Below are positions 1 through 64,000 of a DNA stretch of 64,000 nt, in pieces. Under the pieces are notes generated by a model. It ran no database searches. It worked only from the letters and a program-made list of their open reading frames with translations, and had not been told where the DNA came from. The DNA is taken from assembly GCA_963796955.1 (NCBI GenBank), contig CAWCNJ010000003.1, positions 64,001 through 128,000 of the forward strand. The letters run 5' to 3'. Position 1 is the stretch's first letter; the number at the start of each line of letters is the position of its first letter. The stretch comes from Endomicrobiales bacterium. Its GTDB lineage: Bacteria; Elusimicrobiota; Endomicrobiia; Endomicrobiales; JALOBY01. The position numbers were made by a program, and so were the translations under genes.

Positions 1-89
1 TAGGGATATGGGGTTGTCAGGGTGTAAATGTTTTAACCTTGAACATGGGGCTCGACAGCCTGGCGAACAGCACAACAGGGGAGTGTTAA

Positions 90-545
90 ATGAAGACCAC
101 AGATTTTCTTTGTCACGAAGCGATCATTCTTGACATCAAAGCTTGTGAAAAAGAATCGGCAATTAAAGAAATGGTAAATGTACTTGTAAAACTGAAGAAG
201 GTCAATAACGCCGCTGAAGCGATCGAGCTGCTGATGCAGCGCGAAAAACTTGGTTCCACCGGTATCGGCCAGGGTGTTGCCATACCGCACACCAGGTGCG
301 ATTCTGTAAAAGAGCAAGTGGCTGTTCTTGCTTTCTCAAAAAAGGGCGTTGAATTTAATGCGCTTGACAGTGGCCCGGTAAACATTCTATTCTTGCTGTT
401 GTGCCCTGGCGCTTCAACGGGAGAGCATTTACAGGCGATGGCGAAAATATCAAAACTGCTTAAAGGAAAGGTGTTACGCCAGGCGTTATTGGAAGCAAAA
501 ACGCCGGCCGATGTTCTGTCGCTGATCCAGCAGGCGGATGTGTAA
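90..545 (+). CDS. ptsN: PTS EIIA (Ntr/fructose-type) regulatory protein
   Basis: 151 aa; REKLGSTGIGQGVAIPH motif with the phosphorylatable His; GVEFNALDSGPVNILF and HLQAMAKIS; GGGGAG RBS upstream. Confidence 0.85.
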   Translation: MKTTDFLCHEAIILDIKACEKESAIKEMVNVLVKLKKVNNAAEAIELLMQREKLGSTGIGQGVAIPHTRCDSVKEQVAVLAFSKKGVEFNALDSGPVNILFLLLCPGASTGEHLQAMAKISKLLKGKVLRQALLEAKTPADVLSLIQQADV

Positions 546-578
546 ACGATGATGATCCAATTCGGGAGGGTTTTTTAA

Positions 579-2531
579 GTGGAAGAGCAACGGCCGGATC
601 CTGACGAGCTGTTAAAACAAATTAAATTGGACGACACCGATGCCGCGGCGGCATATGCCGGCGGCAGGCTGAAAATATTCCTGGGCTATTCCGCGGGCGT
701 GGGTAAAACGTACCGAATGCTTCAGGAAGCGGCGGCTAATAAATTGCACGGCATTGACACCGTCATCGGGATAGTAGAAACGCATAACAGAAATGAAACC
801 GAGGCTATGCTGACGGGGCTCGAAGTGTTGCCCAGAAAAAAGATCGATTATTCCGGTATCACACTTGAAGAAATGGATATTGACGCCGTGCTGCGGCGCC
901 GTCTGGACATAGTGCTCGTTGACGAGCTGGCGCATACCAACGCCCCGGGGTCCAGGCATACTAAAAGGTTCCAGGACGTTGAGGAACTGCTTAAGGCGGG
1001 AATAAATGTTTATTCCACGCTGAACATCCAGCACGTTGAAAGCCTGGTTGATGTCGTTAATCAGGTCTCCGGCATAAAAGTGGCTGAGACGGTGCCGGAC
1101 CGGATACTGGAGCTGGCGCAGGAAGTTGAATTGGTGGATCTGACGCCCGAAAAACTGCTGGAAAGATTCAAAGAAGGAAAGGTGTATATACCTAAAAAGG
1201 CTGAGCAGGCCATGCGCCAGTTCTTTAAGAAAGGCAACCTGCTTTCCCTGAGGGAACTGTCGCTGCATTACACCGCCAAACACGTGGATGAAGATGTGCG
1301 CGACTACATGGAAAAGAATGCTATCGCGGGGCCATGGCGTGTCGGCTCCCGATTGCTGGTTAGTATATCGGCAAGCATTTCTTCCCGTAGATTGATACGC
1401 TTTACCCACCGGATGGCCCAGGACCTGGACGCCGAATGGTTCGCGGTTTACGTGGAATCCCGCCAGCAGCTTGAGATCAGCGGCAAGGCCCGTTTGCAGC
1501 TGGATAAAAATGTTCAACTTGCCGAAGAGCTTGGCGCGAAAGTCGTTATATTGAGCGGCGCGAACGTGGCCGATGAGATACTGGGTTTCTCCAAGGCGCA
1601 TCAGGTAACCATGATAATCGCGGGACCTTCAAAGCGAACGTTTATGGACCGGTTATTTAAGGGCTCGGTGCTGAGCAGGCTTATAAATGAAAGCGGCAAC
1701 ATCAATGTTTTGATAGCGCGGGATACCGTACGCGAAAATGAACCTCAACGGCTCTATGATTTTCGCAAAAGAGATTTCCGATCGTATCTTGCCAGCCTCG
1801 CCGCGATTGGCCTTACCGTTGGGGCGGGTTTAGTGTTCCGCTCAAGACTTGAGCCGATAAACGTTGCGATGCTGCTGCTGATACCGGCGATCGCGAGCGG
1901 TATCTTCTGGGGAATACGGGTAAGCCTTTTCGCTTCCATCCTGTCGATCGCGGCCTTCGACTTTTTCTTCGTGCCGCCGTTCCTGACGTTCAGGGTCTCG
2001 GATGTACGGTTCCTTCCCAGTTTTATCGTTTTCATCCTCGTCTCGGTCGTGATCAGCTACTTCGCAAAATCGGTTCGCCAGGAGGCGGAGAGTTCTCGCC
2101 ACAGGGAACGGTTCATCTATTCCCTGTATTCATTCACCAGGACCGTTATGTCGGCACAGGGGCTGGAAAATATATTCGAGCGGGCGGTAAAAAGCATTTC
2201 AGAGGCATTTGGAAGCAACGTCGTAATACTGCTGCCGGGTGGATCCGGTAAACTGGCGCTTAAAGCCACTGACAAAGAAGGGCTGTACCTGAACGATACG
2301 GAAACAGCGGTGGCAGTATGGGTCTATAACAACGGTCAACCCGCCGGGAAAAGCACCGGGACATTATCCTCTTCCTTATGGTATTATCTGCCCATAAAAA
2401 TGGGGGAAAAGACCATCGGCGTCATAGGCATCAAACCCATCGATCCTGATAGATCGCTCACGCCCGAGCAGGATCAATTGCTGGAATCCTTTACCGGAAT
2501 AGTATCCCTGGCCGTAAGAAAATCGCATTGA
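579..2531 (+). CDS. kdpD: KdpD-like sensor (KdpD-N, USP, 4-TM DUF4118, GAF) lacking the histidine kinase domains
   Basis: RPDPDELL, GRLKIFLGYSAGVGKT, LVDELAHTNAPGSRH, STLNIQHVESL, FDFFFVPP; ends after the GAF-like region at 650 aa. Confidence 0.9.
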   Translation: MEEQRPDPDELLKQIKLDDTDAAAAYAGGRLKIFLGYSAGVGKTYRMLQEAAANKLHGIDTVIGIVETHNRNETEAMLTGLEVLPRKKIDYSGITLEEMDIDAVLRRRLDIVLVDELAHTNAPGSRHTKRFQDVEELLKAGINVYSTLNIQHVESLVDVVNQVSGIKVAETVPDRILELAQEVELVDLTPEKLLERFKEGKVYIPKKAEQAMRQFFKKGNLLSLRELSLHYTAKHVDEDVRDYMEKNAIAGPWRVGSRLLVSISASISSRRLIRFTHRMAQDLDAEWFAVYVESRQQLEISGKARLQLDKNVQLAEELGAKVVILSGANVADEILGFSKAHQVTMIIAGPSKRTFMDRLFKGSVLSRLINESGNINVLIARDTVRENEPQRLYDFRKRDFRSYLASLAAIGLTVGAGLVFRSRLEPINVAMLLLIPAIASGIFWGIRVSLFASILSIAAFDFFFVPPFLTFRVSDVRFLPSFIVFILVSVVISYFAKSVRQEAESSRHRERFIYSLYSFTRTVMSAQGLENIFERAVKSISEAFGSNVVILLPGGSGKLALKATDKEGLYLNDTETAVAVWVYNNGQPAGKSTGTLSSSLWYYLPIKMGEKTIGVIGIKPIDPDRSLTPEQDQLLESFTGIVSLAVRKSH

Positions 2532-2583
2532 AAGTACAATCCTTTTCGCATGGTTTGGTGGAGGTATAACAGCGTTATCTCGT

Positions 2584-2612
2584 TTGACTTTAGACGAGGG
2601 ATTAGGTAGAAT
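2584..2612 (+). promoter_or_regulatory. sigma70-type promoter of the pst operon
   Basis: TTGACT-17 bp-TAGAAT about 30 bp upstream of pstS. Confidence 0.6.
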
Positions 2613-2642
2613 AGCGCTAACTTACGGCCCAGACCTTAAATA

Positions 2643-3467
2643 ATGAATATAAAGTATATATATATAGCTTCTATTCTTGTGCTTCTAACCTCCTGCGCCC
2701 GCAGGGAGGCTGTTGTGGTTGCCGGTTCTACCGCTTTCCAACCTTTTGCCGAAGAGATCGCCGAAGAGTATATGCAGAAATATCCCCAGCTTAACATTAC
2801 CGTTCAGGGCGGGGGATCTTCCGTTGGTATTCAATCGGCTCTTAACGGGGTTGCCCAGATCGGTATGGCCGACCTGGTGACCCTGCCGCCGGCTGCATCA
2901 TCACTGGTTAAGCATGTCGCTGCCAACGATGGTGTTGTCATGGTAGTAAATCCTGTCAACCCGGTCTCCAATATCACCACCGAACAGATCCGTCAACTAT
3001 ATCTAGGTAAGATTAATAACTGGAAAGAGCTGGGTGGCATAGATAAACAAATAACCGTTATCTCTCGCGAAGCCGGCTCAGGCACGCGCTCTTCTTTTGA
3101 AGACCTTGTGTTTAAGGGCGGTACCCTGCGCCAGGATGCCATTATAGGAGATTCGAACGGGACCGTGCGCGAGCAGGTGGCAAATGACCCTAACGCCATC
3201 GGGTATATCTCAAACGGTAACGTTAACGATAAAGTTAAGCCGCTTACCCTTGAAGGGATCGCCTGCAGCGTAGGAGCTATTACCTGCGGAAATTACAAGC
3301 TCGTAAGGCCCATCTACCTGCTTACCTTAAGCACGGTGAGCATTCAGACCCAACAATTCCTTGATTATATCCTCGGCCCCGAGGGCCAGAAGACCATACA
3401 TGCCGAGGGCTTGATACCGGCGCACCTTTACGATACCAATGAACCAAAACAAAATAAAAAGAATTAA
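2643..3467 (+). CDS. pstS: phosphate ABC transporter substrate-binding lipoprotein
   Basis: lipobox LTSC; AGSTAF, QGGGSSVGI and REAGSGTR motifs. Confidence 0.92.
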   Translation: MNIKYIYIASILVLLTSCARREAVVVAGSTAFQPFAEEIAEEYMQKYPQLNITVQGGGSSVGIQSALNGVAQIGMADLVTLPPAASSLVKHVAANDGVVMVVNPVNPVSNITTEQIRQLYLGKINNWKELGGIDKQITVISREAGSGTRSSFEDLVFKGGTLRQDAIIGDSNGTVREQVANDPNAIGYISNGNVNDKVKPLTLEGIACSVGAITCGNYKLVRPIYLLTLSTVSIQTQQFLDYILGPEGQKTIHAEGLIPAHLYDTNEPKQNKKN

Positions 3468-4299
3468 AGAAGTCATCATAGAAAAAGCGCTGCTCTTGAT
3501 CGCCTGTTCGGCGGTGGGCATACTGCTGCTTATCGCTATTTTTATTTTTCGCGAAGGCACGCCGGTAATATTTAAATACGGCCTGAAAAATTTCGTGGGC
3601 GTAAACAACTGGTCGCCGCTCAAGGGCCACTTCGGCATTCTGGCCATGATACTCGGCTCTATCTGGGTAACTCTCGGCTCGCTTGTTATCGGGGTGCCTC
3701 TCGGCCTTGGGTGCGCGATATTCCTTACCGAGTTCGTACCGTCAAAAGTGCGCCTGATCCTTAAGCCTACCATAGAATTGCTTGCCGGCATTCCTTCCGT
3801 TGTCTTCGGTTTTATAGGCGTGATAATACTGGTGCCGTTCATACGCAATACTTTCGGCGGGCCGGGCCTGTCAGTGGCGGCGGCATCCATTGTTCTTGCG
3901 ATAATGATACTGCCCACCATAATAAGTATCTCGATAGACGCCATACTTGCAGTACCTAAAACCTACCGTGAAGGCTCGCTCGCTCTTGGCGCTACACGGT
4001 GGCAGACTATCACAGGAGTTGTCCTGATAGCGGCAAGGTCGGGAATAGTCGCAAGCGTTATTCTGGGCATGGGCCGGGCGATAGGCGAGACGATGGCCGT
4101 TATAATGGTTGCGGGAAATACCGTGCAGTCGCCGCATTCGTTACTGGCGCCCGTTCGCACGTTAACAGCGAATATTGCCCTGGAAATGGGTTTCGCAACG
4201 GGTGATCACCGCTCGGCTCTGTTTGCGACAGGTGTTGTATTGTTCATGTTCGTTATGACGTTGAACATCATCGCCAGCAAGGCGGTAAAACGCAAATGA
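3439..4299 (+). CDS. pstC: phosphate ABC transporter permease PstC
   Basis: ELLAGIPSVVFG, EGSLALGATRWQT, GRAIGETMAV. Confidence 0.93.
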   Translation: MNQNKIKRIKEVIIEKALLLIACSAVGILLLIAIFIFREGTPVIFKYGLKNFVGVNNWSPLKGHFGILAMILGSIWVTLGSLVIGVPLGLGCAIFLTEFVPSKVRLILKPTIELLAGIPSVVFGFIGVIILVPFIRNTFGGPGLSVAAASIVLAIMILPTIISISIDAILAVPKTYREGSLALGATRWQTITGVVLIAARSGIVASVILGMGRAIGETMAVIMVAGNTVQSPHSLLAPVRTLTANIALEMGFATGDHRSALFATGVVLFMFVMTLNIIASKAVKRK

Positions 4300-5195
4300 C
4301 CTCTTCGACCCCTTCGATCACTTCGACAAGCTCAGGGTCAATACCTTCCGGGCGCATGATATCGCCGAAGCTGGCTCAAAATATAATGCGGGTGGTGCTG
4401 GGTCTTGCTACGGCGTTGACGGTATCGATCCTTGTTTTTATTATCTTTTTTGTGTTGATCAAGGGGTTGCCTGTTGTAAACTGGAAATTCCTTACCGACT
4501 TCCCGCATAAGATGGGTAAAGCCGGCGGCATATTCCCGACCATAGTCGGCACTTTTGTGCTGACAACGCTGGCGATCGTTTTTGCGACCCCATTGGGGGT
4601 AGGTGCGGCCATATACCTTACAGAGTACACAAAGGAAAATACCTTCACGCGGATCATCAGGTTCGGCGCGGAGTGCCTTGCCGGTATACCGTCAATTATT
4701 TTCGGTCTTTTTGGTTTTATACTTTTTGTCGTCTATCTGCAAATGGGCTGGAGCATCTTGTCGGGCAGCCTGACGCTGGCTTTTATGGTGCTGCCCACGA
4801 TCATGCGCACCGCTGAAGAGGCTATAAAAACAGTTCCATATTCCTACCGCGAGGTCAGCCAGTCTCTGGGAGCAACCCGCTGGGAAACAGTCCGTTACGC
4901 GGTTCTGCCCGATGCCCTGCCCGGAATAGCTACCGGCATTATCCTTGCGATGGGGCGGGCTATCGGAGAAACAGCGGCAGTAATATTTACTGCCGGCTCG
5001 TCAATGCGGCTGCCTACCTCCATGTTCGATTCCGTGCGCACCATGTCCGTGCATTTTTATATACTCTCGCGCGAAGGCGTGTCCATGAAGAACGCCTACG
5101 GTACGGCGCTGGTGCTGGTGGTCTCTATTCTGGCGGTTAATATGGCGGCCTACTGGCTGATGCAGAGATTTGTAAGCAAACATAAGAAAAAATGA
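4296..5195 (+). CDS. pstA: phosphate ABC transporter permease PstA (alternative start ATG 4356)
   Basis: GGIFPTIVGT, LAGIPSIIFGLFG, GRAIGETAA. Confidence 0.93.
   Translation: MTSSTPSITSTSSGSIPSGRMISPKLAQNIMRVVLGLATALTVSILVFIIFFVLIKGLPVVNWKFLTDFPHKMGKAGGIFPTIVGTFVLTTLAIVFATPLGVGAAIYLTEYTKENTFTRIIRFGAECLAGIPSIIFGLFGFILFVVYLQMGWSILSGSLTLAFMVLPTIMRTAEEAIKTVPYSYREVSQSLGATRWETVRYAVLPDALPGIATGIILAMGRAIGETAAVIFTAGSSMRLPTSMFDSVRTMSVHFYILSREGVSMKNAYGTALVLVVSILAVNMAAYWLMQRFVSKHKKK
4303..4340. repeat. three 9-bp-period CTTCGA units ending in CTTCGACAAGCTCAGGG (REP-like remnant)
   Basis: cttcgaccc cttcgatca cttcgacaa gctcaggg at the pstC/pstA junction. Confidence 0.5.
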
Positions 5196-5950
5196 ATAAA
5201 ATACAAATAAAAAACTTTAATCTCTCTTTCGACGGCAGGCCGTCGCTTATCAACATTAATCTTGATGTGGAAGAGCGTAAGATATTGGGCATTATCGGAC
5301 CCGCGGGCAGCGGCAAAAGCACGATCCTGCGCTGTATAAACCGCCTTGTCGATCTGGAACAAACCGCCAGGGTCGCCACTACGGGTGATATTCAGATAGA
5401 CGGACAGAGCATATACGCCCGCAATACGGACGTCGTCGCGCTGCGCCGCCGCGCCGGCATTATCTTCGCGCTGCCGTCGCCCTTACCGCTTTCCATCTAT
5501 GACAATATCTGCTACGGTCCCCGCCGTAACGGGATCACTAATAAAAATAAACTTGATGAGATAGTTGAAAGGACGCTTACAGAAGCCTCATTATGGAACG
5601 AAGTCAAAAACCGGCTTAACCTTATGGGGCCCAGCCTTTCCGGCGGACAGCAGCAGCGTCTATGTATCGCCAGAACCCTGGCCCTTGAGCCCGAAATAGT
5701 TATGATGGACGAACCCTGCTCGGGACTGGACCCCATCTCAACCGCCAAGATCGAAGAATCGATGGTAGAATTGAAAGCGAAATATACGTTCATCATTGTT
5801 ACTAATAACACCAAGCAGGCCGCCCGCGTAAGCGACAATGTCGCGTTTTTCCTTATGGGCGAGTGCATTGAACACGGTAATTCGTCTCAGATCTTCACCG
5901 TGCCGAAAGATCAGCGCACCAACGACTATGTATCGGGAAGGTTCGGTTAA
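5192..5950 (+). CDS. pstB: phosphate ABC transporter ATPase PstB1
   Basis: Walker A GPAGSGKS, signature LSGGQQQR, MMDEPCSGLDP, C-terminal YVSGRFG. Confidence 0.92.
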   Translation: MNKIQIKNFNLSFDGRPSLININLDVEERKILGIIGPAGSGKSTILRCINRLVDLEQTARVATTGDIQIDGQSIYARNTDVVALRRRAGIIFALPSPLPLSIYDNICYGPRRNGITNKNKLDEIVERTLTEASLWNEVKNRLNLMGPSLSGGQQQRLCIARTLALEPEIVMMDEPCSGLDPISTAKIEESMVELKAKYTFIIVTNNTKQAARVSDNVAFFLMGECIEHGNSSQIFTVPKDQRTNDYVSGRFG

Positions 5951-6711
5951 TGGAAGACAGGAATAAGATCGAAGTTGCAGACCTTTCGCTTTTTTACGCG
6001 CAGTTCCAGGCGCTGAAGAACGTGAACATATCATTTAAAGAACGTCACATCACTTCTTTGATAGGGCCCTCCGGCTGCGGCAAAAGCACGCTGCTGAGAT
6101 GCCTTAACCGTATGAACGACCTTATTGATACTTGCCGTGTTACCGGCGAGGTAAGACTGGATGGGAATAATATTTACGCGGCCGGCACAGACGTTGACCT
6201 GCTGCGCAGCCGGGTTGGTATGGTTTTTCAGCGGCCTAACCCCTTCCCGTTGTCCGTATTTGATAATGTCGCTTACGGTTTGAGAGTGCACGGTTTGTGC
6301 GACGCACGCACTGTTTCCGGGATAGTTGAAGAAAGTCTTAAGAGCGCCTGGCTTTGGAACGATTTGAAAGATAAACTGCAGAAAGACGCGACCACCCTGC
6401 CGCTGGATCAGCAGCAGCGCCTTTGTATCGCCAGGCTCATCGCTATTAAACCTGAAGTTATTTTAATGGACGAACCTTGTTCCGCATTAGACCCTATCTC
6501 TACCTCAAAAGTAGAAGAGCTGATGTTCGAACTGAAAAAAGATTTCACGATCGCTATAGTAACACATAACATGCAGCAGGCTGCCCGCGCTTCCGATTAT
6601 TGCGGCTTTATGCTGCTGGGCGATCTTCTGGAATTCAACCAGACCGACCTGATATTTACCAACCCCACTGATCAGCGCACACAGGATTATATTACCGGCC
6701 GCTTCGGATGA
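5950..6711 (+). CDS. pstB: phosphate ABC transporter ATPase PstB2
   Basis: GPSGCGKS, VFQRPNPFP, LMDEPCSALDP, VTHNMQQA, YITGRFG. Confidence 0.92.
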   Translation: MEDRNKIEVADLSLFYAQFQALKNVNISFKERHITSLIGPSGCGKSTLLRCLNRMNDLIDTCRVTGEVRLDGNNIYAAGTDVDLLRSRVGMVFQRPNPFPLSVFDNVAYGLRVHGLCDARTVSGIVEESLKSAWLWNDLKDKLQKDATTLPLDQQQRLCIARLIAIKPEVILMDEPCSALDPISTSKVEELMFELKKDFTIAIVTHNMQQAARASDYCGFMLLGDLLEFNQTDLIFTNPTDQRTQDYITGRFG

Positions 6712-7805
6712 AATTTAAACAAACGGTCAATTCGATCGATCCGGACTTTACCCTGTTGGCTGCCGTCGTGGGTCTGGTCTTTCTGGGAACGTTGATGGTC
6801 TTTTCTTCCAGCGTGATCATGGCCGATGTGCGCTGGCATTCGCCGTACTCGTTCTTTTTCAAGCAGCTGATGTGGGTCACCGTCGGTTCGGCGTTGATGG
6901 CTTTTTTTATCCGGTTCGATTACCGCTCCCTGCAAAAATACTCTAAACTTTTAACCGTGATCACCGTGGCGCTGCTGGGCCTGGTCTTGGTTGTGGGCAC
7001 GGTAAAACTCGGTGCGAAACGCTGGCTTAAGTTCGGGCCGTTCAACATGCAGCCGTCGGAGCTCGCGAAATACGTGCTGGTCATCGCCCTGGCCGATTAC
7101 ATAGACCGCAAAAAAAGCAAACTGAAAAAATGGGAAGGCATTTTACCCGGCCTGGCTATCATGGCCGCCTTCATAATCCCGATAGCCCTTGAGCCTGACC
7201 TCGGCACGCCGCTGATAATGTTCGCCGTCGCCATGAGCCTGCTGTTCGTAAGCGGCGCGAGCTTCGGCAAAATATCGACGCTGGCGTTTTCCGTGGTGCC
7301 GCTGATCGTGCTGGATATTTACCGTAAACCCTACCGCCTGGCGCGCATCAGGCATTTCTTCGAGTCCTGGGGCGATATCAGCAGCACCTCCTATCAGCTC
7401 AATCAGTCTATCCTGGCGCTCGGTTCAGGCGGGTTTTTTGGGAAGGGATTGGGCCAGGGACAAATGAAACTGCTATATCTGCCGGAAGCCCATACCGATT
7501 TTATCTTTCCTGTGATAGGCGAGGAATTAGGTTTCATCGGGGCTTCAGTTGTCATAGCCTTGTTCGTTATAATAGCCTGGCGGGGCTGGCGGGCCTGCCG
7601 CAACAGCAGCAGTTATTTCGGCTCTCTTGCAGCGCTTGGCATAACCTTGTTGATCACGTATCAGGCGATATTCAATATCAGCGTCTCTTGCGGCCTGGCG
7701 CCCACAAAAGGTCTCGCCCTGCCCTTTGTCTCATTCGGCGGCTCTTCTCTCTTGTTCAATATGGCGGCGGCCGGGATATTACTGAACATTTCAAGGCGGG
7801 GATAA
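6708..7805 (+). CDS. ftsW: SEDS peptidoglycan polymerase FtsW
   Basis: GAKRWL, QPSELAK, EPDLGT, YLPEAHTDFIF, LPFVSFGGSS; directly upstream of murG. Confidence 0.92.
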   Translation: MKFKQTVNSIDPDFTLLAAVVGLVFLGTLMVFSSSVIMADVRWHSPYSFFFKQLMWVTVGSALMAFFIRFDYRSLQKYSKLLTVITVALLGLVLVVGTVKLGAKRWLKFGPFNMQPSELAKYVLVIALADYIDRKKSKLKKWEGILPGLAIMAAFIIPIALEPDLGTPLIMFAVAMSLLFVSGASFGKISTLAFSVVPLIVLDIYRKPYRLARIRHFFESWGDISSTSYQLNQSILALGSGGFFGKGLGQGQMKLLYLPEAHTDFIFPVIGEELGFIGASVVIALFVIIAWRGWRACRNSSSYFGSLAALGITLLITYQAIFNISVSCGLAPTKGLALPFVSFGGSSLLFNMAAAGILLNISRRG

Positions 7806-8891
7806 ATGATAGACAACAAGACCATTATCATAGCGGCGGGTGGCACGGGGGGACATCTGTACCCCGGCATCGCCCTTGCCCGTGAGCTTAAACAGCGCGG
7901 CTATTCGCCGCAGTTCATAGTGCGTAACGGCGATGCCGGCATAGAAATTATTCAGCGCGAAGGGTTCCTGTTCCATCAGGTAGCGGCTATGGGAATGCCG
8001 CGGGCGTTTACTGTTAAGATATTTAAGTTTTTGTTATTGCAGATAAAGGCCGTCTTCCAGATGCTGTCTTTGTTCTCCCGGTTGAAGCCGGAGGTTGTTG
8101 TGGGTATGGGTGGTTACATTTCTTTTTCTTCGATCCTGGCCGCCCGGTTTAAGGGAATCAATACAATTATACATGAGCAAAACTCGATCCCGGGCCTTGC
8201 CAACCGCGTACTTTCCCATATAGCAGGTCAAGTAGCCGTCAGCTTTGAGCATTCTCTTGTGCATTTTCCGGCCGGCAAGACGGTAGTAACGGGTAACCCT
8301 GTTCGCGCCGAGTTGTTCCGCTCAGACCCCGATGAAGCTCTGAAACGCCTTGGCCTGGCGCAGGGGAAATTCACGGTACTGATATTCGGTGGAAGCCAGG
8401 GCGCGGCTAAAGTTAACCAGGCGGCCGTAGATGCCTATGGTTTGCTCGGCGATAAAAGGGATGCGGTACAATACCTGCATCTGAGTGGTGCTAAGGATTT
8501 TGAACGTGTCTCTGAAGAATTTATAAAGAAGAATGTCGCGGGTGTAGTGCTGCCCTACCTTCATTCTATCGGCGATGCTTACGCGGCCTGCGATCTTATC
8601 ATCTGCCGTGCCGGCGCGACCACTCTTGCTGAACTGAAGATATTGGGCAAACCCGCTATTTTAATTCCTTTTCCGCATGCTACCGCAAATCATCAGGAGT
8701 ATAACGCCCGTACTATGACCGACAGCGCGAAATGCGGTATGATAATAGAAAAGGATATGGAAGCACCCGGCCTTGCGGCCATGATGCTGAAATATATAAC
8801 CGATAGATCGTCCGGAGGCTCCTGCCCGTTGAACGTGCCGGCAGTGTTCGCCCAAAGCCGCCTGGCGGACCTGGTAACGAAAGGAAAATAA
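7806..8891 (+). CDS. murG: undecaprenyl-PP-MurNAc-pentapeptide GlcNAc transferase
   Basis: GGTGGHLYP, GMGGY, HEQNSIPGLAN, GNPVR, GGSQGA, HQEYNA. Confidence 0.95.
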   Translation: MIDNKTIIIAAGGTGGHLYPGIALARELKQRGYSPQFIVRNGDAGIEIIQREGFLFHQVAAMGMPRAFTVKIFKFLLLQIKAVFQMLSLFSRLKPEVVVGMGGYISFSSILAARFKGINTIIHEQNSIPGLANRVLSHIAGQVAVSFEHSLVHFPAGKTVVTGNPVRAELFRSDPDEALKRLGLAQGKFTVLIFGGSQGAAKVNQAAVDAYGLLGDKRDAVQYLHLSGAKDFERVSEEFIKKNVAGVVLPYLHSIGDAYAACDLIICRAGATTLAELKILGKPAILIPFPHATANHQEYNARTMTDSAKCGMIIEKDMEAPGLAAMMLKYITDRSSGGSCPLNVPAVFAQSRLADLVTKGK

Positions 8892-8893
8892 AA

Positions 8894-9265
8894 ATGTCAG
8901 GAAAGAGCTTTTCGATAAAAGGACGCCTTAATAGTTTTGCCTGCGCCTTTAACGGTATCTGGACCATGTTAAGGGAAGAACACAATGCCTGGCTTCACAC
9001 CGTCGCCACGATAGCGGTCGTGATCGCGGGTAGCGCGGTCCATGTCACACGGTATGAATGGTGCTGGCTGGTGCTTGCGATCACCGGGGTGTGGATGGCT
9101 GAAGCGCTTAACACCGCCCTTGAAGTGCTGGCTGATGTAGCCATGCCGGATATGCACCCAATGGTAGAGAAGGCGAAGGACGTCGCGGCCGGCGCCGTAC
9201 TGATAACCTCAATTGGAGCCTTTTCGATAGCAGTGTTGATCTTCATGCCGTATTTTATTAAATAA
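8894..9265 (+). CDS. dgkA: DgkA-family diacylglycerol/undecaprenol kinase
   Basis: SFACAFNGI, EEHNAWLH, EALNTALE, AKDVAAGAV. Confidence 0.88.
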   Translation: MSGKSFSIKGRLNSFACAFNGIWTMLREEHNAWLHTVATIAVVIAGSAVHVTRYEWCWLVLAITGVWMAEALNTALEVLADVAMPDMHPMVEKAKDVAAGAVLITSIGAFSIAVLIFMPYFIK

Positions 9266-9273
9266 GGGAAAAA

Positions 9274-10017
9274 ATGAAAAAAACGATTCTTGTCACTAAC
9301 GATGACGGCATATACGGCGCGGGGCTTGCCCCGCTGGTAAAAGAGCTGAGCAAGATCGCAAAAGTCTCGGTTGTCGTTCCGGATCAGGAGCGTTCCGGAA
9401 CTGGCCATAGCATAACTCTGCACAGCCCGCTCAGGATACATAAATTCAACGCCAACACGTACCTGGTGAACGGTACGCCCGCCGACTGCGTGCGCTACGG
9501 TTCCCGTAAGCTGTTGAAGGGAAAAGTAGACCTGGTGGTTTCAGGCGTGAATACGGGACCAAACCTCTCTCAGGATGTGGTCTATTCCGGCACCGTTGCA
9601 GGCGCCCGTGAAGCCGCGTTGCTAGGCATCCCTTCCTTTGCGGTTTCGGCGGCCCAGTGGGAAAAAGCCGATTTTAATTCCTGTGCGCGGGTCGCGGCCC
9701 GTATCGCGAAGATGCTGCTGGTCAACCGGCTGCCCCTCGACACATTTTTGAACGTGAATGTTCCTGTTAAAGCCAAAGGGTTTCGCGTTACTAAACTCGG
9801 CAAAAGAATATATGACGAAGAAGTCGAATGCCGTAACGATCCCACCGGCCGGGAATATTTCTGGCTCGCCGGTAAATTTATCTCCGGTGTCGAAGACCCG
9901 GGAACCGATATTGAGGCCGTCAATAAAGGCTATGTCTCCATAACCCCTCTCGATCTGAGCCCCACGGCTATTCACCTTATGGGAGAGATCAACACATGGC
10001 TGAAAGATTTAAAATAG
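9274..10017 (+). CDS. surE: 5'/3'-nucleotidase SurE
   Basis: ILVTNDDG, GTPADCV, VSGVNTGPN, YSGTVAGARE. Confidence 0.95.
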   Translation: MKKTILVTNDDGIYGAGLAPLVKELSKIAKVSVVVPDQERSGTGHSITLHSPLRIHKFNANTYLVNGTPADCVRYGSRKLLKGKVDLVVSGVNTGPNLSQDVVYSGTVAGAREAALLGIPSFAVSAAQWEKADFNSCARVAARIAKMLLVNRLPLDTFLNVNVPVKAKGFRVTKLGKRIYDEEVECRNDPTGREYFWLAGKFISGVEDPGTDIEAVNKGYVSITPLDLSPTAIHLMGEINTWLKDLK

Positions 10018-12041
10018 TATCTCAATTCAAGCCTTCCGGTGACCAGCCTGCTGCTGTTGAAGAACTGGCAAAGGGCATACAGGAAGGGGTTAAAGAGCAG
10101 GTCCTGCTCGGCGTGACCGGGTCCGGGAAAACCTTTGTCATAGCCAACCTTATTGAAAAAGTACAAAAACCCACGTTAATAATATCACCTAATAAGGTGC
10201 TCGCCGCCCAGCTTTACGCCGAGTTCAAGGCTTTCTTTCCGGACAACGCTGTAGAATTCTTCATATCCTATTACGATTACTACCAGCCCGAAGCTTACGT
10301 GCCTTCTTCCGATACATACATAGAAAAAGACGCCTCGATCAACGAACATATCGAAAAACTACGCTTGAAAGCGACCTCGGCTATACTCAGCCGCAAGGAT
10401 GTGATCATTGTCGCCTCAGTCTCGTGCATATATAACCTGGGCGGACCTGAGGACTATCAGAATTTCTGCATCTTTGTGCAAAAGGGCATGGGGAAGGGCC
10501 GCCAGACCCTGATAAAGGAATTAGTCAACAGCCATTACGAAAGGAATGATATGGAGTTCGTGCGCGGTAATTTTCGTGTGCGCGGCGATACGGTTGAGAT
10601 ATTCCCGGCTTACGGCGACCTGGGCCTTCGCGTAGAATTTTTCGGCGACGAAATTGAAAAAGTAAGCGAGTTTAACCCGATCGACGGCCATGTGCTGAAA
10701 GATAAGACCGCCGAATATATTTACCCCGCCAGCCATTTCGTGGTCAGCCAGGAGAAGATAAACATCGCTCTTGATGAAATAGAGCGCGAGCTTGTCGCAC
10801 GGGTGACGGAACTGAAAAGCGAGGGAAAACTGCTGGAAGCCCAGCGCTTGGACCAGCGCACACGCTACGATATGGAGATGATGCGTCTGACGGGTGTTTG
10901 CCCCGGCATTGAAAATTACTCCCGTATACTGGCCGACCGGGCACCCGGTTCACGGCCCGAATGTCTTATAGACTACTTCAACGCCGCTCTTTCCGGCAAC
11001 AAGAACGATTACATGATCATTATAGACGAATCGCACATAACGGTGCCGCAGATACGCGGCATGTACGCGGGGGACCGCGCCCGGAAAGAAACGCTGGTGA
11101 AATACGGCTTCCGTCTGCCGTCAGCACTTGATAACCGTCCGCTCAAATTCCCGGAATTTGAAAAGCTTTCCCCTCAGACCATTTACGCCTCCGCGACCCC
11201 TGGTCCGTATGAGCTGACCAAGACGGAAGGTGTTTTTACGGAACTGGTGATACGCCCGACCGGCCTTATAGACCCGGAGGTGCAGGTGCGACCCATAAAA
11301 GGCCAGATAGACGACCTGATAGTTGAGATCCGCGGCTGCGTCGCGAAAAAATACCGGGTGCTGGTAACCACGCTCACTAAAAGATTATCGGAAGATCTGA
11401 CCGAGTATCTAAAGGAAAAAGATCTGCGCGTTCAATACCTGCATTCCGAAATAGACGCCTTGTCGCGCATAGAAATACTTAAAAATCTGAGGCAGGGTAA
11501 ATTTGATGTGCTGGTAGGAATAAACCTGTTGCGCGAAGGACTGGACCTGCCGGAAGTGGGGCTTGTGGCTGTGCTTGACGCTGATAAGGAGGGTTTCCTT
11601 CGTTCAGAGACAACCCTTATCCAGATCTGCGGCCGCGCCGCCCGCAACGTTGACGGTAAAGTCATTCTCTATGCCGATGTAATGACCGGTTCAATGCAGC
11701 GGGCCCTTGGTGAAATGACCCGCCGCCGCATCAAGCAGATGGAATACAACAAAATAAATAACATAACGCCCAAATCCGTTGTAACAGCCGTCCACGACTT
11801 GCAGGAATTCGAGCACCACGCCAAGGAAGAAGGCCTGGTAGGCATGTTCCGCGAAACCGAAGGTGAATACATAGCCCCTAAACAAATGCACACTGTGATG
11901 AAGGAACTGGAAAACCAGATGAAACAGGCAGCCGACAACCTTGACTTTGAAACGGCTGCTATCTTTCGCGACCGCATTGTTCAGCTAAAAGAAATGTCTG
12001 CCCAGAAAATACCCCGCAAAGCTGTCCATTCCAAAAAATAA
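9996..12041 (+). CDS. uvrB: excinuclease ABC subunit B
   Basis: PSGDQP, GVTGSGKT, YYDYYQPEAY, DESH, GINLLREGLDLPEV, C-terminal UVR domain. Confidence 0.97.
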   Translation: MAERFKIVSQFKPSGDQPAAVEELAKGIQEGVKEQVLLGVTGSGKTFVIANLIEKVQKPTLIISPNKVLAAQLYAEFKAFFPDNAVEFFISYYDYYQPEAYVPSSDTYIEKDASINEHIEKLRLKATSAILSRKDVIIVASVSCIYNLGGPEDYQNFCIFVQKGMGKGRQTLIKELVNSHYERNDMEFVRGNFRVRGDTVEIFPAYGDLGLRVEFFGDEIEKVSEFNPIDGHVLKDKTAEYIYPASHFVVSQEKINIALDEIERELVARVTELKSEGKLLEAQRLDQRTRYDMEMMRLTGVCPGIENYSRILADRAPGSRPECLIDYFNAALSGNKNDYMIIIDESHITVPQIRGMYAGDRARKETLVKYGFRLPSALDNRPLKFPEFEKLSPQTIYASATPGPYELTKTEGVFTELVIRPTGLIDPEVQVRPIKGQIDDLIVEIRGCVAKKYRVLVTTLTKRLSEDLTEYLKEKDLRVQYLHSEIDALSRIEILKNLRQGKFDVLVGINLLREGLDLPEVGLVAVLDADKEGFLRSETTLIQICGRAARNVDGKVILYADVMTGSMQRALGEMTRRRIKQMEYNKINNITPKSVVTAVHDLQEFEHHAKEEGLVGMFRETEGEYIAPKQMHTVMKELENQMKQAADNLDFETAAIFRDRIVQLKEMSAQKIPRKAVHSKK

Positions 12042-12110
12042 CCTATCGGTTGAGGTCTGCGCAAATCTGTCTGTTTTATATGAATTCTACATCTAAAACA
12101 ATGTGAAATA

Positions 12111-12119
12111 TGCTATAAT
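12111..12119 (+). promoter_or_regulatory. extended -10 promoter
   Basis: TGcTATAAT 35 bp upstream of the likely TTG start at 12154. Confidence 0.5.
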
Positions 12120-12153
12120 TCGGTGGAATTTGGACGTTGACAGGAAGGTAAAA

Positions 12154-12843
12154 TTGAAAATTTCAATCATTATTCCGGTGTATAACGAGCAGGGAGCGAT
12201 CGTTGATGTGATCAATTCCGTGAAATCGGCTATTGCCGGAGCTGACCATGAGATCATTGTCGTCAATGACGCCTCCACTGATAAGACTAGAGAATTTCTT
12301 GATACCATTAACGATGTAAACGTAAAAATAGTGCATCGATCGGTCAATCAGGGTAAAGGCGCCGCAATCAGAGAAGGGATCAAGCACATAAACGGCGATA
12401 TAACCATTATACAGGACGCCGACCGGGAATATACGCCTGAAGATTACCCTGCTTTGTTACGGCCTATTATCGACGGCAAAGCCGATGTTGTGTTTGGCTC
12501 GCGGTTTCTGGGCGGCGGCACGCACCGGGTCATGTTCTTCTGGCATTCAATAGGCAACCGGTTCCTAACACTCCTGTCCAATATATTCACCGACCTGAAC
12601 CTGACGGATATGGAAGTAGGCTACAAGGTTTTTCGAACGGACACTTTAAAACGAATAGAACTGAAGCAAAACCGTTTCGGCTTCGAACCCGAGATCACCG
12701 CAAAGATCGCCAAAACAGGCAGCCGCGTCTACGAAGTACCCATCTCCTATTACGGCCGCACCTACGCAGAAGGAAAAAAAATAACCTGGAAAGACGGGAT
12801 ACATGCCATCTGGTGTATTGTTCGATACGGAATAGGAAGGTGA
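12154..12843 (+). CDS. GT2 glycosyltransferase (DPM1-like polyprenol-phosphate type)
   Basis: SIIIPVYNE, VNDASTD, NQGKGAA, QDADREY, FGFEPEITAK, GKKITWKDG; AGGAAGG RBS before TTG 12154. Confidence 0.88.
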   Translation: MKISIIIPVYNEQGAIVDVINSVKSAIAGADHEIIVVNDASTDKTREFLDTINDVNVKIVHRSVNQGKGAAIREGIKHINGDITIIQDADREYTPEDYPALLRPIIDGKADVVFGSRFLGGGTHRVMFFWHSIGNRFLTLLSNIFTDLNLTDMEVGYKVFRTDTLKRIELKQNRFGFEPEITAKIAKTGSRVYEVPISYYGRTYAEGKKITWKDGIHAIWCIVRYGIGR

Positions 12844-13608
12844 CTTTTGGTATCGTTTATAATATCATAAACATACAAATCACACTCCTTTGGGGAAGCG
12901 ACAATTAAAACCAAAATGAAATCTAAACAGTGGCAAATACTTCTTCTGTCAATGTCTCTTTGCGGTATTGCGCACGCGAAGACTTTTGTGAGAGAATCCA
13001 CTTGGCAATGCTTGTCAATGTAGTATTTATAACGATGGGGTATTTGTGACGAATTCAGATTCATCAGGAAGGTACACAATAAACTATGTTGTCGTAGGTA
13101 CACACACCATCAGCGTTCCAAATTTATTTTCTGCACTTGTTACTGTGCATTCAGACAACCTTGAAACGCAGGATATTACATTGAATTGGATGCCTATGGG
13201 TTCGGACTTGTCTGTTACTGGATGGGACAGATTAACCGAAGCAAATAGTCCTTATGTGATAAGTAAAGATATGACATTATACAATTTGTTGATTGATCCC
13301 GGTGTTATAATTAAATTTTCCGGATCGTATGCATTTGAAGTTTGGAATGGTGGCGATATCTTTGTTAATGGAACCAACTCAAAACCAATCATATTTACAT
13401 CTGGAAGGCTATCTCCATTAGCGGCCCTATTTCTCAGCGATAGTGACCTCATCAGTGGCAGTTAATTCACTATTGAGCCTTTGTCTTTGACGTTGCCGTT
13501 GGCCGGTCAAAGACATTGGTTCAAGATGTGAAGAAGACGTGCCTCAAAGCCGTTGCCGTTTGTTCCGCGCGGCTAAAACTGAGTATAATGACCCAAAGGA
13601 GCCTATCA

Positions 13609-13935
13609 TTGGAAAATATCATAACTGCAAAAAAAGAACGCTTAAAGCTGACACCCGAACTGTTGTTCAACATCTACCTGGAATGCACCGCTCCCGGAGC
13701 GCCAGTAAAGTCAATTCTGGCTCGCCACGGCCTAAAACCCTGGGATCTGGTAGCAATCCGCAAGAAAGTCCGCGCTGGCGCCATAGAAGCCCTAGCAAAC
13801 GCCAAGCCGGGCAGAAGAAAGCACGTTGTGGCCGTCGAACAGTTCCAGCAGGTATCAAAGGAACTGGGCGAAACCAAGGATGCCCTGGCGGCAGTGGGGC
13901 ACGAGCTATCATTGCTAAAAAAAAGAGTGAATTAG
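13609..13935 (+). CDS. IS OrfA (HTH plus coiled-coil)
   Basis: AAGGAG RBS 7 nt before TTG 13609; TATAAT at 13584; HTH-like KSILARHGLKPWDL and C-terminal ELSLLKK. Confidence 0.75.
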   Translation: MENIITAKKERLKLTPELLFNIYLECTAPGAPVKSILARHGLKPWDLVAIRKKVRAGAIEALANAKPGRRKHVVAVEQFQQVSKELGETKDALAAVGHELSLLKKRVN

Positions 13936-14972
13936 CTCTTGAAGGCCCGCTGCTGGGTCATTTTACAAAAGAGGTCAAAGAACAAGTGGTAAATATTATC
14001 AAAGAAGCGGTCAATTCCGGCTTAACCCAGAATCAAGCCTGCATTACTTTCGGCCTTGCGGCCAGAAAGTTCCGCAGGTGGGCTAAGCCTAAGCCCGTTA
14101 AACAGCGTTCCGCCTGGAACAAAACGCTTAAACATGAATGTGAAGCAATTGAAGCCGCTGTCTATGAGCCGGAACTTATCGGCAAGCCGTTAAGCCATGT
14201 CTTCGTACACGGCCACAGAACAGGCAAATTCTTCGTTTCGCTGGCCACCGTTTTCCGCGTACTTAAAAGCAAAGACCTTGTTAAACCGCTGAGCTTTTAC
14301 AGATCACGTAAAACAAATTACGTTCCTGCTCAGGCGCTGATGGCCGACGGTTATTCGCTTCTTTGCTATGACGGCACGCAGTTCGTTACAGTGTTTGGCA
14401 CTATCGTTTGGGCCATACCGGTCTTGATTCTTCCGGCACGCTATCTGCTTCATGTCGGCTATTGTATCGGCGGTGTTACATCAGCCAATCTTACAAACGC
14501 CGTTAAAGAAGCTCTTGCGTTGCTGCCGGAACATCTTATGACTAACCTCATTGCCCATTCGGACAGAGGCTCTGCCATGAAGGCCGTCAAAACCCAGAAG
14601 ATTATCAAAGAGCTGCTTGGCGCTGATGTTCACTACGGACGCCCAAACACCCCTGACGATGAGGCCTGGATTGAGTCGCTTATCAATTCCCTGAAACATC
14701 ACAGGGATGCGCCGGTTTCCTTCGAGCAGGTTGATGACGTCGTTCAGTGGATCAGCAGCTTTCCACAAATCCACAACAACGATCCACACAGCGCCCACAA
14801 GTACGTTACACCGCTTGAAGTCCTGTCCGGACAAAAGGAGGTTATCTTAAATCAGAGAAAGAACAATTTGACCGTAGCGCGCCTTTTGCGCTATACTGCG
14901 TGGAAAGCTGCTTCCGGAAAAGTCGCCAAAACATTGGCTCTTCCGGCCTCAGCAGTAGAAGTTGGTTGCTGA
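13917..14972 (+). CDS. IS OrfB DDE transposase, expressed as OrfAB through a -1 frameshift at A8G 13917-13925
   Basis: CYDGT...AHSDRGS...PDDEAWIES..K integrase-core (rve) motif; frame is -1 relative to orfA. Confidence 0.85.
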   Translation, partial: KKKSELALEGPLLGHFTKEVKEQVVNIIKEAVNSGLTQNQACITFGLAARKFRRWAKPKPVKQRSAWNKTLKHECEAIEAAVYEPELIGKPLSHVFVHGHRTGKFFVSLATVFRVLKSKDLVKPLSFYRSRKTNYVPAQALMADGYSLLCYDGTQFVTVFGTIVWAIPVLILPARYLLHVGYCIGGVTSANLTNAVKEALALLPEHLMTNLIAHSDRGSAMKAVKTQKIIKELLGADVHYGRPNTPDDEAWIESLINSLKHHRDAPVSFEQVDDVVQWISSFPQIHNNDPHSAHKYVTPLEVLSGQKEVILNQRKNNLTVARLLRYTAWKAASGKVAKTLALPASAVEVGC

Positions 14973-15510
14973 TTTGAGGTCAAACTCGCTGAATTGCGCC
15001 GGCGGGAAATTATAATGGCGTATATCTTACACCAGGTAACGGGTACTCATGCCAACTCAATCATGTTAAGTTTGAGTATGGTTCATCTATACAAATTACT
15101 GGAAGTAGTGTTACAATTTCGAATTGCACTTTCAAAAACAATTCACAAACACCATACGTAAACGGCAATGTTTCACATTGTATATTCGGTAATAATGGAT
15201 ATTACTCGGTAAGTATTTCGGGGTCTCCCAAATTCTCATATTGCACATTTACAAATGGAATCAGCGCAGCTAGCACAGTTGGCCAGTTCACGGTAAATAA
15301 TTGCAATATGAGCACTGGGACCGTAGCTATAAGCAATAGCGCAAACTGGACACTTGATTTGTCGAACAACTGGTGGGGAACAACCGATAACACTACCATT
15401 CAAGGCCGCATATCATCTTCCGCTGGAACAATAACCTACTTGCCTATAGCTGTAGATACTATCACAACAGCTTGCCCTCAATAATTTCCTGAATCGAGGA
15501 GAATCATTAA

Positions 15511-16701
15511 ATGAATATAAGAACAGCAGAAAAGACATCATGCATTTTTGTTTTGATTATGATTTTTACGAGTAGTGTCATCTGGGCCAGATCCATTAAT
15601 GCAGATAATGCCTTTGGCGCAATGGACGCTGAAGAACAGCGGATTAACAAAAGTTCAGCCCCGACGGAAAGCTCGGAGAATAAAGATAACATTGCCACAA
15701 TTCCCGCAACAAGTGCTCCTGCTCAGGCTGTTTTCCCAGTAGAGCCAAAAACAAATAGACATGAACAAATCACAAAACAGAATGATAACGCAACGAACCA
15801 AAGAATATATATAGTTCATGATTATGTTGTAACCGTACTTGATTCGAAGACTTATACAGCTGTTAATGAGTTTCCGGGGGAATTTGCAATTGCTGTTTCA
15901 AGCAGCCATGTCATTTCTCCAGAGACAGCTTATATCGCAATTTACAACAGAAAAGATCTAAAATTGCTTGCGGATTTTGAATACGATGGAGTACCATCGC
16001 CAATGATCGAGAGGGCAGTTATAACTCCTAATGGTGCGAAGATGTATGTCGGATCATTTGGTAATGGCAAAGAAGCTCCTTCTGGCGTATATGTTATTGA
16101 CCTTAACAACCATAAACAAGAAAAGGTATTGTATCAAGATAATATAAAAACTGGCCTCATAGGTATTTCAAATGACGGGAAATATTTATTTGTTTCTACT
16201 GGAAATGGCCTCGCACTAATCAACACTTTAGATGACACTACTTACAAAGAAATACCGATTGGCGATAATACTGACGTCGAAGATATTGTTGTCGGAACGA
16301 ATAACTTGGTATACATGGTTACCTGCTTTTATGATGTTGAATCTGGGTCTCACAAAAACTATAAACTCACGGTTGCCGGTATTGAAAAAGGGGTAATAAA
16401 GGAAATAGCTTTAGGCGCTGACTCAAATAAACACTTTCGTATATTGAGTGTTCTTCAAAAACCGCACTTGTTTATTGTCGGCAATGATAAACTTTTTGAT
16501 TTTGACACAAATACAAATTCTATTACACTTGAAAAGTCATTTAGATACTCCGTAACCCCTTCCGCGATTTCTTCGGATGGAAAGCTATTGTATGTAAAGT
16601 CTGAAAATACAAACCATGTGGTTGTGTATGATGTGGAAAAGGGCTTAGAGGTGAAGGAAATTCCTTTTAAGGACTATTTGTATGATGTCATCGTCAAGTA
16701 G
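15511..16701 (+). CDS. secreted YncE/YVTN-like beta-propeller protein
   Basis: Signal-like N-terminus; blade motifs ITPNGAKMYV, ISNDGKYLFV, ISSDGKLLYV, VYVIDL; GAGGAG RBS. Confidence 0.7.
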   Translation: MNIRTAEKTSCIFVLIMIFTSSVIWARSINADNAFGAMDAEEQRINKSSAPTESSENKDNIATIPATSAPAQAVFPVEPKTNRHEQITKQNDNATNQRIYIVHDYVVTVLDSKTYTAVNEFPGEFAIAVSSSHVISPETAYIAIYNRKDLKLLADFEYDGVPSPMIERAVITPNGAKMYVGSFGNGKEAPSGVYVIDLNNHKQEKVLYQDNIKTGLIGISNDGKYLFVSTGNGLALINTLDDTTYKEIPIGDNTDVEDIVVGTNNLVYMVTCFYDVESGSHKNYKLTVAGIEKGVIKEIALGADSNKHFRILSVLQKPHLFIVGNDKLFDFDTNTNSITLEKSFRYSVTPSAISSDGKLLYVKSENTNHVVVYDVEKGLEVKEIPFKDYLYDVIVK

Positions 16702-18064
16702 GCTTCGCTTAATATTCATTGCCGGATGTTTATTTTTTAGTGTATCATTCGGTTTTGCATTTTGTATAAAGATTCAACATCCGGTGAACAATGACACCGT
16801 TTCGGGTGTTGTAAACATTAATGCGGTTTCCTATCCCAATAATTGCCTAAAAAACAAATCATATAGTGAAATTGACGAGATTTTAAGTAATGCCCCCACC
16901 AGTTTAGATAAAGAAGTGTTAAAAGCTTTTGCCTGGTATGAAAGCGGGTGGTTGCAGTTCGCGGAAAATGGGAATACTTTTGAAGGACTAAACTTTTCAA
17001 AAGCTACGAAAAAGTTACTGTCAATAGACTATGGTTTGATGCAGGTAAATGATAAAACTTTGAGCGATAAGGATGTTCAAACTGACACGGATCATAATAT
17101 CGCTGCCGGAATATCCATCCTTAACGAAAAGATTCAGTGGGTAAATACAACAAAGAATAATGTCGACCAAAAAAAGTGGAAGATTTGGACGGCTAAATAT
17201 GATTTACAAGGTCATTCGATGCAGGATATATATTTGAAAGCATATAACACTTTTCAAAAATCCTGGGAATATGCTGACGCGGTCAATAAGAATCTCAAAG
17301 AAAAACCATGGCTAAGCAAAGTTCAGGTTGTATTAAACATTGACGATAAGGCAAGGGATAGTAAACAGGTTCCATTAAATGCGCAATATCAATATCAGTG
17401 GAACACTTCACCGGAAAACGAAGGTAGGCATCCTTTAAAGGTTCAGGCTATTAAAGGTAAAGCTAAGTCGCAGGATAGTATCATCGTCAACAAAGGTAAA
17501 GAAAATGTGAAATCGTTTGATATATCTGGTATCGGTGTTGTAAATGGTTGCACATTAGCTGATGAAACCCTTAGTACGGGCCAGAAACCTTTTTCGCTAG
17601 CATCGTACACAATAGAGTTTTCCGAAATTACTGACACAGATGGCTTTAAACTTGATAGTAACGGAAAGATTGTGTGGGGAAATAGGACAGGTTTTTCGAT
17701 CAAGGGCCTTGCACTGGCTGTGTTCGTATATCCACCTTTAGTCAAGTCAAGCGTAAAATGTAAATTCAATCTAACAATCAATAAAAATCAATCTCTCACA
17801 AACAGTTCAATTGGTGAAAAATCGGATCCAAATGCCGATGCAGTTGGTAGTCTTTCCCTTGAGAATATAGGAAATGATTGCTTAACATATTCAGATGGAA
17901 AGGGCGGTGTAATCAATTATTATTTCGGTCGGACTAGCGACAATCTTATGATGACAGGAGAAACAAGTAATATCTATACAGAAGGCAACCTGATAAAGCT
18001 GAGTAAACTCAAGGACAAGTTTAACCAGTATTATAACGGTTCGTTGTTAATAAAACCAAAGTAG
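16682..18064 (+). CDS. secreted protein with an SLT/lysozyme-like domain inside an Ig-like domain, plus an unknown C-terminal region
   Basis: Signal peptide; KAFAWYESGW, DYGLMQVN, NIAAGISIL, KAYN; Ig-like HPVNNDTVSGVVNI...YQWNTSPENEGRHPLKVQA. Confidence 0.7.
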   Translation: MMSSSSRLRLIFIAGCLFFSVSFGFAFCIKIQHPVNNDTVSGVVNINAVSYPNNCLKNKSYSEIDEILSNAPTSLDKEVLKAFAWYESGWLQFAENGNTFEGLNFSKATKKLLSIDYGLMQVNDKTLSDKDVQTDTDHNIAAGISILNEKIQWVNTTKNNVDQKKWKIWTAKYDLQGHSMQDIYLKAYNTFQKSWEYADAVNKNLKEKPWLSKVQVVLNIDDKARDSKQVPLNAQYQYQWNTSPENEGRHPLKVQAIKGKAKSQDSIIVNKGKENVKSFDISGIGVVNGCTLADETLSTGQKPFSLASYTIEFSEITDTDGFKLDSNGKIVWGNRTGFSIKGLALAVFVYPPLVKSSVKCKFNLTINKNQSLTNSSIGEKSDPNADAVGSLSLENIGNDCLTYSDGKGGVINYYFGRTSDNLMMTGETSNIYTEGNLIKLSKLKDKFNQYYNGSLLIKPK

Positions 18065-18116
18065 AGTCGGTTAATTTCCAGGATCAATTTGTAGGATAGT
18101 CAACAAATCATTAAAA

Positions 18117-18125
18117 TGGTATAAT
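18117..18125 (+). promoter_or_regulatory. extended -10 promoter
   Basis: TGgTATAAT about 40 bp before the GT4 operon. Confidence 0.45.
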
Positions 18126-18166
18126 CTCCTCGTTAGAGTGGTTATGCCATTTTTCTTAAGGTGCGA

Positions 18167-20563
18167 ATGAAAATAGCGTTTGTGGTGCGGAATTATCATA
18201 AAAGCGGGGGGATATCAGGATACGTCGCTGAATTGGCGGAACTGTACGCCAGGGACCACGAAGTTCATGTTTATGCGGCATCGTTCAAGGATGTCGATAA
18301 TTTTGGCATTAAGTGTCACAAAATACCTATCCTCACCTCCTCTCTGCTGGTCCGTTGGAAAAAACACGCTTTAAATAATCTTCTTGAAGTCTGGAGTTTT
18401 GCTTTAACGTCGTTTTTTTACGTTAATAGCAAAGATTTCGATATAGTGCATTCACAAGGGGACTATTGGGGGCAATTTGACGTTTATACCGTCCATAGTT
18501 GCCACAAGGCATGGCTGGAGATAGCCAGCGAAAATGCATCACTGTGGCAACGATTGTTAAAATCAAAATTTAATCCTCTCCATGCCAATATACTTCTTTC
18601 TGAACGGCATTGCCTGAAAAACGCCAGACGCGTGATAGCTATTTCCGAGGTAACGAAACGGGAAGTTATGAAATATTATAACGTGCCTGAGTCGAAGATC
18701 ACCATTGTTCCTCACGGTGTTGATATAGAAAGGTTCAATATTAAATTGCGCGACGTTTACCGCGCCAAGATCAGAGAAAAACATGGCTTGTCCGAGCAGG
18801 ATATGGTCATAGTCTTTCCTGCGCATGAGTTTAAGCGAAAAGGTCTGCCTCAGATAATAGAGGCACTGCATACCCTTAACATGCCTACCCTTTACGTGCT
18901 TGTGGTAGGAAAAGATAATCCTTCCGATTCTACAAGGATAGCCGAAAAATACGGCTTAGCACAGAAAATAATCTTTGCCGGCGCCACATCCGGTATAGAA
19001 CGTTATTACTGCGCCGCCGATATGATGGTTTTTCCTACGTCGTACGAGCCATTTGGAATGATCATTACAGAGGCAATGGCCTGCGGCTTGCCGGTTGTTG
19101 TCTCTAAACTTGCCGGCGCAGCCGAACTGATAACCGACGGTGTCGACGGGGTATTATTACATGACCACACTGATGTAGGAAGCATCTCCGGTGCGATAAA
19201 ATTACTCGCTTTGGACAAGCCGATGCGCATGCGTATGGGTGAAAAAGCGCTTGCGTTAAGCGAGAAATATACTTGGTCATTGATAAGTGACATAACAATG
19301 AGCCTGTATAGAAGAATAACTAATCCTGTTTTAATGAATATCTGCGTAGTGACCCGCACGACCCTGTTCCACAGTATGGGCGGTATGGAACAACATTTGC
19401 GCATGTTAGTGGAAGGCCTCGTAAAGATCGGACACAGAGTTACGGTCATAACTACAGCCCATCCGGGACATGAACAATTTATTGAGAAAAATGGAGTCTC
19501 CTACCATTTTCTCAAAGGAGCCAAACCAGGACGCTACTCCCGAAGACTTGCTGCGCGAACTTTGCGGAAATTCAAACAGCTTCATTCCCTTGATCCTTTT
19601 GATGTAATACACAGCGAAAGCATGGGACCAGGCGGTCTTCTAGCCGCTAGTGTTAACAAAAAGTTCCTTGTGCCGATAGTTGTTATCTTTCATGGGATTT
19701 TTATAAATGAAATTGAAACTTGTCTTGGTATCCTTTTCGGACGTACAGGAACAATAGTAAGGCGCTTATATGCGGTTCTGGCCATCTGCCGCCAAATTTT
19801 CAGTTATATTAGACGTCAATTCACTCTAGTAAGGCGGGCGAATGCTGTTATTGCAACCAGTATGAAACAGAAGATGCTCATTAAACGTTATTTCCAATTG
19901 CCAGATTCACGAGTACTTAATGTTTTTAATGGTGTTGACATTGTACCTGCCGATGAAAAGGATATCAATGCGCTAAAAGTAAAAATTGGTATCGGAACGG
20001 AACCTGTTGTTCTTTGTATTGCAAGACTGAAATTAGAAAAGGGAATACATGTAGCGATAAAGGCATTTGCTGAAATAGTAAAAAACAGGCCTGCAAGATT
20101 GGTTATCGTTGGAGACGGTGAGTATAGAACGGAACTTGAAGGATTGGTGTCCACTCTGGGTATCGCAGATAAGGTTTTTTTTGCAGGCATAGTTGATTAT
20201 TCGGAACTCGGCGTATGTTATGCCGTTGCCGATGTTTTTGTCAATGCTACGATACGCGAGAATGGATATGATTTGACGATAGCACAAGCTATGGGCTACA
20301 AGAGATCTCTTATAGTAACCCAGCTTAAGGCTCTGGAAGGTGTTATTGAAGATAACGTGAACGGACTTTTGGTACGTAAGGGCGATCCTCTTGATCTGGC
20401 ATCAAAAATCAACTATATATTAGATCATCCTGAAAAAGCGTCGGCCATGGCGCTTAAAGCTTATGCTACCTACGATAAGAACTTTACAGCAGAACAGATG
20501 GTAAGGAATACTACAGAAGTTTATCAGAAAGCGATCGCCTCAAGGAAAAGGGGACATTTATGA
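18167..20563 (+). CDS. tandem GT4-GT4 glycosyltransferase fusion
   Basis: Two GT-B modules: MKIAFV..GG..YEPFGMIITEAMACG and MNICVV..GGMEQH..KGIHVAIKAF..RENGYDLTIAQAM. Confidence 0.88.
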   Translation: MKIAFVVRNYHKSGGISGYVAELAELYARDHEVHVYAASFKDVDNFGIKCHKIPILTSSLLVRWKKHALNNLLEVWSFALTSFFYVNSKDFDIVHSQGDYWGQFDVYTVHSCHKAWLEIASENASLWQRLLKSKFNPLHANILLSERHCLKNARRVIAISEVTKREVMKYYNVPESKITIVPHGVDIERFNIKLRDVYRAKIREKHGLSEQDMVIVFPAHEFKRKGLPQIIEALHTLNMPTLYVLVVGKDNPSDSTRIAEKYGLAQKIIFAGATSGIERYYCAADMMVFPTSYEPFGMIITEAMACGLPVVVSKLAGAAELITDGVDGVLLHDHTDVGSISGAIKLLALDKPMRMRMGEKALALSEKYTWSLISDITMSLYRRITNPVLMNICVVTRTTLFHSMGGMEQHLRMLVEGLVKIGHRVTVITTAHPGHEQFIEKNGVSYHFLKGAKPGRYSRRLAARTLRKFKQLHSLDPFDVIHSESMGPGGLLAASVNKKFLVPIVVIFHGIFINEIETCLGILFGRTGTIVRRLYAVLAICRQIFSYIRRQFTLVRRANAVIATSMKQKMLIKRYFQLPDSRVLNVFNGVDIVPADEKDINALKVKIGIGTEPVVLCIARLKLEKGIHVAIKAFAEIVKNRPARLVIVGDGEYRTELEGLVSTLGIADKVFFAGIVDYSELGVCYAVADVFVNATIRENGYDLTIAQAMGYKRSLIVTQLKALEGVIEDNVNGLLVRKGDPLDLASKINYILDHPEKASAMALKAYATYDKNFTAEQMVRNTTEVYQKAIASRKRGHL

Positions 20564-21573
20564 CAAATGAGTTGAAAACCGCTTACGAGGGAAAGAATAT
20601 TCTTATTACGGGCGGCCTTGGCTTTATCGGAAGCACACTTGCGCATGCGCTGGTGTCTTACGGCGCCCATGTAACCCTGGTAGACTCTCTGGTGCCGCAG
20701 TACGGCGGGAATATGTTCAACATAGAAGACATCAAAGACAAGGTCACCGTTAATATTTCCGACGTAAGGGACCGCAGCAGCATGAATTATCTGGTGCAGG
20801 GTAAAGACTATATTTTCAATCTTGCGGGAACGCTGAGCCATATAGACAGCATGAGGGATCCTTTTACCGACCTTGATATAAATTGCGTAGCTCAGTTGTC
20901 GATTTTGGAAGCCTGCAGGCATAATAACCCCGGCGTAAAGATACTTTTTGCGGGAACCCGCGGCCAGTACGGTAAAGCAAAAACGCTTCCCGTAACTGAA
21001 GAACACCTGCAGGAACCTATTGACGTGAACGGCATCAACAACATGGCTGGGGAGTGGTACCACATACTTTATTACAGGGCTTACGGCATACGGGCTTGCT
21101 CCCTGCGCCTGACAAATACTTACGGTCCGCGTCACCAGATGAGACACCCTCGTCAGGGCATAATCAATTGGTTCGTGCGGCAGGTAATAGATGGTGAGAA
21201 GATCCGGATATTCGGCGACGGTGAACAGGTGCGCGACTGTACTTTTGTTGGTGATGTTGTGCATGCCTTTCTGCTTGCCGGCGCATCCCCAAAGGCTGAC
21301 GGGGAAATATTCAACCTGGGTGGGCGACACATAAGCCTTAAGGGTTTCGTTGAAAAAATAATTAATGTTGCAGGAAAAGGTTCTTTCGAATTGATAGCTT
21401 ACCCGGCGGAGAATAAGAAGATAGAGATCGGCGAATATATTGCTGATTACAGCAAGATCAAAAGAGTGCTTGGCTGGGAGCCTGCTATCGGCCTTGAGGA
21501 AGGGCTTCGTCAATCGCTCGATTATTATACAAAGAATAAAAACAGCTACTGGAAAACCGGAGAGATACTGTGA
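20560..21573 (+). CDS. NAD-dependent epimerase/dehydratase (extended SDR)
   Basis: ILITGGLGFIGS, LRLTNTYGPR, GDGEQVRD. Confidence 0.9.
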   Translation: MTNELKTAYEGKNILITGGLGFIGSTLAHALVSYGAHVTLVDSLVPQYGGNMFNIEDIKDKVTVNISDVRDRSSMNYLVQGKDYIFNLAGTLSHIDSMRDPFTDLDINCVAQLSILEACRHNNPGVKILFAGTRGQYGKAKTLPVTEEHLQEPIDVNGINNMAGEWYHILYYRAYGIRACSLRLTNTYGPRHQMRHPRQGIINWFVRQVIDGEKIRIFGDGEQVRDCTFVGDVVHAFLLAGASPKADGEIFNLGGRHISLKGFVEKIINVAGKGSFELIAYPAENKKIEIGEYIADYSKIKRVLGWEPAIGLEEGLRQSLDYYTKNKNSYWKTGEIL

Positions 21574-22727
21574 TACCAAATAATGATCTTGCACGCCAAT
21601 ACAAAAGAGTAAAAACACAGGTTGATAAAGCTGTTCTGTCCACTCTTGCCAGCGGCTGGTATGTGCTTGGCAAACAGGTGGAAAAATTTGAATCAGAGTT
21701 CGCCGGCTACTGCGGCGCAAAATACGCTGTCGGCGTTAATTCCGGTACCGATGCCCTTATGCTGGCGCTGATCGCTGCAGGAGTTAAACCCGGCGAAGAA
21801 GTAATAACCGTTCCCAATACCGCCGTGCCCACTGCGGCCGCGATCTCGGCGGCGGGCTGTGTTCCATATCTGGTAGACGTTGATGAAAAATATCTCACGC
21901 TGTCTCCGTCCTCACTAAGGCACTTTCTAAGCAATGGTGTTAAGAAAAAAGGGTCAAAATTTGTCAACAAGCGAACCGGACGCGTGGTAAGCGCGATAAT
22001 CCCTGTGCACCTGTATGGCCTTTGCGCCGATATGCCTGCAATATTGAGGATTGCGCGAAAATACGGTCTGGTAGTTATAGAAGATTGCGCGCAGTCCCAC
22101 GGCGCGATGATAGGTGGAAAAAAGTGCGGTACTTTTGGCCATGCCGCAGCATTCAGTTTCTATCCGACCAAAAACCTCGGTTGCTTTGGCGACGGTGGGA
22201 TGGTGGTAACAAATGACAAGGAAATAGACAAACGAGTAAGGATGCTTCGCAATTACGGCCAGGCTGACCGGTATGTGCACGAAATGAAGGGCATTAACAG
22301 CCGCCTTGATGAAGTACAGGCAGCGGTATTATCTGTGAAACTAAAGTATTTAGAGAGAGACAATAACACGCGCCGGGCGCTCGCAAAAAAATACAGCAAA
22401 TTGCTGGGCGGGCTTCCTTTATCTTTGCCCGAAGAAAGGAACGGTTGCCGGCATGTGTACCATCTGTTCGTGGTTCGCGCTGAGAACCGCGATCGGCTCA
22501 AAGAATATCTTCTCACGAAAAATATCGTAGCGCAGATTCACTATCCAATTCCCATTCATCTGCAAAAGTCTTACTCGGACCTTAATGTGCTCGCCGGATC
22601 ATTGCGATCTTCCGAGAAGGCAGCAAAAGAAGTTCTTTCCATTCCATTTTTTCCGGGAATAACTGATACGGAGATCCGGCAGGTGGCCGCAGCGATTAAA
22701 GAGTACTTTAAGATAACCGGAGCATAA
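21570..22727 (+). CDS. DegT/DnrJ/EryC1/StrS sugar aminotransferase
   Basis: NSGTDAL, PVHLYG, EDCAQSHG, SFYPTKNLG, NSRLDEVQAA. Confidence 0.93.
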   Translation: MIPNNDLARQYKRVKTQVDKAVLSTLASGWYVLGKQVEKFESEFAGYCGAKYAVGVNSGTDALMLALIAAGVKPGEEVITVPNTAVPTAAAISAAGCVPYLVDVDEKYLTLSPSSLRHFLSNGVKKKGSKFVNKRTGRVVSAIIPVHLYGLCADMPAILRIARKYGLVVIEDCAQSHGAMIGGKKCGTFGHAAAFSFYPTKNLGCFGDGGMVVTNDKEIDKRVRMLRNYGQADRYVHEMKGINSRLDEVQAAVLSVKLKYLERDNNTRRALAKKYSKLLGGLPLSLPEERNGCRHVYHLFVVRAENRDRLKEYLLTKNIVAQIHYPIPIHLQKSYSDLNVLAGSLRSSEKAAKEVLSIPFFPGITDTEIRQVAAAIKEYFKITGA

Positions 22728-24274
22728 TGTCCCATAAAAAGACCGTACTTAAGGCTACTGCGATAATTACTGCCTTCGCTATGGCCGGTAAGCTGCTGGG
22801 GTTTGCCCGTGAGATGATTATCGCGGCGAAATTTGGCACCACGTTCAGGGCTGACGCCTACTTTATCGGCCTTGCCGGGCCGGATTTCATCAGGGAAATA
22901 ATCTCCGGTGGGGTTCTTACAGCCGTCTTCATTCCGATGTATTCGTCGTTCCTGCATAACAATGATGAAGTTCAGTCTAAAAAACTGCTGGATAATACGG
23001 CCAGCGTTTTGCTGGTCCTTTTGCTCTCGGCGATAATTATTGGCTTGCCGCTGGCGCCCTGGCTGGTAAGGGCTGTTGCGCCGGAAATGGCGGGGGAATC
23101 ATTTGCGCTTGCGGTGCAGGTCTCGCGCATAATATTCCCGGCAATGCTTTTTATGGGCTTCGCGAATCTGTACGGCTCGCTGCTTAACGTACATAAACAT
23201 TTCGCCATGCCTTCCATGGGCCAGCTCATACAGAACGTTTGCATAATATTCGGGGCTGTGCTATTCAGCAAAAGTCTTGGTGTTAACAGCATCGCGGTTG
23301 GTTTTGTAGCCGGCGCGGTTTTGCAGCTTTTGGTTTTGTTCCCGGTCATGCGCAAAAATTCTGTTGGCTTTACTTTCGATCTTTCGCTGAGCCCTTCATT
23401 CATTAAAATGCTTCGTCTATGGGGGCCTTTGTTTATGGTGTCTGTAGTCTCTACCGCGAACGATCTTGTTAACAGGTCTCTTGCGGCGGGCCTGGATGTC
23501 GGCAGCGTTTCGGCGATAAACTTCTCTAACCGCATTAGAGAAACTACTCTCATGTTGAGCGCTGTGCCGCTTGCCACGGCAGTATTTCCTGTTATGAGCC
23601 AGCTTGTAGTAAAAAATAGCCGGGAGGAACTGGCTACTATTACGCGTTTCGCCCTGCGCCTGACAACCTTTATCGCCTTGCCAATGTGCCTTATCATGCT
23701 TGTTTACAGCCACGATATTGTACGCCTGCTTTTTCAAAGAGGGGTATTTGATTCGGCCTCCACCGCAATAACCTCTACGGCCCTGGTCTTTTACAGCACC
23801 GGCGCGCTTTTCATAGCGCTCAGCTATGTTATTTTGCGCCTCTACTACAGTTTCCAGGATTCTAAAACTCCATTGATAGTGTATTCAACCGCCTGCGTGA
23901 TCAACCTGGTTTTGGGAATGGTACTTCGCAAATACTTGCTGGTAGGCGGTATCGCCCTTGCACGTTCAGTTGCGGATCTTGCGGTATTTGTGCTGTTGGC
24001 CATGCTGCTAAAGCGCATAATGAACGATTTCAGCCAGAAAGATTTCTGGAGATTTTTCCTTAAGATATCGCTTATCGGTTTGCCCAGTATATTGTTCTCA
24101 AGGTATATTTACAGCTTATTCCCTGCATCAACGGGGATCATCGCACAATGCGTCTGGCTCGGAGCTGGAATGGTTATCGCGGTAGGAGTTTATATCGCGG
24201 TTTGTAAGGTTTTAAAGGTAGAAGAAGCCGAAAAGATGATACAAATAGTCAGAGCAAAGTTGGCAGGAAGTTAA
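22727..24274 (+). CDS. murJ: MurJ/MviN lipid II (or lipid-linked glycan) flippase
   Basis: LLGFAREMIIAAKFG, ADAY, VFIP, FQRGVFD, QDSKTP. Confidence 0.85.
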   Translation: MSHKKTVLKATAIITAFAMAGKLLGFAREMIIAAKFGTTFRADAYFIGLAGPDFIREIISGGVLTAVFIPMYSSFLHNNDEVQSKKLLDNTASVLLVLLLSAIIIGLPLAPWLVRAVAPEMAGESFALAVQVSRIIFPAMLFMGFANLYGSLLNVHKHFAMPSMGQLIQNVCIIFGAVLFSKSLGVNSIAVGFVAGAVLQLLVLFPVMRKNSVGFTFDLSLSPSFIKMLRLWGPLFMVSVVSTANDLVNRSLAAGLDVGSVSAINFSNRIRETTLMLSAVPLATAVFPVMSQLVVKNSREELATITRFALRLTTFIALPMCLIMLVYSHDIVRLLFQRGVFDSASTAITSTALVFYSTGALFIALSYVILRLYYSFQDSKTPLIVYSTACVINLVLGMVLRKYLLVGGIALARSVADLAVFVLLAMLLKRIMNDFSQKDFWRFFLKISLIGLPSILFSRYIYSLFPASTGIIAQCVWLGAGMVIAVGVYIAVCKVLKVEEAEKMIQIVRAKLAGS

Positions 24275-24299
24275 ACCCGAACCGAATGCAAAATCCGGG

Positions 24300-25655
24300 T
24301 TACGCGAAGGTATAGAGTTCCAATTTTTCTTTTTTACCGCGCAGCGCGCCTTTCGTTAGAAATCGTAACCGCACCGTCCCGCCTAGTTCGTTGACCACAT
24401 TCTCGGTAAGTATTATGTTCTCTTTCAGGTCTTTGCAGTAGTCCTGCAGGCGCGATACGGTGTTCACCGGGTCGCCGATAACGGTGTACTCGAAACGTTC
24501 CTCGCTTCCTATATTGCCCGAGATAACCTCTCCAGTATGGATGGTAATGCCAAGCCGCAGTTCAAATAATCCCTGGGCTTTTCTCTCCGCGTTGTGCGCA
24601 TCAACCCGTTTCAGAACTTCTTTCGCCATCGCGACGGCGCGGCGGGCGTCATCCGGGTCGGCGTCAGGCACGCCAAAAACGCACAGGGCGCCGTCGCCAA
24701 GGAATTTATCAATTACACCGTCTCGCGATATGGTTGAACGTACTACTATGGAAAATATCTGGTTAATGGCGGCAACAACCGTCTCAGCCGGGCACTCTTC
24801 CGATAGAGCCGTAAAATCGCGGATGTCCGTGCAAACCAGCGTGACTTTCTTTTTGGCGCCGCCAAGCGCACTGCGCTCGCGCAAAATATTTTCCACTATC
24901 TTCGGGCTTATGTATTTTCCCAGCAGGTTCTTTGCCAGTTCTTTTTCTTTAAGGCCCTGCACCATCTCCCGCACGCCCATGGTTAAATTCCCAACTTCAT
25001 CATGATGATCCAGCGGGGGGATAATTACATCAAAATTACCTTTGCCTATTTCGCTTACCGCACCGGATAATATTTCTATCGGTTTCACCATAATGCCTAC
25101 GATGTATAGCGTCAGGAAAAGGCTGGATAACAGCAGCAGCAGCGCGATCACGACTATCTTCGAGAAAACATTTCTCATCGCGTTATCGATCGTCTCGTTG
25201 GAAAAACCAACGCGCACATAACCGACCCTGCTTGAAGGCCCTTCCAGGGGGATGCCGATGTCGGTTATTGAAACTTTGTTCGCAATGATAGATTGCGCCA
25301 GGACTTTTTTAGATGTCGTTAGATTCATGAACAGGGGAGAACGGTCGGCTTCGCTGATCAGCCGCTGGTCCGTGTGAGAGATGATGATGCCGTTCGCATC
25401 CTGCACAATAGCGTAAAGGATGGTTTTTTCCGACCTGAGTTCCTGAATGCGGTAATGTATACGGAAGGTGTCCAGCCGGGGGATAAGCGATTCGATCGTA
25501 TCTTTGGCCAGGTAGCCGGCCTTGATGGTCATTTCGTTGATCTGGGCCTGTTTGACCAGGTTGAAGACCAGCACGCTCATCGCCGAGAGCACAATAACGA
25601 TAAGGGCTGCGGCCACCAGCCAGAATTTGATCGCAAGGGATTTTATCTTGAACAT
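24300..25655 (-). CDS. membrane class III adenylate cyclase (TM-Cache-like-TM-HAMP-CYC)
   Basis: TDIRDFT, DKFLGDG, GNIGSEERFEYTVIGDPVNTVSRL; HAMP DEVGNL. Confidence 0.9.
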   Translation of the reverse strand: MFKIKSLAIKFWLVAAALIVIVLSAMSVLVFNLVKQAQINEMTIKAGYLAKDTIESLIPRLDTFRIHYRIQELRSEKTILYAIVQDANGIIISHTDQRLISEADRSPLFMNLTTSKKVLAQSIIANKVSITDIGIPLEGPSSRVGYVRVGFSNETIDNAMRNVFSKIVVIALLLLLSSLFLTLYIVGIMVKPIEILSGAVSEIGKGNFDVIIPPLDHHDEVGNLTMGVREMVQGLKEKELAKNLLGKYISPKIVENILRERSALGGAKKKVTLVCTDIRDFTALSEECPAETVVAAINQIFSIVVRSTISRDGVIDKFLGDGALCVFGVPDADPDDARRAVAMAKEVLKRVDAHNAERKAQGLFELRLGITIHTGEVISGNIGSEERFEYTVIGDPVNTVSRLQDYCKDLKENIILTENVVNELGGTVRLRFLTKGALRGKKEKLELYTFA

Positions 25656-25665
25656 TGGTTTAATT

Positions 25666-25694
25666 AGTGTAACCGCTCACGACAACTATGTCAA
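25666..25694 (-). promoter_or_regulatory. sigma70 promoter of the cyclase gene
   Basis: minus-strand TTGACA-17-TACACT. Confidence 0.6.
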
Positions 25695-25713
25695 TGTTTT
25701 TATCAAAAACACC

Positions 25714-25742
25714 TTGCGAAAGACCCAATTATCCTATATAAT
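25714..25742 (+). promoter_or_regulatory. sigma70 promoter of the PorV-TPR operon
   Basis: TTGCGA-17-TATAAT. Confidence 0.6.
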
Positions 25743-25801
25743 TAACACATAATAATTGGAATTTACAGTGCGCAAATTTGCAACGGTATCCTTTGCATTT
25801 G

Positions 25802-27664
25802 ATGAAAAAAATAATCCTCTGCGCCACCTTTATGACATTGCTTCGCTGCCTTGCCCACGGCTATGCCGGTACGTCTGATGACGTGCTGAGCAAGGGACCC
25901 GGCGCGCTGGATGTTTCGTTGGGGGGTAATCTTGCCGGCCTTGGCAACGAAGCTTATTCTGTTTTCTCCAACCCCGCCGCGGTCTCAACCCTTAAAAAAA
26001 CCGAACTGATAACCAGCAACATATCATACTTTGAACAAACCAGCCAGACAACGCTCGGTCTGCTGCTTCCTGTTGACGGTAACGTCTTCAGCGCCATGGT
26101 CACCTCTCTCAATTCCGGCGGCTTTGTTCAGCGCGTGAACCCCTGGGATGAGGGCAGCACGTTCGGCGTATCTTCCAATCTTTTACAGCTCGCCTATTGC
26201 CGTGAGATGCTGCGTGGTTTTTCGCTGGGCTTCACGCTTAAAGAATATTACCAGCTTATCAACGCGAAGAATCTTGCACTTACCGCCAGTGATATCGGCG
26301 CGTATTATCAGCCGTTCCCCCGGCTGGGCATAGGTTTAAATGTACGGAATGTCGTCTCAAGCGAATCTTCCTATTATGTCGACGGGCAAAAGACCATGCT
26401 GCCGCTGGGCGGCGATCTGGGTGTCAGCTGGGGCTGGCAGTTAAAGAAAGCAGCTTTCAAGATCATCGGCGGATTACAGATCGAAAATTCGCAGAATAAC
26501 GCTTCGGCGGGGCTTGAATGCGCGTACGGGCCGGCGGCGGTCCGGGTGGGCGCTAATACAGACGGCATGGCCGCGGGTGTCGGCACGCACTTTGGCGATT
26601 TTACCATTGATTATGCTATGGCCATGAATGTGTTGGGGCCCGTCAACACCGTTTCCGTGGGCGTGAAGTTCGGTAAAACGAAAGAGGAATATGAGGAAGA
26701 CATAAAGCGCATTTACGCCGGCCAGATACTTACCCCGAAAGAAGCGCATTCGCTGTCAAAACATCACTATCAGGAAGGCTTAAAGCAGATGAATGCCAAC
26801 CAGACCGCTCTTGCGATAGTAGAGTTCGATACCGCCCAGCTGCTGGATCCGCAGAATATGGCGGTACGCCGCGAGCTGCTTGCCGCGAAAGCGAAGCTGG
26901 ATGTTTCAGTCGACGCCGCGCTCATCGCCCGCTACCGCGACAGCGCCATGAAATCGTACCTTGACCTGAACATGCAAAACGCCCTGGTTGAATGGCAGCG
27001 TTTGCTGCTTGTGGACCCCAATAACGAACTGGCGAAAGAATATATCGCAAAAATTACCGTACGGCTCTCGGATTCCGATGTAAAAAGCGCCGTCTCTAAG
27101 ATGGATGTAGTTAAGAACACTGAGATCAGCAGGTTGATGGATGAAGCCGCCCATTTATACAGTGACAAATCCTATCAGAAAACGATCGCGGTCCTGCGCA
27201 AGGTGTTGAAGATAGAGCCGTCATATCAACCCGCGAAAGAAAAACTTGCCTACACGCTGACCGAATTGAACGGCCAGGTTTCATTGTCCATTGAGAAAGC
27301 CAGCAAGCTTATTGATGAGAAGAAATACATTGAAGCTGCCGCTCCACTACAATTCGCCCGCGACATAAGCCCCGATGATCCGCAACTGCTGGAACTGCTC
27401 GCAAAAGTAAACAGCGAAATAGTGCGCAAAGAAAAACGCGACCAGCGCAAAAAGAACGACAAGCGTTATTATGAAGCCGTTTCCCTATACATGCAGGCAA
27501 ACCCGTCCGTGCACCCCAACCCCCAATACAAAAAAGCCTACGACATTTGCAAAGAAATATTGAGCACCGACCCCTTCTTCGACGCCGCCAAAGACCTGAT
27601 AGGCCGCATAGACGCAAGAGAAGGCCGCCGAGAAATAAGAATGCGCCGCCCGGATGATGAATAG
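25802..27664 (+). CDS. PorV/PorQ-like outer-membrane beta-barrel fused to TPR repeats
   Basis: Signal peptide; GPGALDVSLGG..SVFSNPAAV (PorV/FadL-like N-terminus); DIGAYY, IDYAM..LGPVNTVSVGVKFG barrel end; TPR motifs LDPQN, VDPNNELAKEY, IEPSYQPAKE. Confidence 0.72.
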   Translation: MKKIILCATFMTLLRCLAHGYAGTSDDVLSKGPGALDVSLGGNLAGLGNEAYSVFSNPAAVSTLKKTELITSNISYFEQTSQTTLGLLLPVDGNVFSAMVTSLNSGGFVQRVNPWDEGSTFGVSSNLLQLAYCREMLRGFSLGFTLKEYYQLINAKNLALTASDIGAYYQPFPRLGIGLNVRNVVSSESSYYVDGQKTMLPLGGDLGVSWGWQLKKAAFKIIGGLQIENSQNNASAGLECAYGPAAVRVGANTDGMAAGVGTHFGDFTIDYAMAMNVLGPVNTVSVGVKFGKTKEEYEEDIKRIYAGQILTPKEAHSLSKHHYQEGLKQMNANQTALAIVEFDTAQLLDPQNMAVRRELLAAKAKLDVSVDAALIARYRDSAMKSYLDLNMQNALVEWQRLLLVDPNNELAKEYIAKITVRLSDSDVKSAVSKMDVVKNTEISRLMDEAAHLYSDKSYQKTIAVLRKVLKIEPSYQPAKEKLAYTLTELNGQVSLSIEKASKLIDEKKYIEAAAPLQFARDISPDDPQLLELLAKVNSEIVRKEKRDQRKKNDKRYYEAVSLYMQANPSVHPNPQYKKAYDICKEILSTDPFFDAAKDLIGRIDAREGRREIRMRRPDDE

Positions 27665-27670
27665 TAACTT

Positions 27671-29230
27671 ATGAAAATGTTCATGCTGTTTTTCATCAAC
27701 TTCTATACTATGTTCCAACTGTGGATAATTTCATGGCGAAAAACCATAAGCCCGCGTGTATTTATGGCCTTTTTTGCCATGGGGCTTTTTACCGCTACTT
27801 CCGTTGCTTTCGTTTCTCAATGGGTATGCACAAGATTTATGGTGCCGAATACGGTTTCATACACATTCAACCCGTTCATAGAGGAGATCGCCAAAATAGT
27901 ACCGTTGGTTGTATTTATTTTGTTGAATAAAGAAGCTTTTAAACAATTAAAAGCTACCGATTTTATGTTGCTTGCTCTCGCGACAGGTACTGGTTTTGGT
28001 ATGATGGAAACCTATTTGTACCTGGTTTCGGGCATGGATATGACCAACAGATTAACTTTCTCACTGGTGCTTCCTCAGATTTCCTCATACACAACTACAT
28101 TTGCCGACATCCTCGGCAATTACCAGCAGATTGCTTATTCTTTTGCCGGACACGGTATCCTTTCAGCGGCAGTGGGATTGTCTTTGGGCGTTGCTCTTAC
28201 AGTAGCTATTGATGCTAAGAGCAAAAAATATATTTTTGCACTACCGACGGTTGTATTGCTATGGGTAATAGCCAATCATTCGATCTCGAATTACCTGGAT
28301 ATTGCAAGTAAGATGTTCTACCCTTTGCAGTTCGTTTTGTGGTTTGACAGGTCGGGCAGGGTGATAGTCTGGTTCTTTGGCGCATTGTTATTGGGTACGA
28401 TAATTCGGGAAGAAATACTTCATAGAAATAATCCTGATAAAAAAGTTGATGTCGTTCAAAATGAGGCAGCAATGCGTTTTCCTAAGATCAATGTTATGGA
28501 AAGAATACTTGATTTTCTGTTAACCGCTTTCATTATTCTGCTAGTCGTGCTGTTAAAGTATCAGAGATATACAAACTATGAGATGCTTTTTCGGAATGCG
28601 ACAAACGTCCTGGCGGTCATTGCAGTGATCAGGGTTGTTTGGTTGTTTTGGAAAAATAAAGGTGTTTCTTGTGAAACGGTACAGGGATTTAGCGTGAAAG
28701 TGTTGTCATACACTGCTCTGGGGCTTACCGTCCTGTCGGTCTTTGCCTACATCGTACCATTCTCAAGGGTATTATTCCCTTCCGGTATTTATTCTCCATA
28801 CGAGTTCCTATATAACGCCTTTGGGAGATATTTCAACGATTTTGGAGGACTATTACCCGGCTTTATAGCGATAAGCGCGGCTATTGCCGGCATATTTGGC
28901 GCATATATAGACCTTTCGGTTGTCTTCGATAATGCAAGCATTGTCGCTGATAATTGGGGCATGGCTGGGTTGGGGAAAGGCCTTGGGGTTATAAGCCTTG
29001 TGATCAATCCGGATGCTACCATTTTTTCAATTATTGGAGGCGCCATTCTTGGGGGTGGGATAGCACTAGCGGGTATGAGCCTGGGATTACCGGCTATTGC
29101 AAGTTGGATATTTGGAAGCACTGTTGGTGGAATAACAATCGGGATGATTGAATCGGAGCGAGCCATGCGTAAGCGCCGCACTGAAATACCCGGTAATTCT
29201 CCAAACGCAGCTAGATACGAGGACCGATGA
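27671..29230 (+). CDS. PrsW-family glutamic intramembrane protease with a C-terminal hydrophobic Gly-rich extension
   Basis: PFIEEIAK, GTGFGMMET, GHG, ANH motifs; polytopic membrane protein. Confidence 0.75.
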   Translation: MKMFMLFFINFYTMFQLWIISWRKTISPRVFMAFFAMGLFTATSVAFVSQWVCTRFMVPNTVSYTFNPFIEEIAKIVPLVVFILLNKEAFKQLKATDFMLLALATGTGFGMMETYLYLVSGMDMTNRLTFSLVLPQISSYTTTFADILGNYQQIAYSFAGHGILSAAVGLSLGVALTVAIDAKSKKYIFALPTVVLLWVIANHSISNYLDIASKMFYPLQFVLWFDRSGRVIVWFFGALLLGTIIREEILHRNNPDKKVDVVQNEAAMRFPKINVMERILDFLLTAFIILLVVLLKYQRYTNYEMLFRNATNVLAVIAVIRVVWLFWKNKGVSCETVQGFSVKVLSYTALGLTVLSVFAYIVPFSRVLFPSGIYSPYEFLYNAFGRYFNDFGGLLPGFIAISAAIAGIFGAYIDLSVVFDNASIVADNWGMAGLGKGLGVISLVINPDATIFSIIGGAILGGGIALAGMSLGLPAIASWIFGSTVGGITIGMIESERAMRKRRTEIPGNSPNAARYEDR

Positions 29231-32200
29231 AACAAGGCAATAAATATCTCCATATAGCCATAACAGTCGCCCTCTTCCACCTTGCATGCGGAGTCGGGTT
29301 TGGTGCTACTATCAGCGGGCATGACTACCAGGGTGGGGCGCTCGTTCCCAATAATGGTGATGTTCTCAACGGTGTTTTTTATAATATTGGTGAATTTCGC
29401 GTTGATTCAGGCGTAACTGTATATATTGCTGTTAATACAAAACTGGAGCTCTACGCTTCAACTGTAACAATTAATGGTGTCATTAACGGGGTTGGGAGCG
29501 GTAGTCCTGGAGGATTTGGAGGAAGCCCGAATAATGCAGGCAGTCCCGGGCAGGGAACTGGGTTTGGTGATGGTGGTATTGCATCGAATGGGTCAAACGG
29601 CTACGGTGGATGTGGAGCTGGTTACGGCGGTCTTGGTGGTCATGGAGGATACATGACATCAAGCGGAACTGCATACGGTTATTCCACACTTGCGACATAT
29701 CCACCATCGAGTGATGATGTCGAACTTGGTTCAGGAGGCGGCGGTGGTTGCGGGAGTTATAACGGCACTTCATTTGGTGGTGATGGTGGTGCAGGTGGTG
29801 CAGGTATATTGATTGAAGGCAGCAGTGTAACCGTGAATGGAACCATTTATGCTAGCGGAAAAAATGGATATGCTGCTAACGGTTCTGCTGAAGATTTTTT
29901 AAGTGGTGGTGGGGCAGGTTCGGGTGGTACCGTCCTCATCCGTGCATTAAATAGTTTCAATGGTTCAGGTACTATAGAAGTTAAAGGTGGAACAGGAGGT
30001 ACTAGTAATCCGGGAGGTGGTGCAACGGGCGGTTGCGGCGGTGGCGGTTCTGGTGGACGAATCAAAATATTTTATAATTCGTACTTCTTCAGCGGCAGCA
30101 GTACGGTTGCAAATGGCACAAGCAGTGGCACGGGATTGCGCAAAGGCGGCGATGGAGCTATCGGGACCGTATTTTCAACGCAAATATCATCGCCTGTGAT
30201 TTCTGCCAGCAATTCTGCAATATATCAAACCTCGATCACCTGGTCTTGGTCCATGGCAATGGGAAGCTGGGGTGGCGCAACAGATAATACCCACTACAAG
30301 TTTCGTATATATTCTTCTTCGATTACCCCTTCAACTTATAATCAATACCAATATATCGCTGAAGTTTCTTCGTCAACCTTCCAATATACTGAAGCTGGAT
30401 TGCTGCCTAATACCACTTATTCTCGTTACATTGTAAGTTATACGGATTGGGGTAATTCACTCGCATTGCGCACCACCGACACCTGTACGGGAATAGAGAT
30501 TCCATCTAATATCTCATTTAATACATATGCTAGTTCGATCACAGCCAGTATCGTTGCGCCTAACAATATCGCAGCAGGTCTATCAGGCGTTCGTATCAGC
30601 TCATCTTCGCCGATCACATCAAGCTATGTGCAATATGTTTCAACGACCATTGCAGGATTAACTCCCAACACCACGTACCCATTCTACGTTCAAACTCGTA
30701 ATGCTGTGGGGATAGAAAATGCCATGGTCGGGCCATTTAATAAATGTACCCTCGCTTTGCCTGCGGACACTACGTCGTATTCGGAAGTTCATGTAAGTTC
30801 TTTAACTGTTTCGTTTGGTCATAGTACCAATCAGGACGGAACTCATTATCAGGTCGATCTTGATACGAACTCGGTGTTCGATGTATCGGATACCATTATT
30901 TCCAGCAATACGGTCGGCGGTTCGGCATTATTTACCGGGCTTGCCGGAAATACCACTTATTATGCCAGAGTCTGCTCGCTCAGTTTTGACGGGGATCAGA
31001 GCGTTTTTGTACCGCTTGGGCCTACGGTGACCGGTGCTAACCTACCTACGTTCAGTGCCTTTACGGCTGTTTCTACCGGGGTAATTACTCTGACGACAGA
31101 TATTCACGCTAATGCTCCTGATACCTTATATACCTTGGTTAGTTCAACGAACGCGACATATTCTCCCGCTACCTCAACAATTACGGCAAATCAATCGCAA
31201 TTTAGCTTTTCTTCCCTGATACCCAACACTTCATACTACTTCAGGGCGATGCTTACGGATCGGCGAGGGAACAATTCATCGTGGATCAGCTCCTTTGCCT
31301 CTACGGTAACTCTTGCCGCAGCTCCTGTCCGGCAATATTGCTATACAGTATCAACCGGCTCAATTGACTATCGTTTTGCAACGAACGGAAATCCGGGTGA
31401 CACTGAATATCGCGTTACAGTCAATACCCAAACCGTGACAGCCGTGGGAGCGCTTGCTGATATTGAAACCTGGATTGCTTTGCCGGGGGGCGCGCTCTCT
31501 CTTCACGACTTAATTCCAAACACCCGCTACACTATACAAACCCTGGCGCGTAACCGTGCTGGAGTGCAAACGGACGTAACGGTAAGCACCTCGGCGTGCA
31601 CGTATGCTATCGCTCCTTCAACTGCCTCACTTGATGTTACCAATAACGGTATCTACTTAAGCTGGCAGGCTCCGGGAAATCCTGTAGGAACGCTCTATGA
31701 TGTTCGCTATTCAAGCGTCAGCGCCGTCGATACATCGCCTAAAGACAGTGGGTTGGTTACCAGCACTATCTATCCCCTGCAGGGGCCTTTTACCCCTAAC
31801 GTTACTTATTATTTCAGCGTAATGGCCAAGAACCAGGACGGCATTCTTACATCATCTATAACCATTTTTACCTCGACGCTGCCGGGTGTGCCGGCGGCGC
31901 CGGATTCTTTTAATACGGTGTTCGTAACATCAATGACCATCACGAACGGTGGCGATTTCAATACTCCCGACACTCTGTACTTCTTCGAACAGCAGGCAGG
32001 TATTGGCTGGAACGCGGTGAGCGATTGGGTGCCGAAGAACACCGTGGTAAGTGTTACCGGACTGACGCCCAACACATTGAATATTTTCAGGGTTAAAACA
32101 AAGAATGCTGCGGGAATAGAGTCGATCTATAGTTCTCCGGCTGGCGGCTGGACTGCTCCGGCGGTCCCTACGCTCGGTTTTGCAGGCGTGTATTCGACGG

Positions 32201-33384
32201 TGGTTAGCCTGGCGATCGGCGCGAACAGTAATGATCCTTCAACCAGCTATGCCGTTGCTATCGCAACGAATGCCCAGTTCAATACAGCCATTTCATCTGC
32301 AGGCTTATCTGCGGGCGCGGTAACGCTCGATAACCTTTCCATGTTCACGACTTACTTTTTCCGCGTTCGCGCGTTAAGCGGGCATGCTCGTCCCGATTCG
32401 GATTGGTCAACCGCTATTTCATCTGTGACGACCGGTGTAGAGGGCGTAACCATTACCGGGCCGCAATACGCAAATGCGAATGGCATAACCTGGAACTGGA
32501 CGCAGGCAAGCGCTGCCGACCTTATAAATTACAATGTACAGGTGTGGGAGAAAGATGGCACTGCTCCTTTAGTCGTCGCGAACGCGGGAACAAATGCCAG
32601 CTATGTGTTTACTGCTGTCGCTGATAAAAAGCAATATTATTGCCGTGTGCAGGTTAACAAAACCGGCGGCAGCGTCTGGTCGATCTCCGGCTACACCCTG
32701 GTTGATGCTGGCGCGCCTGATCCGGTGAGCCAGGTAACGACCGGCAGTGCGCAGACGTTCAGCGATCATACAGTGTTCAACTGGCCGGCGGCAACGGATA
32801 GCGAATCGCCCGTCGTTTCTTACTGGCTGCAGGTGGTTACGCCCAGAAGCGGCTCCGCTCTCGCGTCTCCTTCCAGAAGCCAGGTCGTTTCCACCGATCT
32901 GGTGACCGTCTTCGATGCGGAAGTCGGCGGTGTGCTCACAAAAGAGATCACCGGACTGGAAAGCGGAAAAGTATATTACGCACGCGTAAAGCCCAAAGAC
33001 AGCGCGGGCAATTGGGGGAATTTCTCCAATTGGTCCGGCGGTGTCACCGTGTGGAGCTCCGCTGTTGCGAGCGCCAAACTGATAGAACACGCGATAGTTG
33101 CCCCCAATCCCGTTAACCCTGATGACGCTATAACAGAGCGCCGCTCAGCTTCTGTTTTGTTCTACATGCCGACAACCGCTACGGTAAAGATAAAAATATA
33201 CACCCTGACCGGCCGCTTGGTGTTGGAAAAGTCTGAAGACATAGTGCCCGTAGCCAATTGCGGTACCTGGCTGTGGGACTGCAAGAACGGCGACGGCGAC
33301 CGCGTTGCACCCGGCGGCTACATCCTTGTCCTAGACGGCCACCGCGAAAAATCCGAACGCGTAAAGATCGCGGTTTGGTACTAA
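29227..33384 (+). CDS. large secreted surface protein: Gly-rich domain, about 9 FN3 repeats, C-terminal FlgD-Ig/T9SS-CTD-like domain
   Basis: Signal peptide; GGGGSGGRIKI; repeated L-x-PNT-x-Y; APNPVNP..VKIKIYTLTGRLV..WDCKNGDGDRVAPGGYI. Confidence 0.8.
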   Translation: MKQGNKYLHIAITVALFHLACGVGFGATISGHDYQGGALVPNNGDVLNGVFYNIGEFRVDSGVTVYIAVNTKLELYASTVTINGVINGVGSGSPGGFGGSPNNAGSPGQGTGFGDGGIASNGSNGYGGCGAGYGGLGGHGGYMTSSGTAYGYSTLATYPPSSDDVELGSGGGGGCGSYNGTSFGGDGGAGGAGILIEGSSVTVNGTIYASGKNGYAANGSAEDFLSGGGAGSGGTVLIRALNSFNGSGTIEVKGGTGGTSNPGGGATGGCGGGGSGGRIKIFYNSYFFSGSSTVANGTSSGTGLRKGGDGAIGTVFSTQISSPVISASNSAIYQTSITWSWSMAMGSWGGATDNTHYKFRIYSSSITPSTYNQYQYIAEVSSSTFQYTEAGLLPNTTYSRYIVSYTDWGNSLALRTTDTCTGIEIPSNISFNTYASSITASIVAPNNIAAGLSGVRISSSSPITSSYVQYVSTTIAGLTPNTTYPFYVQTRNAVGIENAMVGPFNKCTLALPADTTSYSEVHVSSLTVSFGHSTNQDGTHYQVDLDTNSVFDVSDTIISSNTVGGSALFTGLAGNTTYYARVCSLSFDGDQSVFVPLGPTVTGANLPTFSAFTAVSTGVITLTTDIHANAPDTLYTLVSSTNATYSPATSTITANQSQFSFSSLIPNTSYYFRAMLTDRRGNNSSWISSFASTVTLAAAPVRQYCYTVSTGSIDYRFATNGNPGDTEYRVTVNTQTVTAVGALADIETWIALPGGALSLHDLIPNTRYTIQTLARNRAGVQTDVTVSTSACTYAIAPSTASLDVTNNGIYLSWQAPGNPVGTLYDVRYSSVSAVDTSPKDSGLVTSTIYPLQGPFTPNVTYYFSVMAKNQDGILTSSITIFTSTLPGVPAAPDSFNTVFVTSMTITNGGDFNTPDTLYFFEQQAGIGWNAVSDWVPKNTVVSVTGLTPNTLNIFRVKTKNAAGIESIYSSPAGGWTAPAVPTLGFAGVYSTVVSLAIGANSNDPSTSYAVAIATNAQFNTAISSAGLSAGAVTLDNLSMFTTYFFRVRALSGHARPDSDWSTAISSVTTGVEGVTITGPQYANANGITWNWTQASAADLINYNVQVWEKDGTAPLVVANAGTNASYVFTAVADKKQYYCRVQVNKTGGSVWSISGYTLVDAGAPDPVSQVTTGSAQTFSDHTVFNWPAATDSESPVVSYWLQVVTPRSGSALASPSRSQVVSTDLVTVFDAEVGGVLTKEITGLESGKVYYARVKPKDSAGNWGNFSNWSGGVTVWSSAVASAKLIEHAIVAPNPVNPDDAITERRSASVLFYMPTTATVKIKIYTLTGRLVLEKSEDIVPVANCGTWLWDCKNGDGDRVAPGGYILVLDGHREKSERVKIAVWY

Positions 33385-33399
33385 TACAGCAAGGCATTC

Positions 33400-34512
33400 A
33401 TGAAAGATAATATAGCGGTTCTCATAAACACCTATCTCAGGCCGTCTGAAGTTTTTATATACGAGCAGATAAGAGCCGTAACGAAATACAATGTTCATGT
33501 GCTCTCGCGATCAAATACCAATAACCCTGCCTTTGTCCATGAACATGTCCACTCGATATCTTCCCAAAACCGGCTTGAAGCATTGCAGTATATGCTCACC
33601 CGCAACTCAAATTATTTTAACAAGGTGGTCAAAGAACAGGACGTAAGGCTTATCCACGCGCATTTTGGCACTGAAGGTGTCTACGGCATCCCGCTCGCAC
33701 GTTGCAATTCCATCCCATTGATCACAACATTTCACGGCCACGATATAACCCGCCTTCCAAAGGCGACCGTCTGGCCAATTTCCTGGGCGCAGTATTGGCT
33801 GCATTTTAACGAACTTAAAGAACGCGGAACACTATTCCTTGCTGTCTCTGATTTTATAAGGAAGCGCCTTATCGAACATGGTTTTCATCAGGACAAAGTC
33901 ATCACCCATCATTTAGGGATACCCATACCTGCATTGCCGGAAGTTGTAAAGGATCCGCTATCAATAGTAACCGCAGGCAGGCTTGTAGAGAAGAAAGGCA
34001 CAGAATATTTGATCAGGGCAATGCGAATCGTCGCCGACGCCATACCCGAAGCACGGTTGACGATTTGCGGCGACGGCCCCCTGCGCGCAAGTCTTGAACA
34101 GTTGACTGATTCACTGAACCTGACAAAAAACATACAATTTGCCGGCTGGAAAACAAAACCTGAAGTTCTGGACATCCTTGCAAGGGCATCGGTCTTTGTA
34201 CTGCCAAGCGTTACATCCCGCGATGGTGATAGTGAGGGCCTTGGCATGGTCTTCCTTGAAGCCATGGCGCTGCAAACCTCCGTTATCGGCACTAACCACG
34301 GCGGCATCTCTGATGCTATTCAAAATGAAGGTAATGGCTATCTGGTGAAAGAACGCGACCCGCAAGAAATAGCCGAGAAGATCATTTTCCTTTTAAACAA
34401 TCCCTCCATAGCATCCCAAATGGGCCTTCAAGGCAGGAATAGCGTTGAATCCAATTTTGATATAACAAAGCAGATCAAAAAACTGGAAGAACTTTACGAA
34501 CGTCTTAAATAA
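33400..34512 (+). CDS. GT4 glycosyltransferase (WcaL/AmsK-like)
   Basis: SEVFIYEQ, HAHFG, TFHGHD, GRLVEKKG, GDSEGLGMVFLEAMA. Confidence 0.88.
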   Translation: MKDNIAVLINTYLRPSEVFIYEQIRAVTKYNVHVLSRSNTNNPAFVHEHVHSISSQNRLEALQYMLTRNSNYFNKVVKEQDVRLIHAHFGTEGVYGIPLARCNSIPLITTFHGHDITRLPKATVWPISWAQYWLHFNELKERGTLFLAVSDFIRKRLIEHGFHQDKVITHHLGIPIPALPEVVKDPLSIVTAGRLVEKKGTEYLIRAMRIVADAIPEARLTICGDGPLRASLEQLTDSLNLTKNIQFAGWKTKPEVLDILARASVFVLPSVTSRDGDSEGLGMVFLEAMALQTSVIGTNHGGISDAIQNEGNGYLVKERDPQEIAEKIIFLLNNPSIASQMGLQGRNSVESNFDITKQIKKLEELYERLK

Positions 34513-34562
34513 ATTATCGCGGTACTGCGATGAATGAATTTCGACAAAATCAACAATAAATT

Positions 34563-34571
34563 TGCTATAAT
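34563..34571 (+). promoter_or_regulatory. extended -10 promoter
   Basis: TGcTATAAT about 45 bp before the nucleotidyltransferase gene. Confidence 0.45.
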
Positions 34572-34616
34572 ATTGTAGTGGTACGTCAGTGAAAATGAAA
34601 TATTTGGATATGACAA

Positions 34617-35123
34617 ATGCCTAAAGAATTTCTCGTGAATCCCAACTTTCAAGAATTTCTGGAAGTGCTAAATAAACACAATGTTGAGTACTGTATATCT
34701 GGTGCATATGCGGTATCGTTTCATGCTGAGCCCAGATACACTCATGACATTGATGTCTATGTTGCAAAAAATGTTGAAAATTCAAAAAAGGTTTCACAAG
34801 CTGTCAAGGAATTCTTTGGCACAAGCATTGATGAGAAGTATTTTGAAGGTGATAAGGTTATGGCTCGCATGGGAATCGAGCCAAATCAGATAGAATTGTC
34901 GAACCACCTTTCAGGCTTAACTGATGATGAAATAATAAAACACAGAGTTAAAAGTAAGTATGGCGAAACGGTTACATACTATATCGGGATCAATGAGCTT
35001 ATAAAGAACAAAGGACTTGTTAAAGACATGCCGCATAGAAAACGCAAAGGGCTTCAAGATGGAAGGGACTACTTAACTTTACTTGCTGTAAAAGACCACT
35101 TAAGAAAGAAGGCTGATAGATGA
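34617..35123 (+). CDS. Pol-beta-like nucleotidyltransferase (DUF6036-like)
   Basis: LNKHNVEY..GAYAVSFHAEPRYTHDIDVYV, ELIKNK, D..D. Confidence 0.7.
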   Translation: MPKEFLVNPNFQEFLEVLNKHNVEYCISGAYAVSFHAEPRYTHDIDVYVAKNVENSKKVSQAVKEFFGTSIDEKYFEGDKVMARMGIEPNQIELSNHLSGLTDDEIIKHRVKSKYGETVTYYIGINELIKNKGLVKDMPHRKRKGLQDGRDYLTLLAVKDHLRKKADR

Positions 35124-35317
35124 GGAAAAATGTCAAGATTAAATTCTTTGATTCTTACGAGTCTGCGCAGGAAGATCTGGACAGGGAAACGTTTGATATG
35201 GTTCCAACTGACAGAGTGTCGACAACTGAGCATCTACGCAGGCAGATGTTTCTGATCAAAGGGCGTACTGTCGATCTGTCAATGAAGAAAGTTATAACGT
35301 TTCATAAGATAGTGTAG
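35120..35317 (+). CDS. small hypothetical protein, partner of the nucleotidyltransferase
   Basis: 65 aa; ATGA overlap with the upstream gene. Confidence 0.55.
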   Translation: MRKNVKIKFFDSYESAQEDLDRETFDMVPTDRVSTTEHLRRQMFLIKGRTVDLSMKKVITFHKIV

Positions 35318-35329
35318 AACTGGAAAAAT

Positions 35330-35358
35330 TTGCAATTTGCTTAAATATATAGTATAGT
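35330..35358 (+). promoter_or_regulatory. rimP operon promoter
   Basis: TTGCAA-17-TATAGT. Confidence 0.6.
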
Positions 35359-35363
35359 CTATT

Positions 35364-35395
35364 TAAGAGTGGCCGTATGCCGCTCTTATTTTTTT
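35364..35395 (+). terminator. rimP leader hairpin with U-tract (attenuator-like)
   Basis: TAAGAGTGGC-cgtat-GCCGCTCTTA followed by T7. Confidence 0.65.
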
Positions 35396-35401
35396 ACCTG
35401 A

Positions 35402-35872
35402 ATGGGTGATAGTATGGGAATGATAGATAAATTGCAGGAACTTATAACGCCGGTATTGGCTGAGGCTAAGATGGAACTTGTAGACCTTCTGCTTACGGCT
35501 GAGCATGGGCAAAAACACGTGCGTATTTTCATTGACAAGGAAGAGGGCGGTATAAAGCTGGATGACTGCGCGGCAATGAGCCATGCCCTTGGCGCCGCGC
35601 TGGATGAAAAAATGCCGGAACTGGGGGATTACGTAATAGAAGTTTCTTCACCGGGTATCGACCGTGTGCTGAAGACGGAAAAAGATTTTTTGAAGTTCAT
35701 AGATAAACGGATACAGGTCACGGTGTTCGCGCCCATTAACGGCCAGAGAAATTTTACCGGCACGTTATTGAAATTCGAGAACGGCGCCATAGAGATAGAT
35801 GATGTGACGGGGAAAAAAGTTACGATAGAGCTGTCAAAAATGGCCAGAGCACGGCTTGATCCTGAAATTTGA
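35402..35872 (+). CDS. rimP: ribosome maturation factor RimP (start may be 35414 or 35420)
   Basis: VRIFIDK, DDCA, EVSSPGIDRVL. Confidence 0.94.
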   Translation: MGDSMGMIDKLQELITPVLAEAKMELVDLLLTAEHGQKHVRIFIDKEEGGIKLDDCAAMSHALGAALDEKMPELGDYVIEVSSPGIDRVLKTEKDFLKFIDKRIQVTVFAPINGQRNFTGTLLKFENGAIEIDDVTGKKVTIELSKMARARLDPEI

Positions 35873-35918
35873 GTTGTTAAAATCCCGCGATATTTTGTTA
35901 TTGCCCAGGAGGATATAG

Positions 35919-37235
35919 ATGTCAGACAGAAGCGAATTACTATTAGCATTAGAACAGATCGAGCGTGATAAGGGTATCAAAAAAGAGGATATCCTTACCG
36001 TTATAGAGAACGCACTTGTTTCAGCGTACAAGAAACATGTCGGCAAGAATGTTAATGTCGAGGCCAAGGTTGATCCTGAGACCGGCGAGATGTCGGCGTG
36101 CGTGGTCAAGACCGCGATGGCCGATGTTAAGAACTCCGTTCTTGAGATCTCAATGGCTGAAGCCAGGAAGATCGTTGCCGATGTCAAGGAAAATGACATC
36201 GTCCGTATTCCTCTGGATACGCAGGACTTTTCCCGCATAGCCGCCCAGACCGCAAAACAGGTCATTATCCAAAAGATACGTGAGTCGGAAAGGGAAACCT
36301 TGTTCGACGAATACCGCACCAAGATCGGACAGATCGTTAACGGTGTCGTGTGGCGCGTCGTGAACCGTAACCTGATCGTTGACCTCGGCAAGACCGAAGC
36401 GATCGTGCCTGCCTCCGAGCAGGTGAACCGCGAACGCTATGCCCTGGGCCAGCACATGCGCGCGATAATCGTGAAGGTTGAAAAAGGCGTGAGAGGCCCC
36501 TCGGTGGTTCTTTCCCGCACGCATCCGGACCTGGTCCGCAGACTTTTTGAAGTTGAAGTACCCGAAATGTACGAAAAGATAGTCGAGATAGTGAACGTGG
36601 TGCGCGAGCCGGGACTGCGTACGAAAGTTGCCGTGCAGTCGTTCAACCCCAAGGTTGACCCTGTGGGCGCCTGCGTGGGCGTAAAGGGCGCGCGCGTGAA
36701 GCCGATCATAGACGAGCTGCGCGGCGAACGCATAGACCTGATAGCGTTCTCTAATGACCCGGTGAAATATATTTCGAGCGCCCTGTCTCCCGCCAAGGTA
36801 ATGAACGTGCGGATACTGAGCGAGGAAGAGAAAAAAGCAGAAATACTCGTCGGCGATGATATGCTTTCCCTTGCCATCGGCAAGAACGGGCATAACGTGC
36901 GCCTTGCGGCCAAACTTACCGGCTGGCATATAGACATCAGGTCGGAATCACAGAAGAAGCAGGAAAGCGAAAAGAAGATAGCCGTCGCCGAAGACACACT
37001 GACGCACCTGAAGGGCATCGGGCCTAAAACCGCCGACATGCTTATCAAGGCCGGTATGGGCAGCATACAAAAGCTTGCCGCGATCTCTACTGACGATCTG
37101 ACCACTGTGCAGGGTATAGGCCTGAAGACCGCCGAGAAAATAATCGAAGCGGCGCAAGCATATCTTGCGGAGAACGCAAAAAATGCCTCAGTAGAGGCAG
37201 AGGGAACCAATAATGACGCAAAAGAAAACAACTAA
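35919..37235 (+). CDS. nusA: transcription termination factor NusA with C-terminal HhH region
   Basis: FSRIAAQTAKQVIIQ, REPGLRTK, DPVGACVG, LSLAIGKNG. Confidence 0.97.
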   Translation: MSDRSELLLALEQIERDKGIKKEDILTVIENALVSAYKKHVGKNVNVEAKVDPETGEMSACVVKTAMADVKNSVLEISMAEARKIVADVKENDIVRIPLDTQDFSRIAAQTAKQVIIQKIRESERETLFDEYRTKIGQIVNGVVWRVVNRNLIVDLGKTEAIVPASEQVNRERYALGQHMRAIIVKVEKGVRGPSVVLSRTHPDLVRRLFEVEVPEMYEKIVEIVNVVREPGLRTKVAVQSFNPKVDPVGACVGVKGARVKPIIDELRGERIDLIAFSNDPVKYISSALSPAKVMNVRILSEEEKKAEILVGDDMLSLAIGKNGHNVRLAAKLTGWHIDIRSESQKKQESEKKIAVAEDTLTHLKGIGPKTADMLIKAGMGSIQKLAAISTDDLTTVQGIGLKTAEKIIEAAQAYLAENAKNASVEAEGTNNDAKENN

Positions 37236-39585
37236 AGAAGCGGTCGTAACTAAAAAGCCCGTTAAGGCTGCGACTGCCGCAAAAACAAAAAAACTTGAAG
37301 CAAAGGATACCGTAAAGGCGGTCGTAACGCCTGAGGGGGAAAAGCCTGTCAAAAAGAAGGCCGCCGCTCCCAAAGCCCCGAAGAAAAAAGTTGAAGACAC
37401 GGAAGCTGTCGTTGAAAAACCGGTTAAAAAGACCGCGGTCACACATAAGAAAAAAGAAGTGAAGCCGGCTGAAAAAGAAGTTAAGGCCGTTGAGCCTGCC
37501 GCAGCGGTAAAAGAAACGGTCGCACCGGTAGAGCACAAACCGGCTAAAATCGAACACAAGCAACCTCCTGTTCCGGCTCAACCTCAACCAGCGCCGCAGC
37601 AACCCGTGAAGCCGGCGGTCCCCGCGCCGCAGAAACCGGCCCCTGCAGCAGCGCATCTCGCTGCACCGGTTGTGACCCCTCTTAAAGCGGTTATCGCCGC
37701 CGCGACGCCTGTTGTCGCGCCGCCTCCTGCTGCTCCGGTAACCGCTCCCACACCCGTTCCTGCTCCTGCCGCTCCTGTAACTCCGCCGGCAGCGCCCGTT
37801 CAGGCCGCTCCGGTCGTCGCTGAAAAGCCGGCGATCAAGGGTGTTGTTACCATAAATGAAAATACGACGGTGCGTGAACTGGCCGAGAAAATGAATGAAA
37901 AGCCCGGCGATCTGCTGAGAAAGTTGCTGACCATGGGCGGCCTTGCCACCATAAATCAAAAGTTAGATACGGACACCGCGACACTGCTGGCCCACGAGTT
38001 CTTATATGAAGTGAAGTTCGCCTCAATGTATGCCGAAGAGACGCAGGTAGTTGAGAAGGAAGATCCCGCACTGCTGAAAACCCGTCCGCCGGTCGTCACG
38101 ATCATGGGGCATGTTGACCACGGCAAAACTTCACTGCTTGATGCGATCCGCACGACGAACGTCGCCGGCGGCGAAGCCGGCGGTATAACCCAGCACATCG
38201 GCGCCTATAGAGTTAAGACCGCGCACGGCGACGTTGCCTTCCTGGACACGCCGGGCCACGAAGCTTTTACAGCCATGCGCTCACGCGGCGCCAAAGCCAC
38301 GGACCTGGTGGTGCTGGTTGTTTCCGCGGCTGACGGCGTTATGCCTCAGACCGTAGAAGCGATAGACCACGCAAAGGCTGCCAATGTACCTATTATAGTA
38401 GCGATGAATAAGATGGACCTGCCCACCGCGAACCCCCAGCAGGTAAAACAGGCGCTCAGCGGTTACGGCCTGCTCGCCGAAGATTGGGGCGGCGATGTGA
38501 TAATGGTGGAAGTCTCCGCGAGAGCGAAGACCGGCATAGATTCCCTGCTGGAAATGATATTGCTGAAAGCTGAAATGCTGGACCTTAAGGCGAATCCCGA
38601 CGCGCTGGCCCGCGGTGTGGTCGTTGAAGCGAAGCTGGACCCCCGCAGGGGCCCGGTGGCCACGGTGCTGGTACAGAACGGGACGCTGCATATCGGCGAT
38701 AATTTCATTGTCGGTAATACTATGGGCAAAGTGCGCGCCATGGTTGATGAGTTCGGTGTCCGCCACCAGGTAGCGCCACCCAGTACCCCGGTTGAAGTTA
38801 TGGGCCTTGAAGAGACCCCGCAGGCCGGCGATACATTCCAGGTAGTAGCCGATGAGCGCATAGCCAGACAGACGGCTGAATCGCGCAAAATACGCGCCAG
38901 GGATAATGCTCTCAGGTCCCGTCATCATCTGTCACTGGAAGATATTAGCTCACGCAGTTCCAAAGAATTGCGCCTTATTATAAAAACAGATGTCCGCGGA
39001 TCTCTTGAGGCTCTCAGAGATTCTCTTGAACGTTTTACCAGCGCTGAGATAGTTCTCAAGATCATCCATGGTGGCGTCGGTTCAATAAATGAATCAGATG
39101 TAACTCTCGCTGCCGCTTCTGATGCGCTTATAGTCGGTTTTAACATCCGCCCTGATTCCGCTATTGAGCGCCTGGCTGAACGGGAAGGCGTAAATATTCG
39201 TTCTTACCGTATCATTTACGATCTTATCAACGATGTCAAAGCTGCCCTTGAAGGTATGCTCGCGCCGCAGATAAAGGAAGTTATGGTCGGCAAAGCGGCC
39301 GTCAAACAGGTCTTTAAAGTCACTAAAGCCGGCACGGTAGCCGGCTGCATGGTGTTGGAAGGCAAGGTCGTGCGCGGTGGTAAAGCCCGCCTGATACGCG
39401 ATAATGTGGTGGTCTTCGAAGGCGCCATCTCAGGCTTGAAACGCTTTAAAGATGATGTCCGTGAAGTGGAAAAAGGCTTTGAATGCGGTATAACCCTGGA
39501 AAACTATAACGATGTAAAAGCGAACGATATCATAGAAGTTATAACCCAGGAAAATATCGCCACCAAGCTTAATGACACGATATAA
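37213..39585 (+). CDS. infB: translation initiation factor IF-2
   Basis: [34 protein letters not shown]; low-complexity K/P/A-rich N-terminus. Confidence 0.97.
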
Positions 39586-39606
39586 TAATTCTACAGGTAA
39601 AATAAT

Positions 39607-39972
39607 ATGCATACGTATAAAAGGGCCGTTCGCGTTGGTGAACGGCTGCAGCAGGAATTGTCCAAGATAATACAGGAATTGGCCCCGGAAAATGGCCTTG
39701 GTTTCGTTACGGTCACCGCGCTTAAACTGACGGACGATCTGTTGGACGCCCGCGTTTTCTTCTCCGTGCTGGGCGACGAGGAAGAAATGGTCCGTACCGG
39801 CGAAGTACTTGCGAAACTAACCCCGCAGATACGGCACCGCATCGCGTTGTCCGTAGACCTACGCCGCGTCCCGCGCCTTGTTTTCGAGTATGATGAAACC
39901 CCCGCCCGCGCCCAGAGAGTATTCTCCATCCTTGAAAAATTGAACAAAGAAAGCGAAGAAAAGAACTCCTGA
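39607..39972 (+). CDS. rbfA: ribosome-binding factor A
   Basis: RAVRV, VTVT, DLLDARVF, LRRVPRLVFEYD. Confidence 0.93.
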   Translation: MHTYKRAVRVGERLQQELSKIIQELAPENGLGFVTVTALKLTDDLLDARVFFSVLGDEEEMVRTGEVLAKLTPQIRHRIALSVDLRRVPRLVFEYDETPARAQRVFSILEKLNKESEEKNS

Positions 39973-39974
39973 CC

Positions 39975-40961
39975 ATGCCGATAACATTAACCCCCTCAGA
40001 GATAGAATCCTTCAACGCGATAGAACAGGCTATTAACGCCGCGGAAACGTTTTTTATCGCCGGCCATCTTAAGCCCGACGGCGATACCATCGGTTCCGGC
40101 CTGACGCTGCGCTCCGCCCTGATGCGCATGGGAAAGAACGTGGAGATGTATTCCCGTGATCCGCTGCCCGCGACATTAAAGAGCCTGGCGGGCTCCGAAA
40201 ATATCCTGTTCGGTGAAAAATCGGCTAAGAATTATGACTGCGCTATTATCCTTGAGTGCTCTGGGCTGGAGAGGATGGGGGATATCATTTCAGCCGCTCA
40301 GGCAAAGATCATCATCAACATAGACCACCACGCCCACTTCAATAATTTCGGCCATATTAATTACATCAATCCCCAGGCGTCCTCTACCGCCGAGATCATC
40401 TACAAGCTGCTGGTGCACTTTAAACATACGTTCACTATCAATGAAGCCGATTACCTCTGGGCCGGTCTGATCACTGATTCCGGCATGTTCCAGCAGACGA
40501 ACACGACTTTTGAATGCCTGCAGGTGGCGTCGGAACTGGTCAAGATCGGTGTAAAACCCAATGAAATGTATCAGAAAATATATTCCAGCAAGACGCTTTC
40601 TTCCCTGAACCTGCTCGGGCTCTCGCTGCAGACCATGCAGCTTGCCTGCGACGGGAAAGTCGCCTACCTGCGTCTTGAGCAGGCGATGATACACGCCGCA
40701 AATTCTCATGTTACCGAGTCGGAAGATTTTATCAATCACACGATGCTGATACCGAGCGTGAAAGTCGGCGTGCTTTTCCGGGAAGAAAATGCGACCTCGG
40801 TAAAAGTAAGCTTCCGCTCCAGACAAGCCTACGACGTAAATGCCATCGCCCGGCAATTTGGCGGAGGCGGCCATAAGAACGCCGCCGGCTGTACGATACC
40901 CGGCACCATGAACGCGGTTATCTCCCAGGTGCTTGCCCATCTCTCGCTGGCCCTTTCCTAA
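39975..40961 (+). CDS. nrnA: DHH/DHHA1 oligoribonuclease / pAp phosphatase
   Basis: HLKPDGDTIGS, NIDHH, TDSG, SFRS, GGGGH. Confidence 0.9.
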   Translation: MPITLTPSEIESFNAIEQAINAAETFFIAGHLKPDGDTIGSGLTLRSALMRMGKNVEMYSRDPLPATLKSLAGSENILFGEKSAKNYDCAIILECSGLERMGDIISAAQAKIIINIDHHAHFNNFGHINYINPQASSTAEIIYKLLVHFKHTFTINEADYLWAGLITDSGMFQQTNTTFECLQVASELVKIGVKPNEMYQKIYSSKTLSSLNLLGLSLQTMQLACDGKVAYLRLEQAMIHAANSHVTESEDFINHTMLIPSVKVGVLFREENATSVKVSFRSRQAYDVNAIARQFGGGGHKNAAGCTIPGTMNAVISQVLAHLSLALS

Positions 40962-41678
40962 GTGGACACCCTGTGCGCCTCCGGCTTGCTGAATATCTCT
41001 AAACCCGGCGGCATCACTTCTTTCCGCGTCGTTAAACTGGTAAAACATATCCTTAAAGTCAAAAAAGTGGGGCATTGCGGAACGCTTGATCCGCTCGCGG
41101 AAGGCGTGCTGCTCGTGCTGTTCGGCGCCGCCACGAAACAGCAGGACAAATTGATGCATCAGGATAAAGTGTACACCGCCACCGTTTTGCTGGGCCGCCT
41201 GACCGATACCGGCGATGTGACCGGTAAAACATTGTCGGAATCCCCGGTGCCGCCGGAAACACAAGAACGCCTGCCGGAGATCCTTACCAAATTTACCGGT
41301 ACGGTCCTGCAGGTGCCGCCGATGTTCTCCGCGTTAAAATATGGCGGTAAAAAACTGTATGAGCTGGCTCGCCAGGGCATTACCGTTGAACGCGCACCCA
41401 GGGCGATACAGATATACGGGATAGAACTTTTAAGCTACGAAGCGCCGCGGCTTGCTATCAGGGTTCATTGCTCAAGCGGCACCTATATACGGACCTTGGC
41501 CGAAGATATCGGGGCCGCCCTCGGCTGCGGCGGCACTATCGAAAAACTGCGGCGCGATTCAGTCGGCAGCTATATGATCGGATCATCCCTGAATTACGAA
41601 GAGATCCGCCAGCTGTCCGCCGAAGCGCTGCTTGCAAAAGCAATACCACAGGAAGCATTTATTTATGAAACGACATGA
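40962..41678 (+). CDS. truB: tRNA pseudouridine(55) synthase
   Basis: KVGHCGTLDPLAEG, QVPPMFSALK, GTYIRTL. Confidence 0.94.
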   Translation: MDTLCASGLLNISKPGGITSFRVVKLVKHILKVKKVGHCGTLDPLAEGVLLVLFGAATKQQDKLMHQDKVYTATVLLGRLTDTGDVTGKTLSESPVPPETQERLPEILTKFTGTVLQVPPMFSALKYGGKKLYELARQGITVERAPRAIQIYGIELLSYEAPRLAIRVHCSSGTYIRTLAEDIGAALGCGGTIEKLRRDSVGSYMIGSSLNYEEIRQLSAEALLAKAIPQEAFIYETT

Positions 41679-42552
41679 GAAAACCGCTGTCGCCATAGGC
41701 ACTTTCGACGGCGTCCATCTGGGGCACCAGTACCTGATAAAAGAACTTCTTTCCGTTGCGAAGGCGGAGAAACTGAGGACCGCTGTCGTCGCATTAAGCC
41801 GTCCCGTAAAACAGGTTAACGGCGTGCTCAGCACCGTGGAAGAGAAACTGCATCTTTTAACAGAATATCCCATAGATGAAATTGTTGTTTTGCCGGTAGG
41901 CCCGGAAATGACAAATCAGGAACCGGAGGAGTTTTACCGCGATTTCCTGATAAACAAGTTGAATGTCCGCTGTCTCGTTGTGGGCGATAATTTCGCCTTC
42001 GGCCATAAAAGAAGAGGCACCATCAACTGGCTGAAGCCGGTGGCAGAGAGCACGGGTGTATTGCTGAAGGTCGTCAGCCCGAAGATGTATCACAGGAAAC
42101 CGATCTCTTCGTCGCGCATACGACAGCTCCTTTCCGCCGGCCGGATGACGTACGCGAACCGTCTGCTCGGCCGCCACTACCGGATAGAGGGAATACCGGT
42201 CCCGGGTAAGCAAATAGGCCGCACGCTGGGCTTTCCTACCGTAAATCTTTCCGTCCCGGATGAAAAACTGCTACCCCAGGGAGTTTTCGCTGCATTGGTA
42301 GAGAACGCCGGTTCAGTCTACACCGCGGTAGCAAACATAGGCTTTAACCCGACCATCGAGACCAAAACAGGTTCCCGCCTGCTGGTAGAAGCCCACCTGC
42401 TGAACTTTACGGGAACCTGGCCGCGTACCCCGACCACCTTTTACCTGGTAAAACACCTGCGTAACGAACGCAAATTCGCCAGCCGTGAGCTGCTTTCAAA
42501 GCAAATCGCCCATGACGTTGCGTCGGCCAAGAAGTTGTTGTCTGACTTTTGA
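41665..42552 (+). CDS. ribF: riboflavin kinase / FAD synthetase
   Basis: IGTFDGVHLGH, ISSSRIR, GRTLGFPTVN, LRNERKF. Confidence 0.93.
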   Translation: MKRHEKTAVAIGTFDGVHLGHQYLIKELLSVAKAEKLRTAVVALSRPVKQVNGVLSTVEEKLHLLTEYPIDEIVVLPVGPEMTNQEPEEFYRDFLINKLNVRCLVVGDNFAFGHKRRGTINWLKPVAESTGVLLKVVSPKMYHRKPISSSRIRQLLSAGRMTYANRLLGRHYRIEGIPVPGKQIGRTLGFPTVNLSVPDEKLLPQGVFAALVENAGSVYTAVANIGFNPTIETKTGSRLLVEAHLLNFTGTWPRTPTTFYLVKHLRNERKFASRELLSKQIAHDVASAKKLLSDF

Positions 42553-42595
42553 TTATTGCCTACTGCCAATTGCCTGCAGTTAAACGTAGTTTTCG

Positions 42596-42624
42596 TTTAC
42601 ATTTAGCCCTAAATAGTGTATAAT
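42596..42624 (+). promoter_or_regulatory. rpsO promoter
   Basis: TTTACA-17-TATAAT. Confidence 0.65.
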
Positions 42625-42641
42625 TCCAATAATATATGTGC

Positions 42642-42748
42642 ATTCCGCTGTTGAGGTGGCCTGAAAGGTCGCTTTTCGGCAGGAATAATTAAGAAAGCCC
42701 TCCTACGCTGGAATAGCTTCGGAGCGGCAATATAAAAGGAGTAACACA
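42642..42748 (+). promoter_or_regulatory. structured rpsO 5' leader (candidate S15-binding RNA)
   Basis: Hairpin 42642-42686; CTCCT 42700-42704 is complementary to the SD AGGAG 42737-42741. Confidence 0.5.
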
Positions 42749-43009
42749 ATGGCGTTCGCAAAGAAAGAAGTAGTGGAAAAGTTCAAGACGCACCCGACGG
42801 ACACCGGTTCACCCGAAGTACAGATTGCCATACTTACAGGGCGCATCAACTACCTTTCAGAGCATTTCAAGGTATATCCCAAAGATCATGCTTCACGTCA
42901 CGGATTCCTTAAATTGATCGGCAAACGCCGCCGTATGCTTGAATATCTAAAAACCACGAACAAAGAGTCTTATAAGACGATACTTGGACAGCTTGATCTA
43001 AGAAAGTAG
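42749..43009 (+). CDS. rpsO: 30S ribosomal protein S15
   Basis: DTGSPEVQIAILT, KDHASR, LDLRK. Confidence 0.97.
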   Translation: MAFAKKEVVEKFKTHPTDTGSPEVQIAILTGRINYLSEHFKVYPKDHASRHGFLKLIGKRRRMLEYLKTTNKESYKTILGQLDLRK

Positions 43010-43020
43010 TGAAAATATTC

Positions 43021-43082
43021 GTCCCCGCCGAAGAACTCCCCCGACTTGGTCGGGGGACTACGTTCTCGCAAGACGCGGGGAT
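43021..43082 (+). repeat. nested palindrome after rpsO (terminator or REP-like)
   Basis: Outer GTCCCCGC/GCGGGGAT, middle AGAAC/GTTCT, inner TCCCCCGAC-ttg-GTCGGGGGA. Confidence 0.6.
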
Positions 43083-43145
43083 GTCGCATTTTTATGATGA
43101 GAGTCGCAGATGAGCTCCAAATAGTTTTTGTCGTTAAATAAACAG

Positions 43146-43243
43146 CGCCGGGCCGGGATCCAAAGGATACAACGAGTTTCTTGATCGAGTACGGCTGATC
43201 AGGGGAATTCGCTGGATCTTTTGAGGTTCCTGTTAACAGGCGC
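43146..43243 (+). promoter_or_regulatory. long irregular stem-loop in the pnp leader
   Basis: GCGCC/GGCGC closing pair; GGGATCCAAAGGA/TCTTTTGAGGTTCC; CGAGTTTCTTGATC/GATCAGGGGAATTCG. Confidence 0.55.
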
Positions 43244-43257
43244 AAAAAAGAGGGAAA

Positions 43258-45351
43258 ATGTCAGAAAAAACAGTTCGCAGTATTGAGTTCGCAGGAAAGA
43301 CGCTTACCGTTGAAACCGGGTACCTTGCCAAACAGGCGGGCGGTTCAGCATTGGTTCGCCTTGGCGATACCGTTGTTCTGGTGACCGTTGTCGCCGGAAA
43401 AGATCCGAAAAATTTCATAGACGGCAATGTGTTCCTTCCTTTGACCGTTGATTTTCGCGAGCGTACCTATGCCGCCGGTAAAATACCGGGCGGTTTCTTT
43501 AAGCGCGAGACCAGGCCCCGTGAAGGCGAGATCCTTCTCAGCCGTCTGATAGACCGCACCATCCGCCCGCTGTTCGCCGAAGGCTGGGACCGTGAAACGC
43601 AGGTCGGCATCATGCTTGTTTCGTCTGACGGCGTAAACGATGTCGAAATGCCGTCCCTGGTCGGCGTTTCCATAGCCCTTCAGGTTTCTGATATTCCTTT
43701 CGAGGCCAATGTTGCCGCCGTTCGCATCGGCATGATAGACGGTAAGTTCATAGTAAATCCTACCAAGCAGGAGCAGGCTTCTTCCTCTCTTGACCTGATG
43801 GTAGCGGGGACCTGTGACGCGATAACCATGGTTGAGTGCGGCGCAAAAGAGCTTTCTGAAGACCAGCTGCTGGAAGCCCTTAACCTTGCCGCTGAAAACC
43901 TTAAGACCCTGTGCGCCTTCCAGGAAGGTTTCAACAAAAAAGCCAAGCAGCTGGTAACACCGGCTGTCGTTGACGAGGCTATGAAGAACGAGATCACCTC
44001 GATGTCCGCCGCCAGGATCGAAGAGATCCTTCAGCCGAGATCAAAAGACTCGCGCGACGATATGTGGCGCGCCTACAAAAAAGAAGTGGTCGCCGCTCTT
44101 GAAGGGAAATACCCGGAAAAAGCAAGCGCCATCAAGAACATACTTGAAGACCTCTTTTACTACGCCGCCCGCAAACTGGTGCTGGATAAACGCACCCGCG
44201 CGGATGGAAGAAATCTAGACGAGGTCCGCCCGATCGAATCGATCGTAGGTATCTTGCCCCGCGCGCACGGCTCTGCCGTGTTCACCCGCGGTCAGACGCA
44301 GGCCCTTGCCGTAGCGACCCTTGGCACGCCGGGTGATGCGCAGGTTATGGACGTGCTGGACGGCGAATACAAAGAACGCTTCATGCTCCACTACAACTTC
44401 CCGGGTTTCTCTACGGGTGAGCCGAAACCGGAACGTTCCCCCGGGCGCAGAGAAATAGGCCACGGCAACCTTGCCCGCCGCGCGCTTTTGCCCCTGCTGC
44501 CTTCTGAAGCTGAATTCCCGTACACGATCCGCATAGTTTCGGATATTCTTGAATCGAACGGTTCATCGTCAATGGCTTCTGTTTGCGGCGGCTCTCTTGC
44601 GTTGTTCGATGCGGGCGTGCCCTGCACCAGCAATTGCGCCGGTGTTGCCATGGGCCTGGTGAAGGAAGGCGATAAATATGCCATCCTTACCGACATCATG
44701 GGGATGGAAGACCACCTGGGTGATATGGACTTTAAGGTCACCGGTACCCGCAAAGGCGTTACCGCCCTGCAGATGGATATAAAGATAAAAGGCCTTACGC
44801 CGAAGATCATGGCGGAAGCGCTTGAGCAGGCCCGCAAAGGCCGCCTGCACATACTCGGCAAGATGGAAGAGACCATGACGGCGCCGCGCGCCCAGATGTC
44901 CACGTTCGCCCCGCGTATGTTCATAGTACAGATCAATCCGTCGAAGATCGGCGAGCTTATCGGGCCGGGCGGCAAGAACATCCGCCGCATTCAGGAAGGC
45001 ACCGGCGCCAAGATAGACATTGAAGACGACGGCAGAGTGTTCATCTCCAGCACCGTTGAAGGCGCTGCAGAAGCCGCGAAAGCAGAAGTTGAAGGAATGT
45101 CCGCCGAGATAGAGGTAGGCAAAGTTTACACGGGCAAAGTAACGCGTCTGATGAATTTCGGCGCCTTCGTTGAAGTATTGCCCGGCAAAGAAGGCCTGGT
45201 GCATATTTCACAGCTCGCGATAGATCATGTTAAGCGCGTGGAAGATGTGGTAAAAGAAGGCGATGTTATCACGGTTAAATGCACGGAGATAGATGAAAAG
45301 AACCGCGTTAACCTGAGCCGTAAGGCCGTTTTGCTGGATCAAAAGAAATAA
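43258..45351 (+). CDS. pnp: polyribonucleotide nucleotidyltransferase
   Basis: GKIPGGFFKRE, RREIGHG, ESNGSSSMAS, GDMDFKV, KH and S1 domains. Confidence 0.98.
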   Translation: MSEKTVRSIEFAGKTLTVETGYLAKQAGGSALVRLGDTVVLVTVVAGKDPKNFIDGNVFLPLTVDFRERTYAAGKIPGGFFKRETRPREGEILLSRLIDRTIRPLFAEGWDRETQVGIMLVSSDGVNDVEMPSLVGVSIALQVSDIPFEANVAAVRIGMIDGKFIVNPTKQEQASSSLDLMVAGTCDAITMVECGAKELSEDQLLEALNLAAENLKTLCAFQEGFNKKAKQLVTPAVVDEAMKNEITSMSAARIEEILQPRSKDSRDDMWRAYKKEVVAALEGKYPEKASAIKNILEDLFYYAARKLVLDKRTRADGRNLDEVRPIESIVGILPRAHGSAVFTRGQTQALAVATLGTPGDAQVMDVLDGEYKERFMLHYNFPGFSTGEPKPERSPGRREIGHGNLARRALLPLLPSEAEFPYTIRIVSDILESNGSSSMASVCGGSLALFDAGVPCTSNCAGVAMGLVKEGDKYAILTDIMGMEDHLGDMDFKVTGTRKGVTALQMDIKIKGLTPKIMAEALEQARKGRLHILGKMEETMTAPRAQMSTFAPRMFIVQINPSKIGELIGPGGKNIRRIQEGTGAKIDIEDDGRVFISSTVEGAAEAAKAEVEGMSAEIEVGKVYTGKVTRLMNFGAFVEVLPGKEGLVHISQLAIDHVKRVEDVVKEGDVITVKCTEIDEKNRVNLSRKAVLLDQKK

Positions 45352-45366
45352 ACGAGGTGCATTTTT

Positions 45367-45840
45367 ATGAAAGAAACAAACACCCCGAAGCCGGCTGCAT
45401 GTAATTCGGATGTCACGGCATTGTATGATATGATGCTGGATGATAACCTTGAAGAACTTGAAATAAACGACGGTGATACAAAAGTCTATATCCGGCGCAA
45501 AGGCGCTGCCACTGTAACGGTGGCAGCACCCCAGCAGGTCACGTATGCGCCGGCGCCAGCAATGTCAACTGCACCGGCCGCAGTGGAGCAACCTTCGCTG
45601 GGAGAAACGGTTAAATCGCCGATCATCGGTGTGTTCTACCGTTCCTCTTCACCCGGTGCCGCGCCGTTCTCCAGCGAGGGCGATGTCGTGGCCCCCGGCA
45701 AAACACTGTGTATCGTTGAAGCGATGAAGGTGATGAATGAAATTAAGGCCGACAGCAGGATGAAGATCATAAAGATCCTGGTTGAGAACGGTAAGCCCAT
45801 TATCGCCGGCCAGGACCTGTTCGTGGTAGAAAAGCAATGA
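45367..45840 (+). CDS. accB: biotin carboxyl carrier protein
   Basis: SPIIGVFYRS, EAMKVMNEI. Confidence 0.93.
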   Translation: MKETNTPKPAACNSDVTALYDMMLDDNLEELEINDGDTKVYIRRKGAATVTVAAPQQVTYAPAPAMSTAPAAVEQPSLGETVKSPIIGVFYRSSSPGAAPFSSEGDVVAPGKTLCIVEAMKVMNEIKADSRMKIIKILVENGKPIIAGQDLFVVEKQ

Positions 45841-46040
45841 CAAAAGAACAAATAGGCATTAACGCGGGGCGGGTCTGGACGTACCTTACGGACAACGGCC
45901 CCACGACCATAATAAAACTTAAATCCGCCCTGGAAGTTTCCAGCGGACAGTTGCATCTGGCTTTAGGGTGGTTATCTCGTGAAGATAAGATAGAACTTAC
46001 TGAACACGGCCACACATACAAAGTTAGCCAGAAGGGCTGA
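45837..46040 (+). CDS. small winged-helix protein (DUF2582-like)
   Basis: IGINAGRVWTYL, LALGWLSREDKI. Confidence 0.8.
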   Translation: MTKEQIGINAGRVWTYLTDNGPTTIIKLKSALEVSSGQLHLALGWLSREDKIELTEHGHTYKVSQKG

Positions 46041-46043
46041 CAG

Positions 46044-48293
46044 ATGTTCCTAACTGCACGAGCTAAAACCAAACAAAAAGCCTCCAACGGTCCCAGCCGG
46101 GAGATAATCGGCATCATCTTGATCGTTGTCTCGCTGATGCTGGGATACTGCGTGATCGTTCCGCAGCAGTCCGGTGCGTTCGGTACCGCGCTGGCCAGGA
46201 TATTCGGGTTGTTATTCGGCGGTACTGCCTTTTTGTTCCCGGTTCTTTTAGCATGGCTCGGCTATGTGCATCTGAAGGCAGAGCTAAAACTGCATCTGCG
46301 GATGGATACGATCTGGTCCCTGCTGATGCTGGTGTGCGCAGCAAGCTTCATGTCGCTTGTCGGTATCAATTTTTTTCAATCCAACTACGGCGGGTGGTTC
46401 GGTCTTCACCTGAGCCCCGTCTTCCGGCGCCTGTTCGGCCTTAACCTCTCTCTCGTTATTACCGCCGGTATTTTTATTTACACCGCAAGCCTTTTTTTCC
46501 GTATTTCTCTGCGGGAGCTGTTCTCCGGTTTATGGCAGAACCTGGTTTCGGATTACGAACACTGGCAGGCTGCACGCCGCGACCTGAAGCCAGAGGCGCC
46601 GCAACCGCCGAAGATCCGCGAAAGGAAGCCGGAACAGAAGACCCTGGACCTGCCTGAAACCCGGCAGGCTAAGCCTGAGATCAGGCCCGAGATAAAGAAC
46701 GAGCCGCCCAGAATAGTATCGCCCAAATCACTTAATCAGCCGATCTCGGTAAAGCCCAAACCCGCCGACAGCAAAGCGCAGGTCTCTGCTCCTGCAGGCA
46801 CGGGTGTGCCCGCAGGCTACCAGTTGCCGCCGCTCGATCTGCTTAATTTCACGAAGCAGGGAAAATCCGACGGACACGCCGATCACCTGGCAAAAGCCGA
46901 ACTGCTCACAAAAACGCTGGCGGATTTCGATATAACCGCCCGCGTCATTGAGATAATCCCCGGGCCCGTTGTTACCCGCTACGATCTGGAACTGGCGCCC
47001 GGCATAAAGGTGCAAGCGGTCACCAACATCAGCGAAAATCTTTCGCTGGTCATGAGAACGCCCTCGATACGGGTCGTCGCGGTCCCCGAGAAATCTGCCG
47101 TCGGCATAGAAGTGCCGAACACCAATAGCTCTATCGTCGGGCTCAGGGATATCCTCTCAGGGCCGGAATTCCAAAATAAGCATTCCAGACTTGCGTTAGG
47201 GCTTGGGAAAACGACCGACGGCATGCCGAGCGTCGCGGACCTTATGCCGATGCCGCATCTGCTGATAGCAGGTGCCACCGGATCGGGGAAATCCGTCGGT
47301 ATACACAGCATCATACTCTCGATCTTATACAAAGCCCGGCCCGATGAAGTTAAATTCATGCTGATAGACCCAAAACGCCTTGAAATGCCGACGTACCGCG
47401 GACTGCCGCACCTGTATAACCCGCGCGTAAGCTACGATAAAGTAGATATCATCACCCAGCCGAAAGATGCGGCGGATTCGCTGAAGAAGCTGACCAGGGT
47501 CATGGAAAAGCGGTACGAAAAGTTCGCGAAAGAAGCGGTAAGGAACATAGAAGGGTATAACGAAAAAATGGCCGAACGCGGCCTGCCGAAAGAATTCTAT
47601 ATTGTGGTGATCATAGACGAGCTTGCCGACCTGATGTCGGTGGCGAGCAAGGATATTGAAGATTCCATTCAACGTCTGGCGCAAATGGCGCGGGCGGTCG
47701 GTATCCACCTGATCCTGGCGACACAGCGTCCGTCGGTGGATGTGATAACCGGCGTTATCAAAGCCAATTTTCCGGCCCGGATCGCCTTCCAGACGACTTC
47801 CAAGGTTGACTCCAGGGTCGTGCTGGATATCGTCGGCGCGGAAGCGTTGCTCGGCCGGGGGGACATGCTGTTCCTGCCGCCCGGAGAATCGCGGCCCAGC
47901 CGTTTGCAGGGTGCTTTTGTATCGGTAAAAGAAGCCGAAAAAGTGGTCAAGTTCATCCTGGGTCAGGGTGTTACGCCGTATTACGAAGACCTTTTCGCGC
48001 GGCCGGCGGGAGAGTCGAAGGAATTCAATATTGACGACCCGGACGCGAAACAGGAGATGGCCGACCTGGTGCGTGCCCTGACCCTGGTGCAGGAACGCAA
48101 ACGCGTCTCCCAGGACTTGTTGAAAGCGCTGTTCGGTTCCTCGGCGAAGGCGACCAATGTTTTGAGCCTGCTGGAAACGAAAGGCTTTATCCATAAGCCT
48201 GAGGGGACGAACCGCTGGACGATATATTTTGATAAAATAGACGAGTACGTAAAGACCTACGGACCGGTAGTGGGGGTAGATGATGAAATGTAG
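46044..48293 (+). CDS. ftsK: DNA translocase FtsK/SpoIIIE
   Basis: N-terminal 4TM; PGPVVTRY, PHLLIAGATGSGKS, IDELADLM, ATQRPSVDV. Confidence 0.96.
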   Translation: MFLTARAKTKQKASNGPSREIIGIILIVVSLMLGYCVIVPQQSGAFGTALARIFGLLFGGTAFLFPVLLAWLGYVHLKAELKLHLRMDTIWSLLMLVCAASFMSLVGINFFQSNYGGWFGLHLSPVFRRLFGLNLSLVITAGIFIYTASLFFRISLRELFSGLWQNLVSDYEHWQAARRDLKPEAPQPPKIRERKPEQKTLDLPETRQAKPEIRPEIKNEPPRIVSPKSLNQPISVKPKPADSKAQVSAPAGTGVPAGYQLPPLDLLNFTKQGKSDGHADHLAKAELLTKTLADFDITARVIEIIPGPVVTRYDLELAPGIKVQAVTNISENLSLVMRTPSIRVVAVPEKSAVGIEVPNTNSSIVGLRDILSGPEFQNKHSRLALGLGKTTDGMPSVADLMPMPHLLIAGATGSGKSVGIHSIILSILYKARPDEVKFMLIDPKRLEMPTYRGLPHLYNPRVSYDKVDIITQPKDAADSLKKLTRVMEKRYEKFAKEAVRNIEGYNEKMAERGLPKEFYIVVIIDELADLMSVASKDIEDSIQRLAQMARAVGIHLILATQRPSVDVITGVIKANFPARIAFQTTSKVDSRVVLDIVGAEALLGRGDMLFLPPGESRPSRLQGAFVSVKEAEKVVKFILGQGVTPYYEDLFARPAGESKEFNIDDPDAKQEMADLVRALTLVQERKRVSQDLLKALFGSSAKATNVLSLLETKGFIHKPEGTNRWTIYFDKIDEYVKTYGPVVGVDDEM

Positions 48294-48936
48294 ATATATA
48301 TCCTTTTTTCTTTGTATAATGCTAACTGCTGGCAGCGCGATCGCTACGACGCTGGAAGATGTCATGAAATTAGTGCAGGCGGCGGACAAGAACATCACGA
48401 CCCTGCAATTCGGCTACCGGCAGGAGATATCGTACACCCTGACGAACGAAAAACAGGTAAACACCGGCACCGTCTCTTTTCTTAAACCGGATTCTCTGTA
48501 CCTTACCCAGACAAAGCCTTTGGAACAGACCATCGTTGCCGACGGCAAGAAGGTATGGATCTATACGCCGTCGTACAAGCAGGTTATAGAAGACGACTGG
48601 AAGAAATGGGCCAACAACAGCATGGTGCCGGCCTCGCTCGTGAATTTCGGAAAGGGTTGGGACGATCTTAAAAAACAATATACTTTTTCCTATATGGGCA
48701 GCGAAGGTACCGATTATATCCTGTCGCTGACGCCCGCCGCCGGGAAAAAGAATAATCTATTCGAGATAATGCTCTGGATAAATTCTGCCAGCGGGATGCC
48801 GGTGCGTATCGTTTTAAAAGGGGAGAATGTTTCCGTCACAACGCAGATCATGGATCAGAAGATCAATCCAACGCTTGATAAAAAAATCTTCAAATTTACC
48901 GCGCCCCCGGGCGTGGAATCGCTTAAAATCAATTAA
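48280..48936 (+). CDS. lolA: LolA-family lipoprotein carrier
   Basis: Signal peptide; KP, QTIVADGKKVWIY, FKFTAPPG; follows ftsK. Confidence 0.82.
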   Translation: MMKCRYISFFLCIMLTAGSAIATTLEDVMKLVQAADKNITTLQFGYRQEISYTLTNEKQVNTGTVSFLKPDSLYLTQTKPLEQTIVADGKKVWIYTPSYKQVIEDDWKKWANNSMVPASLVNFGKGWDDLKKQYTFSYMGSEGTDYILSLTPAAGKKNNLFEIMLWINSASGMPVRIVLKGENVSVTTQIMDQKINPTLDKKIFKFTAPPGVESLKIN

Positions 48937-48950
48937 CACGGGAAGAAATT

Positions 48951-49658
48951 ATGAATGAGATAGGACAGATATTTAAAACCAAACGCCAGGAACTCGGTCT
49001 TACGATAGAAGATGTGAACCGCCAGATCTATGTGCCGGTTTCCTATATCAAGGCTGTGGAAGAAGGTGATATGTCTAAATTCCCGGCTGAAGTCTACTAC
49101 ACGGGAACGATACGTCGCTACGGTCTTCTGCTGGGCCTGAACACGGACGAGATAATCTCCCAATACAAGAACTCCAAGATCCAGGCGCAGGCGGTAGCGC
49201 GGAAGATAGAGAATGATAAGAAGGAATTCCCCTACATCTATGTCGTGGCTGCACTGGCGCTGCTGGGGGGCATAGGTATTTTGTTCTTCGGCGGCACAAA
49301 GAAACAGGGGACCGAGGAAACCAGGCCCGCTGCGGTCGTAACGGCCGCGCCTGCGACCACGCAGCAGGTCGTACTGCAGCAGCAGGCGGTCGAGGAAGTT
49401 AAAAAATCACCGTTGGTGCTTGCGATATTAGGGACCAGCGGCAGCTGGGTACGGGTTTATGCCGACGAAGAAAAAGTCTTTGAGGGTGTTGTCGTGGGCG
49501 GGACCCTTAAAAAGTTCGGCGCAAAAAATAAATTCTCGCTTAAGATCGGCTACGTGCCGGGTATCACGGTCACATTGAATGAAAAATCGGTGAACCTCGC
49601 GGTCGGGGCACGGCAGGATATTAACGAGATCACTCTAACCAAAGAAAACCTGAAATAA
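48951..49658 (+). CDS. rodZ: RodZ-like HTH-TM-DUF4115 protein
   Basis: N-terminal HTH (YIKAVEEG..RRYG..LGL), one TM segment, SWVRVYAD; upstream of rimO. Confidence 0.75.
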   Translation: MNEIGQIFKTKRQELGLTIEDVNRQIYVPVSYIKAVEEGDMSKFPAEVYYTGTIRRYGLLLGLNTDEIISQYKNSKIQAQAVARKIENDKKEFPYIYVVAALALLGGIGILFFGGTKKQGTEETRPAAVVTAAPATTQQVVLQQQAVEEVKKSPLVLAILGTSGSWVRVYADEEKVFEGVVVGGTLKKFGAKNKFSLKIGYVPGITVTLNEKSVNLAVGARQDINEITLTKENLK

Positions 49659-50962
49659 TGAACGTCTGCCTTTTTGTCCTCGGCTGCCCCAAGAACATCG
49701 TTGAAGGCGAGGGCATGGCAGCGTTGGTCACTAAGGCCGGACATGTGTTGACGACCGATATTTCCTCGGCGGACGCGGCGATAGTGCATACGTGCTCTTT
49801 TGTGCGCGACGCCAAACATGAATCCTGGTCCTATATCCACAAATTGGCCGGGCTTAAGGCCGCGGGCCGGCTGAAAAAATTGATCGTGACGGGCTGCATG
49901 GCTCAGGAAGAGGGAAAAAAACTTCTCGAGATGACCCCGGAAATAGACGTGGTCCTCGGCACCGGCCAGCTGAGCCAGCTTGCAAAAACCCTCCTGCTGG
50001 ACGAACCTTTTGTATCCTGTAAATCTCCGGGCGGTCTTCTTGAAGCTCAGCGAGGCCGTATTTTATCATCTTCCCTGCCAAGCACGTATATTCGTATCGC
50101 CGAGGGTTGTAACCACACCTGCTCTTTTTGCGTGATACCCTCATTGCGGGGCGCCTATCAAAGCCGCAGCAGCGCCTCTATCATGCGCGAGGCACAGGCG
50201 CTGGCGGCCGCCGGAGTTCAAGAACTTATTCTGGTCGCTCAGGATACTACTGTTTTCGGCCGCGATACTAACGGCGAACTTCTTCTTGCCGGACTTTTGA
50301 AGAGATTGAACTCTATTAAAGCGTTGCGCTGGATACGGGTGATGTACGCCTACCCGAACACCGTTAACGTAAAACTACTGGACGCGCTCCGAGATCTGCC
50401 GAAAGTTTGTACGTACCTGGACATTCCTTTACAGCATGCCAGTGACGCCGTTCTCAGGCGTATGGGCCGTCCGGTAAACGTTCGCGGAGTCGTTGAGCGT
50501 ATCTCGCGTTCTGTACCGGGTATCAGCATCCGCACCGCCTTTATTGTGGGCTTTCCCGGTGAGACGGAAAAAGATTTCTCGCAGCTGCGCTCTCTAGTTA
50601 AAGAAGGCTGGTTCGAGCACGCCGGTGTTTTTGAATATTCTGACAACGAGAAGGCTCGTTCTCACGGTCTGGGGCCTGCCGTACCGGCCCGGATCGCGCG
50701 GCGCCGCCGTCGTGAACTGATACGTCTGCAAAACGCCGTTGTCAAAAAACGGAACAAAGCCCGTGTCGGGCAGGAACTTGAGGTTTTGATTGAAAGCGGC
50801 CGGAAGGGCGGTTTCTGGCAGGGCCGCGCCGCATTTCAAGCACCGGAAGTTGACTCGGTTGTTATTTGCAAAGGTGCACCTGGCCGGGCATACGCGGGAC
50901 AATTCGTCAAGGTGCTGGTAAACGCCGCCAGAGATCTTGACCTGTATGGGGATATCGTATGA
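49658..50962 (+). CDS. rimO: ribosomal protein S12 methylthiotransferase
   Basis: LGCPKN, EGCNHTCSFC, MYAYP, PLQHAS, QAPEVD. Confidence 0.92.
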   Translation: MNVCLFVLGCPKNIVEGEGMAALVTKAGHVLTTDISSADAAIVHTCSFVRDAKHESWSYIHKLAGLKAAGRLKKLIVTGCMAQEEGKKLLEMTPEIDVVLGTGQLSQLAKTLLLDEPFVSCKSPGGLLEAQRGRILSSSLPSTYIRIAEGCNHTCSFCVIPSLRGAYQSRSSASIMREAQALAAAGVQELILVAQDTTVFGRDTNGELLLAGLLKRLNSIKALRWIRVMYAYPNTVNVKLLDALRDLPKVCTYLDIPLQHASDAVLRRMGRPVNVRGVVERISRSVPGISIRTAFIVGFPGETEKDFSQLRSLVKEGWFEHAGVFEYSDNEKARSHGLGPAVPARIARRRRRELIRLQNAVVKKRNKARVGQELEVLIESGRKGGFWQGRAAFQAPEVDSVVICKGAPGRAYAGQFVKVLVNAARDLDLYGDIV

Positions 50963-51591
50963 AGTTCAGCACGCTCACGCTTGCCAATCAACTGACGCTG
51001 ATAAGGATATTCCTTGTCCCGTTCATGATATTATTCATGTACATTGATAATATCTGGATGAGGATAGCGGCGCTGCTAATATTCATTATCGCGACGATCA
51101 CCGATGTCTACAACGGCAGGATCGCGCGCAGGACGAACACGGTCACTACGCTGGGAACCTTTCTTGACCCGCTGGCGGACAAGCTGATAATCTCCGCCGC
51201 ACTCATCGCCTTTGTCGGCTTGAAAGAGATCACCGTGCCTGCCTGGATGGTAACCCTTATCATTTCCCGCGAATTCGTTATTACCGGCCTGCGCTCCATC
51301 GCTGATTCAAAGAACATCGTTATCCCGGCGTCAAATCTGGGCAAATTCAAGACGGCTTCACAAAGCACCGCGATAATCGCTATCTTCATTATCCTGATCA
51401 TCCGCTCCGCCTTGTGGCATTATACGCACGTGCATGCAGACTGGCTTTTGACCTTCGGCGGCTGGTACCGGGTCTGGGGCTGGTGTTTGTCAAAATTGCC
51501 GTATTGGCTTGTGCTGCTGGCGACGGTGGCCTCGGTCTATTCCGGTATCGCCTATATAAAAGAGCATAGCGCCACGCTGCGGGAAAACTAG
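50959..51591 (+). CDS. pgsA: CDP-diacylglycerol--glycerol-3-phosphate phosphatidyltransferase
   Basis: NQLTLIR, TDVYNGRIAR, GTFLDPLADK, SREFVITGLR, GKFKT. Confidence 0.9.
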   Translation: MKFSTLTLANQLTLIRIFLVPFMILFMYIDNIWMRIAALLIFIIATITDVYNGRIARRTNTVTTLGTFLDPLADKLIISAALIAFVGLKEITVPAWMVTLIISREFVITGLRSIADSKNIVIPASNLGKFKTASQSTAIIAIFIILIIRSALWHYTHVHADWLLTFGGWYRVWGWCLSKLPYWLVLLATVASVYSGIAYIKEHSATLREN

Positions 51592-51595
51592 CTCA

Positions 51596-52048
51596 ATGAA
51601 AAGACTCATTCTTGTTCTTTCTAGCGGTTTCGGTACAGGGTATCTGCCCGCCGCGCCGGGAACCTGGGGCACGCTTGCCGCGGCCGCGGTATACTGGTTT
51701 TTAGTGCCGAATAATCCCCTATTCGTTGCAGCGCTTGCGGTTATCGTATCGCTCCTGTCTGTGATCGTTTCCGGGGCGGCTGAAAGGATCTACGGTAAAA
51801 CAGATGACAAGCGTATCGTTATCGATGAATGGGCCGGTTATTTTGTCTCTGTCCTTTTTCTTCCTCATACCCTGTGGTACTGCCTCGGCGCATTCATACT
51901 GTTCCGCGCGTTCGATATCTGGAAACCTGCCGGTATAGCCTCGTTACAAAAACTGCCGGGCGGCTGGGGGGTTACGATAGACGATCTCGCGGCGGGCGCG
52001 GCTGCTAATATCGTTCTACAGGTAATTAAATGCGGAGTGCCACAATGA
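51596..52048 (+). CDS. pgpA: phosphatidylglycerophosphatase A
   Basis: APGTWGT, IVIDEWAG, FRAFDIWKP, GVTIDD. Confidence 0.92.
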   Translation: MKRLILVLSSGFGTGYLPAAPGTWGTLAAAAVYWFLVPNNPLFVAALAVIVSLLSVIVSGAAERIYGKTDDKRIVIDEWAGYFVSVLFLPHTLWYCLGAFILFRAFDIWKPAGIASLQKLPGGWGVTIDDLAAGAAANIVLQVIKCGVPQ

Positions 52049-52680
52049 ACCTGCCCTATATCCTTGAAACCATCGTCGTTGGTGCGCTCGAAGTGAACTG
52101 CTACCTGCTTGCCGACGCAAAAACCCTTGAGTGCGCAGTCATAGATCCGGGGGACGACGGTGAAAAGATAATTGCGCGCATAAACGAACTGAAATTAAAG
52201 CCGGTCGCCATCATCAACACGCATTCGCATGCGGACCACATAGGCGCGGATGCCGCGATCAAAAAAAGATTCGACATACCTATTATGATACACCGTGAGG
52301 ATGCCCCCAATCTTTCTGTCCCGGAGCGAAACCTTTCTTCCTACGCCGGTGGAGCTTTCTCGGCACCCAATGCCGACCGCCTGCTTGAAGACGGTGACAG
52401 TATAACGGTGGGAAGTCTGCAATTGCGAGTTACGCATGTACCGGGGCATTCAAAAGGGTGCATCGTACTCTCGGTAGAGGATCTGCTTTTTACCGGCGAC
52501 ACATTGTTCTGCGGCACCGTCGGCCGCACCGACCTTCCCGGCGGTTCCGACGATGAACTTAACCGGTCACTGAAGAAATTCAACGCCTTTCCCCGTACCA
52601 TGCGCCTGCTGCCCGGCCACGAAAAACAATGCACCCTGGAAAAAGAATATGGCCATAATATCTTCCTTGGACGTCCCTGA
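52045..52680 (+). CDS. MBL-fold metallo-hydrolase (glyoxalase II/YcbL-like)
   Basis: THSHADH, PGHS, TGDTLF..VGRTDLPGG, PGH. Confidence 0.88.
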   Translation: MNLPYILETIVVGALEVNCYLLADAKTLECAVIDPGDDGEKIIARINELKLKPVAIINTHSHADHIGADAAIKKRFDIPIMIHREDAPNLSVPERNLSSYAGGAFSAPNADRLLEDGDSITVGSLQLRVTHVPGHSKGCIVLSVEDLLFTGDTLFCGTVGRTDLPGGSDDELNRSLKKFNAFPRTMRLLPGHEKQCTLEKEYGHNIFLGRP

Positions 52681-52694
52681 ACGGCGGAGCGTAC

Positions 52695-53588
52695 ATGCTT
52701 GACCCGAATCTGTATCTTAAAGAATTCGTAGTGTACATCACCGCGGAAAAGGGACTGGCGAAAAATTCCATTCTCTCTTATCGCAGCGACCTTAAAAACT
52801 ACGTCGCGTACCTGAACAAAACCAAAAAAAACGTTGAAGCGGTCTCGCATCTGGAGCTGGGGGATTACCTCTGGGAAAGAAAGAATGCCGGCCTGCAGCC
52901 CAGATCCCTGTACCGGTTGATTGAAAGCCTGAGGCAGTTCTATAAATTCCTTATCGCGGAAGGTTACATTAAAAGCGATCCCACCGCGAACCTGCTGCCG
53001 CCGAAGATCCCTTTAAAGCTGCCAAATAAACTGAGCATAGCCGAGGTAGAACGGCTGCTGAATGCTATCAGCGGCGACAATAGCAGGGAGATCCGTAACC
53101 GGGCGATGGTAGAGGTTATGTACGGCGCGGGGCTGCGGGTCTCTGAACTGGTCGGCTTAAGTGTCGACAGCGTTGATATGGCCCTCGGTTTTGTCCGGGT
53201 GTTCGGGAAAGGAAGTAAGGAACGGCTGGTGCCGCTGGGAAAGACCGCGCGCATATATATCAGGAAGTATCTCGAAGTGCGCAATGCCAACAAACGGGCT
53301 AAAGAAGGCGAGCCGGCGCTTTTCCTGAGCAAGCTGGGCCGTCCGCTCTCACGGATCGAGTTCTGGCGGCAGCTGAAGAATTACGCGAAAAAAGCCAATA
53401 TAAGCAAACGCATGTATCCGCACACGCTGCGCCATTCATTCGCCTCGCACCTGCTTGCCAACGGCGCCGATATCCGGTTCGTTCAGGAAATGCTCGGCCA
53501 CAGTTCTATTGCCACGACACAGATCTATACCCATATAGACCGCGAACATTTAAAAGAGCTGCACAAACAATATCACCCCAGAGGATAA
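52695..53588 (+). CDS. xerD: site-specific tyrosine recombinase XerD
   Basis: GLRVSEL, GKGSKER, PHTLRHSFASHLL, LGHSSIATTQIY, HPRG. Confidence 0.9.
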   Translation: MLDPNLYLKEFVVYITAEKGLAKNSILSYRSDLKNYVAYLNKTKKNVEAVSHLELGDYLWERKNAGLQPRSLYRLIESLRQFYKFLIAEGYIKSDPTANLLPPKIPLKLPNKLSIAEVERLLNAISGDNSREIRNRAMVEVMYGAGLRVSELVGLSVDSVDMALGFVRVFGKGSKERLVPLGKTARIYIRKYLEVRNANKRAKEGEPALFLSKLGRPLSRIEFWRQLKNYAKKANISKRMYPHTLRHSFASHLLANGADIRFVQEMLGHSSIATTQIYTHIDREHLKELHKQYHPRG

Positions 53589-53593
53589 CCGGT

Positions 53594-53869
53594 ATGTATT
53601 ACGGCGGCGGAGAGATGGAAGACGTCATAGACCTGCACGGCATGCGGGCCGAGGCAGCCGAACAGGCCCTGTATAGATTTATGAACGAAATGATCCGAAA
53701 ACAAGCCCGCAAAGCCCTTATAATCCACGGCAAAGGTTCCGGTGTCCTGAAAGAAGTAACCGACGATTGCCTGCGGCAAAACGGATACGTAGAAAGATAC
53801 TACACCGCCCCGCTTTCACACGGCGGCAGCGGTGCTACCGTAGTCGAATTTAGTTATAACGCAAAATGA
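53594..53869 (+). CDS. stand-alone Smr-domain protein (start may be 53615)
   Basis: IDLHG, IIHGKGSGVLK, GGSGAT. Confidence 0.85.
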   Translation: MYYGGGEMEDVIDLHGMRAEAAEQALYRFMNEMIRKQARKALIIHGKGSGVLKEVTDDCLRQNGYVERYYTAPLSHGGSGATVVEFSYNAK

Positions 53870-53891
53870 AACAGGGTTATACGGAGGTCCA

Positions 53892-54886
<995 letters not shown>

Positions 54887-54890
<4 letters not shown>

Positions 54891-55766
54891 AACTGCTCGA
54901 TCCCGTCGCGCTTTCCAAAATAGCATCATTGCAGTTGCGGGCCCGCCACGTTGTGGACGGTCTTCTTTCAGGATCGCACCTGAGCCGCCTGCGCGGCCAC
55001 TCGCTTGAATTCGCCCAGCACCGTGAATATGTTCGGGGCGACGAGCTCAAACATATTGACTGGAAGATGAACGGCCGCAGTGACCGCCTTTTCATCAAGC
55101 AATACCAGGATGAAACCAATCTCCGTTGTTGTATTTTGCTGGATGCATCCGGCTCCATGGGCTACGCATCGAAAGGGAATATTTCAAAGCTGGAATACGG
55201 CGCCATGGCCGCCGCCTCTTTATGCTACCTGTTATTCCAGCAGGGCGATGCGGCGGGTTTGGGCATATTCGACGATAATCTGCATACGTTCCTTCCTCCT
55301 ATGCACCAGCAGTCATACCTTCCGCTCTTAAATGCCGCCCTGGAGAACGTAAAGCCCGGTGGTGATACGGGTATACATACCGCTCTCGCTGATGTTGCCC
55401 GCCGGCTGAAAAAACGCAGTATGGTGATCCTTGTTTCAGATCTTTTAGGCGACACAGGACAGATAATGCCGGCCTTGCGCCATCTGAGCGCGCGCCGCTA
55501 CGATGTCATGGTCTTGCAGGTGCTTGACCCGCGGGAGATCGATTTTGATTTCTCGGGAGAGGCGCCTTTTTGTACCGCTTGAATCCGGAGCCAATGTACG
55601 GGCGGACGCAGACGAAATACGCGACGAATATCTGCATGTGTTCGGGGAAGCCCAACAACAAAATGCCTCCGCCTTACGTTCGGCGAGGATCACACATTGT
55701 CTCGCTCAAACGAACGAGCCGGTCGAGACCGCGCTCGCACGATTGCTTTCCGGCGGGATGGTCTGA
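54887..55766 (+). CDS. DUF58 (vWA-like) protein with a frameshift near 55566-55571
   Basis: EFAQHREY, IDWK, LDASGSM, VSDL, DPREIDF; C-terminal part (LFVPLESG..IRDEY) continues in the +1 frame to TGA 55764-55766. Confidence 0.82.
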
Positions 55767-57763
55767 TGAATATTTCATTCCTCGATCCGGTCTATCTGTG
55801 GGGGCTGCCCCTTGCGGCGATCCCTTTACTCCTGCATCTGCTCTCAAAACGCACTCCCCAAAAACTTCCATTCAGCGATCACCGTTATATCCTGCAGGCG
55901 ATTGAGCGGGTCAGGACAAGCCTGCGCTTCTATCATTATTTGATCCTGCTGCTGCGCACGCTGATCATCGCGCTGATCGTCGGTTATTTTGCCAAGCCTG
56001 TATACCAACCCGCGGCGGCGGGCCTGAAAGCCGGCAGTGAACCGGCGCCCGTGATATTCATCCTGGATACTTCTTATTCGATGGGTGCAAAAGTTAACGG
56101 CATAACAAGATTTGATATGTGCAAGAAACTGGCTCAGGATTCGCTTGCCATCGTGCCTAAGGGCACCAGGGCAGGTGTGATAGCGGTATCGAACCGGCTG
56201 GAGGTTGTCAGCGGTGTTCTGACGAACGATACCGATACGCTGGCGCGGCTGATAACGGATATTCAGCTTTCGAACAGACCCACCGACCTTGCGCCGGCAT
56301 GGACGGCGCTGCGGAAGATGCTGGAGAACTATCACGGCGCCAGACCGGTAGCCGTCGTGCTTACCGACGGCGCACAGCATGTTTTCAGCGGTCAGCCTCC
56401 AGAGGGGTCACTATCGGTCAGGGTGGTTTTGCCGCGCTTCCCATCACTGCCTAACCGCTGGCTTACGGAACCATCCGTCACGTTCAATGAAGGTCCCGAA
56501 CAGTGGGAGTGCTCTGCCGCTGCGCAAAGCTCTCATTATCCCGTCGATACAACATTTATCGAGCTGCACGCTGACGGCCGGAAGGTCGCCTCCGATATCG
56601 GCAAACCAGGTACCGACGGCGTTTTAAAGGCACACATGGTCTGGACGGCGAAAACACCGGTATCGCGCGGCACGCTGACCATCCCGCCTGATCCGCTGAT
56701 CTGCGATAACGAATATTATCTGACAGCCAGAAGGGCCGTTCCTTTTAAAACGTGGCTTATTGACGGCGATCCGCGTCTCGGTGGTACGGGCAGCAAGACG
56801 CTATACCTCAGTAAACTATTCCCGCGCGCTGAAGTGCTGCGAGAAAGCGATTCCTCTCTGGTGGAATACGGACTGCCTGGTACGGTGATACTGGCTAACG
56901 TACGCGAATTCTCCCCGGCGCTCGCCGATCATATCCGTAGCGGCGGCGGGTGCATCGTGTTCCTTGGTGACCGTTTTGAACCGGGCGCAGAACCGGAATG
57001 GTTCCCGGCCGAGGTCGGCAATGAATTGGATTCCCCGCAAAGCATCACCTGGAAGGATGCCGGCCACCCTATAGCTGCTGAGATCGCCGTTAAAGAATAT
57101 GTGTGGAAGAATATACACGTCGACAAAGGTTTTGTTCTTTCCGCGAAACCCGGCGCCCGGGTGCTTGCGGAACTGGGCAACGGACGGCCGTACCTTATCG
57201 AGGGAAAATACGGTGCCGGGAAAGTTCTGTTGTGCTGCTCAGGGCCGGACAGGGATTGGGGAAATATTGTAGCGCATCCCGTATTTGTAACACTACTGCG
57301 CGCCGCGGCCAGATATACCGCGGTGGCAGCCGGCCAGGATGCGGCTGCGGATACTGTTGTCGGCGGCACGTTCCACTGGAAAATGGTGGATGATCCTCGT
57401 ATCGCGCGGCCCGACGGAAAACTCGTTACGGCGCCGGTCGCCGAAGGCGCGATAACCTATACGGATATGGACGTGCCCGGTATGTATGCGTTGCTTTCCG
57501 GCCGCCGCACGGTCACTACCTGGGCGGTAAATTTGGACAACGCTCACGCTGAAAGCGACCTGACCGCCGCCACGCTCAAAACCGTGAGGGCATATTTTAA
57601 AGAAATGCCGCTGGCAATGATAGAACCCGGGCAGTGGCAGAAAAAACTACGGGTAATTATAGCGGGCTCAGATGTATCCCGTCAGTGGTTGTTTGCCGTT
57701 CTTCTATTACTGCTGATGGAATTGTTGCTGGTCACAAAAGGAAAGACCAATGTCCGCCGTTAA
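55766..57763 (+). CDS. BatA N-terminal double-TM plus vWA domain protein
   Basis: SFLDP..IPLLLHL..PFS..LLLRTL..AKP; MIDAS-like DTSYSM..TD..LTDG; C-terminal ESDL and LMELL. Confidence 0.85.
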   Translation: MNISFLDPVYLWGLPLAAIPLLLHLLSKRTPQKLPFSDHRYILQAIERVRTSLRFYHYLILLLRTLIIALIVGYFAKPVYQPAAAGLKAGSEPAPVIFILDTSYSMGAKVNGITRFDMCKKLAQDSLAIVPKGTRAGVIAVSNRLEVVSGVLTNDTDTLARLITDIQLSNRPTDLAPAWTALRKMLENYHGARPVAVVLTDGAQHVFSGQPPEGSLSVRVVLPRFPSLPNRWLTEPSVTFNEGPEQWECSAAAQSSHYPVDTTFIELHADGRKVASDIGKPGTDGVLKAHMVWTAKTPVSRGTLTIPPDPLICDNEYYLTARRAVPFKTWLIDGDPRLGGTGSKTLYLSKLFPRAEVLRESDSSLVEYGLPGTVILANVREFSPALADHIRSGGGCIVFLGDRFEPGAEPEWFPAEVGNELDSPQSITWKDAGHPIAAEIAVKEYVWKNIHVDKGFVLSAKPGARVLAELGNGRPYLIEGKYGAGKVLLCCSGPDRDWGNIVAHPVFVTLLRAAARYTAVAAGQDAAADTVVGGTFHWKMVDDPRIARPDGKLVTAPVAEGAITYTDMDVPGMYALLSGRRTVTTWAVNLDNAHAESDLTAATLKTVRAYFKEMPLAMIEPGQWQKKLRVIIAGSDVSRQWLFAVLLLLLMELLLVTKGKTNVRR

Positions 57764-58496
57764 ACAATTCTCCTTGATCGTATTGTTGTCTCTGATAGTC
57801 TCTGCGCCCCTGTGCGCGAGCCAGATAAACAATTATGTTTTCACACAATTAAGGTATAACGGCAACTGGGACCCGTATCCTGAGACCTGGCAGGAGATCA
57901 TACATTTTCTTACCGCCTCTACCAGCATTATTCCCGAAAGCGGACGGCGGGTGGTAACACTGGACGACGAAGCTCTTTTCTCGTCGCCTTTCCTGATCGT
58001 GCTCGGGACCGGTCAATTCCCCGAGCTGACAGCCTCTCAGACAATAACGCTGCGCCGCTATCTTTCCAACGGCGGACTGCTGTTCGTGGAAAACTCACTG
58101 GGCGTGAAAGGCGGTGCTTTCGACACCGGGTTCAGGCGGCAGATCGCGAAAGTATTGCCTGAAAAACGCTTAAAGACATTACCGCAGACGCACCCGCTTT
58201 TTCGTTCGTATTATTTACTGCGCAAGATCGCCGGCAGGCGCCTGGCCGATGATCACCTCGAAGGTATCGATATTTCCGGCCGGGCGGCGGTGATCTATTC
58301 TCAAAACGACATGATCGGCGCCTGGGCCCGCGATCGTTCCGGGAACTATGTATGGCCATGCCAGCCCGGCGGGGAAAACCAGCGCTTTGAGGCCCAGAAA
58401 CTTACGCTGAATGTCATTATGTACAGTGTTACCGGGACATACAAAGCCGATGCCATCCATCAGAAATATCTCAGACAAAAGATGGGCATACGATGA
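57750..58496 (+). CDS. DUF4159 domain protein
   Basis: LRYNGNWDP, LFSSPF, LRRYLSNGG, HPLFRSYY, VIYSQND, YKADAIH. Confidence 0.8.
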   Translation: MSAVKQFSLIVLLSLIVSAPLCASQINNYVFTQLRYNGNWDPYPETWQEIIHFLTASTSIIPESGRRVVTLDDEALFSSPFLIVLGTGQFPELTASQTITLRRYLSNGGLLFVENSLGVKGGAFDTGFRRQIAKVLPEKRLKTLPQTHPLFRSYYLLRKIAGRRLADDHLEGIDISGRAAVIYSQNDMIGAWARDRSGNYVWPCQPGGENQRFEAQKLTLNVIMYSVTGTYKADAIHQKYLRQKMGIR

Positions 58497-60388
58497 ACTG
58501 GCACCTGAGCGCTTCTTTAAACAACCCCTGGTTCATACTTTCTGTCCCGGTCGCGCTTGCGATCATATATATCCTTTTGACCCGAAAGAAAAAATTACCG
58601 GTTACCGCCCTGCGGATCACTGCAGTGTTCCTGTTGCTTGCGGCCATGGCGAAACCGGAATTGACCGGCGCCCTTGAGCGGTCGCGCCCCGCGCTTGCGA
58701 TATTGGTCGATACGTCAGGCAGTATGCAGCTCACCAAAAAACTCGACGGCGCCGTGAGCTGTTTGCGAAAACTGATGCCGGACATTCGTTCTTCTTACAC
58801 TCCCTTTCTGTATACGTTCGCCGGTAACACACAGAAGGTAAAAAGTCCGGCCGATATGACCCCGTCGGAAGACAAAAATTCCACCGATATCGCCGGCGCC
58901 CTGGCGGAAGCTTCCCGGGATAATCCCGGCGCGCTTTCGGGTGTGCTCCTTCTGTCCGACGGTAATAACACCGCGGGTCCTCTTACGTCGACGGCTCTTC
59001 GGCTGCCAAAAGCTCCGCTGATCTGTATTTCACCATCAAACGACAAAAGTCTGCTTGACTTGAGCATTATCTCTGTGAACGCTCCGGACATCGCTTTTAA
59101 AGGCGCCCCGCTTGAACTGCGCGCGCACTATGGGGCCTCCGGGGCACGGGGTCGTTCCGTGACAATATCAATTTCTCAAGGGAATGTGCCGCTCGCCAGG
59201 CATACGGTCTCTTTTAACGCCGATGCGTGCACAGGTGAAACGGTTTTCATGATCACACCATCCGTCAGCGGCCGGCAGAAATATACCGTCAGGATAGAGA
59301 CGGTAAAAAACGAAATTACCACGCTCAATAACTACCGGGATATTGATATCGATGTGTTGCGCGATAAGATACGGGTTCTCTATATTTGCGGCCGTCCATC
59401 GTATGAATATTCCTTTCTCCGGCATGTGCTTAAAAATGATCCGCTGGTAGAGCTGGTTTCCTTCGTGATCCTGAGGAACCCGGATAATGTGGCGCTGGTG
59501 GCGGAAAACGACCTGGCATTGATACCCTTCCCCATCCATCAGCTTTTTACCCGGGACCTGCCGTCTTTCGACGTGGTGATCTTTGAGAACTTCACCTATC
59601 AGCGTTACGGTTTTATGCCGCAGTACCTGCAAAATCTCGCGGATTTCGTACGAATAAAGGGCGGCGGTTTTATTATGACGGGCGGTGAGAATTCATTTAC
59701 CGCCGGCGGCTGGAAAGGCACAGCTATCGACGGTATTTTGCCGGCGATGGACAGTCCTGAGCACGGCGGCTGGCAGCCCGGGGCTTTCCGCGCGCGCCCG
59801 ACCGCGGGTGGGCATTTCATTATGCAGCTTTCAAAGGAGCCGCAGACGGCCGCGGCGCTGTGGCGCCAGATGCCGGAGCTTGACGGCTGCACCAGGCTTG
59901 AAGCGCGCAAAGGTGCGCACGTGCTGTTCACCGACGCGAGAGGCACAACACCGGAGCTTGCCGTGTGGGACTGCGGAAAAGGGCGCGTGGCGGCGCTTGG
60001 CGTGAACACGACCTGGCGCTGGGCCCTGCAAATGCCGACGGCCGACGCCTATACGAATTTTTGGCGGAACATGCTGCGCTGGCTCGCAAAGGCTGAAGCC
60101 GAAAATGACCCCGGCACGCGTACGGCTAAACCTGCCGTTCAGCCTTCACCCGCCGCAACGGAAGAAATTGAACTGGCGGTCAATGAGACAGCGCTCAGAC
60201 GCATGGCGCAGGAAACGAACGGTGGCTATTTCAACAGCGAAAATGTTACTATATTAGACATACAGCGGCTGACAAAACCCGTTGCCGCAACAGCGAACGA
60301 AGAGCACAGAAGCTTGTGGGATACGCCATGGCTTTTGCTGGCGGCCTGCGGATCGCTTTTAGCCGAATGGTATTTAAGGAAAAGATAA
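58493..60388 (+). CDS. membrane vWA plus class I glutamine amidotransferase-like protein
   Basis: DTSGSM, TDI, LSDG; IRVLY, EYSFLR, GGGFIMTGG, GKGRV, TWRW, C-terminal EWYLRKR. Confidence 0.8.
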   Translation: MNWHLSASLNNPWFILSVPVALAIIYILLTRKKKLPVTALRITAVFLLLAAMAKPELTGALERSRPALAILVDTSGSMQLTKKLDGAVSCLRKLMPDIRSSYTPFLYTFAGNTQKVKSPADMTPSEDKNSTDIAGALAEASRDNPGALSGVLLLSDGNNTAGPLTSTALRLPKAPLICISPSNDKSLLDLSIISVNAPDIAFKGAPLELRAHYGASGARGRSVTISISQGNVPLARHTVSFNADACTGETVFMITPSVSGRQKYTVRIETVKNEITTLNNYRDIDIDVLRDKIRVLYICGRPSYEYSFLRHVLKNDPLVELVSFVILRNPDNVALVAENDLALIPFPIHQLFTRDLPSFDVVIFENFTYQRYGFMPQYLQNLADFVRIKGGGFIMTGGENSFTAGGWKGTAIDGILPAMDSPEHGGWQPGAFRARPTAGGHFIMQLSKEPQTAAALWRQMPELDGCTRLEARKGAHVLFTDARGTTPELAVWDCGKGRVAALGVNTTWRWALQMPTADAYTNFWRNMLRWLAKAEAENDPGTRTAKPAVQPSPAATEEIELAVNETALRRMAQETNGGYFNSENVTILDIQRLTKPVAATANEEHRSLWDTPWLLLAACGSLLAEWYLRKR

Positions 60389-60421
60389 GAACTAAGCAGC
60401 TCAAGGAATGGAGGAGCCTCT

Positions 60422-60979
60422 ATGGTGTACAGAACCGACGGAGAACTCGAACAGGGATTGTTCAGCACGCAGGATGAGGATCTTGTCAAAGAGTATAAAA
60501 AAGCGCAAAGACGCAAGGACCACCGGATCATGCTCTCTGAAATTTCCGGTATTACGAACGATATGCTGCTGGATCGATTCCTCCAAATGGAGATACGGCC
60601 AGAAACACTGACCTCCATTTCCCTGGTCCCCCTGATAGAGGTCGGCTGGGCTGACGGAAAACTGGATGATCTTGAGCGGGAAGCTATCCTGAAAGCCGTC
60701 GAGAAGTTCGGGTGGAGAAAAACCAGCATAGATTATCTATTGTTGGCACGCTGGCTATGCAAAAGGCCCGGCGCGACGCTCTTCGAACTGTGGAAAGCCT
60801 ACACGGCCAGCCTCTGTAAGAGCCTGTCAACGTCAGAGGTTGAATCCCTTCGCTATGAGATACTCGGACACGCCATCGCGATCGCGAACGCGAGCGGCGG
60901 TATCATGGGTATCGGCAAAATTTGCGCCGCGGAAAAAGCCGTGTTAAAAGAGATCGAAAAGGCTTTTACAATAAAATAA
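60422..60979 (+). CDS. conserved hypothetical protein, TerB-like fold
   Basis: LEQGLF, LVPLIEVGWADG..ER.AIL, ASGG..G.GK; GGAGG RBS. Confidence 0.6.
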   Translation: MVYRTDGELEQGLFSTQDEDLVKEYKKAQRRKDHRIMLSEISGITNDMLLDRFLQMEIRPETLTSISLVPLIEVGWADGKLDDLEREAILKAVEKFGWRKTSIDYLLLARWLCKRPGATLFELWKAYTASLCKSLSTSEVESLRYEILGHAIAIANASGGIMGIGKICAAEKAVLKEIEKAFTIK

Positions 60980-60987
60980 ATGATCCC

Positions 60988-63004
60988 ATGATAAGCGTCT
61001 GGGTTTTCCTGATCGCCTGCGCAGGATATGTTTTTTCGATGGCTCCCGGTATTGTCGTGGGCGACTCGGGTGAGTTTTGCGCCGCTGCCGCCACGCTTTC
61101 CCTGCCGCACAGCCCGGGTTATCCTCTGTATGTTCTGCTGGGTAAGGTCCTGTCCATACTGATGCCGTTTGCGACCGTAGCCTACCGCGTGAACCTGTTA
61201 AGCGCGCTGTCAGCCGCTGTCGCGGTGACGGCGCTGTACTACGTATTTCTCAAATTGCTTGATGAGTGCGACGGAAAAGAAATGATAGCGGCCTCCGCGG
61301 CCTTGATAGCCGGCGCGAGCGCCGCTTTCGTCTCAAGCGCCGCGCAGGCTGAGGTCTTTACCCTTAACAGTTTATTCCTTGTATTGATCCTCTATGCCTT
61401 GCTGTATGGTAAAACAGTGCTTGCAGGATTCCTGTTCGGGCTTGGCCTTGGTAACCACCAGACCCTCCTGTTCGTGCTGCCGTTCGCTACGGGAGAGCTG
61501 TACCGAACAAAGAAGTTCACCGTGCGGGAGATAACCGCATTTTCAGGCGCCGCGGCAATGGGTATTTCCATCTACCTCGTCTTACTGCTGCGCGCGCAGG
61601 CGCACCCTCCGTTGAACTGGGGAGATCCGGAAAATCTGCATAATCTGTGGCGGGTCATTTCACGGGCGGATTACGGCAGTCTCTCATTAACGGTGGGTGA
61701 AAAGATCCCGTTCACGTTTCCGTTCATGCTCAGACAACTGCACCGCTATCTTGATTTCTTTCTGCAGCAATTCACTGTTTTTGGCGCCATTCTTGGCGCC
61801 GCGGGCTGGTGGTGGGCCCTCAGAAAAGGATTGCCGAGCGCGAAAGAGTTGTTCATGACCTGGTTGCTGATAGGGCCGGGTTTTCTGTTGTTCGCGAACC
61901 TGCCCTTTAACGGCGAATCGAACGGGATACTGGAGCGTTTTTATATTTTGCCGAACCTGTTCTTCGTCTTCGGGGTACTATACGGTATCGCATTGTTGCG
62001 CAGGATCCCGGTGCAAAAGACAGGGTTGGCCGCAATGGTCCTGTGCGCCTCTCTTTTCCTTTTCTCGTCGAGAACATTCGCGGCGCCCTTCAGGTGGAAC
62101 CTGGTCTGTCATGATTATGGCCGCAATATCCTTCGTTCCCTGCCGTACGGCAGTATCCTTTTCATCGATGGCGGCGACGATACTTTTTACAGCCTCGCGT
62201 ATTTCACGTTCGCCCGCCGTCTGAGACCCGATATAGAGGTCCACGACCGGGGGGCTGGTTTTCAGGAACATCTACGGCGCCGATTTCCGGCAACTCACAA
62301 AAAGTGAAAAAGAGGATCGCCGCCAGCAGGTCGAAAGGAATTTTCTGGGTGTCAGACCGGTCTATTTCTCCACTTTTAATCCGGTCATACTGCCGGGGGT
62401 CGCCATGGCATTGCGCGGGGTGTTGTATGCCCCGTCGCTGCAGCCGTCAACCGACCCTTGGCCCTGCTACAACCTGCGCGGGGTGTATGGCATGGATCAC
62501 CCGGATTATAGAACGCGGGCTTTGATACCCGTTTACACGTTCTTTGAAGCCAGGCGCAGGCCGTCCCTCGCCGGTGCAGCCGTATCCGTTATGATGGATA
62601 AATGGCCTGAAGTCCTGTGGGTCGCATTGAACGCGCGCGTATTCATAAATGAAACAGCCTATAACGAGATCAACGCCGGCAGCACAGCTTCCGGCAGGGA
62701 ACTGCTGTGCACGGCCGTCGCATTGTTCCCGGATAACGCATACGCGTTGTCAACGCTCGGTGTTTTGTCGGAAAAACAGAATGATCTGGCAAGCGCCGAG
62801 CAGTACAACCGGCGTGCCATTTTAGCTGACGCCAGCTTTGCCGATGCCTACTATAATCTGATGGTGCTGGCCTGGAAAAAGCAGGATTGGGGCGCGGCGG
62901 CAAAAGCCCTTGAGCAGCTGCAGGCTCACGCGCCGAACGACCCGCGTCCTCAACGCTATCTGCCTCAGATCATGGCAAAATGGCGCGCGGGCCGGAAAAC
63001 CTGA
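60988..63004 (+). CDS. DUF2723 / TMEM260-like (GT117) membrane glycosyltransferase with C-terminal TPR; frameshift at G6 62249-62254
   Basis: GDSGEF..LPHSPGYPLY, AEVFTLN, NHQT, LNWGDP, GGDDTF; the +1 frame continues LVFRNIYG.. into ORF 62405-63004, which has TPR motifs (ADAYYNL). Confidence 0.78.
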
Positions 63005-64000
63005 TGATCGTATTTATCGCTCAATTTCTTCTCTATCTGACGACGCTTTTTCCTTTCACGGCCCAATACCGCGACAGCGGCGAAATGGTCACCGCCGCGG
63101 CTTCTCTCGGCATTGCTCATCCTCCGGGATATCCCCTATACACATTGTTGACAAATATCTTCGTAGTGCTTGTGCCGTTCGCGACCATACCCTACCGGCT
63201 GAATGTGCTGTCGGCTCTCGGCTCTGCCTGTGCCGTCTGGCTGTTGTACCGGTTGTTCATCCTTTTTGCGCATAAGAACGAGCTTCCTGTTTCCGGCAGC
63301 CTCAAACTCGCCGCCGGCCTTTCCGCGATGGTGTACGGCACTTCATACCTGCAATGGTATCTGGCGCTCGTCTCAGAAATGTACACGCTTAACACATTGC
63401 TGACACTCGTTGTGCTGGGCGGTTTGTTCTTCACGTTCAAAAAAACTTCCATTGAAATACGTGCCCTGGTTTTACTGGCTTTTATAACAGGCATGGGTCT
63501 TGGCGTCAGGATGGACCTGCTGCTGATAACACCCGCCGCGTTATGGCTGCTCTGGGCAAGAAGGGGAGAACTTAACGCGCGGGTTGTAGCAGTCGCCATC
63601 GCTTCATTTTTTTTCGGTTTTTCCGTCTTTGCCTATTTGTATATACGATCAAATACGTTGCCGATGCTGGACTGGAACCATCCGGCGACGTTCGAGAGGC
63701 TGTGGGGCTCTATCGCGCGTAAAACGCACGGCGGCACGCTTGACCTGATATCGGAAAGTTATGCGGCCGGCGATAACTTCCTGGTTGGCATGAAGTTTTA
63801 TTTCACGCATCTGCTGACGGCCTTCAGCGTTCTCGGCTCACCGCTTGCATTATTCGGGTTGTATCGTTTGTGGAAAACAGAACGGAGCTATGCCCAGGCG
63901 ACAATACTGGCCTGGCTGGTGACCTGTCCGTTGTCCATTTATATAAGCAATATTCCGCCGAATACCCACGCCTTCGCGATCCTTGAAGCCCATTTTCTTT
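63004..64000 (+). CDS. second DUF2723 / TMEM260-like protein, partial at the window end (alternative start 62980)
   Basis: My translation: MIVFIAQFLLYLTTLFPFTAQYRDSGEMVTAAASLGIAHPPGYPLY...SEMYTLN...LDWNHP; not in the ORF track, most likely because it runs off the window. Confidence 0.8.
   Translation, partial: MIVFIAQFLLYLTTLFPFTAQYRDSGEMVTAAASLGIAHPPGYPLYTLLTNIFVVLVPFATIPYRLNVLSALGSACAVWLLYRLFILFAHKNELPVSGSLKLAAGLSAMVYGTSYLQWYLALVSEMYTLNTLLTLVVLGGLFFTFKKTSIEIRALVLLAFITGMGLGVRMDLLLITPAALWLLWARRGELNARVVAVAIASFFFGFSVFAYLYIRSNTLPMLDWNHPATFERLWGSIARKTHGGTLDLISESYAAGDNFLVGMKFYFTHLLTAFSVLGSPLALFGLYRLWKTERSYAQATILAWLVTCPLSIYISNIPPNTHAFAILEAHFL

Follow-up and report, generated by a model that had tools for sequence, protein, structure and literature searches.

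Tandem PstB paralogues with complementary motif substitutions in a conserved Pst importer subfamily and a predicted asymmetric ATPase

Type I importers are modelled as symmetric two-ATP motors. The Pst operon studied here, from an Endomicrobiales bacterium, encodes two PstB ATPases, PstB1 and PstB2, that lack different conserved residues. Judged from its sequences, it represents a real, conserved Pst importer subfamily of single origin, which is asymmetric-ABC-like, lies outside the exporter families and has a predicted motor other than the canonical PstB homodimer. We consider it probable that PstB1 and PstB2 form an obligate heterodimer with one catalytic and one non-catalytic ATP site. Standard annotation conceals the pair, as both members are named pstB.

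The operon and the motifs of its two PstB proteins

The window, that is, the whole stretch of 64,000 nucleotides analysed, contains a tightly overlapped operon in the order pstS-pstC-pstA-pstB1-pstB2, closed by the two ATPase genes. Members of the PstS, PstC and PstA families were all found in this single operon (PstS slightly under its cut-off), and PstB (TIGR00972) was the top-scoring family for PstB1 and PstB2 alike. The features are as follows.

2643..3467, + strand: pstS, phosphate-binding lipoprotein; TIGR02136 at 203.6 bits against a cut-off of 206.6 (3 bits under); best PDB matches are the phosphate-binding proteins 4q8r, 4gd5 and 4exl
3439..4299, + strand: pstC permease; TIGR02138 above cut-off; Arg213/Glu217 correspond to E. 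coli R237/E241; aligned to 9k3s_B
4296..5195, + strand: pstA permease; TIGR00974 above cut-off; Arg221/Glu225 correspond to E. coli R220/E224; aligned to 9k3s_A
5192..5950, + strand: pstB1, 252 aa; TIGR00972 at 333.9 bits, under the cut-off of 343.2
5297..5320, + strand: PstB1 Walker A, GPAGSGKS; Lys invariant, fourth position relaxed among relatives
5468..5470, + strand: PstB1 Q-loop Ala93 replacing Gln; Ala in 119/119 aligned homologues
5636..5650, + strand: PstB1 LSGGQ signature, intact, assigned to the consensus site; SGGQ in 100% of 166 PstB1
5708..5713, + strand: PstB1 Walker B Asp-Glu, kept; 100% of 166 PstB1
5804..5806, + strand: PstB1 H-switch Asn205 replacing His; 66/66 loci chosen by the PstB2 signature
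5950..6711, + strand: pstB2, 253 aa; TIGR00972 at 371.6 bits, above the cut-off of 343.2; its start overlaps the pstB1 stop
6397..6411, + strand: PstB2 degenerate signature LPLDQ; family variants LSLEQ, LTLEQ, LSGEQ, LPLDQ and others

In order, the motifs of PstB1 are GPAGSGKS, IFALPSPLP, LSGGQQQR, MMDE, SGLD and VTNNTKQ, and those of PstB2 are GPSGCGKS, VFQRP, LPLDQQQR, LMDE, SALD and VTHNMQQ. The original prediction had described PstB1 as lacking the Q-loop Gln, carrying Asn for the H-switch His and keeping an intact LSGGQ, and PstB2 as consensus apart from its signature LPLDQ. Reading of the open reading frames bore out both descriptions, and for PstB1 so did the alignment to E. coli PstB (PDB 9k3x), by which Ala93 was equated with the Q-loop Gln and Asn205 with His210. 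Neither protein has every motif, indicating that there is no single PstB that could give two consensus sites.

Among the best 120 protein matches to PstB1, 119 carried both Ala and Asn, and Lys, Asp-Glu and SGGQ were invariant in all of these. The single exception, P0005, is canonical PstB with a partial duplication and was excluded from the alignment. In the set of 166 PstB1 sequences, the Walker A Lys was present in 100%. The fourth Walker A position was Asn in 67% of the PstB1 relatives, Gly in 16%, Arg in 7% and Lys in 5%; it is Gly in 99-100% of PstB2 and canonical PstB, and the window's own PstB1 retains Gly. This relaxed position falls in the same putative degenerate site and is an addition to the defects first listed. 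For PstB2, 15 signature variants, none of them SGG, were found in 71 readable partners, and the fourth signature residue was acidic (Asp or Glu) in 68 of these.

Pairing, origin and genomic setting

The substitutions had been expected to be conserved and to co-occur in tandem pairs, and selection in two directions agreed with a whole-genome census in supporting this. In the forward direction, a GTDB scan for the PstB1 H-loop listed at least 120 loci, 80 of them with flanks. At these loci, chosen by the PstB1 H-loop among the matches listed, the downstream PstB was non-SGG in 71/71 readable partners. Lys, Gln, Asp-Glu and His were intact in 67 of them, and the other four were truncated or frameshifted genes. 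The remaining nine loci comprised seven without a readable partner and two without a PstB ORF at the match. In the reverse direction, a metagenome scan for PstB2-type signatures gave 80 loci with flanks. The upstream PstB at these loci, chosen by the PstB2 signature, carried His→Asn in 66/66 readable partners; Gln occurred in 0/62 readable upstream Q-loops, and Ala in 57. Of the remaining 14 loci, 13 lacked a readable PstB immediately upstream, and one was not recovered. The 13 include L258, the single locus of a basal lineage, whose PstB1 is more distant and keeps His, but shows the changes Lys→Ile and Glu→Arg beside an operon that looks intact.

The census covered 41 genomes of the window's order: 18 had PstB1, PstB2 and a canonical PstB, 16 had PstB1 and PstB2 and no other PstB, six had canonical PstB only, and one, which is 60% complete, had none. 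Both members of the pair were thus present in 34/41 genomes and just one in 0/41, even where rearrangement had split the genes.

PstB1 sequences formed one clade and PstB2 sequences another, and both clades persisted when the motif columns were left out (SH-aLRT 99 for each). The two trees were mirrored, and their distances correlated (r = 0.75, 41 pairs). Because each protein is a single clade and the trees mirror each other, the co-occurrence counts reflect a single origin retained and not independent events; read from these trees, the pairing is one ancient origin kept over time. In the relatives, the PstB2 start lay -10..+25 nt from the PstB1 stop in 99/115 pairs, indicating coupled genes. 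Across 165 PstB1 genes, the fixed sites used every codon available for Ala (four) and for Asn (two). The consensus-site residues were invariant on PstB1 and PstB2, and the PstB2 signature and the PstB1 P-loop position were variable. Selection on the pair is indicated by synonymous codons that vary freely where Ala and Asn are fixed, and by an invariant consensus site as against a variable signature and P-loop. The substitutions in PstB1 and PstB2 are neither chance nor assembly error.

At least 118 true GTDB loci fell under 18 phylum labels, with 22 of 118 carrying no label; the chief labels were Omnitrophota, Planctomycetota, Elusimicrobiota and Aminicenantota. Among the titles seen, the GTDB locus records were metagenome-derived. 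Since a PstB1 HMM score failed to split PstB1 from canonical PstB, prevalence was measured by a DNA pattern with a recall of 64/66. By this pattern, PstB1 was present in 50/131 genomes sampled from the phylum labelled Omnitrophota and in 42/101 genomes of the window's phylum, where it was found in 31/31 genomes of one family and 0/32 of another. A search of the ESM Atlas returned generic PstB clusters only.

Both permeases of the window retain the Arg/Glu pairs that coordinate Pi. In E. coli, these are PstA R220/E224 and PstC R237/E241 (PMC12976172). At the Pi site, Arg was found in 99% and Glu in 100% of 143 PstC family members, and the same percentages were obtained for 150 PstA family members. 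One genus includes five reduced genomes (G010, G020, G026, G034 and G040; 95-99% complete) in which the asymmetric Pst is the sole Pst; searches of these five for Pit and Na/Pi cotransporters found neither. In the genomes of G010 and G020, PF00528 matched nothing beyond the two permeases of the asymmetric operon. The five are kin, and all of them have organophosphate:Pi antiporter-like genes (matches under the family cut-off). We also considered the asymmetric Pst as a substitute for Pit. In the window's order, a PF01384 (Pit) match was found in 6/6 genomes without the pair vs 2/34 with it, but among 131 genomes of another phylum it was found in 31/50 with the pair vs 35/81 without. The trend of the order is absent or reversed there, and the idea was rejected as a general rule.

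The surroundings of the operon differ among loci. In the window, phoU is not adjacent to the operon, and ftsW lies directly downstream of pstB2. Among relatives, phoU follows pstB2 in 96/132 loci having enough flank and stays beside PstB2 where PstB1 and PstB2 have been separated; phoB/phoR are often near. The PTS IIA and KdpD-like genes upstream of the window's operon were rejected as operon partners: they end a kdp cluster, and no such neighbours were seen at any mapped relative locus.

A second, canonical operon with a single pstB lies ~38 kb away in the same genome. Upstream of the window's pstS, there is a sigma70-like site at 2584..2612 (+) with a 10/12 match, of which one would be expected by chance. 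An E. coli-type Pho-box consensus failed to tell canonical from asymmetric operons, but a motif found de novo did so. This tandem TTAACA repeat with 11-bp spacing, which we take to resemble the Bacillus Pho box, was present before 12/13 porin-led canonical operons, the very set from which the motif was derived. It precedes this genome's canonical operon, and no such tandem box was found in C3:58000-72000, the interval around the window's asymmetric operon. Within the order, 2/10 asymmetric operons had the repeat (one by script, L205 by inspection). Outside the order, it was found at 21/73 asymmetric operons (shuffle mean 1.5), so housekeeping expression is not general. The distribution of the repeat suggests that the asymmetric operon is likely a housekeeping copy where a Pho-boxed canonical pst coexists, as in this genome; the asymmetric copy may be housekeeping here and Pho-regulated in other lineages. 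The constitutive pneumococcal Pst2, beside an inducible Pst1, is a precedent (PMC4913102).

Predicted ATP sites and rival explanations

Each ABC site is made up of the Walker A/B, Q- and H-loops from one nucleotide-binding domain (NBD) and the signature from its partner (PMC7756269). In a PstB1-PstB2 heterodimer, site A would consist of the Walker A/B, Gln and His of PstB2 and the LSGGQ and D-loop of PstB1; it is fully consensus by sequence and would drive the cycle. Site B would consist of the Walker face of PstB1 and the signature of PstB2. It collects every deviation, namely Gln→Ala, His→Asn, the relaxed P-loop Gly, and the replacement of Gly-Gly by a bulky and an acidic residue, and the motifs thus uphold the original idea that all defects share one composite site while the other is consensus. 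With the A-loop aromatic, Lys, Asp and Glu retained, site B is predicted to bind nucleotide but neither to close on the gamma-phosphate nor to split it, and would serve as a hinge. The stoichiometry would probably be one ATP per Pi.

Both homodimers had been expected to be crippled. For PstB2, this is supported by the E. coli PstB mutant Q160K, a signature change that abolishes Pi transport (PMC5775613). For PstB1, it is less sure: this protein keeps Lys and Asp-Glu, and the same His→Asn change in NBS2 of MRP1 leaves transport wild-type-like (PMC7756269).

Complex prediction of PstB1 and PstB2 with two ATP and two Mg lent weak support, with a score of 0.57 vs 0.01 for the best control; the runs shared at least 97% of contacts, and the partner pLDDT was at least 87. 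This passes the mark, which was reached by 116/157 solved and 2/215 mismatched pairs, but of these only 18 solved pairs, along with both mismatches, scored 0.60 or under. The pass probably reflects resemblance to the solved PstB dimer. Two apparent natural PstB1-PstB2 fusions (P0121 and P0127), considered as proof of a dimer, were rejected: they are single-contig proteins with a garbled PstB1 C-terminus, that is, frameshift artefacts.

Dead ABC sites are usually recognised by loss of the catalytic Walker B Glu. Retention of this Glu with the Walker A Lys, both fixed in PstB1, would count against full deadness of site B, as would the tolerance of MRP1 for His→Asn and the requirement of MalK for two working sites (PMC3971661). 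On these grounds, the heterodimer might be real and site B slow instead of dead, with two ATP split per cycle at unequal rates. We regard this as improbable: three or four defects fall together in a single site, both signature glycines are lost, a milder signature change already kills E. coli PstB (PMC5775613), and the PstB1 of L258, a single locus, lacks both the Lys and the Glu beside its intact-looking operon.

It is also conceivable that the complex transports little and serves chiefly to sense phosphate for PhoU/PhoR, with a bias towards the open 'phosphate-sufficient' state. An E. coli PstB signature mutant signals sufficiency without transport (PMC5775613), the association of phoU with pstB2 would fit such a role, and a canonical Pst coexists in 18/34 genomes with the pair. 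However, one ATP site is perfectly consensus, the Pi-binding residues of the permeases are retained, 16 genomes have no other PstB, and phoU does not adjoin the operon in the window, which makes this reading very improbable.

We see hardly any chance that PstB1 and PstB2 are exchangeable accessory subunits, as in Enterococcus, and form homodimers or join canonical PstB. Excess PstB2 of E. faecalis does substitute for PstB1 (PMC12096839), and computed support for PstB1-PstB2 binding is weak, but both E. faecalis proteins and three other Firmicute pairs have intact motifs, and no genome has PstB1 or PstB2 alone, including the 16 without canonical PstB. Apparent frameshifts elsewhere in the assembly might point to a sequencing artefact or to neutral decay of one pstB after duplication. 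This reading is of negligible probability and is refuted by the conservation, with the same substitutions fixed under 18 phylum labels and synonymous sites free; both reading frames are also intact.

Within the preferred reading of a heterodimer that has a single catalytic site, site B might be a non-hydrolytic candidate sensor. The acidic signature residue of PstB2 would replace the gamma-phosphate, so that the site could read the ADP/ATP ratio or cytoplasmic phosphate and throttle uptake or set the PhoU-PhoR signal. This extension is speculative, and we hold it to be unlikely; if it is true, Ala, Asn, Lys and Glu would be fixed and not drifting because site B is purpose-built, and the complex would be a type I importer that naturally runs on one ATP and has feedback built in.

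Comparison with known systems

The operon resembles E. coli PstSCAB (PDB 9k3x, 9k3y and 9k3s; PMC12976172) in the order pstS-C-A-B(-phoU), the type I permeases and the Arg/Glu pairs for Pi, and its ATPases are ~50% identical to E. coli PstB. Unlike the E. coli PstB homodimer, it has two PstB chains, one consensus site of two, and family-typical changes in both coupling helices; that of PstA reads REVSxSLG.

As in TM287/288, TAP1/2, CFTR and MRP1 (PMC7756269, PMC3971661), the deviations lie in one composite site, and the H-loop and signature are altered. Unlike those exporters, this is an importer with a binding protein and free-standing NBD genes; its membrane parts are separate PstC and PstA type I importer permeases, not an exporter-type fold fused to an NBD. 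The Walker B Glu is kept (in 100% of 166 PstB1, with L258 the only outlier to have lost it); the residue lost is the Q-loop Gln. The proposed exporter-like layout thus stands as regards the gathering of deviations in one site, but the retained catalytic Glu sets it apart from TAP, CFTR and TM287/288, and degenerate sites were already known in importers. RbsA and NupO (PMC11466899) are likewise importers with one degenerate ATP site; they differ in having two NBDs in one polypeptide, a second Walker A without Lys, and another substrate and transporter family.

The dead-site signature of yeast Pdr5, LNVEQ (PMC8421411), resembles LSLEQ, LTLEQ and LPLDQ of PstB2 in its bulky third and acidic fourth residue, and the Pdr5 site stays ATP-bound and scarcely closes. 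However, Pdr5 is an unrelated eukaryotic exporter, and its dead site is further missing Lys from Walker A and Glu from Walker B. The resemblance is convergent and a lead only.

Two adjacent, non-equivalent pstB genes are also known in Firmicutes, such as pstB1/pstB2 of E. faecalis (PMC12096839) and pneumococcal Pst2 (PMC4913102). In contrast to the present pair, both E. faecalis copies carry all four motifs (PMC12096839), and the second pneumococcal copy has His→Arg only, with both signatures intact. All motifs were intact in both copies of the tandem pairs of Latilactobacillus, Listeria and Niallia as well. The Firmicute tandem pstB form clades apart from PstB1 and PstB2; common descent is unsupported, as neither protein groups with them in trees whose backbone is unresolved and bootstrap unconverged. 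The 2025 E. faecalis study describes tandem pstB paralogues as unstudied before (PMC12096839). The original prediction knew of no such layout in a Pst importer, and no description of a degenerate PstB pair came up in searches of the open-access literature.

Compared with the exporter pattern, the chemistry of the degenerate site is different: Glu is kept, Gln and His are lost, and the signature is acidic. Mutant studies conflict on whether one site suffices, as HisP does not require two working sites and MalK does (PMC3971661), and the asymmetric Pst seems to be a naturally occurring phosphate importer of the one-site kind. With it, ATP:substrate stoichiometry could be tested directly, as could the model in which the conformation of the PstB dimer signals phosphate status to PhoU/PhoR.

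Linkage and co-variation of pstB1 and pstB2

In several genomes of family f10, pstB1 and pstB2 had been split apart by rearrangement and both were kept (L181-L185, L194 and L196, loci of relatives with flanks); phoU stayed with pstB2 in 5 of the 6 loci where the two genes were separated. Across 150 B1-B2 pairs, the residue at position 39 in the Walker A motif of B1 tended to vary with the signature of the partner: a basic residue (Lys, Arg or His) accompanied LTEEQ, LTGEQ, LTDEQ or LSGEQ, Asn accompanied LSLEQ or LTLEQ, and Gly accompanied LPLDQ. This association may represent cross-site compensation or simply shared ancestry.

One relative carried an outlier operon:
L258, 1011-1775 and 4712-5593, minus strand: gene order B2-pstS-C-A-B1

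Its B1-clade member kept the H-switch His and had Walker A Lys->Ile, Asp in the Q-loop and Walker B Glu->Arg, and the signature of the partner was LSPEQ. Judged from these motifs, L258 is predicted to be another route to disabling the same degenerate ATP site, seen at one locus only.

Genes around the window's pst operon

The genes flanking the operon were as follows; ftsW was assigned by HMM, and the other genes of 6708-12041, like the transposase pair, were named by eye.
Window 90-2531: PTS IIA gene, then a 650-aa KdpD N-terminal half
Window 6708-12041: ftsW, whose start is overlapped by the pstB2 stop, then murG, genes resembling diacylglycerol kinase and surE, and uvrB
Window 13516-14972: two ORFs that overlap out of frame with each other and look like an insertion-sequence transposase pair

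A split KdpD thus adjoins PTS IIA at the window start: the 650-aa half lacks the kinase domain, and a separate kinase-bearing half lies directly upstream of the window with kdpE, kdpA and kdpB. The phoU gene, usual after pstB2, was missing from that position in the window.

The canonical pst operon of the same genome

A second, canonical operon was located outside the window:
G000:C3:23766-31866: phoB, phoR, porin, pstS, pstC, pstA, pstB, phoU

Its TTAACA repeat, at C3:26279, was a perfect tandem copy, and porin, pstS and pstC showed apparent frameshifts, which may be assembly indels, because gyrB on contig C5 was likewise split. Immediately upstream of dnaN lay a triple TTAACA-like repeat with 11-bp spacing (G000:C5:136998-137025), one of just two perfect tandem copies in this genome.

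Comparison with the Streptococcus tandem PstB pair

In the tandem PstB pair of Streptococcus, the H-switch His was replaced by Arg (VTRS) in the second copy in 116 of 120 protein matches, the other 4 not being parsed (P0241-P0360, e.g. P0258; also P0122 and P0125), and the signature was intact in both copies. The consulted passages of PMC4913102, on pneumococcal Pst2, make no mention of this His->Arg change in the second PstB. In the tree, the second Streptococcus PstB nested among intact Firmicute paralogues, and by its placement the pair therefore looks like an independent, partial step toward an asymmetric PstB pair.
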